Origin: the human T2T-CHM13v2.0 reference genome, Homo sapiens
Assembly: GCF_009914755.1 (NCBI RefSeq)
Contig: NC_060928.1
Direction: 5' to 3' (one strand)
DNA length: 64,000 nucleotides
Positions within the stretch are counted from its first letter, which is position 1, and each line of letters begins with the position of its first letter. Below the pieces are notes generated by a model. That model did not search any database and was not told the DNA's origin. It was given only the letters and a program-made list of their open reading frames with translations. Made by a program: the position numbers and the translations under genes. This document shows, piece by piece, positions 1-64,000 of this stretch.

Positions 1-954
1 GGCTCTGTGATTTTGTGTTTAGATAATGATTGAAATCCATTAAACTATCCTTTTATGGTTGATATTCTGTCAGCTGAACATCCAGCAGATTCTTTTTATA
101 GAAATATGATTTGATCTGCAATGTCCTGGAACATGTTTTCCCAGCTATTTGGCTTCAAGTTTATGGTAATTACCAGGCATTATCTCACAATTTCTACTGC
201 TCCCAGGAACATTAAAATCCCACCACCCCTAGAAGCTTTTCTTGAGGATGAACCGTGGAAATCCTATGCCATTCCCTACAGGCTCTACTCAAGTGATAGG
301 GTTTGTTTTTGTTTTCTTTTAACTGTTTCTTGTATTAAGCCTTATTTTTCATATGTCTTATCCCTCCAAATCACTTAAAATTTCCTCAGGAGGAATAAGG
401 AAGAATTAACGTTTTGGGGCTCTCAGTACCAGCCTGGTCTCATTGCTTTGAATACATTTTTTCATGGCAAATATTAGTTATTATTGACATTTTATCTCCT
501 GAGATACCTACTTCAGTGCCCAATGAATAGATGCTTGTTAGTTATATAACTGAACAGTCATCAGAGTATTTTTTTCTTAAATAATTTCCATCTAAGTGAA
601 ACAATAGCTCTTTTATTTTTACTTTAAGTTGCCAATGTAACAATAAAAGTTCATTGTGAATCAAGATATGTAAGGAATTTGGTGGCATTTTTTTTTTAGA
701 ATTACAAAACGTCAATAGCTTTTTATTAGTGGTATAGTTTCTCTATGAAACACCCTGAACTATAGTAGAGGCTTGCTGAAGATATAGAAGATTCATTTGT
801 CCTTTCATAGCAGTTCCTTTGACCAATAGTTTCTGCTTAACATTAGTCACTCATTCTGCTTATTTTCTCACTGATTCTGCTAATGAGTCATAGATTATTT
901 TGCATCTAAATCTCAGAAGTGTAGATCAAAGTCCTTCATGTGTAATGAAATGAA

Positions 955-1112
955 ACTAATAACAGCAACCATTTATTGAGTGATTGTTATGTGTCAGGAA
1001 CTGAGTGTCCTACTTGTGTAACTGCATTTAATTATCGTAACTACCCATTAGGTTGATGCTATTATCATCATCATTTTAAGGATGAGTAAACTAACTCTTA
1101 GAGAAGTAAAGT
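955..1112 (-). mobile_element. MIR SINE fragment
   Basis: aataacagcaaccatttattgagt...cattttaaggatgagtaaact resembles the reverse complement of the MIR core and 3' end. Confidence 0.7.
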
Positions 1113-1289
1113 CAGACAATGCAAAGCCTAAACTTTTATCCATTTACATATACAATGAAACAACATAAGAATTGCAAGAGTGAAATATCTACTTTCCTAG
1201 TGAAGTTTATATGAAATTTGGGATACCTGTGGGGCAGCCATTATGATAGAAACAGAACTAGGAGAGTGGAAATGAGCTCTCTCTGGAAA

Positions 1290-1435
1290 TACTTTCATAA
1301 ACATCTCCTGAAACCCTACCACCAGGTTGGCAAATCATTGTTGTCTCCATCTTACATAGGGAATGGCTCAAAGTCACATAGTTAAGAAGTGGCAAAGACA
1401 GATCCATACTCAGGTCTTATAGATTCCAGGCCAAA
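1290..1435 (-). mobile_element. MIR SINE fragment
   Basis: ctcaaagtcacatagttaagaagtggcaaag resembles the MIR core, reverse orientation. Confidence 0.55.
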
Positions 1436-2144
1436 ACCCATCCATTCCCCACCACCACCATTTAACCCAGTTTCACAGGCGTGGTGGCAGCGATGGCAAA
1501 ATTTGTCCTTCATAGTGTCACATCCATGGCTTCCTAAAGGCTCACATTACCCTCCTACAGACAGCATGGCTGTCTCCAACATGTCTCAACCAAAGTAACT
1601 ACTGATCTCTATTGTGATGTAAAATAAAACATCCCTTATTAGTGCATTTTCTTTTGTGCCCTGTTTTTCATCCTGGATATCAACAAAAGGCCAATCAAAC
1701 CAGTAAAAATGTTTAAAATTCTGTATATAACTTTTAGTCCATTTGATGCTCTATATACTTACAAGCACATTTTATAAAATTAGCTGCTTGAAAATCATGT
1801 AGATATATATATTGTTTCAACTTAATTATTCTGTGCAATATAGCACTCACCACAGCCAATTGTTTAAAGTATCCCAATGGCCTTCCAAACTCTCCTATAT
1901 GCTCTACAAAGCATAGTTGTTCTGAGCCCCATCTGCACAGCACAGATAGCCGTGTTCCTCAAGTATTCTATGTGCTCCTCTCTATGCCCCAACCTCTCAT
2001 GCAGTTAGACTGGGGACATGCAACCAGTCTGGGTCATTCAACTATGTATGTGTTAAATCATTAAACCTCACAATAAGGTAGGTATGCTGTGATTTCTTGG
2101 ATTCTGTATTCGTCTGTGAGGCATCCATTCAAAACAGGGCCAGC

Positions 2145-2705
2145 TTTATTAAACTACATTTTCTTAATTTCTATAGTTCTTGATGCTCTAGAATCTGGTG
2201 GCCTTACAGACCCAGAAAGAGACTATCTTCCCTAGAGCTGGCTAATTCTGAGAGTCGGCGAAGGTCTTAGCTGAGAGCACAGCTCTCACGTACAAACCAA
2301 CCAATCCTGAATCTACAGCCCCAAACTCCTTATCTAACTCTCACACAACAAACCAATATTTCCCTTGCCCTAAATCTTCCCAGTTACCAGGCAACTAGAG
2401 ATCACCCTTATAGCCCAAAGTCCTCTGGAATCATTCAAACTGGCCAATCCTAAACTGTTTACTCTGCTCTGCCTTCCTTTTCGCACAGAAACCTCAAGAA
2501 AGGCTCTGGCCTAGACTTGCCCCTTGTTCCTGTCTTCTGGCTCTTGACTGACACTGGTGCTTTCCCCCTGTGGTCCTGCATGGTGTGTGGTGACTACCTC
2601 ATTGGGCCCTGTGAGTAGAATAAATTCCTTTCTAAGCTTTGTTCTTGTTTTCTCTTGCGGCTGCACTAACTTTACCATACCCCAGCCAAAATATACATTC
2701 TTAGA
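2145..2705 (+). mobile_element. ERVL solo LTR, MER74/MER54-like
   Basis: tcttgatgctctagaatctgg...caaaccaaccaatcc...attcaaactggccaatcctaaac...ctgtgagta follows the remembered MER74 consensus order. Confidence 0.75.
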
Positions 2706-2830
2706 AGAGTAGGTACTATTTTTAACCTCATTTTAGAGATGATGAAACTAAAACACAGATATAATACTTTAAACAATTTATCCAAGATAACATGAGAAGC
2801 CAAGATTCTAACCCAGGCAAGCCAGCTCAA
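2706..2830 (-). mobile_element. MIR fragment
   Basis: gtaggtactatt...cattttagagatgatgaaact MIR core. Confidence 0.6.
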
Positions 2831-5800
2831 GATTGTAATAAAAACAGGGCTTTGTCTTCTCCATCCTCCACACATCTGGAATAGCACTTAGCTTTACGGT
2901 TTTTCTTTGCATTTAATTGATGCACTGCAAGACTACTTGTGTAGATTTTCAGTGTCGTCAAAAAGTAACAGCCACAGATTTTGGTAATTGAATTCGTGGT
3001 CAGCTCTGCTTTGCTAGCACAAATCCTAGTTTTATTTTAGATTTTACCTTATTTCTAGCCTTTAGATTTCTAGATACCTTTCTATTTCATTGTCTTCCTG
3101 GTCTTCTAGTCACCAACATCCCTTAGTATTCTTGCCCAGCTCTGACACAATTCTAATCCTATCTTTTCTGATGTATATAGAAGGAGAATGAGGGAGATTA
3201 TTTATAAAGTATATTCACAAAGACAGGTAAAGGGACATTTGGGAGGATGAGAGCTGTCCTTTTTCTCTAGGCTACACCATATTTACACAATTGCTACACC
3301 AAGGCATCTGTATTTTTGCCATCATCATCAAAGCTCCCAGGATTTCTTCTACATGCAAGAAAGCTAATCTAGCATGATCTAATATAAAACCAAATATGAC
3401 AGTCCAAAACTTTTGTAAAGGAGAAACTAGGGCAACAGTGATTAGCAGTGTATTAGGTTAGTTCCCCCAGAGAAACAAATCTCACTATGATCTGAAGATT
3501 TCTAAACAGCCCTTTGAGCTTCATGAGCAAACCTTATACTAACTCATTCTTACAAGGACCTTTTAGAAGACCAGAACACTTCTATAGAATCCTTAAACAA
3601 GAATTAATATGTTTTCCCCAGATTAACACCCAAGAGTCAGAAAAAAAATTTCTGGCTAACTGATGCATAATTGTTTATGGACATCAGCTTGCCTTGAGTA
3701 TATTCAGCTTTAATGTTAATAGGAAAAAATGTATTTCTAATAAATATTTGCTGCCACAAGCAGAAAGATAAGAAAGTCTGTTAGGGAAAACTGCCAATGT
3801 CCTAGTATCATGTTTCCAAGAAGGGGCTTCTGGAATAACACTTCCTCTAGAGTCCTCACATATCTTCTGTGTTTTTTAAATGAGGAGGAGAGACACAGGT
3901 AATTGGGGAGATTAAAACAAGACACTGGAAGTATGGCTCAGCCCCTTTATAGTCACTAAGATATGTAGAGAATAGGGGTCTTTTATGAGGGCAACAGGCC
4001 CTGGTGACAAATATTTTGAGGCCTCCAAGAAAGGGTGAACTAACAATATCTTTACAGAGGTCTGTATTCAGATCCACACTTCTTCCAGACCACAAATCCC
4101 AATTGTTTGTAGTGAATTCCCCTCTTCTCTCATTGCCGCTGGCCTTCTCTTCTAGATCCTAAACTTAATGTAGTAAATATACGTGGGTCAAGGCTCAAAC
4201 TTCCTTCTTGGAGCACCTTATCCCCCTGTCTCCTCTACTAGGGTTCAGTAGAGATGAGGCAGTAACGATCTAAGTTGGCCTTCTTTACGTTGTTCTGATG
4301 GATTATCCCAAAGCATAAGCTTAAGGAAAAACAGAAACAATTCAATTTTCCACTACTTAGGAAGCATCTAAGCTCACACACAAATCCAATGTTAATAGCT
4401 GATCATTTAATCCTGAACTATCTGACTCTTGACAATTTCTCAACCAGTTCCAAACTCAGAGAGGATTTACGGGGTCAGGGTAATGATCCTACACCTGTTC
4501 AAACCTCAACAAAGTCATGTCAAAAGTAATCTAGAAAGCTATGTATGTAGTTTTTAACACCTACCTAACAAGGTAGATGCTAAGGAAAAAAACAAAATTC
4601 ATCACACCCAAGGTTCCCTACATCTTCCCACGTCCAAAGTTTATTTCCTAATAATATCAGGTAGAGTTATATGCCTTTACGCTGAATTTTACTTCATGGT
4701 TGAGCCCACAGAATCTTAGAACTGAAAATAACTTTATGGAAGACTGAATAGGTCACAAAGCTAGCTATTGACAGAGCTAAAACTGGAACTCTAGTCTTCA
4801 CATTCCCAGCTGGGTTCTCCTTCCATTATAGGAGACTCCCTCCTAATGCTTTTTGGTAAGCTAATTCTCTGTGTGTCTTCATTCCTTTTTAACATATGAA
4901 AGGGATATTTTGTGGTAAAAATAAATAGTTTCATAACTATAAAGCATCAGAATTTGAAGGAAATTTAGAGAAAAGATGTCAGCCCTTCTGTCATTTTATT
5001 GATGAGGCTGTGGAGGGTCATAGATAACTCAGCTAGACTATAATACTCCTGGATCTTAGCTCATTACACTTTCCTTCACAAAAGAAAAAAATGCCCATTC
5101 TAATCATTGCAAGCCAAAACTAATGTTGTATTTCTTTCTGATTGACAAGTTGCAGAGAAAATAATAGGTATTTAACCTCCTAAATAAAAGCATAAGCAGT
5201 AGATTTCTATAAGTATCATGCAACTCTCTACAGAGACCATTTTATTGACTGATTTAAATTAGCTTCTTCCTAAAACTTACCCATCTACCTTTTTGGTAAT
5301 ATAATTGCCCATTCTAACATAGACAACATTTAAAACACCAACCCAATTTCTTCGGTGGAAAACAATTCAATGATGAATGCTGATGAAAACCATTAGTTGT
5401 GCAAAACCATACTAAGTTGTTTCAGTAACAAGACAGGGACTGTTTAATGAAGCATGTCTCAACAATAAATAACAACAATAAAGAGAAATTTACTGCTTTG
5501 TGCTATATTGGACATTCATCATATACCCCAGAGCACTGGAAATTAAAATGGAAAATATCTGTTAATATATAAGTAAAAAGATAGAAAATATTTAAATAAG
5601 GTCAAACTACATTTTGATTATAATTTTTTAAAACAGGCTTATTTCTAATACATATATGTAAACTGAATAAGTGCTACATTTATTATACATTCGTTTGGTG
5701 TTTCTGCTGAATAATAATGTGAACACTGAGACTCCTACATAGTTGTAACACTTTAGAAAGGATTTACTCCAGAGACCATGATTTATTATTTTCACAGAAA

Positions 5801-5871
5801 ATGCTGGGATATATGAAGTACTGACCTCCCTAAGAACTGCATCAGTGTGTGTGTTCTAGGCTTGAGGGCTC

Positions 5872-6281
5872 TGATATGGTCTGAATGTTTGTCTCCCCAC
5901 AAAATTTGTATGGCAAAATCCTAATCCCCAAGGTGATGACATTAGGAGGTGGGGCCTTTGGGAGGTAATTAGGTCATGGGGGCATTAGGAGGTGGGGCCT
6001 TTGGGAGGTAATTAGGTCATGGGGGCAAAGTCCTCATGAATGGGATGAATGCCTTTATTGATGGGACCTCGGAAAGCTAGCTAGCTCCTTTTCCACCATG
6101 GGAGGATACAGTGAGACGGTGCCTTCTATGAACGTGGAAATTGGCACTCACCAGACACCAATCTACCAATACTTTGATCTTGCCCTTCCCAGCCTCCAGG
6201 ACATGAGAAATAAGATTCTGTTATTTATAATCTATACAATTTATGACATTTTTGTTACAGCAGCTCTAATAGACTAAGACT
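5872..6281 (+). mobile_element. MaLR solo LTR (MLT1A0-like) with an internal 43-bp tandem duplication
   Basis: Starts tgatatggtctgaatgtttgt, contains ttaggaggtggggcctttgggaggt, ends gcagctctaatagactaagac. Confidence 0.85.
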
Positions 6282-6619
6282 CCATCTTTAGAAGAAAACA
6301 CTGTAAGAACTCATAATTTATAGTAAGACTGCCACAGAGGAACACGGGTCAATTTCTAAGAGAAGAATCCCAGATGGGACCAATCATTAATGCTCCTTCT
6401 TCCCCTCTAAAGTATAAGCCACTCACCTAGACAGAAAGTTCCTTGTGAGCAAGGATAGCATAGAGTTAACCATTGTGCACCCACCACAACCAGGACAAAG
6501 CTTTTCCTTTATATCTGCACCCTCTCTTCCCGCCCTCTGATCTTGTTTTTCTCTGATCAGCTTTCTGCTGACTCCCTTTTTCCACTTCTATTTTCTAGCT
6601 CTTCCAAATTTTCTCTTAA

Positions 6620-6945
6620 AATAAGCTCTGGAAAGCAAGGGTCTGTGTCTTTTTGTTCTTTGTGTTTACCCACAGTGTTCAACACTAAAAAAGTTCTCAA
6701 ATATTTGCTGAATTACTTATTGAATATATTCTCTTGACCTGCAAAGTAAAAGGCAATAGGCCCCTTGAACTGTGGTTAATGATATCTAAGACTTTGGTGT
6801 TAGGCAGAACTGGGTGTGAATCCTGGCCCTACGGCTTGTTTATTTATTTATTTGTCTTTTTTGTTTACAATTTTATTTCTGATACTTATTGCAGTGCCTG
6901 ACACATAGTTTTTCAATGTATTTAGTTAAGAAATGAATAAATTAT
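6620..6945 (+). mobile_element. L2 3'-end and MIR fragments
   Basis: taagctctggaaagcaaggg...ctcaaatatttgctgaat; gtggttaatga...gtgaatcctggc; cagtgcctgacacatagt. Confidence 0.55.
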
Positions 6946-7231
6946 TTCACTTTGCACAATTAATAAGCAGTAAGAGTTCATGTCTTCTAGCACAGTGGTT
7001 TCTGGCACATTCCTCACTTCCCATCTCAGATGTGTGATACCACACTTCTGGAATCTTTGTAGGATATCCTAGAAATTCATTTCCAAGCCCCAAACAACCC
7101 ATCCTCAAGACATTAGGACATTTGATGCTTCCACTCATCCCATGTATTCAACCTGACTATGCACTACACTGGCCCTATGGCTTATTAAATGTGTGATCTA
7201 GCTAAGTTGCTTAACCTTTCTATAGAGATAT

Positions 7232-7840
7232 AGGGTGTCTATTTATCTAAACTGAAAATGTGTTTCCAAGAATTCTTCCCCTGGTATGGTCTAGATTAGT
7301 GTCAGTTAAGGGGAAATTTTTACAAGATTTGAATGCAGAATCAAAGTGGTAGTCATTTTTATGCTGTAAACTTTGATACAGGGCAAATACTGCTGCAGCC
7401 CATGAACACTGTTACTGACCTGCTGGTTCATCTTTTGGTGCAGGACAGCAGCCAGGTCTCCAAGTCATCAGGCTCCTACTTCAGCAAGTCAAACCTGAGT
7501 TAGGTGCACATGCAGCTATGTAGTGAAGGATGCCTGCTTCTACTGCAGATTACCTGCATCACAGAGGTTCAGGGCAGACAGATATTGATTCCAGTCTGTC
7601 CCCATGGTCTCCAGTGTGTCCTCAAAGTCAAGTCTGTCCTTGCCAATCACCACTTTATGTCCATCTTTCCTATCTTATTGCCTTCTCTGCTGACAGCAGG
7701 CCCAACATCAAATACAAAAGCAACAGCCTTACACGGACTGTTTTACTGGCTCCCATAAATGGGTAAGGTCTAACCCCTGTAATAAGTCCACGAGTCTCTA
7801 TCACTCTGATTCTCCTTCTCTGAGCTAATCTAAATGATTC
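7232..7840 (-). mobile_element. ERVL LTR41-like solo LTR carrying an APOA4-like segment
   Basis: Minus strand reads acaggggttagaccttacccatttatgggagccagtaaaacagtccgtgtaaggctgttg...gggaagaattcttggaaacaca, matching the LTR41 layout. Confidence 0.7.
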
Positions 7841-10779
7841 CCTTTCCAAATGTCAATTTTATAATATAATATATATTTTAAAAATAGTACATACCATTAT
7901 TTTCTCAAAGTTATGATGATGAGTTAATTCATGTGCATCATTTGTGTGGTGCCTGGCACATAACTTTTCAATAAATAATAATTTATTACATTAAAACTTA
8001 TTTTATTAAAAAAATAAAAACTGTCTCCTGGGATCGATAAATTCATCTGATATATGTATACATAATAGGAACTGCCCATATATTCATCATTCATTAAGAG
8101 TTTACCTCATCATTACTATTTTGTTATCCAAAGTGCATAATGGGAAGACTGTTTATTTGATTTATAACCTGTTCATTATTCAAAGAAAACCTGGATTTAG
8201 CTTTCCTATGTATGTTGTATGAGTATTTGCTTTGTTTTGTGTGTGTGTTTGAGGGGTACATAACTAAAATTAAACAATATCTAAAGAACTATATGTTCTG
8301 ATGAAAATTAGTATAAATAAATTCCATACCCCAAATTCTCTAAGAATAATCTCCTGCAAATGCTACCATATTGAATATTTTCTGCTACTTGCAGCAGTTC
8401 AGTTGGACTGATATGATAGCTATCAATCCAAATGTTTGATAAAAATAGTATAAGAGGAGTAGAAGCAATAAGGATAATTAATATCTTGATGCTCCCAACA
8501 GGATAAAGTTCTTAAATAAGTGACATACCTTCCTAGAGAAACACAATGCTTTAGACAACTAGACAGGCCTAAAATAGAGTACATTTTGGCTAAGCTGTAT
8601 CTTTTGTGAACTCAATATACAAATACAGCATGATAATGGCTGATGGATACTTTTTGTGGGATATAAAAAGTATAAAAGACTTGTAGTGTCCAGAGACCAC
8701 AATCATGTCTTCTCTTGTCCTTTGCTGCAAGACGGTAGGCACAATATGAATATTTATTTACAAGGTTAATAAGAATTCGAGGAATAAACATGAACATCCA
8801 CACATAAGATTATAAAGCTGCCTAAATGGCCCTTTTGTTGTAATGCTGGAAAATCTTTGGCATATTTAATCCACCTTTATAAAATTGCATTTTTAAGACA
8901 TATTCAAGTGTCTGTCTATTTCCACCTAGGACTTAGATTAGTTGTCTTTAGAATTACCGTGGAGTTTTGGTTGTAGTGTTATTTAAGAGATTGTAGTCTT
9001 GCAGTCATACTTAATTGAAATATGCACTCTACCCTTAGTTTGATAGAACTGTCAAGTATTTTTATTTAAAAAATTTTTCATGTTACAAAAGTCAAATGTG
9101 AAAATACATCAAAATGACATAATATAATTTAATAGAAAAAGGGACTTCATATTTTATTTATTCTTTTTTCTAAGAATTCCACAAACTTATAAATACTGCC
9201 TAACTTTCATAAATATTTTATACTTTCAGATGTCACATTTTAAGATAAAACCCCAATGAAACCTATTATTTTGTTACCAATTTAGTAGAGTAATCAGCCA
9301 TGACCTATGTGGTAAAAAATTACATTAGGACACAGAGAAACTCTGGTGCACACATATTCCATCTCCTCTGAGGCTATATATTCTCCTTAATATGAAACAT
9401 TCTGTCTTATCGTGATCCATTATATTGACCCATAGTACCAAGGTACCAAGCTCTTTACCTTACTGAGTACATGTCTATGTGTCTATTGTTTGATTACCGT
9501 ATTTGTTCACTGGTTATCAGAAGCAGGAAAATGTCTTCAAGTGCTCAAAAACTCAGTCTCACTGCTTAGTAAGAGGTTCCAAAACATCAAATCAGAAGGC
9601 ACAGCATTTAGAAAGGTGAAGAATGTATAATCAAAGATTGTGTCTTTCCCAACAAGACACAAAATTAGTGTTCTCTCCCTAACATCATCTTCCCTTGTCC
9701 AACTTTCCTCAATTAGCAGACTTAAGCTTGTCTGTCAGAGTAGAAAAATGAGGCCACAGCCATCCATTTTTTTCTGTTTTCTTTATTTATCCTTCTAGCA
9801 TCTCCCTGAGCATTCTGTCCTCCAGTATATTTGGGGGGCAGTTTAACACTTATGCTCCAGTTTTAGGTCAAACTTGGTAACTTGTTTCCATCAAGTCTCC
9901 TCAAGATAGCTTCTGACTATTTTGAGAATTGCCTTCCTCATTATATAGACTTCTTTCAAAGCCAATCAGAAATTCAATGTGTAAAAATTAAACTAAGGAA
10001 ATGCTTCAACATTTCAAAAGAAATACTTGGTTAACACTTGTTCTAAAAATAACAAAAGAGATCCAATTTGGATAGTCGCTTATAAAGTTTGTTGGTTTGT
10101 TATCCATCCAGCAGATATGCATGGCTGTAAATGGTCAGAATTTTATGAGTGTCTTTTGAATCAGCCTTGTTGTTTAATCACTTGCAAATGTGCTAAGAGG
10201 CTGGTGTCATTCTACAGGTAGCCAGTGACATAAAGTCATGTGGGTTTAAAGAAAGAATACAAACATCCTTCTGATTGCACTTCATTACTAGCCTTTTTCT
10301 GATTTTAAAAAGAGACTATTAAAAAAGTTTATTCTCACAAATGCCTTGGGACGTGAAAACATTTGAAAGAACTTCAAATCTCATATTATAGTGTGATCAA
10401 TATGTACTAAAAACCCACAACAGAAGAAAATAAGTTTGTTATCAACTTCTTTTGTTTTCAACTTCTTACTGAAAGTATGGCCTAGATAGTTCCCTGAATA
10501 ATGCACCACTGAAAGTCTTCTTTAGCCGGAACTCTTAGATAATTTAGGAGACAAAAATGGGACAAGGAATAAAAAAGAGGTTTGATTATTCTGACTGGCT
10601 ATATGTTTTGTACAATACAATTGTATATTTACAATAAATAACCATTAGCTATGTCAGCCTGGAGAGCTGCTTATCATACTGCTTCATAAACATTCCACTG
10701 CTTCACAAAGGTTTGGTACACATCGGAAAAAAATGGATATTACTTAGAAAGTTATAGATAGCACAGTAAGATTTTATAG

Positions 10780-11088
<309 letters not shown>

Positions 11089-11576
11089 CAGAAACCATTT
11101 TTTTTTTAACTATTATTGTTTTAAAACACGCTCTATATCCTTACTTTCATAGAATCTAAGGTCTATTTATCCAAACCTCTAAATCTAATATTTTCTATAA
11201 CATTATTTGCAATTAGTCTGGCGTCTATTTAAACACTTTTAGAGAAAAAGTTGTCTGCGATGATCCTATCCAGTCATCTTATGACAATTACAATTAATAA
11301 GTCCTTCTTCGGAAAACTTATATGTGGGCATCTTATGGATGGGGTGAAAATGAGTATAGAATTCTGCTTCCTAGAAGTATATTTTCCTCTATATCATTAT
11401 ATGCAAGCAAAAATACACTCACCATTTTTCTTCCCTTTGGAATTACGCAAGAAGAACTATAAGCCCCAAAATTTAGTTAACTGAAGATAAGTAACATGTT
11501 CTCAACTCAATATACCTCAGACTAAATATGGCCAGTTCTTCTTACTGCCCTTCACACTAACTTCTACTCATTTGTT

Positions 11577-11853
11577 GTCTCAGTCTGTTTGTGTTTCTTT
11601 AACAAAATACGTGAGACTGGGCAGTATTTTCTACAGTTCTAGAAGTTGGGAAGTCCAAAATTATGGTGTTGGCATTTGGTGTCTGGTGAGGTCCTTCTTG
11701 CCATGTCCTCACCTAAGGCAGAAGAGCAAAAAGTGAGGGTGACAGTTCCCTGGTACCTCTTTTATAAAGGCACTCATCCCATCCCTAAGGGCTCCACCAT
11801 GGCAAGTTAAGTTTCAACATACAAATCTTGGGAGATACGTTCAGACCATAGCA
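11577..11853 (-). mobile_element. MaLR LTR (MST/MLT1A-like), internally deleted
   Basis: tgtctcagtctgtttgtgtt...gggaagtccaa...ttcagaccatagca termini. Confidence 0.75.
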
Positions 11854-11919
11854 TCTGCCTGATCACCTTTCCCTTTCCCATCAATATTCACTTCCACCTC
11901 TTCAGAAAATCCCTCTTAC

Positions 11920-12062
11920 TTACTAATGACACTAGGCAGGTTACTTAACCACTCCAATCATCAGTCTTTTCAGTTGCAAAATGGGGATAATGCTACTTAA
12001 CTCAGAATTGAAGATTAAAACGCAGTGACCAGTCTATAGCACTCAATAAATGGTGGTTATTA
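11920..12062 (+). mobile_element. MIR fragment
   Basis: ggcaggttacttaacc...aaaatggggataat...ctcaataaatggtggttatt. Confidence 0.65.
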
Positions 12063-12348
12063 CATAAATCCAGCACATAAAATAGGCAATGTATTTTAAA
12101 TCCAATCATATTTTTAAAAATGTATCTCATAGACAGGCCACTAGCTACCATTTTGGAGTGAAGATGATTATTAGAGGAAGAGCTAGAAAACTGAGAAAGA
12201 GTTCACTCATTGCTAATTTATCTTAAAGAGGAAATGAATATCTGTGAGTTTGAAACAATATCTCTAAATGAGAATAATTAGGAAAATATCAATTTTATCC
12301 ATTTGTAAACCCTTTAAGGGGATGATTCTTGGAAGAAATCAGTATTAT

Positions 12349-13064
12349 TGATACCATGGTCTGTTTCTACCCATATTTCTGACATCAAATGCATAGTTTT
12401 GTTTTGTTTTGTTTTTCCCATACCAACAACTAATTCTCTAACTCTCCAGACACCAACTGGGTATCCAATGATTCCATTTATTTTTAGCACTAACTAACCA
12501 GAGTTAATACAGACCCTACTCAGTCCCACAAGACTACCCTCACTTCAGATACCAATGCAAGTCCTGAGTCTCCTATAGTTCTGTTCAATGGACTATAAAT
12601 CAAGAGTTTCCATGACCCCCTCCTCAGGCTCAATAATTTACTTGAACAGCTCTAAGCCAGAATCTCCTTAAATACCATTGTTTAGGAGTTTTATGGAGAT
12701 TCCCCTATGAATACATGAGATTCCCCTATGAATACATGAGATTGACTGAGTTATTAACCATTTGTGATTAATTCAATCTCCAGCCTTTCTCCTCTCTCCA
12801 GGGGTCAGGGGCTGGGCTCAAAGTTCCAACCCTTTAATCATATGGTTGTTTCGTCTGGCAACCAGCTCCCATCCTGAAGCTATCTAGGGACCCACCACAG
12901 GTCGTCTTATTAGCATAAACTCAGGTATGTGACAGGAGCTTATTATGAATAAGAAACTACTCTTACTCCCATCACTAGGGAAATTCCAAGGCTTTTAGAA
13001 GTTCTATGCCAGAAACTAGGGATAAAACCCAAATATATATTTCTTAATATATCAAAATATCACA
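12349..13064 (-). mobile_element. MER21-family LTR with a 21-bp tandem duplication
   Basis: ttctgacatcaaatg...cagtcccacaagact...aaagttccaaccct...gggaaattccaagg...aatatcaca. Confidence 0.8.
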
Positions 13065-14159
13065 GTTGAATCAAGTTCCACATGCTATTCTAATCTTCTT
13101 TGACAAAGTGAAAAATCAGATAAAAGTAATGATGAACACACCTTTAATTCTGATCACAGAGCATACTTATCCACAAAAGGTAAAATCTACCTATCAAACA
13201 ACAATTATAGGGATATAAACTTCACTAAAACTACATCCAGAGGGTGGTTGATACTTAACCAGGAGACACATAACCATGTTCCATAGATTCTAGTCATGTA
13301 GGAGTTAGAATTGGTTCTAGTGTAATTTTATGATTTTATCCATGTGTCTTGCATATGCATTTTTGGAATCATACCTGATTTCATATTCCCTTCTGCACAC
13401 TAGCACCTTATATATTAGAATGAAGAATGTGGTAAAAAGCAAGGATGCATTTTATTTATACTAAGGGGTCTCAAGTTAAAAATATATGATACCTTTCCAA
13501 ATTGGAAGGAAAAAAAACAGCAATGCTTGTTTTTTCCAATCATCAAAACTTCAGGCCACATGTATCTAAAGAGCACAAGAAGTGCAATTGAAGGTATGTA
13601 ACATAAAATTCCTTTTTGTGTTTTTCCATATTGGAATTAATAAGTAAATCAAAAGTCAAAATTTCCATTCCTAAAACTAAAGGAACATTCTTGTTTGCCA
13701 AGGTTTCATTTTGTAATTATCTATTCACAAACAGATCTGCTGTTGCTAAGATGGCAAGCTATTCCTATGGGTCAGAAATATTCTTGCCTTCCAAGATGCT
13801 GGTTTTAAGGGTGCAGTGCAAATACAGAGCTGCATTAGCAAAGCTCGATCTTATAGAAGGGACTTCATAAAAAAGAAAAGCAAATACTCATTATTGTCAA
13901 ATCTGCAAGAAATATGTTCACCAAAACAAACAGCAAAAAGATAATACATAATATTAAATTAGAAACATTAACCCAAAAACTCTTCCCCATGTACCATATT
14001 CGTATAGAAAAAAATCTTCATTGCTCCTATGAGTGAAAGTAAATAGGACAGTCATGGACTCAAAATAAACAGAAGCATTCATGAATGAAACAAAATGTGT
14101 TAAAAAGCTGAGTAATATGCCAACGGCAAAGAATACATAAATGTGTAGAATTACCAATC

Positions 14160-14320
14160 ATTCAAGCTGTTCAAAAATGGAAAGTTCTACCTAAAGTAGT
14201 GCATATCTATCACTATATGAGCTCAAGTAGTTCTCCTAGTGGATGTGGCAAAGGGAATCCTTACACTTGAAAATTTGATGAGGGGATTAAAAGGCCCTTC
14301 CAATACTGAAGAGGTGATCC
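14160..14320 (+). mobile_element. L3/CR1 3' fragment
   Basis: ggcccttccaatactgaaga resembles the CR1 3' terminus; highly decayed. Confidence 0.4.
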
Positions 14321-14559
14321 TACTAGAACCTAAATTACTACTCCAAACCTAACCACTGCTTTTCAAATCACGAATGGATGTATTTTGTGGCTTATTCTAA
14401 TTGCATGCTAAATAAATTCCATAGGTCATTTCTAATAATAGCTTGAAAGCATATTTTTTGTTAAGCCATTGAAAAATCATTTTAAAATGGAAAAATAGTA
14501 CTTCTTTAAAATCCCATGTAGTATAAGAAAAGATATATAACCTTTGTAGAGAGGGAGGC

Positions 14560-14730
14560 CAGCTCTTATTAGCTACATGACCTTGGGCAGGAAGCTTAAC
14601 CTCTCTGTGTCCTAGTTTCGTCATCTGAAAAACAAGAATCACAATTCTGTGGACTTGTTGGAAGTCTACATGGATGAATAATGCCAAAATTCCCAGTGCT
14701 CAGTGGCTGCCCAATAAGTGGCATCCACTC
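14560..14730 (+). mobile_element. MIR
   Basis: tagctacatgaccttgggcaggaagcttaacctctctgtgtcctagtttcgtcatctg. Confidence 0.8.
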
Positions 14731-14879
14731 TTTTGCTGCTGTCCTCATAAACAGAAAATAAAACAAAATCCTATGTCGTTAATTTGTTTTCATGTTGAGC
14801 AAGCACTAAATACCTTAAAAAGAATTATAACTCTGAACTTGTGACAAGATTCTTTTTCTCCTGAAGTATTCTTTTTTTC

Positions 14880-15645
14880 AGATTTACTCTTTAGTTGAGA
14901 AATAAATGTTGTATACATTTATCATGCATGACATGATACCTTGAAATATGTATATTTCATATTTCATTTTGGAAAGGCCAAATTGAGCTAATAAACATAT
15001 ACATCACCTCACATACTTATTTGTGGTGAGAACACTTAAAATGTATCCTCTTAGCAATTTTCAAGAATATAACACATTTTTATTAATTAGAGTCACCATG
15101 TTGTACAATAGATCTCTTGAATTTACTCCTGAAATTTTCTTTCCTTTTACCAATATCTCCCCAGCCCCACTCCCTGCCCCAGCCTGGTAACTACCATCCT
15201 ACTCTCTATTGCTATGAATTCAACGTTTTTAGATTTTAATATAACTGAAACCATATGATATTTGTCTTCCTGTGCCTTGCTTATTTCACTTAACATAATG
15301 TCCTCTAGGTTCATCCACTTGTTGCAAATAAAATTTAAAATTTTGACAAAAATTTCCTTTTTTAAGGCTATTAGTCGTCTATCAGGTGAGTTTTGACAAA
15401 ATCTTGACAAAATTTTGTTTTTTAAGGCTGAATAATACTCCATTGTGTAAATATACCACATTATCTTAATTCATTCATCTATTGATTAACACTTAGGTTG
15501 CTTCCATATATTGGCTATTGTGAACAATGCTGCAGTGAACATGGGAGCGCAGATATCTCTTCCACATGCTGATTGTATTTCCTTTGGATATATAGCCAGT
15601 AGTAGGATTACTGGATCATACGGTAGTTCTATTTTAATTTTTTTT
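14880..15645 (-). mobile_element. L1MA (about MA5-7) 3' end, left piece of a split element
   Basis: L1MA 3'UTR (gtcaccatgttgtacaatagatctcttgaa) plus ORF2 C-terminus (MWYIYTMEYYSALK in ORF track); breaks at gtagttctattttaatt. Confidence 0.85.
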
Positions 15646-16065
15646 TACTTGTGCGAATGTATAGGGGTATGTTAGAAGTTTGTTACATGGACAAAATGTA
15701 TAGTGATCAAGTCAGGGTATTTAAGGTGTGCATCACCCAAGTACAGTATATATTTTTGTTAAGTATAGTCATCCTACCGTGCCATCAAATGCTACATTTA
15801 TTCCTTCTCTTACTATATGTTTGTACCCTTCAACTCACTTCTCCTCATCCTTACACCTCCCCATTTCCATATCTCCCAGTCTCTGTTATCTATCTTTCGA
15901 CTCTCTACATCCATGTGATCAGATTTTTTAGGTCCCACAAAAATATGAGAAATGCACTGTTTGTCTTTTTGTGCCTGGCTTATATCACTTAACATAATAA
16001 CCTCCAGTTCCATCCATGTTGCCTCAAATAACATGATTTTATTCTTTTATGGCTGAAAAGTATGC

Positions 16066-16070
<5 letters not shown>

Positions 16071-16117
<47 letters not shown>

Positions 16118-16427
16118 GTATATATATATACATATATATATACACACACGTATATATATATACATATATATATACACACGTATATATATACATATATATA
16201 CATATATATACACATATATATACATATATACATATATATACATATATATACATATATATACATATATATACACATATATACGTATATATGTATATATATA
16301 CGTATATATATACGTATATATATGTATATATATGTATATATATACGTATATATGTATATATGTATATATATGTGTATATATGTATATATATGTATATATA
16401 TGTGTATATATGTATATATATACACAC

Positions 16428-16493
<66 letters not shown>

Positions 16494-16510
16494 GTGTGTA
16501 TATATATATA
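16071..16510. repeat. Compound (TA)n/(CA)n/(TG)n microsatellite, 440 bp
   Basis: Read directly; alternating purine-pyrimidine tract grown from the L1 gtgtatatatacc motif. Confidence 0.99.
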
Positions 16511-19261
16511 CCACATTTTCTGTAGCCATTCATCCACTAATGGACATTTAGGTTGGTTTCATCTCTTTGCTATTGTGAATAGTGCTGCAAGAAAGATTCA
16601 GTGCAGGTATCTCTTTCATGTACTGATTTCTTTTTCTTTAGGTAAATACTCAGTAGTAGAATTACTGAATTGAACAGTAGTTCTATTTTTAGTTTTTGGG
16701 AAATCTGCATACTGTTTTTCATTGCAGCTGTACTAGTTTATATTCTCACAGTATATAAGAGTTACCTTTTCTTTGTATCTTTGCAAACATGTGTTAAATT
16801 TTGACTTTTTCATAATAGCCATTCTGATTGGCATAAGATAATATCTCATTGTGGATTTGATTTGCATTTCTTTGATGATTCATGATGTTCAGCATGTTTT
16901 CATAAACCTATTGGCCATTTGTGTGTCTTATTTTAAGAAATTTGTATTAATGACTTTTGCCTTTTTATTTGGAGTATTTGTTTTAAATCCTGTTGTTTGA
17001 GCTCCTTCCACATTCTGGGTATTAGTTGTCTATCACGTGAATAGTTTGGAAATATTTTCTCCCATACAACAGGTTGGCTCTTCACTCTGCTGATTGTTTT
17101 CCTTTGCTAGGCAGAGGAGTTTAACATAGTCCCATTTGTCTATTTTTGGTGGTGTTATCTGTGCTTTTGAGGACTTAAATTTTTTGCCTAGACCAATGTC
17201 CAGGAGTGTTTTCCCCAGGTTATCTTCTAGCATTTTTTTTAGTTTGGGGTCTTATATTTAAGGCTTTAATCCATTTTGAGTTGTACTTTTGTATATGGTG
17301 AGAGACAGGTGTACAGTTTCATCTTTTGGCATGTAAGTATTAAATTTTCCCAACACCATTTATTGAAGAGGGTGCTTTTCCCCAACATAAGTTCTCGTAG
17401 GCTTTGTCAAAGATCAATTGGCTGTAAATATGTGGGTTTATTTCTGGGTGTTCTATTCTGTTCCATTGGTCTATATGTCTATTTTTATACCAGTAGCATA
17501 TGTTTTTGGTTACTATAGTCTTGCAACATATTTTGAAGTCAGATAATGTGATACCTCCAACTTCATTCTTATTGCTTAGGATTGCTTTGGCTATGTGGGC
17601 TTTATTGTGGTTTCATAAGAATTTTAGGATTGTTTTTTCAATGTTGTGAAGAATAACATGTCTAGTTTGATTGGAATAGCATTGAATCTGTAGATTGCTT
17701 TTGGCAATATGGTTATTTTAACAATATTGATTCCTCAGATCCACAAACATAAGATGTTTTCCCGTTTGTTGATGTATATTTCAACTTCTTCTAATAGTGA
17801 TTTTTGTAGTTTTTCTTGTAGAAAGTTTTACCTCCTTGGTTAAATTTATACTAGGTATTTTATTTTTTGTAGCTGTCTTAAATGAAATTGTTTTCTTGAT
17901 ACCTTTCTTAACTAGATCACCACTTGTGCATAGAAATTCTACTGTTTTTTATATATTAATTTTGTATCTTGCAAGCTCACTAAACTCATTTATCAAATCT
18001 GAAAGTTTTTTGGTGGTCTTTAGATTTTTCTAGATATATGATCATATTATCAGCAAAGAGGGAGAATTTGACTTTCTCTTTTTCCATTTTGATACCTTTT
18101 GGTTCTTTTCCTTAACTGATTGCTCAGCCTAAAACTTCCAGTACCATGTTGAATAGGAGTGGTTAAAGTATGCATCCTTATCTTGTTCCAGTTCTAAGAG
18201 GAAAGGCTTTCGCCTTTTTCTCATTCAGTGTTATGTTAGTGGAAGATGTGTTGTACGTGGCCTTTTTCATTTGGAGTAAAGTTCCTTCCAGTTTGTTGAG
18301 AGGTTTTACATGAAAAGATGTTAAATTTTATCAAATGCTCTGCCTCTGTTGAGATGATCATACAGTATTTGTTTCATTCTGTTTTATCACATTTTTTGAT
18401 TTGCATATGTTGAACCATCCTTGCATCCCTGGTATAAATTCCACTTGACCATGGCATATTATCTTTTTTATATGCTGTTGGATTTTGTTTGCTAGCATTT
18501 TGATGAAGATTTTTGCATCTAGGTTCATTAGGAATATTGGTTGGTAGTGGGCTTTTTTTTTATTTTGGGTTTTTTTTTTTTCTGTGTATCTTCGTCTGGC
18601 TTTGGTTATCAGATAATGCTGGTCTCATGGAATGAGTTATAAAGAATTCCCTCATTTTCAATATTTTTGGAATAATTTCAGGATTGGTATTAGTTATTCT
18701 GTGTAAATTTGGTAGAATTTAGCTGTGACTCCATCTGGTCCTGGGCTTTTCTTTGTTGGGAGACTTTTTATTACTGATTCAATATTGCTACTCATTTTTC
18801 TATTTCTTTCTTATTCAGTCTTGGTAGATTCTATGTTTCCAGGAATGTATCTATTTCCTCTAGGTTTTCCAGTTTGTTAGCATATAATTGTTCATAATTA
18901 TCTGTTGATTTTTTTTTTAATTTCTATAGTATTGGTTGTAATGTCTCCTTTTTCTTCTCTGATTTAATTTTTGGGTCTCCTCTCTTCTTGGTTAGTATAG
19001 GTATTTATTAATCAATTTTGTTTACCTTTTTAAAGAACCAATTTTTTGTTTTGTTGATCCTTTGCATTTTTTAAGTCTATTTCATTTAGAACTCCTCTGA
19101 TTTTTATTATTTCTTCTGCTAATTTGGAGTTTGATTTGTTCTTGATTTTCTAGTAGCTTGAAGTACATTGTTAGGTTGTTAATTGCTAATCTTTTTGATG
19201 TAGGCCTTTATTGCTATGAATTTCCCTCTTAGCACTGTTTTTGCTGTATCCCATGGGTTTT

Positions 19262-20916
19262 AGTTTATTTTGTTTGTTGTTTTTTTTATTATTATTATTT
19301 TATTATACTTTAAGCTCTGGGCAAGCTCTAGGCCTTACTAGGTTGGGGATGTTCTCCTGGATAATATCCTGAAGAGTGTTTTCCAACTTGGTTCCATTCT
19401 CCCCATCACTTTCAGGTACACCAATCTAACATAGATTTGGTCTTTTCACATAGTCCCATATTTCTTGGAGGCTTTGTTCATTTCTTTTTACTCTTTTTTC
19501 TCTAAACTTCTCTTCTTGCTTCATTTCATTCATTTGATCTTCAATCACTGATACCCTTTCTTCCACTTGATCAAATCAGCTACTGGAGCTTGTGCACATG
19601 TCACATAGTTCTCATGCCATGGTTTTCAGTTCCATCAGGTCATTTAAGGTCTTTTCTACGCTGTTTATTCTAGTTAGCCATTCGTCCAATCTTTTTCCAA
19701 GGTTTTTAGCTTCCTTACGATGGGTTCAAACATCCTCCTTTAGCTCAGAGAAGTTTGTTATTACCGATCTTCTGAAGCCTACTTCTGTCAACCCATCAAA
19801 GTCATTCTCCATCCAACTTTGTTCCGTTGCTGGCAAGGAGCTGCAATCCTTTGGAGGAGAAGAGGTACTCTGGTTTTTAGAATTTTCAGCTTTTCTTCTC
19901 TGGTTTCTCCCCATCTTTGTGGTTTTATCTACCTTTGGTCTTTGATGTTGGTGACCTACAGATGGGGTTTTGGTGTGGATGTCCTTTTTGTTGATGTTGA
20001 TGCTATTCCTTTCTGTTAGTTTTCCTTCTAACAATCAGGACCCTCAGCTGCAGGTCTGTTGGAGTTTGCTGGACGTCCACTCCAGACCCTGTTTGCCTGG
20101 GTATCACCAGCGGAGGCTGCAGAACAGCAAATATTGCAGAACAGCAAATGTTGATGCCTGATCCTTCCTCTGGAAGCTTTGTCTCAGAGGGGCATCTGGC
20201 TGTATGAGGGGTCAGTTGGCCCCTACTGGGAGTTGTCTCCCAGTGAGGTTACTCAAGGGTCAGGGACTACTTGAGGAGGCAGTGTGTCCATTCTCAGATC
20301 TCAAACTCCATGCTGGGAGAACCAATGCTCTCTTCAAAGCTGTCAGACAGGGACGTTTAAGTCTGTAGAAGTTTTTACTGCCTTTTGTTCAGCTAGGCCC
20401 TGCCCTCAGAGGTGGAGTCTACAGGGGCATGCAGGCCTTGTTCCCAGCTGCTTTGTTTACCTAGTCAAGCCTCAGCAATGGTGGACGCCCCTCCCCTAGC
20501 CTCACTGTCACCTTGCAGTTGGATCTCAGACTGCTGTGCTAGCAGTGAGCAAGGCTCCATGGGTGTGGGACCCACCGAGCCAGGCACAGGATATAATCTC
20601 CTGGTGTACCGTTTGCTAAGAGTGTTGGAAAAGAACAGTATTAGGGTGGGAGTGTCCTGATTTTCCAGGTACTGTCTGTCACAGCTTCCCTTGGCTAGGA
20701 AAGGGAATTCCCTGAACCCTTGCACTTCCCGGGTGAGGTGATGCCCCACCCTGCTTCAGCTCACACTCTGTGGGCTGCACCCACTGTCCAACCAGTCCCA
20801 ATGAGATGAACCCAGTACCTCAGTTGGAAATGCAGAAATCACCTGTCTTCTACATCACTCACAGTGGGAGCTTTAGACTGGGGCTGTTCCTCTTCGGCCA
20901 TCTTGGAACAATCCCC
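19262..20916 (-). mobile_element. Internally deleted L1PA (about PA5-7): 5'UTR plus ORF1 N-terminal part fused to the extreme 3' end and A-tail
   Basis: TSD cccatgggtttt at 19250-19261 and 20917-20928; ORF1 start MGRNQRRKAENSKNQS; 3' end ttattatactttaag. Confidence 0.92.
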
Positions 20917-23797
20917 CCCATGGGTTTTGATATGTTGTGTTTCCACTTTCATTTGTTGCAAGGAACTTTTTTATTTCCATCTTAATTTCTTCATTGACCC
21001 AAGTTCACTTAGGAGCATGTTTGCTAATTTCCATGTATTTGTATAATTTCCAAAGTTCCTCTTGGTATTGATTTCTAGTTTTATTCCATTGTAATCTGAA
21101 AAAATACTTGATATAATTTAAATTTTTGTGTTTGTGGAGACTTGTTTTATAGTCTTATATGTGATCTATCCTGAAGAATGTTCCATGTGCTGATGTGAAG
21201 AAGGTATTTCTATAGTTGTTGAATAGAATATTTGTTATACATTAGACCCATTTGGTTTGAAGTTCAGTTTAAATCCAATGTTTCTTAATTTCCTGTTTCA
21301 ATGATCTGTCTAGTGTTGACAGATGGGTGTTGAAGTCTCCTACTACTGTATTACAATCTAACTCTCTTTAAATCTAGTAATATTTGCCTTATGAATCAGG
21401 TTGTTCCAGGGTGGGGTGCATATATATTTAGTATTATTATACCCTCTTGCTGAATTGATCCCTTTATTATATAATGATCTTCTTTATCTTTTATTGTTTT
21501 TGACTTAAAGTATGTTTTATCTGGTGTAAGTATAGCTACTCCTGCTCACTTCTATTTACATGAAATACCTTTTCCCGTCCATTTACTCGCCAAATATATA
21601 TGCCTTTACTGGTGAATTTTTTTGTAAACAACATAAAATTAGAATTTTTTGTCCATTCAGCCATTCTATATCTTAAGTGGATAATTTATGTTCAAGGTTA
21701 TAATTGGTATATGAGGCTTTGTTCATGTCATATTGTTAATGATTTTCTGGTTGTTTTATATATTCTTTGTTCCTTTTTCTCTTATTGTCATTTGATAGAA
21801 TTCTGCAGTGGTACCATTTGAGTGCTTTCTTTTCATCCTCTGAATAATTGCTTTACTAGTAAGTTTTATACTTTTGTGGGTTTTCATCTCTTTGGTAAAT
21901 TTCTCATTCATATCCTGATTTTTTTCCTGGTTGTTTTTTGTATTGTTTTTCAGAATTCTCTTGTATCTCACTGAGCTTCTTTAAAATCAATCATTTGTAT
22001 TCTTTGTCTTGATTTCCAAAACTACTTTTTGATTAAGATGTATTGCTAAAGAATTATTGTTCCTTTGGGGCATCGCATTTTCTTGCTTTTTCATGTTTTC
22101 TGTGTCTTTAACATTGATTTCTGCACATCTAGTGTAACTGTTACTTTTTCTTATTTTTCAATATCCTCTTTTAGGGAAGGGCTCAGATACTCAAGCTTTG
22201 ATTTTGGTGTACTCAGTAGTCTCTATATGATTTCTTTAGCTGGAAACAGCCTTGTTGATATATGTTGTTTCCTTGGTAGGTTAGGTATGGTTATTATTGG
22301 AGGCTGTGGTGAAGTTGTGCTGAGAACTAGGATGCTGGGTACTTCAGTCTTCAGCCCCAATTGGTGGCAGCAATAAGCTGAGCATGCCTATCTTTATGCC
22401 CCAGGGCAGCATAAGTTGGCACCTATGCTGGTAGTTACTGGCAAGCTGATTCTTGGACCCCTAATGGCATGCTCAGATACTGGAAATGGCAGCAGTGGAT
22501 GGGATGGGCAGGTGGGTTCTTATGCCTGGGAGGCTGGCATGGCATGGGCAACAACAGTTGCAGTGGTGAGACAATTCTCTAGATCCCAAGTTGTATGTGT
22601 TGACACTGATGGTGGTGGTGATGGGCTGGGTGGGCCAGTCTCCAAGCCCACAGTTATCACTTGCAGGAAAGTGCCAGCTGAGATGTTAGCAGCCAGGAGG
22701 TTAGGCCCAAACTCAGGCTCCCAGGAGGAGTGCTCAGGTGCCTGTCGTGGTGAATTGATTTGATTTGAAGATCTATGTGCTCTGTCTTTGAGGAGGAGCA
22801 AAGCTGGGCCAAGTGGTCTTGTGCTTAAGCCCGCCAGCTGTGAGAACAGCTACCAGCTGCAGTTGGTTAAGACACGGCAACCCTCAGGTCCGAGGCAGAG
22901 TGCTTGGGTGAAGGGCCATACATAGCAGCCGTGCTTAGGTCTTATCCTTGGAGAGTGTAAAGCCATCCTTAATGCCCACAGACTGGTCTGGCAAGTAGGG
23001 AACCCACATTCCTTTCACACCCCAGACCCAGCAGGGCTTGTCCCCCATGCCTTGGTGGCAGTAGTTGGCACACCTAGCTCATACCCCACTTTGGCTGCAG
23101 GAGCACCCACCCAGCTTGTGACTAAGTTCTAGCAGCAGCTTGCACCCCACTTGCATCTCCATCTCAGATCCCAGCATCACTTGCTTGCTGAAATTGGCCA
23201 CTGCAGCTCATGCCTCACTTGCTTCTTAGCCCTGGCTGACTGCAGGAGGGCTCTCAGCTTGCTCTCCTGTCCCAGCAGTAACAGCCCAAGTTTCCATAAT
23301 TCCTCAGTCCTGGTACCACTGAGCCCCAGGAGAGCATGCAGTTTGCTAGGTTTGGAAATGGAGTCTTAAATGTAGCAGCTTGGGTCTCAGAAAGGGTATG
23401 GGACCCAGTGCGAGCTCCCTCCCTGAAGCAGTTCTGTCCCATCATCTTCCAGAAGCTCCGTATGTTAGTCCCAGGATTTGGGTGGGTCAAGGGGTTCTCC
23501 CATGGCCAGAACTGCACGATTCCATGGTGGGGATGTAGGCCACTGAAAATCTCTCACTCACCCATTCCCCAGGTTGTGAAGTCACTTCTGGCTCCCAGCC
23601 AATGCCAGCCAGGCAGGCTGCCACTTTTCCTTCCTCTTTCCTGCTTTTCATGTTTTCTGTCCTTTCCCTGTTGCATGCCAGCATTCTCTCTTGGATAGTA
23701 TATTCAAATTATGACCGTCTATGCACTATTCTGGTTCTTCTAAGTAGAGGAGGCAGGCATGAAATCCTTCTAGTCAGCCATTTTAAACCTCCTCCCC

Positions 23798-24695
23798 TAT
23801 TTTTAAACTTTGAGGAACCTCCATACTGTTTTCCATAATGGCTATACTAATTTACTTTCCCACCAACAATGTACAAAGTTTCCTTTCTCTCCATATCTTC
23901 ACCAACAACTATCTTTTGTCTTTTTGGTAATAGCCACTCTAGCAGGTGTGAGGTGATATCTCATTGTGGTTTTAATTTGCATTTCCCTGATGATAAGTGA
24001 TACTGAACATTTTTCATATACCTTTTGGCCATCTGTATGTCTTCTCTTGAGAAGTGTCTGTTTAGGTCCTCTACTTATTAATTAGGTTATTTGTTTTTAG
24101 GCAATTTTTTAATGCTTTTTGTGTTGAGTTTCTTACATATTCTGGATATTAATCCCTTATAAAATGTATTACTTGCAAATATTTTCTCCTATTTCACTGA
24201 TTGTCTCTTCCCTCTGTTGTTTCCTTAGCTATGCAGAAGCTTTTTAGTTTGGTATAATCCCATTTGTCTATTATTGCTTTCCTTGCCTATGCTTTTGGGT
24301 CATATTAAAAAAATCATTACCCAGGCCAATGTCATAGAGTTTTCCCCTATGTTTTCTGCTAGTATTATTACATGTTCATATCTTACATCTAAATCTTTAA
24401 TCCATTTTGAGTTGACTTTTGTATATGGTGAGAAAAGGGACCATTTTTATTCTGCACGTAGATACACAGTTTTGTCAACACTATCTATTGAAGAGACTGA
24501 CCTTTTCCCACTGTGTTTTCTTGGCATCTTTGTCAAAAATCAAACGGCCATATATATGTGGATTTATTTCTGGGCTCTCTACTCTGTTCCATTGGTTTAT
24601 GTGTCTGTTTTTATGCCAGTATCATGCTGTTTTGATTACTATACTATTTTGAAGGCAAGTAGTACAATGCCTCCAGCTTTGTTCTTTTTGCTGCC
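23798..24695 (-). mobile_element. L1MA ORF2, right piece continuing 14880-15645
   Basis: Resumes tttgaggaacctccatactgttttccataatggc where the left piece stops. Confidence 0.85.
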
Positions 24696-26416
24696 AAAGT
24701 GTTTTTCATTAAAAATTTTCCTCGCAAGTGGAAAACATGATATAGGAAGAGAAAACACTTCTACGGCCAGAATGTTAGACAATGTTACTTATTCTTGAAA
24801 TTAATTCTTTTGAGCCATGTTCCTCAGAATGATGTGATCTTAACATGAACACAGGAATAGCCTCACGGTAAAGAAGTCTGCTATGAATGATTGTTTTAGA
24901 GCTCTTGAAACTTCCAGGTTCCTGGAGACAAGGGCTTATCATAAAATAGCTCATATCAAGGTTGAAAATATGAGAAATAATTAGTAGTAATATATTGTAA
25001 TCTCGCAGTCTGTTTCTAACCTGTCAGATGCACAAGTAGAATGATCATTCAGAGTATCCTTTAGTTGAATGTTAATCTTCCCCTAAAAAAGAAAATAGAG
25101 TGACTATCTTTTCCCATCATACACACATGAGTATTGTATATAATCAAAGTGCTTTTCCACTCTCTGGAAAACACAGTACCCATGTAAAGTGTATCAACAC
25201 TGGAAACAAAACAGTTGGACTTATAATATTGTGAGCTCTCTGAAACCAGAAGCATTCGGCAGGAGCTGGAGTTTCAAATGCTAAAACAGAAATATAAAAT
25301 CTTCCTGAGACAGAAGGATAAACTTCCAGATTTCTTCAAATCTCAGCTTGAAATTTTTAATTGCTATGTTTAGATTTTCTGAAAACCATTCTGTGAATTA
25401 TTATTGTTTGATAACTGAAGGTTGATGTCCTTGCTTAGGTACACAGCAGCCCACCTTTATTTTTTAACAAATCTCCTTTCTTTCTTCTAGTCCCAACTCC
25501 TCAAAACACTGACTACTACTTACTCAAACCAGGGGCTGATAAAACTAGTTAACTTTCCCCTCAATACCTAGCATGCTGTAAGCAACTGGATAAAACCTAA
25601 TTACCTACCTCATAAGTGAAACTTTTAAATCTATTTGTGCACTTCCAGTGTATCAGGCAGTTCATCCACGGAAGGTTAAAGAAATACTGAGAAACACTAA
25701 TAAAACTTAAGAAGAAAGCATTCTTTGCTTTCATTGAGCTGGGAGGAAACTAGAAGTCTTCTAGTCCCACCCCTCCATGCTAGTAATAAGGAAACTAAGT
25801 TGCACAACACCACCCAGCTTGTTAAAGGCAGAGCTGAAACAAGAACCTGACATCCAATCCGGAGTTCAGTTTTCACTAACATATGCACCTTGACTTCGCT
25901 TGAATTTCCTCCTTTTGATTGACAAAGAGTGAAAGTACTGGTGGCCTAATTTTATAAGAAACCACTGAAAATTCTTGAGAAAACTGGTTTACTGGTTCAC
26001 AATTGACAGATTTAATTCAAGGGGGAGAAGAAAAGATGCTTTAAAGCACAGCAATTACTGGACTAACACACAGCTGGGCACATTCATGGGGACACACGAG
26101 TGCAGGAGATCACTGAGGGAGAAAGTACAGGAAAAAAATAATAAACAGCCTCTGCTTAACCATGGGAAAAGCCCATATTTACAGAGTGGGAGGAGGGTGA
26201 ATAACATTAATTGCCACTCTGGGCTTCTTCCCCAAAGTACTCTAGGACTGGTTTTTCAAGAGTAAAGAAAGGGACTAGACAAGTTAAAACTGCCTGCGGC
26301 ACATTTTCTTGTTATACAGATATAAACACACACGTGATTTGTGCCTTGGCCTCACACCCTGCTCACTGCAGACTAGTTCCTGGTCCCTGGTCTCCATTCA
26401 AAGAACACAGACCACG

Positions 26417-26893
<477 letters not shown>

Positions 26894-27599
26894 TTAAAAA
26901 TATTTACCCATTTGCAAATTTTAAAAATCAAATATATATTTAAAAAGAGTTTAAACATTTTTTTCAGATTTTTTAAAAGTTTTATTCTGATTAATTCACA
27001 CTGGATAGAAAACGAATAAACTTCCAAGAGAAGAGGCCCCCTTAAATTCATTTTTTCCATCAAGATGAATAAGTGTGCTTCTGTCCAATTGCCCTGAATA
27101 ATATCTGATATTAATCTGAAATATTTTCTCAGCTGTGAATTTGGGTAGACATAATCCAATAAAATTATCATATGTACAGATAAAGTTATGATATTGGAAA
27201 ATCAATGAACCTAGTCATTCTCCTGCCTTCCCTAAACAACTTACCTTAGTTAAAATCATTCTTTTTCCCCCCTTAAACTCAGTACATGTAAAATATTCAA
27301 CACTTTTTTTTATGTTCTGCTGGACAATGATTACATTTACATAGGGAATAGTATGTAATAAGATGAGGAAACTAAGTCCAAGAAAATTTCAATAATATAA
27401 GATTATAGAACTTGTTCTATAGAATAAATTAAGTCAACTTATTAAATTATAAATTAAATGGAAGAGACAACCCACTGAGAAATTAACATGTAGGAACATG
27501 TTATAAATCCTAGAATATCAGAAATAAGTTTTCTCAAAAATCAAAAATTTTGTATCATGAATTTGGGAGTTTCTCCATCCTTATAAACATACCCTATGT

Positions 27600-28060
27600 C
27601 CCAATCCTCTCCCTCATTAGTATTTACAGAACAAGTTGTGTGCACCTTCCACATAACAGCCTCTCAAATATTTGAAAATGGTGACTGGATACTCTAGTTA
27701 ATTCACTCTTGCAGGCCAATGCCTCATTCATTTAACTATTCCTCACGCAGATCTCCTTACCCTCCTGGTTTCTCCCCACTGAATTCCTGAGATGTCTATG
27801 TCTTTTTCTAAACTCATGCTCTGCAGAGTAAAAATGATACTTTAAATGAAGTTCAACCAACACTAAGGAGAAAAGAACAATTGTCGCTTCATTTTTGATA
27901 TTTTATCTTTATAAATGCTGATTTTCTATTGTGTTTTTTCATATCCAAGTCCTATTCTTCACTGATTGCTGATGTTCTCTATTAACCTCAAGACCTTCTT
28001 ACAGGTACTATAGCTAAGCCAATGGCCCAGCCCTATGCTTATAAATTGATTTTGTTTGTT
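27600..28060 (-). mobile_element. L3/CR1 ORF2 remnant
   Basis: ttccacataacagcctctcaaatatttgaa...cattcatttaactattcctca resembles antisense CR1. Confidence 0.5.
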
Positions 28061-28245
28061 TTTACATGATGTTAGTACCGTTCAACTCATTGTCAGAGTG
28101 GCTTAGATATGGCAAAAGAAAAGCCCATAGAACCAAACCCTACGCAAAATTCACTGAAGAAAATGTAATACAGTTGTACAGGAAGTTCATATGATTATTT
28201 AAATATCGAAGGGATATTTACAAAATGACTCTTTTGTCTTCACAG

Positions 28246-28348
28246 AAAACTTCTAAAATCATCAGGAGATATCACTGAAAAGGTTTCAAAACAAAGCCAT
28301 AATCTCTAGAAATGTGTCCTTGATGGGTTGGTCTTCATTTGCCTGAAG
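28246..28348 (+). ncRNA. Candidate 103-bp non-coding spliced exon
   Basis: Acceptor aatgactcttttgtcttcacag and donor AAG|gtgagt; stop codons in all three frames. Confidence 0.4.
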
Positions 28349-29113
28349 GTGAGTAACTGGTGTTTTTAGCATGCCAAAACTTCAGGATCCATGGGTACCT
28401 TTTTCTACTTTTCATCAGGAGGCAAAATTCATACTGCATTTCACATGTAGAAAGGAATTTGGCCAGATGAATAGAAGAATGGAAGTTTCTCCAAGCAGGG
28501 CCAAGCTTTCATGACCTCAGACAGCATCTCAAATTGTTTGAATGAATAGGCAGAACCAGCCTGTGAAATCATGGGGGAACAGGGTTGCTTAACCAACTAT
28601 CCAAGTAGAAAGAGAGGCCAAAAGTAAAGTACGGTAAGAAAAAGGGGAAGTAGCAATTTCAGGTGAGAAAAATAATAGCTGCAGAATGATAAAGTTACAG
28701 AGTCAAGAGATTTAGGAAGAGATAGTAGTAGGAAGAAGAGAGGATGATTTACAAAAGGGGTGGGGTAAATCACAGAAAATTGCTAGAGAAGAATAGAACA
28801 ATCAAGGTCATAGTACCTAAGAATGCCTGTTTCCTAGGTGAAGAGTTTTTAACACAGAGCTATTGCCCCATATGTACTATTGACTTAATACGAAATTAAG
28901 AAATGTTTTACTTTCAGAAATTGAGGCTAAGTGAGCCAAGGAAAAAGTCATCCATCAAGAACAAAGCAAGATTTCTCAACCATGGCAGGACGTTAGGATC
29001 ATCTGTAGAACTTTAAAATATTGTTTAATTTTTTTCATTTGGTTTCCTTTATAGTTGATTTTGTTTAACTTTGCCAGTGAAATTTAAAAAACAAAAAACA
29101 AAAAACAGCAATG

Positions 29114-29147
<34 letters not shown>

Positions 29148-32100
29148 TTAAAAGCTTAACTCAGAGTCATTACTAGACCTGTGGAAAATCACTGCTAGTT
29201 TTAGTAAATTTTTCTGGAGGGTTTGAACTTCAAGACATCTTTTTTTTTTTTTGGCAACCTCCTTATAATTTTCATTTTGAAATTTTTATGTCATCGCAGA
29301 GCAAAATGTTACTTCAGTATTTCTATCCTGAATCAACACTAATTCCCAGTTCAAATGCTCTCTGCCATTGAGAAAGACATACTGATTTCAAGATCTACAT
29401 GGCTAAACAGTGTTTCAAGTTTCCCACCACTATCAACAGACTGTAGAAAATAGAAAAATACTGACTTAAAATACTGAAAGAAAATTAATGGTTTCTGGGA
29501 AAAGCCTGATATTCAGAAAAAAATAAGATGCTTTGCATGCAAATATTCTTGCTAAAAAATATAATTTTTCAGAAAAATTATAACTTTGCTGCCACATATC
29601 TGATGATGTAGAATTCATATTAAGCATTAAAAAGACACTTAAATTTAAATATCAAGGATTTCCATTTGCAATTCTAAGGTACAGGTAAAATTGTTTTTAG
29701 AATACTCCCATTCTCAAAAGAAAGGACCCAAAACAGCAAGATATTTTCTTATATCAAAAATTTTTAAATTTATTTTTTTATACTTGTAAACATACCCTTC
29801 ACGTATAAAATTGAAGAAATTCCTGATTAGTTGATGCTGAATGTTAACCTATAGATAAAAATAAATACATTTCAGCATTTTAGTACAGTGAGAAGGGGAA
29901 CTGGTATAGAGTTTGAATATAAAAATAGAACACAAAATTCAACCTAATGAATAAATGTGAAACAGGTCACTGTTTTCTGAATCACTTAATTTTGCCATCA
30001 TTCACAAGCTAAACTGGCCATCCTTTACTTGATACTATGTAGACTGTGAATCCCCAGTGACTTTTAAATAAAGAGCTAGTTAGATTAATTTAGTTGAGCA
30101 TCTTCTTGTCCTCACTGAGAATGAACTCCCTCTGCTCACAGGCATCTCATCATCATACAGCTCAACTTTTGTTCCTGTTTCTCTATTTGACCTGATTATT
30201 GTCTTACTTCACTAAACCTAGCTATCTTTCTTTCAAGTATCACATCTTCCATGCAGCTCTTCCAAACCGCCAAACTCTCTTTTCCTCTCTCTTGATCTTA
30301 GTAGCATCACAAAGCCACACCCAATGGGAAAGGAAGGTGGAAAAGCAGCTCCACTGGTGGGTTAGATATGTTTGTTTTTTTATGTTCATCCTGGCAATCA
30401 CACCTGATGACAACACGAACATCATCTGGTGCCTGATAGCTATTCTCCTGCAGAGAAAATAAAGAGAAATATTTCCTATGTGCTGACTATATACAGATAC
30501 TTCCTACATGTCATAATTAATGCACACAAAACCTGTTGGCTAGGGGCCATCCCTTAGATGATGTCTTTATGTTGTATCTTACTAAGTCCCCCATTACAAA
30601 TCAGAAGGAGCATCAAGATGTCTCAATCTCCTACAGAAAAGAAAGGGTCAACATGCCATAAAATCATTGTCATTGGCAAACTTTCTCAAAATTCAATTAG
30701 TCACCATAAGATCATACCACATCACAAACCGGTTATGTGAGAATGCATATTATGGAATAGGCATGTCCAGACAGCATGATACTTAGAATCAGACTTTCCC
30801 AGGCGCCCTACAGAAATTTGTTTTTCTATGTCAAGAATGAATAAAACACATCTGCTTTAAAATTCTTCCAGACCAAAATAGTATTAACATAGCACCTATC
30901 AAATCTGAGAAAAATAACTGACAACAGTTGACAGACATATTAACCATTTATGTTCTAGCAATCTATTTATTCACGTTCCTGACTCTTACATTCTAGAAAG
31001 CAGTATACTCAGTCCTTATAGTCTCTAACATTAAATTTACATTTTATTGTTTGGTCCTCAACTTCTCAAAACACACTCCCAAGAAATCACTTTTGAAGTC
31101 GACTACCACAATTGCTATAAATTAGTAAGCTGGTTTACTCACTGCTCCAACAGCAACTCTGAGGTAAGTTTGGAGCTGAATAAAAGAAACTATAACAACA
31201 CTCATTTTTGCAGACATATTTTCTTTGGCCTTGATTTTCTGTTTACATTTAGCTCAGTTGTTTAAAGTTACTTGTAATTATAAGTTCCCTTATTGCCTAT
31301 GATAGTCATTATATACATAAATTTAATAAATAAATGCTCAGCACTATTATGTTTGTGTAACTGAAGTAATTATTTGTTTATTCTCTGCAATTCTATAAAA
31401 GGAAACATTCTAACACGCAAATCTTACTGTATCACTCCCTGGCTAAAAATCCTCCCGTGACTGCGACTAGATCCAGAATTAAGTCCAAGTTTATAAGTGT
31501 AATTTACCACTGCGTTTATAAAAGTACACAAAGCTCCTGTCTTTCTTTCCTGCTGTCTCAAGAAAGTTCCATCTCTAGACCTATTCTGGATCTTTTAGGA
31601 TGTAGTCATCAGGAGGTTAGACAAAGAAAAGACCAGAGAATGAGAAAGACTTGGAGACATTAAGTAAACTTAATAAAGAGATAAGTGAAAAGGAAAGAGA
31701 GGGAGAAGGGAAAAGATGAGAGCTGAATGTCGCGAAAATACTGAAGGATTAAGAATTTACAGAGGTAGTTTTTAGGTGTTAGAAAATAGGAGGAATAGAA
31801 AATAGAAATTGGATAGAGGAAAGTGAGGATTTTTATATTTTTTGAGAAGTACAATTTTTAAGATTAGAGTTGCTTGATGATTTTTTGATTACTTAGACTG
31901 GGCTTTTTTAGAGGCCCCCCCCATAAAGAAACTGGGCTACGTGGGACTGTGGGATCTATTAGGATTATAGAAGTAAAATGCCCTAATCTTTTTCTCATTT
32001 GGCCACCATGAAAGCACTAATCCTTTTTTCACTGGGCCTCCTTAGCCCATCACACTCGCTCTGGCTCCAATACTTGCTGACAGTTTATAGAGGCCACCAT

Positions 32101-33682
32101 GATTATTCTCACATCCAAGTCACTGCACTTGTCAAATATTGCTCTGTCTACCTAGAGCACTCACAGTCACTCCCTCTTTTAACACTAAAGTCTACAGTTT
32201 CTTCAACAATCAGCTTAGTTATTCTACAGGAAGCCTTTACTCCCACCTCTCTTACATTCTCAGTTAAGATCTGGTAGATACACATACAGGGAACACAGAG
32301 AAAGCACATGTCAGCTTTATCAGTCTGTTTACTTCAGACTCTCTCATTACCCTGAGCTTTATGAGAGCAAGATGGTAAAGAACAATAAAACAACAAACAA
32401 ACAACAACAACAAAAACCAATAGAAAATGATTCATAAAGAAGCTAGTATCTGGTTTATAGTAAAATGACTGGAATTTATATTACCAACAAGTCTTTGAAA
32501 ATGGTAGGGTGTCTATAAAATCTCCAAGAAACCAATCTTCTTAAAAGCAAACTCCCAAAACAATAATGAAAGGAAAACAAAGCTTTGTTTACACAAATAT
32601 CCGAAATTTCATTACCTGAAATTTATTATAAACAGACTTCCAGAAAAGATGGTGGTATGGTAGCAGATATCCAAAATCCTTCCTAGAAACTAAGCCAAAT
32701 CCCAGAGGAAAAATAAGAATAGAGAAAATTCTGCAAAGTTCACATTGGTTGAAGTCCAGTGGTAAATAATGTATCTACTCTAGGTAAGCAAAAACTTTTT
32801 TTTTACATTAGATAACTACCAGAGTCATTAGGAAGCTGAATAAACAAATGCCAAACTAAGTTTTCAGATATGACTGAAAACCACACTGAGCTATGAATAA
32901 AACTGCTGCTCTATAATCGGAAACCTATCTGCAAAACTTGACAGCCACCACCCCATGATCAGGAAACAACCACCAAATTGGGTATTCAGGATAGCATTTG
33001 CCAGCAGAACCAGAAGAATGACCTGTACCTCACTTCTTTCGTTCAAATCTTATGCAAGTGCATTTGAATGGTGAACATGAATCATATTTAGTCCCCTAAC
33101 TTAGAGATTCAAGGAATTAGTGTTCTGTTTTCCAGCTCTTCCATGCAGAAAGACACACTAGAAATAAATTAAAAAATAATAAAACATCAGTACATCAGAT
33201 CATTCACACCATGTGGATGCCTCCTCAACAAGGCATAGTAAAAGCCAGAGGGGATTTTCACCTAGGAATAATGCAGATGACATTAGTTGGGAGGATCTAG
33301 TCAGGAGCATACCCATGATACTCCTTCCCCAAGAGTAGTAAAGGAATATGGGAAAGAACAAGAACAAAACACACACACCCCTCTAAAGTAGAAGGGACCA
33401 GGGGTAGAGATGAGGTTTGTACCATTCAACTTGGTATTCTATCACCAGAACATACAAGGGCTATGCTACCTTATTAAGAATCCTGGCCATACCAAATGGA
33501 AAACCTGCAGTAAAATGTTTTCTGATCTGGCTTATAATTTATGTGGCAAACTTGTCCCTACTGGAAGTACACTCTCCTAGAGTATAAAAGCATTCTACAT
33601 TCCTACCAACAATGTAGGTCTGGCCCTGGTGACATTATATACCTGGAATATAATAAATATGAATGCTAATACATATTAGCAT

Positions 33683-33766
33683 AGCACATACACTAAAATT
33701 AGAATGACACAGAGATTAGCATGGCTCTTCTGCAAGGATGACGCACAAATTCGTGAAGTGCCCTAT
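33683..33766 (+). pseudogene. RNU6: U6 snRNA pseudogene, 5'-truncated
   Basis: agcacatacactaaaattagaatgacacagagattagcatggctcttctgcaaggatgacgcacaaattcgtgaag aligns to U6 from about nt 15 onward. Confidence 0.93.
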
Positions 33767-34157
33767 GAAGAGGGTAGGAGAGACAGTCTTGAGTCCCTGA
33801 GGCCATACATGTCCCATTTCCTGTCAGCAGTTCTATAGTATGGAGAGATAATCTTTGCACTTTGAGGAGGGACAGTGCAGCAACGGGGTGACTTTACATT
33901 TAACTCAATGCTGCATGATCACAGTGGAGAGTAAAGTCATGCTGGGTTTAGCCAGTGTCTGCACATGGAGGGAGCATGTGGATCATACCGAGCCAGAGGG
34001 GAATTGCCTATACTAACAGTTAAAACTTGAGTTATTTGGCAAGCCTCACCACTGTGGGCCAAAGTGCTCCGGGATTTTAGGTAAGCTTGCAAGAAGGTCT
34101 AAGACCCAAGGACTGCAATTCCTAGGCAACTCTTGGTGCTAGGCTGGGATCAGAGCT
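33767..34157 (+). mobile_element. L1M1/L1MA1-3-type 5'UTR fragment
   Basis: agccagaggggaattgcc...ggcaagcctcaccactgtgggccaaagtgctc...caaggactgcaattcctaggcaa. Confidence 0.8.
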
Positions 34158-34407
34158 ACCTCCAACATGGTAACATCTGAGACACAAGGGCACCTGCCTG
34201 AGCTTTGGCAGAGCCCAGAGATAGAAGAGGAAGCAGAGCATGAAGTCAGGGTCCCCTTCTAGAGCTTTTGAGAGAGATTGATGGACCAAGACAGACATCA
34301 AAAGAGGGCTGGCTTCAGCCAAAACGATGAAGCCAGAAGACAAAAATATCCAATGTCTGGAGATGTTTTCCAGGGTAGAAAGTGGGAAGGGGTCTAACAA
34401 TACTCAC

Positions 34408-36320
34408 TTCAGGGCCCTAGGGCATCAAGATAGGGATGTAAAATCTTTGGGAAGAATTGTGGAAAGAGAATCCCAGTAGCTGCTCCCTCCAGAGAGATCC
34501 CACTCCAGCTCAGTGTGGACAATGAGGAGACATCAAAAGAGCCACAGAGGAGCTGGGGGCATCTGAATCCCAGAGACCATGTTGTGAGCCCCTCTATACT
34601 TGTCTCCTGGCCCAGAAGGATAGCAGCTGCAATAAGGGGCTCTCTCTGCTTTACAGTGTGTTTGCCCCTAGGCAAAAGGGGTTGGGGCCTCCTGCAGCCT
34701 CTGCTCTTCCTCCAGGAAGTAGGAACCTTGGAGGTGGGCTGGCAGCATCCCTCCAGAGCTAAGCTGCTTCTGCACAAAGCAGTCCCCAGTGACTGCAGTC
34801 CCGGCCTTACACCCTGGGCATAGAGAAGCACCTTCATATCTCTCACCTGGAAGCACCACTGTTGCCAGGCAATGAAGTCCCAACCTTCTGTATCTCCTGC
34901 TGCAGCTGGACCAGCTCCTTGTCATGGTCATGGTCCTTGATGCTGATGCTGGTGTCTGTAGCCTGGCCTAGGAAAGGCCAGTGGGAGTTCATGTGAGGAT
35001 GTAGAGTTCATATGAGGGGGGTTTCAAGCCTCCAGGCCCCAGGGCTATGTGTTTTGTAAGAAAGGCACTGGTCCCAGCTCTTATCCACACAGGGAACCGT
35101 CTGAGTCTCCAAGTACTCCTATTTCCTTCTTGAGGCAACTCTAGTGCTTCCACAAGACACCACAGTCCACAGATTTGGCCCCCTGGGCTCTCTGGTTGGT
35201 AAAAGAGGAGGGAAAATTGGGCCTGCTCTCAATAAAGAAAATTCATCAAGCCTGCAGTTTTGGAGGACCGAAGTAGACAACCTTTAGAATGTAGATTGTT
35301 ACCTAGCTGTCTCCTGCTAAGCAGGGTAAGTTCCTGGAGAAAAGAAAACATCACCAGCTACTCTCATAAAGAGTTGAAAAAGACCTGTTTGTGTGGCAGG
35401 AGCCTGGCCTGAGGTTTAATCCTGTTTCAACCACATAACAATTCACAGTAGGTCTGTTGAAGGGCGGCTCAAGAGTTCAGCTGCAACCCTGTTTAGCTGT
35501 TTAGCATAATCAACAACTTCTTGAGTTCCTCATTTTCCTTGGAAGCTGCTGCTATCTGCTTCTCAAAGTTTCTCACCACTGTCTAGAACAACTCACTTCT
35601 TTTCTACCAAATGGAAGACAGGTGAGAGAAGAAAATAGTTAAAAAACTAACCCAAGCATGCTAACTCCGTTTTTCCATGCTTTTACTCTCTGGTCTCTCT
35701 CCTTCCTACACACGAGCATCCCCATATTACCTGCTTTGAGTTTTGCCAATTTTACCTGTGGGCTGGCTCCTACGTGACACTTCAGGTTGTTGAGAATGTC
35801 AGCCTGTAGGTGGGAAAAGAGGAGAGGGAAGATGAATGGTGAGGCGCTTGCTCCTGGAAAAGCCTCCCTCAACCCTCCTGATACTCACTTCCCTGGCAAC
35901 TCCTGCATCATCTGCTGTTTCCCGCATTTGCTGCCCCCACTCCTCGAGCTTCTGCAGCTCCCTGTCCTTCTTCTTCGGCTCATAGTCACACTGCACCTTC
36001 TGGCTGATTAACTAGTCTTGCAAACACTTCACCTGGTGGAGTAGAGGGGAGCATTAAACAGGAAAGGCACATGCAGGACCCACAGAGCCGCCAGCAAGGG
36101 GAAATAAATCAGACCCTATGCATGGAAAAAAAGAACAAGACCTTCCACAAACAAGTGAGGCAGTCACAGCCATGGGAGGCAGGCCATCCATCCCTGCCCT
36201 TTAAAGCCAAGGCCTGCTACTCTAACTGTTGCCAAGCTGGGCCCAGGCCACACCACAGCCCCTTGGTCTGTTCCTGGGCCTGTACAGCAGCAATCATTGC
36301 TCACATGTTTGCATCTGGGC
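34408..36320 (-). pseudogene. Unprocessed (intron-containing) pseudogene of an SSX2IP/ADIP-like coiled-coil protein
   Basis: Exons at 36320-~36215, 36032-35889, 35803-35731, 35603-~35447, 35333-35303, 35191-35098, 34967-34847, 34769-34604 and ~34502-34408, most with polypyrimidine-AG acceptors and GT donors. Translations such as KKKDRELQKLEE, ADILN, ENEELKKLL, DHDKELVQLQQEIQ, SYFLEEEQRLQE and AAILLGQE are collinear with SSX2IP. Several stops and frameshifts. Confidence 0.85.
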
Positions 36321-36358
36321 CTGGAGTAGGGCGGGAAAGGAAAGCCATTCTCCCAAGA

Positions 36359-36543
36359 TAGTGGTTCTTAAACATTATTGGGCATCAGTATCACCTGGAG
36401 GGCTTGTTAAATCACACATTGCAGAGCTCACAGTTTCCGATTCAGCAGGTCTGAAGCAGGCCCTGGAATCTCCATTTCTAACAAGTACCCAGGTGATGCT
36501 GATGTGCTGATGCAGAGACCACAATTTGAGAACTGCTGCTCTA
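36359..36543. mobile_element. MER5A (hAT-Charlie)
   Basis: gtggttcttaaac...catcagtatcacctggagggcttgttaaa...tttgagaactgctg. Confidence 0.88.
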
Positions 36544-36711
36544 AGCCTTACCCTGGCTACTTTTAGCCTTCCCAACCTCACTCTTCTAGAGTTTGAGCAC
36601 CCTTTAATGGCAGGAAATGACTCTGGGCACTTACCTTCTTTACATGCCCATTTTATCATCCTAAACTTTCGGGGAGTGATAAGACAGATGCCCACCACCC
36701 GCAGAGACCCC

Positions 36712-36935
36712 TCTGTAGCATGGTTAAGAATGCATAGGATCTGTAACAGAGAGCTGGGTTCAAGTCTTGACTCTTCTACTTACAGGTTAACACCACAGCA
36801 AGTTACTAACCGCTGAACCTCTGCTACCTCATCCATGAGATGGGGATAAAATCCTGCCTCCTAGGTAATACATACCAAGTGCTTTATCTAGTGCCAAGCA
36901 TCAGTGTATGCCTAATCATTGTGAGTTTATTGTTA
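36712..36935 (+). mobile_element. MIR
   Basis: tgtagcatggttaagaatgc...ctgggttcaagtc...caagttactaacc. Confidence 0.75.
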
Positions 36936-36959
36936 GAAGAATCTTTTCAGGCAGATTTA

Positions 36960-37590
36960 TTTGCCTCAGTCTTCTCTTTATTTAATCTATCCAACAGTCC
37001 CATCATGTGTGTCTCAGCCCTCAAGCCCTACCTTTAATACTTGACTCCTTCTGCTTTCATTGCTCAAATTATAGTCCCCATAATCTCTCTCCTAAACTAT
37101 TGCAAGTCTCCTAAATTTTTTTTAAACCCCCTCTTTGCCAAATTCACTTACCACTCTAGCATCCCAAGCCTCTTCCTAAAGCACAGCTAGCATCATGACA
37201 TAACTCTGCTCTGAAAACCTTCAAGGACTTCTCAATATGGTCAGTCTTTCCTTACTATGAGCAAATAAGTGGGGAAGCACTGGTTAGAGGGAGTGTCTCT
37301 CTGCCCTCTCCAGCCAGATCTGCTGATAATCCTACTTTGTTTTAGGAGCAGATGTTAAAAGGCCCTTTCCTCCTTCTGATGCCCTAATATGCATTTTCTC
37401 TCCTTCCCTAAATTTTCATAGTACTTTGTATTGTATCAGTATTATAACAGTGTTCCTTAAATTATAGAGCTGCATGTCATTCTTTAGCCTGGGAGGTCTC
37501 TAAAGCCAGGAACCTGGTTGCATTCCTCTTTATATCCCCTAGAACTCAAACACCATGTTATTAATTCACTTATTTAATAAACAGTGATTC
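36960..37590 (+). mobile_element. L2 remnants
   Basis: catgacataactctgctctgaaaaccttcaa and other decayed L2 3' motifs. Confidence 0.5.
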
Positions 37591-37795
37591 TAAAACTACT
37601 TCAGAAAATATTTTAACATATTTGAGATTCAGAGTGTTTTCTCCTTGTCGTAAAAACCATCCTCCAGCTTGTTTTTTATGCTCCCTTGTTTTCATTTGGT
37701 GCTTTTCATGTTCTGCAGTCACCTTCTAGAAGTCTGAACAAAATCGCAAAGAATGGGCATTCTGGTTCCTGTGCAGCTCTCAAAATAGAGTTCAT

Positions 37796-40700
37796 TTTAC
37801 CAGCCCTGGACCACAGGGGAGCCTGCCTCCCTGAAGAACGAGTCCCAGGCCTGGCAACATTCACCACAAACTGACCGAAGAGCCTTTGGGCCTTGAGTGA
37901 ATATCAGTGGTAGCCTGGCAGTACGTTCCATGAACCTGTGGTAGTGGTGGCCACAGGGTAAGGCTCTTCTGCCTGTGAAAAGGGGAGGAAAGAGTAGGAA
38001 GGACTGTCTTGTGGTTTGAGGGCCAGCTCAACCACAGTAGAATAGAACACTGGGCAGATTTCTAAGGTTGTTTTACTCCAGTCCCTGGCTCTCACATGGC
38101 ATCTCTGGATCTACTTGGACCCTGGGGGAACTCACCACCCTGAACGGAAGGGCTCAAGCCTGACTAGCTTTGCCCCCTGCTGATTGTAGAGCTCTAGGGC
38201 CTTGAGTGAACATAGGCAGTAGCCTGGGAGTGGTTACAGTGAACCTTGAGCGAGTCGAGTCCCTGCACAGTCCCAGTGGTGGTGGCCATAGGGTATTGCA
38301 TCATCCCACCTGCAGCTCCAAATGTCTCAGCACAGAGAGACTCCATCTGAGAGAAAATAAGGGAAAAGAACAAGAGTCTCTGCCTGGTACTCAGATAATT
38401 CTTCCAGATCTTATCCAAGACCATCAAAGCGGTACCTCTATGAGTCTGCAGGAACTACAGTGTTACTGGGCCTGAGGTACCCATTAATGCAGATCTGGCT
38501 TAGATCACAACACTCAAGACCTTTTAAATACCTGGAAATCCTTCCCAAGATGGACAAGTGCAAACAAGCCCAGACTGTGAAGACTACAATAAATACCTCA
38601 CTCTCCAATGCCCAGACACAGAAGAACATTCCCAAGTATCAGGACTACCCAAGAAAACATGACCTCACCAAATGAACCAAATAGGGTACTAGGGAGCAAT
38701 CCTGGAGAAACAGAGATATGTGACCTTCAAAGAATTCAAAACAGAGGTAGGTCACCTTCAGAGAATTCAAAATAGCCATCTTGAGGAGACTCAAAGAAAT
38801 TCAAGATAACATAGAGAAGGAATTCAGAATTCTATCAGATAAATTTAATGAAGAGACTGAAATAATTAAAAATAATCAAGCAGAAATTCTGGAGCTGAAA
38901 AATACAAGTGGCTTACTGGAGAATACATCAGAGTCTTTTAATAGCAGAACTGATAAAGCAGAAGAAAGAATCAGAGAGCTTGAAAACAGGCTACTTGAAA
39001 ATACACAGTCGGGGAGACAAACAAAACAAATAAAAAAACAATGATGCCTACCTACAGGATCCAGAAAATAGACTCAAAAGGACAAAATCTACGAGTTATT
39101 GGCTTTAGAGAGGATATAGAGAAAGAGACAGGTATAGAATATTTATTCAAAAGTATAACAGAGAACCTCCCAAACCTAAAAATACCAATATCCAAGTATA
39201 AGAAGATCATAGAACACCAAGCAGATTTAACCCAAAGAAGATTCATTCAAGGCATTTAATAATCAAACTCCCAAAGGTCAAGGATAAAGAAATAATCCTA
39301 ACAGAAGCAAGAGAAAATAAACAAATAATATAAAATGTAGCTCCAATACATCTGGCAGCAGACTTTTCCATGGAAATCTCATAGGCCAGCAGAAAGTAGT
39401 GTGTCATATTTAAAATTATTAAGAAAAAAAAATTTTACCATAGAATAGTATATATGGTGAAAATATTCTTTAAACATGAAGAATAAATAAAATCCTTCCC
39501 AAACAAAAATTGAGGGATTTCATGACCACCAGGCCTGTCCTACACAAAATGCTAAAGGGAGTTTTTCAATCAGAAAGAAAAGGATGTTAATGAGCAATAG
39601 GAAATCAGCTGAAGATACAAAACTCACTGGTAATGGTAAATGCACAGAAAAATACAGAATATTATAACACGTAACTGTGGTGTGTGAAGTACTTTTATCT
39701 TAAGTAGAAAGACGAAATGATGAGCCAAACAAAATAACTACAACAACCTCAAAGGACATAGATGTATTAAAAAAATTAAACAGAAACAAGAAAAGTTAAA
39801 AAGTGGAAGGATGAAGTTAAAGCATATAGTTATTAGTTGTCCTTTTGCTTCTTAGTTTGTTTATGCAAGCAGTTTTGGGTTGTAAGATAGTATTTGCAAG
39901 TCTCATGGTAATCTCAAATCAAAAAACATACCACATATCCACAAAAAATAAAGAGCAAGAAATTAAATCATACCACCAAAGAAAATCACCTTGACTAAAA
40001 GGAAGACAGGAGAGAAGAAAAAAAGGAAGAGAAGAACACAAAACAAGAAACGACACATTGGCAAAAGTAGGTCAGTCCTTATTTATCAATTATAACAATG
40101 AATGTAAATTAACTAAAGTCTCCAATCAAAAGACACCAAATGGTTGAATAGAGAGAAAAATAAGAGCCATTGATCTGTTTCCTACAATAATCACACCTTC
40201 GCCTAAAAAGACACACATAAGCTGAAAATAAAGCAACTGAAAAAGCTACTCCATGCCAATGGAAACCAAAGAAGATCAAGAATTGCTATACTTATATCAG
40301 AAAAAAATAGATTTCAAGACAAAACTGTAAGAAGGGAACAAGCAGTCCTTTGTAAAATGATAAAGAGTTCAATCCAGCAAGAGGATATTGTAACTATATT
40401 GTAATATATAACTGTAAATATATATAATTGTAAATATGTATGCACCCAACACTGCAGTACCCAGATATACAAAGTATATTAGAACGAATGAGAGCGATAG
40501 ATCTCAATACAATAATAGCTGGAGACTTCAATACCACTCTTTGAGCACTGGGCAGATCTTCCAGATGAAAATCAACAAAGAAACATTGGACCGAATCTGC
40601 ACTATACACCAAATGGACCTAATAGAGATTTACAGAACATTTCATCCAATGGCTGCAGAATACACATTCTTTTCCTCAGCACATGGACCATTCTCAAGGA

Positions 40701-42650
40701 CAAGTCGTATGTTAGGTCACAAAACAAGTCTTAAAACATTCAAAAAAATTGAAATTATATCAAGCATCTTCTCTGACCACAGTGGAATAAAACTAGAAGT
40801 CACTAACAAGAGGAATTTGGGAAACTATAAAAACACATGGAAATTAAACAATATGCTCCTGAATAACCCAGGGGGTCAATGAAGGAAATTGAAAAATTTA
40901 TTCAAACAAATGACAACAGAAACACAACATACTAAAACGTACGGGATACAGCAAAAGCAGTACTAAGCAGGAAGTTTATAATTATAAGCACTTAGATCAA
41001 AAACAAAGAAAAACTTGAAATAAAAAACCTAACAATGTGTCTTAAATAACTAGAAAAGCAAGAGCAAACCAACCAAAAATTAGTACCAAAGAAGTAATAA
41101 AGATCAGAACAGAAGTAAATAAAATTGAAATAAAGAAAACAATACAAAAGATCAACAAAACAAAAAGTTGGTTTTTGAAAAGTTAAATAAAATTGACAAA
41201 CCTTTAGCCAGACTAAGTAAAAAAAGAGAAAATACCCAAGTAAAATCAGAGATGAAAAAGACAACATTGCAACCAATACAACAGAAATTCAAAGGGTCAT
41301 TACTTACCACTATGAGCAACTATATGTGAAACTGGAAAATCTAAAAGAAATGGATAAATTCCTAAACAGATACAACCTATGAAGATTAAACAATGAGGAA
41401 ATCCAAAGCTGGAATGAACCAATAACAAGTAATGAGATTGAAGCCATACTAAAAATTATCCCAGCAAAGAAAAGCCTGGAACCCCAATGGCTTCACTGCC
41501 ATCCATTTGAAGAAGAATGAATACTAATCCTACTCAAACTATTCTGAAAAATAGAAGAAGAACACTTCCCAACTCATTCCATAAGGCCAGCATTACCCTG
41601 ATTGATACCAAAATCAGTCAAAGACATATCAAGAAAAGAAAACCACAGGCCAGTATCCCCAATGAACACTGAGGTAGAAATCTTCAACAAAATACTAGCA
41701 AACCAAATTCAACAATACGTTAAAAAGACCATGCGTCATGATGAAGTGGTATTTATCCCAGGGATGCAAGGATAGTTTAACATAGGCAAATCAATCAGTG
41801 TGATACATCATATCAACAGAATGAATGACAAAAAATAAATAATCCTTTGAATTGATGTTGTAAAAGGATTTGATAAAATTCAACATCCCTTCATGATAAA
41901 AAGTATAAACAAACTGGGTATAAAAGGAACACACCTCGACATAATAAAAGCCATATCTGACAGACTCCACAGCTAATATACAAAATGGGGGAAAACTGTA
42001 AACTTTTCCTCAAAGATGTGGAACATGACAAGGATGCTCACTCTTGCCACTATTATTTAACATACTACTAGAAGTCCTCGCTGGAGCAATCAGACAAGAG
42101 AAAGAAATAAGGGGCCTCCAAATTGGAAAGGAAGAAATCAAATTATCCTTCTTTGTGGATGATATAATCTTATATTTGGAAAAAACTAAAGACTTAAGAA
42201 GAGAATTATTGGAATTGATAACCAAATTCAATAAGGTAGCAGGAGAAAAAAATCTACATACAAAAATTAGTAGTATTTCTATATACCAACAGCAAACAGT
42301 TTGAAAAAGTAATCAGGAAGGTAATCCCATTTATGATAGTCACAAATAAAATTAAATACCTAGGAATTAACCAAAGAAATGAAAGGTCTCTACAATGAAA
42401 ACTATAAAACATTGATGCAAGAAATTGAAGAGGACACACCCACAAAAAAAGATATTCGTGTTTATGGATTGGAAAAATCAATGTTATAAAAATGTTCATA
42501 CTTCCCAAAGCAATCTACAGATTCAATGCAATCCTTATCAAAATACCAATGACATTCTTCACAGAAATAGAAAAAACAATCCTAAAGTTTATATAGAACC
42601 ACAAAAGACCCAGTATAGCCACAGCTATCCTAAGCAAAAAGAACAAAATT
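37796..42650 (+). mobile_element. L1MA1-3-like element: partial 5'UTR, decayed ORF1 and ORF2
   Basis: ORF1 remnant (RRLKEIQDNIEKEFRILSDKFN), ORF2 endonuclease (YRTFHP, SDHSGIKLE) and RT ([20 protein letters not shown]). Confidence 0.93.
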
Positions 42651-43530
42651 AAACAAATTTACAAGGAAAAGACAGCCCCATTAAAAAGTAGGCAAAGGAC
42701 ATGAACAGACACTTCCCAACAGAAGACACTCATGCAGCCAACAAACATAAAAAGAAGCTCAACGTCACTGATCCTTAGAGTAATGCAAGTCAAAACCACA
42801 ATGAGATATCATCTCATGCCAGTCAGAATGGCAATTAAAAAGTCAAGAAACAACAGATGCTGACAGGGTTGTGGAGAAAAGGGAACACTTTTACACTGTT
42901 GATGGCAATGTAAATCAGCTCAATATTGTGGAAGAGAGTGTGGTGATTCCTCAAGGATCTAGAAGAAGAAATGCCATTTGACTCAGCAATCCCATTACTG
43001 GGTATATACCCAAAGGAATATAAGTCATCCTATTATAAAGATACATGCATGAGCATGTTCATTGCAGCATTATTCACAATAGCAAAGACATGGAAACAAC
43101 CCAAATGCCCATCAAAGATAGACTGGATAAAGAAAATGTGGTATATATACACCATGAAATACTATGCACTCATAAAAAGGAATGAGATCATGTCCTTTGC
43201 AGGGACATGGATGGAGCTGGAAGCTGTTATCCTCAGCAAACTAACACAGGAACAGAAAACTAAACACTGCATGTTCTCCCTTATAAGTGGAAGCTGAACG
43301 ATGAGAATATATGGACACATAGTAGGGGGAAACAACACTAACTGGGACCTATGTAGGGGGCCAGGGGGAGGAAGAGCATCAGGAAAAATAGCTAATGGGT
43401 GCTTGGCTTAATACCTAGGTGATGGGTTGATTTGTGCAGCAAATCACATGGCACACGTTTACCTATGTAAAAAACCCTGCACATCCTGCACATGTACCCC
43501 AGAACTTAAAATAAAAGTTGAAGAAAAAAA
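42651..43530 (+). mobile_element. 5'-truncated older L1PA 3' end
   Basis: ORF2 C-terminus [15 protein letters not shown]...MFSLISGS; 3'UTR ending cacatgtaccccagaacttaaaataaaagttg plus A-tail. Confidence 0.9.
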
Positions 43531-43544
43531 AGAGAGAATCCAAC

Positions 43545-43706
43545 AGAAAAAAAAAGATGCTGTCCAGGATGTGAAGAAAAGGGAACCCTCATACAGAGTT
43601 GGTGTGAATGTAAATTGGTGCCACCGCTATGGAGAACAATTTGGAAGTTCCTCAAAACACTAAAAATTAAGCTATCATATGATCCAGCAATCCCACTGAT
43701 AGGTAT
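43545..43706 (+). mobile_element. L1MA ORF2 fragment, probable continuation of 37796-42650
   Basis: gaaaagggaaccctcatacag...atatgatccagcaatcccactg. Confidence 0.75.
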
Positions 43707-43940
43707 TCTATTAGTCCATTCTCACACTGCTATAAAGAACTTCCTGAGACTGGGTAATTTATAAAGGAAAGAGGTTTAATTAATTCACAGATCCTTATGG
43801 CTGGGGAGGCCTCAGGAAACTTACAATTATCATGGAAAATGAAGGGGAGGCAGGAACCTTCTTCACAAGGTGGCAGGAGAGAGAATGTGTGCAGGAGGAA
43901 CTACCGAACAGTTGTAAAACCATCAGATCTCATGAGAACT
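43707..43940 (-). mobile_element. THE1/MST MaLR LTR, truncated
   Basis: tattagtccattctcacactgctataaagaac...ggaggcctcaggaaacttacaat...ccatcagatctcatgagaact. Confidence 0.88.
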
Positions 43941-44009
43941 GCTGAGTAGCATTTTACATTTCTATAATATATGCTATCTTTCTATATTACGCTACAAGTC
44001 ACAGATCAA

Positions 44010-44205
44010 TTCTTCCGAAAGTTTGCTCACATTAGAACCATCTTGAGAGCTTTTGAACCTCCCCATCACTATCACCAATACCGTGTTCCAGTTGCCCCCC
44101 ACATTAATTAAATCAGAATATGTGGAGGATTAGGAGTCAGGCAAGTGTAGTTTATAGAGATTCCCAGGTGATTCCAACACACAAGCAGGTTTCAGAACCA
44201 GTAGA
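44010..44205. mobile_element. MER5A-like
   Basis: aattaaatcagaat...ttcccaggtgattccaa...tttcagaacca. Confidence 0.7.
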
Positions 44206-44226
44206 TAGATTGTAATCATTTCCCAC

Positions 44227-45268
44227 CTCCATGCAGTGAAGAAAATCGCTGCCCTTCTCTCTCTCAATCTCTGAAATGCTTCTTCTGCTCTTATGCTGCA
44301 CTATGATTCCAGAGGGGCTCAAAGTGGAGTCAGTACCCCAGAGCAATCCTCTCCCAATCGAGTGCAGAAAGCCTGGAAGAAGGGGCTTCATTATTAAAGA
44401 AGGGGATTCATAGGGCCACCTAAGGCCCCATCAGAGATAAGATCACCAAGTCTCATAAATATAGCATCACTGCCCTCTCAACCCCAATGCATCCATCTCA
44501 CCTCAAAGGGGCAAAACTGTTTTTTGGATTCAGGGCAAAGCATCTCAGTGAGATCAACTGGACCTGAGAACCAGAAATGGCTGAGCAGGAAAATGTAAGT
44601 GTCCAGAAGTGGGAATTAAAATAGAGAAAAGCCAAGGAAAGGGATCCTATGAGGGGATAGGTTATCACAGAGGTAAAGCAATTGTACCCACAGAGCAGAA
44701 AATTCACGGGCCTGGACAAACTCAGAGTCAAGGAAATGTAAACTAAGTAATGGAAAAGCCCCAGTTACTACCTGGGATCAGAAACCTTTCTTTCCTCATG
44801 AGGTTCCATGGTGCCTACTAAAGCTAGGAAAGTGTTAGGAGAAGAAAGATTTCCCCCAGCTTTCTGCAAACCAGCCTTAAGTCCAAAAATGAGTGGAGCC
44901 TACCCCAGCATTGCTTACTTCAAACTCAATTACATTTCCTGCCTGTTTCCTCTAATAATAAAGTTTAAAAAAATACTTCAGGGATCAAATAATCAAATTT
45001 TCTTATTCTACTCATAAAAAGAGAAACTCTTGTCACACAGTAAATGGCAAAGCCAGAAACAAATCCAAGTATTTTAATTACAAATTAAATTTTGCACTGT
45101 GCCATGTTTCCTCAATCTCTAATTCATCTTCCACCATCTCTAATCTACTCATTTCCCAGCCAGCCAAGTCAGAGAATGAATTGTTACCTAGTTTAGCCAG
45201 TCTCAGAAAGCCCCTTTTCCTAAAACAACTCTTTTTAGATGCCGCCTTGCTTTCTCGTTGGATGGTCT
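44227..45268 (-). pseudogene. Three candidate upstream exons of the SSX2IP-like pseudogene (45268-45188, 44580-44502, 44372-44227)
   Basis: Each has a pyrimidine-tract AG acceptor and GT donor; weak similarity of ISEIEREKGSDFLH to SSX2IP ENVETQNLKLGSDMDH. Confidence 0.45.
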
Positions 45269-45414
45269 CTAAAGAGAGAAAGAAGAAAGAAAAAGAAAAA
45301 CTGTGAAGAAATGATGTAAGATGAAAGTGACAAGAGTGGCTGTTCAATGTCATTTCACCTTATGAATTCTGAAGATTTTCAACGTGAAAACCAGGCTCCC
45401 AAGGCCTTCGTAGT

Positions 45415-45577
45415 TGTTCACTATTTCTCAACCTTGGTTACACGTTAGAAATGCTTGGGGAGGTTTTAAAATTCTCCATGCCCAGACCAATTAAATCAGA
45501 ATCTCTGAACAGGAAACCCAGACAGCAGAATTTTTAAGGCTTCCCGGGTGATTCCAATGTGTAGAATCGCTGCTCTA
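45415..45577. mobile_element. MER5A-like
   Basis: tttctcaaccttggttacacgttagaa...ccaattaaatcagaatctctg...cccgggtgattccaatgtg. Confidence 0.75.
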
Positions 45578-46354
45578 ACAAGACATGTTAGCTCCACCCT
45601 CAGACTCTAAAGCTGATCAGCTGGGGTATAAGCTTTTCTGAGTAGGAAACAGCTGAGTATAAGCAAGGGCATTTCTTTGGGTGCAGCAAGGTACAAAATA
45701 AGGTTAAGCAGCCACCCAGCAGCGAATAAAGTTACACTTTAATTTCGAAATAAAGCCTCTAATTTTATTGAGTCAAGCTTCATTTTATCTTCTAGCTTTT
45801 TTCTCTTTTTCTGTCCCATAAAATTATAGTGATAAAACAGTAATGTTAATGGGATCAATACCGTTTATTATTAAAGGTGGATGTCATACCTTTTCTTGAC
45901 AGTCCTCAATGAACAACCACCGCTAAAATAAACAATGCATGTCCTACTACCTGTCTGCTAAGCTGGCTGTTGGTTCTTGCTTTCCACACCCCAAGAGCAA
46001 CACTTCCATCTATCAGGCTTAACTAAGGAGTCACCTGCATGGATGAAATCTGGGAAGGCTTTATAAGCGAAGTATCCATCTGGTTAGCATTGATCTACTA
46101 CCACCTGAAACAAGTACAGCTTGGATGTTATTAGTTGGCTAGGATTTGGATAGTGGAAAATAATTAAGAAGGTAGTTCGCCGGGTGGAGAAAACACAGAG
46201 GCAGAAAACCATATGTATATTTGGAAGTCCATAGTATCACACTGGAACCCCTTAAATTCATGGCTGAGCATTTCTCTCTGATTCCAGGTAAGTACACTGG
46301 ACTATATTTCAGATGTGTCTTTATAAATGAGTTGGGAGAGGCCTTGTGGTCTCA

Positions 46355-46592
46355 TGAAAGACAACAGGATTTGAACGAAGATTCAAATATGACTGCTGAC
46401 ACTAACTAGTCCTATGTCCATGGGGGAAGTTTTTAACCTCCCTTAGCTTCAGCTTGCTAACCTGTAAAACAGGGATAATAGTATCTACCTTATAGGGTTG
46501 TTTTAAAGATTAGCATTCTTCTATGCAAGTACCTAGTATGGTGAATGAAAATGAGTGCTCAATAAATAATTGACAAGATGAATAATAATAGC
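46355..46592 (+). mobile_element. MIR
   Basis: ctgtaaaacagggataatagtatctaccttatagggttgtt. Confidence 0.8.
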
Positions 46593-47087
46593 ATTTGTAT
46601 TCACAGCAGAAGTTGTTTTTGGAGCGGTTAGACAGAAATAGCTTACATCCCAAACTTAGAACTTCCACTTTATTCAGTTTTTATTGTTTTTGAAAGCTTG
46701 ACATGAGCAATATCCATAGTTATGCAATTGAAGTTATTATAAAGTCCTTTTAATTTTTAGTTTTAAGATACTGAAATGATATGAGAAGGCTTAACTCAGT
46801 GAGACCAATTTAATCAAATGGTCTGATTTTTACAGCAATGGGAAAAAAGATTCTATAATGAATATGGTAGGCAGAATTGGAGAAATGAGTATAAAATGAA
46901 CAAATTTGATACTGAGAGATTTCTTGCTAAATATGTGGAGAAATAACTCACTTTTTGCAGAGTATTTAGTAGCAAAATAATCCAACACAACCTAGCAAAA
47001 AGGTGTATAGAAACTTCTTTCTGCTGGTTGTGTTTCAGACAAGTTACCAACAAATGAATAAAGCGTTTTATTGATCAAAGAAAGAAT

Positions 47088-47270
47088 TAAGTAGCTGTGT
47101 GGCCTTAGGATGTTTCTTAACTTCTCTGGGCATCCAGTTCCTCATCAGTAAGGTTAGAATAATAGTTATGATAGGTTGTTGTTATGTGTGTGGAACTAAT
47201 GAGTTGGTGGTGCATGTAAAGCACTTACTATAGTGTCTATTGCTTTCAGTTGTTGGCTATCATTTTTATG
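47088..47270 (+). mobile_element. MIR
   Basis: tagctgtgtggccttagg...cagttcctcatcagtaa...catgtaaagcactta. Confidence 0.75.
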
Positions 47271-47794
47271 TTGCTAGGATTAAAACAATTTAATAGAAAG
47301 ATTTAAAGGTATATCAGAGAACAGTGATGTGCTGATTTTTCAATACCTGATTCTGCCACAAGATTAAAGGTTTAGGTATGGTACAAGCTCTTGGGGTCCT
47401 TGCTTATTTCATTTGTCAGCTAGGAACTACTGAACTTACAAAAGCACTAACAGGAGTTCTGTGTTTTAATCAAGCAGATTAGTTATGCTAAGAGATAACA
47501 CTTCTGTTAACCCCTTCTATGACTTTTTCTACAAAGTTTGCTTCAGAAAGTTTTGTTTAAAAAGTTTTTAATTTCTAACAATGAGAAATCCTTTATAGTC
47601 ATAACTAACCTTGTCGTAACCCTGAACAATACTTGAGGAATAAGCATGAAGTTAAGGTAAAGAAGCAAACAAGAATCTGCTAGCATAGTCTGCCTATCAG
47701 GGCATTCATCCTTAAGCAGTGATCCCAGTGGACCTTAGAAAAGCCATGGCAAGTCTTTCTACTTTATTTGCTTATTATCAAATATTCCTTAAGC

Positions 47795-48248
47795 ACTTAG
47801 GGTTGGCCAACTTGCTATGACAAGCAGTCCCCAAGTTTCACTGGTTTCGCACTCCAAGATTTCGTTCTTATACAGAAAATCCAATCGGATATTCCTAATC
47901 AGCAGCTTTTGTCCTGCTGATGACTAAATTTGAGATACTTCCACTAGCAACTCCACTATGTCCTAGGATCTCTTCAGAGCCCTCTACTAGATGCTCCGCA
48001 CTAACCCAGACAACAGGCAAAATGAAGATTATTTCAGAAAATTGAGTGCCTAATACTTAACCCCCTTATCGCAAAATACACACACAACCACTTCTGCTCA
48101 CAGTGCGTTGGCAAGAACCAGTTATATAGTCCCACCTAGATGCAAGAAAAGTTGGGAAAAGTAGTCAGGTAACCACTTTCCAGAAAGAACTCTACACTAT
48201 GGAAGAGGAGTGTGATTCTATGTCTCTCTGCTAGCCATGCCTGCCATA
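47795..48248 (-). mobile_element. Old MaLR LTR (MLT1I/L-like)
   Basis: cacttctgctcacagtgcgttggcaagaaccagttatatagtcccacctagatgcaag. Confidence 0.65.
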
Positions 48249-48354
48249 AGCACCTGGGTGATGGAGGTAGATCAAGTTTTAAAATAGAAATAAAAAGTCC
48301 CCTCTTTATGGTGTCTACAGACTAGTTCATTCTTACTCTAATAAGGAACCCCCT

Positions 48355-48720
48355 CCTAATGGCTCCATGTGCTGAATTTCCTTTCATCATCTTGATATTA
48401 GCCTCGTCCCTATCTATACTGTAGAACTACATTTTCCAGAATTCCTTTCCAGTATCATTTACGGTTAGATTCTGCCAATGAGGCATTCACTAATAGAAGA
48501 AACCATTTTTCTCAGCAGCAGCTGTTTACAGGCAGATGAGATCATTGTTGGCAGCCTCCTTGACTTTCAATGCTTCTCCCAGGAATCACCTGCTATAAGC
48601 AGTCAGCTGAGATCATCAGCAGAAGTTTCCAGTGGCTCCAGCCTTCCTCCTGAGAATTACCCACTTCAGTGTTCCATGGAATAAAGATCATTGATAGTGG
48701 CTCGACTGCAATCTTGCACT
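48355..48720. mobile_element. Old ERVL LTR fragment (LTR33/50-like)
   Basis: aactacattttccagaattcctttcc...ggttagattctgccaatgagg. Confidence 0.45.
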
Positions 48721-49939
48721 TTAAAATTTGCTGAAAATTAATATGCCGGACCTTGCTCCCATAGCCCTTCCAATGTTCTGAACTAACTTCTTCCCACCAT
48801 TTTTGTCAGAAAATGACAAAACCTGAACATACTCAGTATGAAAAAGTTCAGCAAACTTATTCTGTAATTCCAAAAAATATTTTCTGGTACCTGATATATG
48901 CCAGGTTCTATGCAAGATGCTAGGCAATACAGTAGCAGCCAAAGAGATAAACTTCTGCCTTTAATGTGCCTATTTATAAACTACTCAGTGAGAAGCACAT
49001 TATAAAACATAATAAATTAGTAAGCGCATACTCTGACAAGAGCTTTGAAGCAAAATTGTAGGATGCTATGAGAGAGAACAGTTCTCATAGCATAGTCATA
49101 GTGATGACTTTTTTCAAATAGAGTAAAATATGATTTGGAATGCATAGATTCCCACTATCATGATCAAGTTAGAGAAGAAGAAAATCAACAGTAATTCAAT
49201 GCTACATTACTAGTCAAAATAAATTTGGCAAAATCATTGGAAACAAATGGTCTTAATGTCTCTGTAATGACATGACAACATGTCACAATGTAATATTACA
49301 TGTGATGGCACATCCTATGTAATAGGACAAAAAATTAATCTGGCGCAAAGATTTGAGTCATCAGGAAAATGGAAAAGTAGGTGGCTACAAGTACAGTTTT
49401 TATACACTGAAATATTAGAATTTCCACATATAATACATTGGAGAGGAGGGACCAAGTAACGCAGAGTAGGGGACTGCTCTGAGTAATTCTGGTGAAGAAA
49501 AGATAGTGTTCATATTGTTCATATGCATTAATTCCATTTATCAGTCAATAGCTAAAATGCTTATTCATTTTATATTTTATAAACTAATCTAGATTGGAGG
49601 AGATAATATTTATTATTGGAATGTGAGCATAGTTAATATTCCATTAGTAACTTGGAAAGACAAGAAATAATAAATCAGCAACTTTCAGGCTCTATCCAAA
49701 TAACAACTAGAACATATAGAATGTTCATTAAAATCTATGTGGCTCTTTATATCTTTGTAGCCTTCAGAGCTGAGCCTCTTAATTCACCTGTTCTAATCTC
49801 TGAATATAACCAAGCAGATATCTTGTTAATTTTTGGCCAGAGTTCAAAGCTTAGCATCTGGCCAGTCTAGCTGCTTGTCCTATATTATCATTGCCTGGTA
49901 CCTGAGACTAAACTTGTTCTTTATAGCCAAGCTTCCATC

Positions 49940-50625
49940 ATACATTTATTCACTCAATAAATATTTATTGAACATTTTGTGTATGTTAAGCCCTGGAGGG
50001 TGTAACTGAGGAAGATACATATGGTCCCTATCCTGAAAGAGTTTGCTTGTGGTTTGGGGTGGAGGGAGGATGGGAGAATGTGGGGGAAGTGAGAAGTACA
50101 GGAGAGGAACTAATCCCATGGGAGGAACTAGTACAAGGGCTATTAATCCAAACTCAGCAAATTTAAAAGGGTTTCCCAGAAGACATCCCTTCTAACCAAG
50201 ACTTAAGGATGCTAAAGAAGTTATCCTGGCAGAGAAAATAAGTGAAATAATCCAGCAGAAGGAACAGTATTGAGAAACCATAGGTAAGAGGGACCACAAC
50301 AGATGTCCTACTGAAGCAACTAAAAAAAGTTCCATGTGGATGGGCTATGAAGTACAATGTTAAGCAATGTAATGGAAGAGGACAGGTAATTAAGTAGTAG
50401 TAGATTTTACAGGACCTGATAGACAATATTAGGGAGTTTGAACTTTAAAAGCAATTTGAAGCCATTAAAAGTTATAAATTAGAACAGAATCAAATTTATA
50501 TTTGAGAAATTTCAATCTGGGTGCCAAATGGACAATGAAAAGGAAGGGGAGACTGGAGGAGAAGCCATATAGAAGATTATTGCCATAATTCAAGCAAGAA
50601 ATTGTCACAGTTAAATCTACGACAA
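49940..50625 (-). mobile_element. L2
   Basis: catttattcactcaataaatatttattgaac...agggagtttgaacttt...gaagccattaaaag. Confidence 0.7.
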
Positions 50626-50664
50626 TGAGCCCTTCTCTGGATTTACTGACTACTATTACATTTC

Positions 50665-50772
50665 ATTTATTTTTGTTTTTATTTTTTTGATATAGGAGTC
50701 TCACTCTGTTGCCCAAACTGGAGTATAGTGGTGTAATCACAGTTCACAGTAGCCTCGACCTCCAGGCTCAGC
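50665..50772 (-). mobile_element. Truncated old Alu (AluJ or monomer fragment)
   Basis: gagtctcactctgttgcccaaactggagtatagtgg...cagtagcctcgacctcc. Confidence 0.85.
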
Positions 50773-51219
50773 CTGTTGCATTTCATTTAGAACTGGGCTT
50801 CTGACTTACCCCTTAAAGTACTTTCTGTAACATCTTACTCCAATTTAGTTTCAATAGCTGAATTTCTCCTATATGATACCAAATGTACCTTAATTGATTG
50901 CTAGGTTGTCCCTCTGTCATGTACATTAACCATGTGTTTCCTAACCATGCCATGCTATACTTAGCTACTGGGACAAGTATTTCTTGCTTACCAGACCTTT
51001 TACTAAACAACTCCTATGTAATTAATTCCTATTTTCTGATAGCAGGAACTCTCAATTTACTGACATTCCTAAGTGAAACTGCCTGCTTTCCAAGTTTATA
51101 CCATGTTTTCCTCTTTTCCCCATAACTAAGCTCCAATTAGAACAATAGCAATAGCAAGGACTCTAAGATACATGAATATATGTCTCAGAATTTTGAACTA
51201 CCCCAACTTTATAGTTCTC

Positions 51220-52028
51220 TTTTTAATTTCCACTTTTATTTTAGATACTAGGGGTACATGTGTAGGTTTGTTCCATGGGTATATTGCACCAGGGTAGTGA
51301 GCACAGTATCCAATAGCAGTTTTTCAACCCATACCCCTCTTCCTTCCTTTCCTCTTTAGTAGTTTGCAGCGTCTATTGTTCCCATTTTTATGGTCATGTG
51401 TACTCAATAATTAGCTCCCACTTATAAGTTAGAATATGTGGTATTTAGTTTTCTCTTCTGGAATTAGTTCACTTAGGATAATGGTCTCCGGCTCCATCCG
51501 TGTTGCTGCAAAGGACGTGGTTTTATTCATTTATGTAGCTGCATAGCATTCCATGGTACATATGTGCCACATTTTCTTTATCCAGTCCACCATTGATGGG
51601 CACCTAAGTTGGTTCTGTGTCTTTGCTATTGTGAATAGTACAGTGATGAACATAGGAGAACATGTCTTTTTGGTATAATGATCCATTTTCCGTTGGTTAT
51701 ATATATCCAGTAATGGAACCGCTGAGCCAAATGGTTGCTCTGTTTTAAGGTCTTTTGAGAAATTGCCAAACTGCTTTCCACAGTGGCTGAACTAATTTAC
51801 ATTCTAACCAACAGTGTATAAGTGTTCCCTTTTCTCTGCAGCCTCACCAACATCTGTTGTTTTTTCTCTTTTTTGTAATAGCTATTCTGACTGGTGTGAG
51901 ATGATATGACAATGTGGTTTTGATTTGCACTTCTCTGATTAGTAATGCTGAGCATTTTTTCATATGTTTTTGGCCACTTGTATGTTTTCTTTTAAGAAGT
52001 GTCTGTTCATGTCCTTTGCCCATTTTTT
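51220..52028 (-). mobile_element. Old L1PA (about PA15/16) 3' end, left piece
   Basis: ttttattttagatactaggggtacatgtgtaggtttgtt; stops at gtcctttgcccatttttt. Confidence 0.88.
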
Positions 52029-52762
52029 TTACATTATAAACCAGCCAGTTTATTATTTTCTAGTAAGATGCAGAACTTTTACCATGCAGACTAAAATACC
52101 TATGTCAGCAGGAACAGTACATTTTCTTCCTAGAGGAAGTTACATGGAAAACCAGGTTATTATCAGGTTATTTAGTGAGTGTAAAATCCAAACAAGAGGA
52201 GACTAATCTTAAGACCTAAACACATCCATGAAGGCTTGGAGCATACTTTCCCACCACTGGAACACCTCAGCCTCCAGAAATCTTGTTTGACTCTTCCTTC
52301 CCTGTCTTGGTCTAGCTGAGCACTGCCACTGGTCAGTCACCTCCTGCAGCCATATAGTCAGGCCAGTTTAGCCTAAGAGCTGTATCTCTGCTAACTGGTT
52401 TGCGTTGTTACCGCCACTGTTACTAACAGTTAAGGTTCTGAAAGGGGCACGTCAATTGCTCCCATGTACCCACTACAAGACACAATAATCCTGTTAGGTT
52501 GTTCTCTCAAACCCACTCCACTCAAGTTTTTCAGGTAATATGCTCTGTAAGGTTCTTTCCAACTCCATTAGCACATACATAGATTACTTATAAATTTACC
52601 TAATGTAACCTACTTCTACTGAGGATTGAAGTTTTAAAACTTTTTTTTTTCCTACCTTCTTGATCAGTGATTCCCAACCATGTGGGAGTTAGTGAAACCA
52701 ATTCTGTATCACCACTGCAACCAATACAGAGATACCAACTGATATGTATTTTTCAAATTAAT

Positions 52763-54824
52763 ATTTTTAATTGATTTTTTATTTCAATAGGTTTTTGGGG
52801 AACAGGTGGTATTTTGTTACATGAATAAGTTCTTTAGTGATAATTTCTGAGATTTTGGTGCACCCATCACCCAAGCAGTGTACACTGTACCCAGTGGGTA
52901 GTCTTTTATCCCTCACCCACCTCCCACCCTTTCCCCTAAGTCCCCAAAGTCCATTGTATCATTCATAGGCCTTTGCGTCCCCATGCTTAGCTCCCAATTA
53001 TGAGTGACAGCATATGATGTTTGGTTTTCCATTCCTGAGTTCCTTCACTTAGAATAGTAGTCTCCAATTCCATCCAGGTTGCTGTGAATGCCATTGTTTC
53101 ATTCCTTTTTATGGCTGAGTAGCATTCCATAGTGTATATATGCCACATTTTCTCTACCACTCGTTGATGGATGGGCATTTGGGCTGATTCCATATTTTTG
53201 CAATTGCAAATTGTGCTGGTATAAACATGCGTGTGAAAGCATCTTTTTCACATAATGACTTCTTTTCCTCTGGGTAGATACCTAGTAGTGGGATTGCTGA
53301 ATCAAAAGGTAGATCAACTTTTAGTTCTTTAAGGAATCTCCATACTGTTTTCCACAGTGGTTGTACTAGTTTACATTCCCACTAGCAGTGTAAAAGTGTT
53401 CACTTTCACCACATCCATGCCAACATCTATTATTTTTAGATTTTTTGATTATGGCCATTCTTGCAGGAGTGAGGTAGTATAAAATTGTGGTTTTGATTTG
53501 CATTTTCCTATTCATTAGTAATGTTGAGGATTTTTTCCATATGCTTGTTGGCCATTTGTATATCTTTTTTGAGGATTGTCTATTCATATCCTTAGCCCAC
53601 TTTTTGATGGGATTGTTTGGTTTTTTTCTTGCTGATTTGTTTCAGTTCTTTGTAGATTCTGGATGTTAGTCCTGTGTCCGATGTATAGATTGTGAAGATT
53701 TTCTCCCATTTTGTGGGTTGTCTGTTTGCTGATTATTTTGCTGTGCAGAAGCTATTTAGTTTAATTAAGTCCCACCTATTTATCTTTGTTCTTGTTGCAT
53801 TTGCTTTTGGGTTCTTGGTCATGAAATCTTTGACTTAGAGTCCATATTTTTGAAATTGCAAATCTAAGAAGCAAATGTCTAGAAGGGTTTTTCTGATGTT
53901 ATCTTCTAGAATTTTTATGATTTCATGTCTTAGATTTAAGTTTTTGACCCATCTTGAGTTGATTTTTTAATAAAGTGAGAGATGAGGATCCACTTTCTTC
54001 TACGTGTGGCTTGCCAATTATTCCAGCACCATTTGTTTAATAGGGTATCCTTTTCTCACCTTATGTTTTTGTTTGCTTTGTCAAAGATCAGTTGGCCATA
54101 AATATTTGACTTTATTTCTGGGCACTCTATTCTGTTCCACAGGTGTATGTGCCTATTTTTTATACAAGTACCATGCTGTTTTGATGACTATGGCCTCATA
54201 GTATAGTTTGTAGTCAGGTAATGTGATGCCTCCAGATTTGTTCTTTTTGCTTAGTCTTGCTTTGGCTATATGGACTCTTTTTTGGTTTCATATGTATTTT
54301 CAGTTTTTTTTTCTAGTTCTGTGAAGAATGATGGTGGTATTTTGATGGGAATTGCATTGAATCTGTAGATTGCATTTGGCAGTATGGTTATTTTCACAAT
54401 ATTGATTCTACCCATCCATGAGCATGAGATGTGTTTCCATTTGTTTGTGTCATCTATGATTTCTTTCAGCAGTGTTTGGTAGTTTTCCTTGTAGAGGTCT
54501 TTCACCTCCTTGGTTAGGCATATTCCTAAGTTACTTTTTTGTGTGTGCATCTGTTGTAAAAGGGGTTGCGTTCTTTGTTTGATTCTCAGCTTGCTTACTG
54601 TTGGTCTATAGCAGAGCTACTGATTTGTGTACATTAATTTTGCATCCTGAAATTTTGCTGAATTCATTTACCAGTTCTAGGAGCTTTTTGATGAGTCTTT
54701 AGGATTTTCTAGGTATACAATCATATGATCAGCAAACAGTGACAATGTGACTTCCTCTTTACCAGTTAGGATGCCTTTGATTTCTTTCTCTTGTCTGATT
54801 GCTCTGGCCTAATTTGGCTAGGAC
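52763..54824 (-). mobile_element. 5'-truncated L1PB (PB1-like)
   Basis: L1PB 3'UTR ttttggggaacaggtgg; TSD tcaaattaat at 52753-52762 and 54825-54834. Confidence 0.92.
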
Positions 54825-54956
54825 TCAAATTAATGTTATTTTGTTCCCTATGTAAAAATGTAAAAAACAAAATTATGCAGTCCTCAACTTAGTAGTCAAT
54901 AATAGTAAGGGTCAAGTTGTCAAAAAAATGTCTTTCAACAGTAGAAAAGTTTGCTT

Positions 54957-55122
54957 GCTTTTTTTTTTTATTTTACTTTAAGTTCTGGGATACATGTGCA
55001 GAACATGCAGGTTTGTTACATAAGTATACATGTGCCATGGTGGTTTGCTGCACCTATCAACTCATCATCTAGGTTTTAAGTCCTGCATGCATTAGGTATT
55101 TGTCCTAATGCTCTCCCTCCCC
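54957..55122 (-). mobile_element. Very short L1PA (PA7/8-like) 3' end
   Basis: ttttactttaagttctgggatacatgtgcagaac; TSD aaagtttgctt at 54946-54956 and 55123-55133. Confidence 0.92.
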
Positions 55123-56053
55123 AAAGTTTGCTTTCAAATAAAAATTTTAAAAAAGCATTTATTGCAAACATCATGTAATAATGATAAAATTACAGAAGAA
55201 AATATATTCAGACTGACCCACGACATTCATATCACACCAGAATTTTGATTTACTGTTTTTGTAATAAAACAGTAAATTGGATCCCAAAAAGTAGGTTAGG
55301 TCCATACTGGCTAAAAACTCCAGTCCAAGACTCAATAAATGAGGATGAAATATATAGTGCGTGCTTAACAGACATTCCATATACATCAACCATTTTTAAC
55401 ATCCCTCACTAGGGTATTGAGGGAAGAAGGGATGAAATGTGGACATGTGAACTCACAAAGGCAGAATATTGTTTCAATTATAAGAAGTCACACATGTGAC
55501 ACTTTACTATGTCTTGGAAAATAGCTAAGATTTTATCTGTGGGAATCCACCTTTGAAAATCACAATGAAAATCAAAAGGAAATGATTTAATATAAAATAT
55601 TCAAATTTCTCAGTATAGGACTTTCACAGAAAACAAAGAAAGGGACAACAATGAAAATGAATTTTCTTAAAAAACAACATTTCCTTTATTTTGTGCCTGC
55701 TACTCAAACCTCAAAAACAAATCTGTACATAACTAGGAACACAGAAAAGGACCAGAGAGGATGTGATACTGCAAAGTCTTAGGACTAAACTTCCACCCTC
55801 ATCAAGACCTTCACTACAGAGTTGAGGGTTCCCAGGTCAACTGCACAAAGTGAGCGGTCTCTGATCATCACCCCTGCTTCACCAAAGATGGCCCAGGTCA
55901 CTCACTGTGAAACTTATCAGAATAGACCTGGGCAGAGATTGAGCTTCCCTGGTAGCTGCCCCACTTCTTCTTTGTTTTCTCATGCCAGAAGGACTTGGTG
56001 AACTTCAAAACCTGATTGGCTCACTCACTCCAGTCTCAAGCTGCACCTCACTT

Positions 56054-57880
56054 CTTTGCCCGTTTTTTAATTTTTTTTCTTTTTTTTTCCTTTTTTTTTT
56101 TTTTTTTTTTGCTTGCTGATTTATTTCCTTATATATTCTGGATATTAGAACTTTGTCAGATATATAGTTTGCAAATATTTTCTCTCATTCTGTAGGTTGT
56201 CTGTTTACTCTGTCGATAGTTTCTTTTGCTGTGCAGAAGCTCTTTAGTTTAATTAGGTCCCATTTATCATTTTGTGTTTTTGTTGCAATTGCTTTTGGGG
56301 ACTTAGCCAAAAGTTCTTCGCCAAGGCTGATGTTGAGAAGAGTGTTTTCTAGGTTTTCCCCTAGGATCTTTAGAGTTTGAGGTCCTACATTTAAATCTTT
56401 AATACATCCTGAGTTTATTTTTGTATAGGATGAAAAGTAAGGGTCCAGTTTTATTCTTCTGCACGTGACTAGCCAATTATCCCAACACCATTTATTGAAT
56501 AGGCAGTCCTTTCTCCATCGCTTGTTTTTTGTCAGCTTTGAGGAAGACCAGATGGTTGTAGGTGCATGGCTTTATTTCTGAGTTTTCTATTATATTCCAT
56601 CAGTCTCTATATCTGTTTCTGTAACAGTATCATGCTGTTTTGGTTACTGTAGCCTTGTAGTATATGGCTTAAATTTGGATAGTGTGATGCCTCTGGCTTT
56701 GTTCTTTTAGCTTAGGATTGCTTAGGCTATTCAGGCTCCTTTCTGATTTATATGAATTTTGAAATAGATTTTTCTAATTCTGTGAAGAGTGACATTGGTA
56801 GTTTGATATGAATAGTATTGAATCTGTAAATTGCTCTGGGCAGTATGGCCATTTTAATGATATTGATTCTTCCTATGCACAAGCATGGAATGTTTCTCCA
56901 TTTATTTGAGTCATCTCTGATTTCTTTCAGCAGTGTCTTGTAGTTCTACTTTTAGAGATCTTTTATCTCCTTCTTTAACTGCATTCCTAGGTATTTCATT
57001 TTGTGGCTATTTTAAATAGCATCATGTTCTTGACTTGATACTCAGCCTGGACATTATTGGTGTATAGAAATGCTACTGATTTTTATACATTGATTTTTAT
57101 ATCCTGAAACCTTGCTAAAATCATGTATCAGTTCTAGTAGCATTTTGGCAGAGTCCAGGGTTTTGTAAATATAGACTTCTCAACAAAGAGAAAGAGTTTG
57201 ATTTCTTCCTTTCCTATATGGATGCCTTTTATTTCTTTCTCTTGCCTGATTGCTCTGGCTGGGACTTCAAGTACTGTGTTGAGTAGGCATGGTAAGAGTT
57301 GGCATCCTTGCCTTGTTCCAGTTCTCAAGAGGATTGCTACTGGCTTTTGCCCATTCAGTATAATGTTGGCTGTGGGTTTGTCATAGATAGCTCTTACTAT
57401 TTTGAGGTATGTTCCTTTGATGCCTAGTCTGTTGAGGGTTTTTATCATGAAGGAATGTTGGATTTTATTGAAAGCTTTTTCTGCATCTGTTGAGATGATC
57501 ATATGGTTTTTGAACCAGCCTTGCATCCCAGGAAAAAAGTGTACTTGATCTTGGTGGATTAACTTTTGATGTGCTGTTGGATTCAATTTGCTGGTATTTC
57601 GTTGAAGGTTTTTATGTCTATGTTCATTAGGGATATTGGCCTGAAGGTTTATTTTCTTGTTGTGTCTCTACCAGATTTTGGTATTAGGCCGATAATGGCT
57701 TCATAGAATGAGTTAGGAAGGGGTCCCTCCTCCTCTATTTTTTTGGGAATAGTTTCAGTAGGATTGGTACCAGTTTCTCTTTACATGTCTGGTAGAATTC
57801 AGCTGTGAATCCATCTGATACAGGGTGATTTTTTGGTTGGTAGTTTTTTTTTATTATTATTACTGACTCCATTTCAGATC
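56054..57880 (-). mobile_element. L1 ORF2, right piece continuing 51220-52028
   Basis: Resumes at ctttgcccgttttttaa; RT remnant in ORF 57134-57586 ([20 protein letters not shown]). Confidence 0.9.
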
Positions 57881-58239
57881 TTAATACTCTGACCTTATAG
57901 TTCTTAGCAGAGGTCTGGCTTCATAGAACTGTGTTCAGCCTGTATTTAATAGCTATTTTAACCTAGATAGGCAAATTCATCTTTTAAATAGTATTATGAG
58001 AGCAATTATAAGGCTACAGATGCATTTATTCATTCAGTAGTAGTCATTAAAGGTCAGTCCTATGGTAGAATTTTAGTAACCTCTAGAAAGGATTAAAAAA
58101 TGTAATATGGCATGTAATTCTTTCTTCCAAAAAGTTAACGAGCTACTTGGGCAGCCAAATAATATATATACTGAACAGAAAGCTAATAATATATTTAATT
58201 ATCTCAAAATGATAGATACTGATTTAATTTAATGCTTTC

Positions 58240-58420
58240 TTTGTACAAGTTTCTGTGCCAAATGCATGGTATGTCCTATATTTTTAAACTATAATAACCT
58301 GCAGAGCATGTGTTATTCCAATTGTTAAAATGAGGAAATAAGACTCAGGGAAGTTAGGTGACCTACCCAAGATCATATAGATGGTAAGCAGCAAAAGCAG
58401 ATTCAAACACAATCTGTTCT
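58240..58420 (-). mobile_element. MIR
   Basis: atgaggaaataagactcagggaagttaggtgacctacccaagatca. Confidence 0.75.
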
Positions 58421-58829
58421 TCCACAGAAGATTTGCTTTTTACTCCTTGCTATGGGTGTTGTCTCTTGTTACCCACAAATCACTTTTATTTCCAAGCCTA
58501 AAACTCACTATGTGCACTCAAAATAAGTTCTGAGAAAGAACATGGTGGTACGAACAAAGACAAGGATAGCAAATTGCTCTCAACTTTCATGGTAACTCCG
58601 ATTAATTTATTATAGCCAACTGAACACTATCTTATGAGGAATTATATGACTTGAAACAACTATAAATGTATTCTGATGCTGCATTTAGGCTCAGTGGGAA
58701 AGAATGAGAACTCGACATGGTTACTGGAAATATTTAAATATGTTTAGAATAACTTGGGTATGTGATTCTACTGCTTAACTAAATTTTGTAAAATTTAACA
58801 GATCAAGAAAATTCAATGAAAATTATAAT

Positions 58830-59105
58830 TCACACTGAAATATATTCAAAATATACAACACTCACTTGATTTTGAAGATTAGCACATATGAAAAATAATA
58901 TATCTCAATAATTATGTTGATTACATGTTGAATATCTTGGACATTGAATTAAGTCAAATATATTATTCAGATTAATTTCAACTCTTTCTTTTTATACTTT
59001 ATTAATGCAGTTGGTAGAAAATTTTAGATTGAGTCTACATTTCCATTCCTTTGAGTCTACATTTAGATTAAGTCTACATTTCCATTCCTGTAGCCATCAG
59101 ACTAA
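58830..59105. mobile_element. MER33-like hAT-Charlie element
   Basis: tgattacatgttgaa...aaatatattatt...attaatttca. Confidence 0.55.
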
Positions 59106-60833
59106 ACAATACAGAAGAGCAGAGGGACAGGGGAATCTAGGGTAAGAGTGAAGTCAGTATTTATATAATTGAACATCCATATGCTTATTCTTCTAGGTCG
59201 GTGTTTGGTAGTCTTTTTTATCATCACCCGTAAAATGCCTTTTTAGACATTTTTTTCTCTAATCACTCCCGCCATGAAACTTTAACACCAAACATACACT
59301 ATATACCTACTTGGGCACTTATTCTACTATCTAAGATGTTTTTACGCATCTGAGTATTGAACAGCTTGCCCTTTGGGGATGATATTTTTACCACTGGGAA
59401 TACATGTTTTGGGTGAATTGGGAAGGGTTAAGTGACGAGGCCCAGTGGGGTAAGAATGTACCTTCAGATACCATAAGACTATGGAAAATAAAGGGTTATG
59501 AATTAAGAGGAAGAGAAGTAAGTTGAAAAATAAAGAGGTAGAGGTACCATAATGAGAATTTGATTTAGGGTATGAATCTATGATTAGTACCTACAATTAT
59601 CCAATATATTTTGTCCATATGTTTGAACTATGCATTTTTCTAGACAAATGTTGGGGCAGCACCTAATTTACATTAATGTCAATTATAGAATGACTACATA
59701 TCATAAATGCAAGAGGTGTTTTGTATATCACTATTCTCTCATAGCAATATGTGCTGCTATATTTGAGATAAAATGAGGAAGTGAACAAATAAAGCTTCCA
59801 TCCTTATGGACCCCTCTGTGATTTTTGCCTTCCTCTTCTTTCCACTACTTGCGCACCTATACTAAAAGGTAAGAGGGTAATTGACCCTAAAGAAAAATGT
59901 ATAGCAAGAAAAAGGTCAATAAGTATTTTCTATAAATGGGCATTTATGTAAATACAGTGTATTTCCAGTAATCCATTTCACAATGTAATTTAATATAATC
60001 TCTTTTATGGGACAAAAATGCCACCCCTTAGATATTGTCAGGTAGTAACTTTCTTAAAACATGTAGAGTAAGTTTGTGACTTGAAACATGTTATGAGATA
60101 ATGATGTAATGACAAGAGAGGAAAATCTGCACTGAGTCTTGGAGATAAAGAGGGATGATAATTAATTTCCAGGTTTTTGCTATTACTGTCCAAGGGAACA
60201 GGTACTCCAGCCAGCAGACAAAATAATCAAGTTTTCTTGACAGATCTATCCTTCTAGTGTAGATGAGTATCACAGCTTTATAACAATTAACTGGCATCAT
60301 TTAAACTTATTTTATTCTGACTCAAGCAAATTTCTGATTTAAGTTTAGCTTCACAAATAGGCCCTTCTAACGCACAATACGCACTAACTGACCAGCTGTT
60401 TTCAGTTTTCCTACTAATTGGTCGTGATTATTTTTCACTGAAGACTTATTAGCTGGCATACTAAATTTTAAATAAGTCCACTGCATGTACTTATAGTATG
60501 TTATAAATCTAAACCTATAAATTCCTCTCACTCGTCACCTGCTTCTTTATTTCCTATCTACACGAATAGCCTCATTATCGTTCCATATAACCTAAACCCA
60601 AAGCTGGGAAGTTATCTGAAAATTCTTACTCTCCTTGATCCTTCCATTACACCCATCATTATAGCCTGTCAGTTCTTCTATGTAACATTTTTTTCATCAC
60701 TGTTGCTAGTATCTTAGTCCCTCATAAATTCTCCCCAACTTCTAAAAAATTCTCTCTACCACTCATTGTTCTTTCAAATCAATTATTGCCCTGAACAGGA
60801 CTGTTTCTGTCATGACTGACATGGCTAAAATAG

Positions 60834-61764
<931 letters not shown>

Positions 61765-63159
61765 TGTCCAAAGTGGCTAGGGCTTCACAGAACTCCAGCT
61801 CCACAATCCCAGAATCAATGGTCAGCCTTCCTCTTCTAGCTCTGACTAAAACATGGGTTCTGATTGACCCTATTTGACTCACATTTAATTCCCTGAACTC
61901 ATTCCTTGGGCCATGCAGTCAGGCTGTGTTTGATAGCCCCACCAGGACCACATGGAGTGAAGGAAAAAAGTTCTCCAAAGGAGAGAAAAGATGGTCCCCT
62001 ATAATCTTCCATGCAGCCAACTGAGGGCTCCTTCTAAAATATAAATCTGAATATGTATGTTTGCTTAAACATCAACTTTCCCCATTGCTTATGACAGAAT
62101 TTTACTGTAAAACATTTGTCATAACATAAGACATTTTAAAAGGCACAGATTCAGCACAACATCCCTCATTTTTGTGGAATGTATTAGGAAGGCTTTTTGC
62201 CTCAAATGAGGGATTGGTTTTTGCCTAAAAAGATATCTAGAGGAATGCAGTTGTTGCCTTTGGGTCTCCTGCCTCAGTGTGGTAGGGCCAGTGAACATTT
62301 TAGTATTTGTCATGGCTTTTGATTCATGGTTGCAACATTGCTGCCAGGGCTCTAGCCATCATGACCTCATTGAAGGTAGGACCAAGCAAGCAGGTAGGGG
62401 TCATATCAAAGCTTTTCTAAAACCACCCTCACCACCTTTCCACCAACAGGTTAAGAACTGGAAATGAGTCCCATGAAAATTGCTAGCTGCAAGGGAATTG
62501 AGAAAGTAAGACTGTCACAGGAGTCATCAAAGGAGAAGTGGTTGGAATTTAATCTAGATAAGAGACAACATGATGATATTAGGGTATTAAGGACAATGAA
62601 AATAATTGTAGAATTGTAGTTTCTAGGAGGCTAAGGATTCTCTGGAGTCAGGGTAACAGATGGAGGAAAGTAGAATGATAGGAGTTGGTGAGCAGAGAGT
62701 GGAAAACTTAAAATTGTGACTGACTGGAGTTAGTGGAAGTCATTGATAATAACAGGATATAGGATAGAAACATAAGTTTCAGGGGCTAAGTGGAGGGGTA
62801 AATAGAGTCAAAAATCAATGGAGGAAAGGATGACAAGAAACAGACAAGGACATATGCCTGTCTTAACAGTTTTTACAAGTGCCTATCACAGAGTAGACAC
62901 TGGACAAATGAATGATAAACTGAATTATTTCCCAGGCAATATTTACCCACAATTTTGATGTCTCTCCTGACAACCAGACCCTCTTGTCAAATAGCTTTCT
63001 CCTCTCCAATGTCCTGCACGTGCCTAATCTCAACATGCTCAAGGTCGAATCACAATCCCTCAGTTTTGAGTACCTTTTCAGGGTCTAGTTTCAAAATTTT
63101 TAGACAAATGCATGGATAGTTAAAATAGCAATACAAAATGTGTCACTAAAACAAGAGAC

Positions 63160-63395
63160 AAAATTTATTGATAATACACTATGGGCCAGTACTGTGAGAA
63201 CGTACCATTTGCTTGCATGGATTATCTCTTTTACTAATCAGAACCTATGAAGTAGGTACTGTTACCACACCCAGTTTGTGTATGAGAAAATTAAAACTTA
63301 CAGAAATTAAGTCATTTACTCAAGGATCACAGCTAGTAAGTGAAGAACCCAGGACATTAACTGTGTCTGTCTGACTCCATACTCTTAATGACTGT
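63160..63395 (-). mobile_element. MIR
   Basis: aacctatgaagtaggtactgtt...actcaaggatcacagctagtaagtg. Confidence 0.75.
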
Positions 63396-63432
63396 GGAGC
63401 TAACAAATTAATTGCCTTTTTCAAAGTTTGGG

Positions 63433-63724
<292 letters not shown>

Positions 63725-64000
63725 AAAGTTTGAGCCTATTTCAAAATATTGCTAAAATATGCATTCTTATTTTCTTGCAAATTATTAGACCTTCTTTAAT
63801 AAGGAATTTTAATTAATCAAGGGGTGGAGTAATAGAGGGCAGTTCAGTATTTCTCATTCCTGCAGCCTCTGTTCTCTGCTGTGACCGAAAGGCCTTTACT
63901 ACAGGCCTTTACTGGTAAACTCATAATAGTTATGTACATTAATCATATGAATTATCTATTTTGAGACAGAGTTTTAAATAATTGGACAATTTTAAAATCT

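What the first reader, a model, noticed from the sequence alone, without database searches (positions are those of the whole stretch)
34408..36320. Hidden intron-containing SSX2IP/ADIP paralogue, a candidate unitary pseudogene
Seen: a minus-strand run of exons with short introns (85, 127 and 77 bp where both ends are clear) and canonical splice sites, e.g. ctactccaccag|GTG at 36032, GAA|gtgagt at 35889, cccacctacag|GCT at 35803, CAG|gtgaga at 34847. Translations are collinear with human SSX2IP as I remember it: VKCLQD*LISQKVQCDYEPKKKDRELQKLEE vs [38 protein letters not shown] vs AMDILNYV; ENEELKKLL vs ENAELKKVL; LWKH*SCLKKEI vs IRKQWRILKSHV; ISIKDHDHDKELVQLQQEIQ vs ISRQDHEQETEKLELEIQ; LQGSYFLEEEQRLQE vs LRDCYLLEEKERLKE; AAILLGQE vs AAIRLGLE. 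Known: SSX2IP (ADIP/hMsd1) is a centriolar-satellite, microtubule-anchoring and adherens-junction coiled-coil protein. Inference: the low identity plus retained introns indicates an ancient paralogous gene that died in this lineage, not a retrocopy. The ORF track shows only scrambled pieces of it.
Basis: partly seen in the sequence, partly recalled or inferred. Interest (0 to 1): 0.85.

Follow-up and report, generated by a model that had tools for sequence, protein, structure and literature searches.

The report
Dead human copy of SSX2IP-like gene
This stretch of human chromosome 4 is the decayed, intron-containing remains of an ancient sister gene of SSX2IP that is still annotated as intact in reptiles, platypus, marsupials and a sloth, so it is a gene our lineage lost rather than a copy of SSX2IP.

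Summary
All quoted peptides, splice sites and intron lengths (85, 127, 77 bp) are in the sequence.

Against human SSX2IP itself the similarity is weak exon by exon (best tblastn E 0.011). It is collinear and far above controls: spliced-alignment score 72 against at most 52 in 60 local shuffles and 68 other window tiles.

The decisive result is a separate vertebrate clade of "afadin- and alpha-actinin-binding protein-like" proteins (sawfish, lungfish, axolotl, turtles, squamates, alligator, platypus, marsupials, one sloth). These match the window far better than SSX2IP does: sloth protein 428 against 69-72.

In trees the human read-through is sister to the sloth protein, inside the mammalian part of that clade (SH-aLRT 100 and 99; 99 and 99 with an opossum-guided reading). 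Joining it to SSX2IP proper is rejected (AU p 7.6e-48).

Nine exons (X4-X12, 36320-34145, minus strand) carry 6 in-frame TAG stops, at least 5 frameshifts and 3 lost splice sites. No 5' exons were found.

It is unannotated in the RefSeq table, and five literature searches found no paper describing it. Verdict: a new unitary pseudogene, solid but of moderate interest.

The parts
36226..36320 (-). Relic exon X4 (95 nt). It corresponds to SSX2IP exon 4 and sloth protein aa 35-71. It carries one frameshift and a 5-codon deletion, and the donor position reads tt.
   Evidence: The acceptor cctactccag| sits directly before 36320. tblastn with the sloth protein matches 8 of 10 residues at 36326-36297. 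The spliced alignment matches 9 of 18 at 36282-36229. See also the alignment.
35889..36032 (-). Relic exon X5 (144 nt). It encodes the end of the ADIP domain. There is an in-frame TAG at 36014-36012. The splice sites are canonical: ag acceptor and gtgagt donor.
   Evidence: Sequence and frames. Pfam ADIP matches at E 0.2, profile positions 126-147 of 151. tblastn of SSX2IP aa 179-228 gives E 0.011. The sloth protein matches 25 of 45. The 'like'-clade HMM gives E 0.022.
35731..35803 (-). Relic exon X6 (73 nt). The frame is open. Acceptor cccacctacag|, donor gtaata.
   Evidence: Boundaries and frame. The first 7 of 8 residues are identical to the sloth protein. The exon start lies within one codon of the SSX2IP exon 6 start.
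35422..35603 (-). Relic exon X7 (182 nt). There is a TAG at 35585-35583 and one frameshift near 35510-35503. The donor position reads ga.
   Evidence: The sloth protein matches 21 of 31, then 6 of 17 after the frameshift. The HMM gives E 6.9e-3. Frames.
35098..35191 (-). Relic exon X8 (94 nt). There is a TAG at 35143-35141. It joins X9 in phase 1, as the matching SSX2IP junction does.
   Evidence: The sloth protein matches 19 of 36. One frame reads through the whole exon.
34847..34967 (-). Relic exon X9 (121 nt). It has one frameshift. Acceptor cctttcctag|, donor gtgaga.
   Evidence: The sloth protein matches 22 of 39. The HMM gives E 1.3e-3. Boundaries.
34600..34769 (-). Relic exon X10 (170 nt), the best-preserved exon. 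There is a TAG at 34670-34668 and one frameshift. Acceptor tgctttgtgcag|. It starts at the same residue as SSX2IP exon 10.
   Evidence: The sloth protein matches 36 of 57. The HMM gives E 2e-8. The whole-genome search with the sloth protein has its best hit here, E 9.3e-8.
34408..34520 (-). Relic exon X11 (about 113 nt). It has one frameshift and a TAG at 34419-34417. No ag is left at the acceptor. The donor is gtgagt at 34407-34402.
   Evidence: The sloth protein matches 19 of 36. Frames.
34145..34273 (-). There is a TAG at 34261-34259.
   Evidence: The sloth protein matches 18 of 43. The tail alignment scores 123 against 20 shuffles with mean 55.8 and max 68.
25888..25941 (-). A stretch matching the 3' terminal part of the sloth gene model. 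It shows that the human locus is collinear with the sloth gene over about 10 kb.
   Evidence: tblastn of sloth P0224 aa 513-530 matches 14 of 18, E 1.6e-4. It is placed collinearly.
33673..33772 (+). U6 snRNA pseudogene inserted in the 3' part of the relic locus. It is not part of the gene.
   Evidence: Rfam RF00026, 51.2 bits, E 9.2e-11. It agrees with the RefSeq row RNU6-351P.

Best explanation
The window holds the non-functional remains (a unitary pseudogene) of a second vertebrate ADIP-domain gene, an old sister of SSX2IP.

Shown. This sister gene is annotated automatically as 'afadin- and alpha-actinin-binding protein-like / B-like'. Models exist in a sawfish, lungfish, axolotl, turtles, squamates, alligator, platypus, four marsupials and the two-toed sloth.

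Shown. In human, nine compact exons (X4-X12, 2.2 kb, introns of 77-230 nt) survive on the minus strand. They sit in a roughly 5-kb GC-richer island. They are broken by 6 in-frame TAG stops, at least 5 frameshifts and 3 lost splice sites. The 5' exons cannot be found.

Inferred. The ancestral protein was a coiled-coil protein of the SSX2IP/Msd1 type. SSX2IP is a centriolar-satellite protein that promotes centrosome maturation (abstract of PMC3704989, seen in the listing). The same role for the lost gene is inferred from family membership alone.

Inferred. The human copy has drifted neutrally for tens of millions of years. It most likely does nothing now.
For: Match strength. I scored 153 proteins against 34300-36100(-). 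The sloth 'like' protein scored 428, wallaby 210, platypus 182, Anolis 161 and king cobra 159. SSX2IP proper scored 69-72 and the median was 54.

Sloth alignment. The sloth protein aligns over X4-X12 with 197 of 386 identities.

Independent profile. An HMM built without the sloth protein finds four collinear exons as the only hits under E 0.1 among 4519 ORFs.

Whole-genome search. With the sloth protein there are 7 matches at E<=1. Four are in this window, including the best one. The others are SSX2IP on chr1, its chr3 retrocopy, and a chrX fragment.

Trees.
- The vertebrate family splits into SSX2IP proper (96) and the 'like' clade (98).
- The human relic plus sloth gets 100, inside the mammalian group at 99.
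- An opossum-guided reading gives the same placement, 99 and 99.
- The AU test rejects relic plus SSX2IP (p 7.6e-48).

Decay. The human end branch is 0.84 against 0.14 for the sloth. Disablements and splice sites were read directly.

Other points. The locus is single copy. No protein in a 5.8-billion-protein database shares words with exon X5. There is no RefSeq gene row here (hub annotation).
Against: Pfam ADIP does not reach its cut-off on any relic piece: 12.2 bits against 34.3.

No exon for the N-terminal part was found. HMM hits in the 128 kb upstream were no better than E 2.5. N-terminal spliced alignments did not beat shuffles for any of 5 queries. The relic is therefore partial.

Flanking-gene synteny with the intact orthologues could not be tested. 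One alligator model fuses the 'like' protein to a domain whose human counterpart lies on chr19:6.363 Mb, not on chr4. No relic was found in 60 kb around that chr19 site.

Whether the sloth and other models are functional was not tested. The sloth model lacks the C-terminal motif that marsupials and reptiles share, and its Pfam score (26.3 bits) is below the cut-off.

Transcription of the human relic was not examined.
Confidence: 0.9

Rival explanations
1. The resemblance is chance similarity between low-complexity coiled-coil translations, and there is no gene relic.
For: Single-exon statistics against SSX2IP are weak: the best tblastn E is 0.011 and the others are 4.2-13. Pfam ADIP gives E 0.2. 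An L1 ORF1-like coiled coil on the plus strand at 38.8-39.1 kb scores nearly as well, E 0.28.
Against: Collinear spliced scores lie about 7 sd or more above shuffled, reversed and other-tile controls. The sloth orthologue scores 428. The HMM gives E 2e-8. The tree placement follows the species tree.
Confidence: 0.01
2. It is a decayed duplicate or retrocopy of SSX2IP itself, made within mammals.
For: The human genome does hold an SSX2IP retrocopy on chr3:106.256 Mb that is collinear with 14 exon blocks.
Against: The relic keeps eight introns. It is only about 30% identical to SSX2IP at the protein level, against 51-57% to the sloth 'like' protein. The AU test rejects grouping it with SSX2IP proper, p 7.6e-48.
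Confidence: 0.01
3. The locus is dead as a protein gene, but its exons or its GC-rich island are reused. The reuse could be as a non-coding RNA or as a regulatory element.
For: Several canonical splice sites survive: X5, X6 and X9 on both sides, the X10 acceptor and the X11 donor. The locus is a GC island in an AT-rich, gene-poor region: 0.47-0.52 against 0.32-0.38.
Against: RefSeq lists no transcript or functional element here (hub annotation). The human branch is long and the disablements are many, which fits neutral decay. No expression or conservation data could be consulted.
Confidence: 0.07

Closest known systems
SSX2IP (ADIP / Msd1 family, Pfam PF11559), human chr1
   Same: - Same protein family.
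- Collinear homology from the end of the ADIP domain to the conserved C-terminal block, roughly SSX2IP aa 143-500.
- At least five intron positions shared.
   Different: - A separate clade that split before the sawfish/bony-vertebrate divergence.
- About 30% protein identity.
- The relic's nine exons span 2.2 kb, against roughly 19 kb for the same exons of SSX2IP (exon coordinates).
- The relic is broken, whereas SSX2IP is intact.
'Afadin- and alpha-actinin-binding protein-like / B-like' gene models. Examples: Choloepus didactylus P0224, Ornithorhynchus P0170, Monodelphis P0271, Anolis sagrei P0143.
   Same: These are the orthologues of the relic. It is sister to the sloth protein: 57% identity over 293 columns, SH-aLRT 100. 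It is collinear with the sloth model down to that model's 3' tail.
   Different: Those models have open frames. The human copy has 6 stops, at least 5 frameshifts and no detectable 5' exons. The names are automatic annotations. My searches found no paper on this gene.
Classical human unitary pseudogenes. Examples recalled, not from a call: GULOP, and the vitellogenin relics that lie next to SSX2IP.
   Same: A single-copy, intron-containing relic of a gene that other vertebrates keep.
   Different: The parent is an uncharacterised paralogue. The relic is absent from the RefSeq table given for this window.

Membership tests
ADIP / SSX2IP family (Pfam PF11559) | Match to the Pfam ADIP profile at or above the gathering score (34.3 bits) | tested here: not met
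   Of 9 relic ORF pieces, 1 matched, at 12.2 bits, E 0.2, profile 126-147 of 151. Only the last part of the domain survives. Among the orthologues, opossum (39.9 bits) and Anolis (81.8 bits) pass, while the sloth (26.3 bits) does not.
ADIP / SSX2IP family (Pfam PF11559) | Collinear homology to family members beyond the domain, above controls | tested here: met
   For example, the HMM gives E 2e-8, and 4 of 4 hits under E 0.1 are collinear.
ADIP / SSX2IP family (Pfam PF11559) | Placement inside the family tree | tested here: met
SSX2IP proper (orthologue or recent copy) | Groups with SSX2IP orthologues in a tree | tested here: not met
   The AU test rejects this grouping: dlnL 131.8, p 7.6e-48.
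Unitary pseudogene | Disabling mutations in the coding exons | tested here: met
   Six in-frame TAG stops, at least 5 frameshifts, and 3 splice sites without gt or ag.
Unitary pseudogene | Not processed: introns are retained at ancestral positions | tested here: met
   Eight introns of 77-230 nt. At least five lie at SSX2IP intron positions.
Unitary pseudogene | No intact copy of the same gene elsewhere in the genome | tested here: met
   The whole-genome search with the sloth protein gave 7 matches. Outside the window these are only SSX2IP, its chr3 retrocopy and a broken intronless chrX fragment. The tool scores only the best candidates, so weak copies could be missed.
Unitary pseudogene | Intact orthologue in other species | tested here: met
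   48 proteins at E<=0.001. They include sloth, platypus, 4 marsupial species and many reptiles. These are open gene models only. Their function and selection were not tested.
Unitary pseudogene | Positional orthology (shared flanking genes) | tested here: inconclusive
   The 3' tail of the sloth model maps collinearly to 25941-25888. No other vertebrate genome was available to compare neighbours. The alligator fusion model points to a chr19-type neighbour.

The most novel reading that the evidence does not exclude
The lost gene is an uncharacterised whole-genome-duplication sister of SSX2IP that vertebrates from cartilaginous fishes to marsupials keep. On this reading it moved as genomic DNA, with its short introns and its GC-rich character. 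The move was from a gene-dense neighbourhood, next to the alligator neighbour gene whose human counterpart is on chr19:6.36 Mb, into a gene-poor region of chromosome 4. It then died early in placental evolution, while sloths may still use it. A broken intronless copy on chrX would be a trace of its former germline expression. Placental mammals would then be natural knock-outs of a second centrosome/microtubule-anchoring factor.
Probability: 0.2. Interest if true: 0.65.

Novelty: new member of a known kind. Interest (0 to 1): 0.5.

Why it matters
It adds a well-supported, previously unlisted lost gene to the human catalogue. No gene row covers it in the RefSeq table supplied. The five literature searches turned up no paper describing it.

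It also shows that the ADIP/SSX2IP family has two old vertebrate branches, not one. The second branch has no experimental literature that I could find.

For centrosome and cilium biology this gives a candidate partner or backup of SSX2IP in non-placental vertebrates.

For comparative genomics it gives a datable loss: sloth against human, with a possible retrocopy fossil on chrX.

The matter is of moderate rather than high interest. Unitary pseudogenes are a known class, and the dead copy probably has no present function.

Tried and rejected
- Pfam on single relic ORFs was too weak to decide.
- A whole-genome Pfam ADIP search did not list the window among its 50 matches.
- A whole-genome search with exon X5 found only itself.
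- A word-based protein search with exon X5 found nothing.
- Permissive spliced alignment against SSX2IP ran into noise. It 'aligned' a U6 pseudogene and a palindromic repeat. I therefore discarded its parts outside 36041-34577.
- Long-range spliced alignments of full-length orthologues over 33-64 kb chained noise for the N-terminal exons, and I rejected those parts.
- Candidate 5' exons at 37853-37815 (7 of 13 residues to platypus, with a gtaaaa donor after it) and at 37725-37620 were not above shuffles.
- My first idea that X10-X12 lacked introns, based on an 8-residue match in another frame, was replaced by the sloth-guided reading.
- blastn between the chrX fragment and the chr4 relic found only repeats.
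- The genome search does not accept an alignment for this genome.
From the passages seen, that paper's supplementary figure S2B holds an SSX2IP phylogeny. It may already show the old duplication, and I could not see it.
- One search returned no answer. I repeated it in smaller form.

Full report
**What is in the sequence.** The DNA is single-copy in the genome. According to the list supplied by the hub, it lies outside the masked repeats of 100 bases or more.

**Obtaining SSX2IP for comparison.** The genome is searchable as G000. A Pfam ADIP search located SSX2IP on chr1:84.50-84.51 Mb and a retrocopy on chr3:106.256 Mb. I fetched the chr1 locus. I used the chr3 retrocopy as an exon guide. I then assembled a 614-aa SSX2IP model with its exon boundaries.

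**Is the resemblance to SSX2IP more than chance?** Exon by exon it is weak.
- Pfam ADIP touches only the X5 piece: E 0.2, 12.2 bits against a cut-off of 34.3.
- The best tblastn hit of SSX2IP in the window is aa 179-228 at 36035-35886 with E 0.011. Further collinear minus-strand hits have E 4.2-13.

Taken together the match is strong.
- A spliced protein-to-DNA alignment that I wrote scores 154, 72 and 65 under three penalty sets. Forty shuffles gave maxima of 92, 52 and 45.
- On the core region the score is 72. The reversed protein scores 36. Sixty block-local shuffles reach at most 51. Sixty-eight other tiles of the window on both strands reach at most 52.

**The decisive evidence: a separate orthologous clade.**
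- The large protein database holds vertebrate proteins. A search with SSX2IP exon 3 returned 164 hits, and all 120 listed were SSX2IP orthologues or unnamed entries carrying the Pfam ADIP domain.
- A search with relic exon X5 found no protein sharing words.
- An exhaustive HMMER search with a full-length SSX2IP (Orcinus, P0010) gave 705 hits, of which 150 were listed.
- I scored 153 proteins against the relic: the 150 listed, plus two primate or cetacean SSX2IP and one turtle SSX2IP.
- Five proteins stood far above the rest: P0224 at 428, P0177 at 210, P0170 at 182, P0143 at 161 and P0153 at 159. SSX2IP proper scored 69-72 and the median was 54.
- A named search with P0224 identified these as 'afadin- and alpha-actinin-binding protein-like / B-like / A-like' models. 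The species are Choloepus didactylus (sloth), platypus, Monodelphis, Notamacropus, Sarcophilus, Macrotis, many squamates and turtles, alligator, a sawfish, a lungfish, axolotl and others.
- That search gave 48 proteins at E<=0.001. The sloth is the only placental among them.
- That is weak evidence for loss in other placentals. The search is word-based, length-limited (305-973 aa) and depends on annotation.

**Phylogeny.** I read the relic through with X at each stop and frameshift, inside a script. I aligned it with 43 family members. The tree used 44 rows, 335 columns and IQ-TREE in quick mode with SH-aLRT support.
- The vertebrate family splits into SSX2IP proper (96) and the 'like' clade (98). 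The sawfish is at the base of the 'like' clade.
- Inside the 'like' clade the mammals form a group (99) with the shape platypus, (marsupials, (sloth, human relic)).
- The relic plus sloth pairing has support 100.
- Identity to the sloth protein is 57% over 293 columns.
- The result is not an artefact of using the sloth protein as reading guide. An opossum-guided reading still joins the sloth (99), within mammals (99).
- Forcing the relic into the SSX2IP group costs 131.8 log-likelihood units, p-AU 7.6e-48.
- An HMM of 35 'like' proteins built without the sloth finds four collinear relic ORFs. Their E-values are 2e-8, 1.3e-3, 6.9e-3 and 0.022. They are the only hits under E 0.1 among 4519 ORFs of the window.

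**Anatomy.** Exons X4-X12 lie on the minus strand at these coordinates:

| Exon | Coordinates |
|---|---|
| X4 | 36320-36226 |
| X5 | 36032-35889 |
| X6 | 35803-35731 |
| X7 | 35603-35422 |
| X8 | 35191-35098 |
| X9 | 34967-34847 |
| X10 | 34769-34600 |
| X11 | about 34520-34408 |
| X12 | about 34273-34145 |

- The introns measure 193, 85, 127, 230, 130, 77, 79 and 134 nt.
- At least five intron positions (before X4, X5, X6, X7 and X10) coincide with SSX2IP introns in the alignment. The X8/X9 junction is in phase 1, as it is in SSX2IP.
- There are in-frame stops in X5, X7, X8, X10, X11 and X12, and all six are TAG.
- There are frameshifts in X4, X7, X9, X10 and X11.
- The X4 donor reads tt, the X7 donor reads ga, and the X11 acceptor has no ag.
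- The relic lies in a GC-richer island: 0.42-0.52 at 33.5-38.5 kb against 0.32-0.38 in the flanks.
- The 3' tail of the sloth model matches 25941-25888 (14 of 18 residues). The two loci are therefore collinear over about 10 kb.

**What is missing.** No 5' exon was found.
- tblastn with 12 N-terminal queries gave only noise beyond X4.
- The family HMM gave nothing better than E 2.5 over 128 kb upstream, among 8848 ORFs.
- N-terminal spliced alignments in 36.3-38.7 kb did not beat shuffles for any of 5 queries.
- In the mammalian orthologues the ADIP profile match starts only at profile position 56-58, whereas reptiles match from position 2. The N-terminus is therefore poorly conserved in mammals, and a decayed exon would be hard to see.

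**Age (inference).** The relic's end branch is 0.84 against 0.14 for the sloth after their split. With the opossum guide the values are 0.94 and 0.28. Together with 6 stops and at least 5 frameshifts in about 1.1 kb, this fits neutral drift for tens of millions of years. I cannot place the loss on the placental tree without other genomes.

**An unexplained point.** One alligator model (P0278) fuses the 'like' protein to an AlkB-type 2OG domain. The human counterpart of that domain is on chr19:6,363,135-6,363,827. No relic is detectable in 60 kb around that site (best E 4.7 among 3228 ORFs). The same HMM recovers the chr4 exons as a positive control. There are three possibilities: the alligator model joins unrelated neighbours, the alligator arrangement is derived, or the gene changed neighbourhood before or within mammals. 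The compact, GC-rich build of the relic in an AT-rich, gene-poor region fits the last idea but does not show it.

**Literature.**
- 'SSX2IP' with 'paralog': 27 papers, 15 of them listed. I saw passages of PMC3704989 (two medaka paralogues) and PMC2632621 (SSX2IP as a vitellogenin neighbour).
- 'SSX2IP' with 'unitary pseudogene': 0 papers.
- 'SSX2IP-like', 'SSX2IPL', 'ADIP-like' and the long name: 0 papers.
- 'SSX2IP' with 'pseudogene' and 'placental': 7 papers. None is about this locus, judging by title and abstract.
- 'SSX2IP' with 'ohnolog': 0 papers.
- Passages of PMC10015161 mention gene duplication in the SSX2IP family before the cartilaginous/bony fish split, in a supplementary figure that I could not open. 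The old duplication may therefore already be drawn there. The human relic is not mentioned in the passages I saw.

**Verdict.** This is a new, well-documented unitary pseudogene of an uncharacterised SSX2IP sister gene. It is a new member of a known kind and of moderate interest.

Noticed in passing
G000 chrX:30462615-30462893, + strand (L027:4615-4893): An intronless, broken fragment matches the sloth 'like' protein at aa 314-402 (39 of 89 residues, 3 stops, 2 frameshifts). It runs across two intron positions of the chr4 relic without introns. The spliced score is 96 against 25 shuffles with mean 41.5 and max 51. SSX2IP does not match there. It is probably an old processed pseudogene of the same lost gene. 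It has no blastn similarity to the chr4 relic.
   Followed up: partly
G000 chr3:106255409-106257580 (L015:3409-5580): A processed pseudogene of SSX2IP, collinear with 14 exon blocks of the chr1 gene at 73-90% DNA identity. I used it as an exon guide.
   Followed up: partly
window 33673-33772 (+): A U6 snRNA pseudogene (Rfam 51.2 bits) sits about 370 bp downstream of relic exon X12, inside the old gene's 3' region.
   Followed up: yes
window 38600-43000 (+): A-rich plus-strand stretch (AT skew 0.3-0.39, GC 0.32-0.34). Its translation at 38811-39134 resembles a coiled-coil ORF and gave a spurious SSX2IP hit at E 0.28. It looks like an L1 element bounding the GC island on the 5' side of the relic. 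The name is recalled, not tested.
   Followed up: no
window 36380-36560 (-): A stretch between candidate 5' sequence and X4 looks like a palindromic short repeat element. That judgement is by eye and recall. It was spuriously aligned to SSX2IP aa 88-135 by the permissive alignment.
   Followed up: no
window 36014-36012, 35585-35583, 35143-35141, 34670-34668, 34419-34417, 34261-34259: All six in-frame stops of the relic are TAG. The cause is probably single changes from codons such as CAG, GAG or TGG, but I did not test this.
   Followed up: no
P0278 (alligator model); G000 chr19:6363135-6363827: An alligator gene model joins the 'like' protein to an AlkB-type 2OG-Fe(II) domain. The human counterpart of that domain is on chr19, not chr4. 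No relic was found in 60 kb around the chr19 site.
   Followed up: partly
window 37853-37815 (-): A short open stretch matches platypus N-terminal residues (7 of 13) and is followed by a gtaaaa donor after 37801. It is not above shuffled controls, so it is only a candidate 5' exon.
   Followed up: partly
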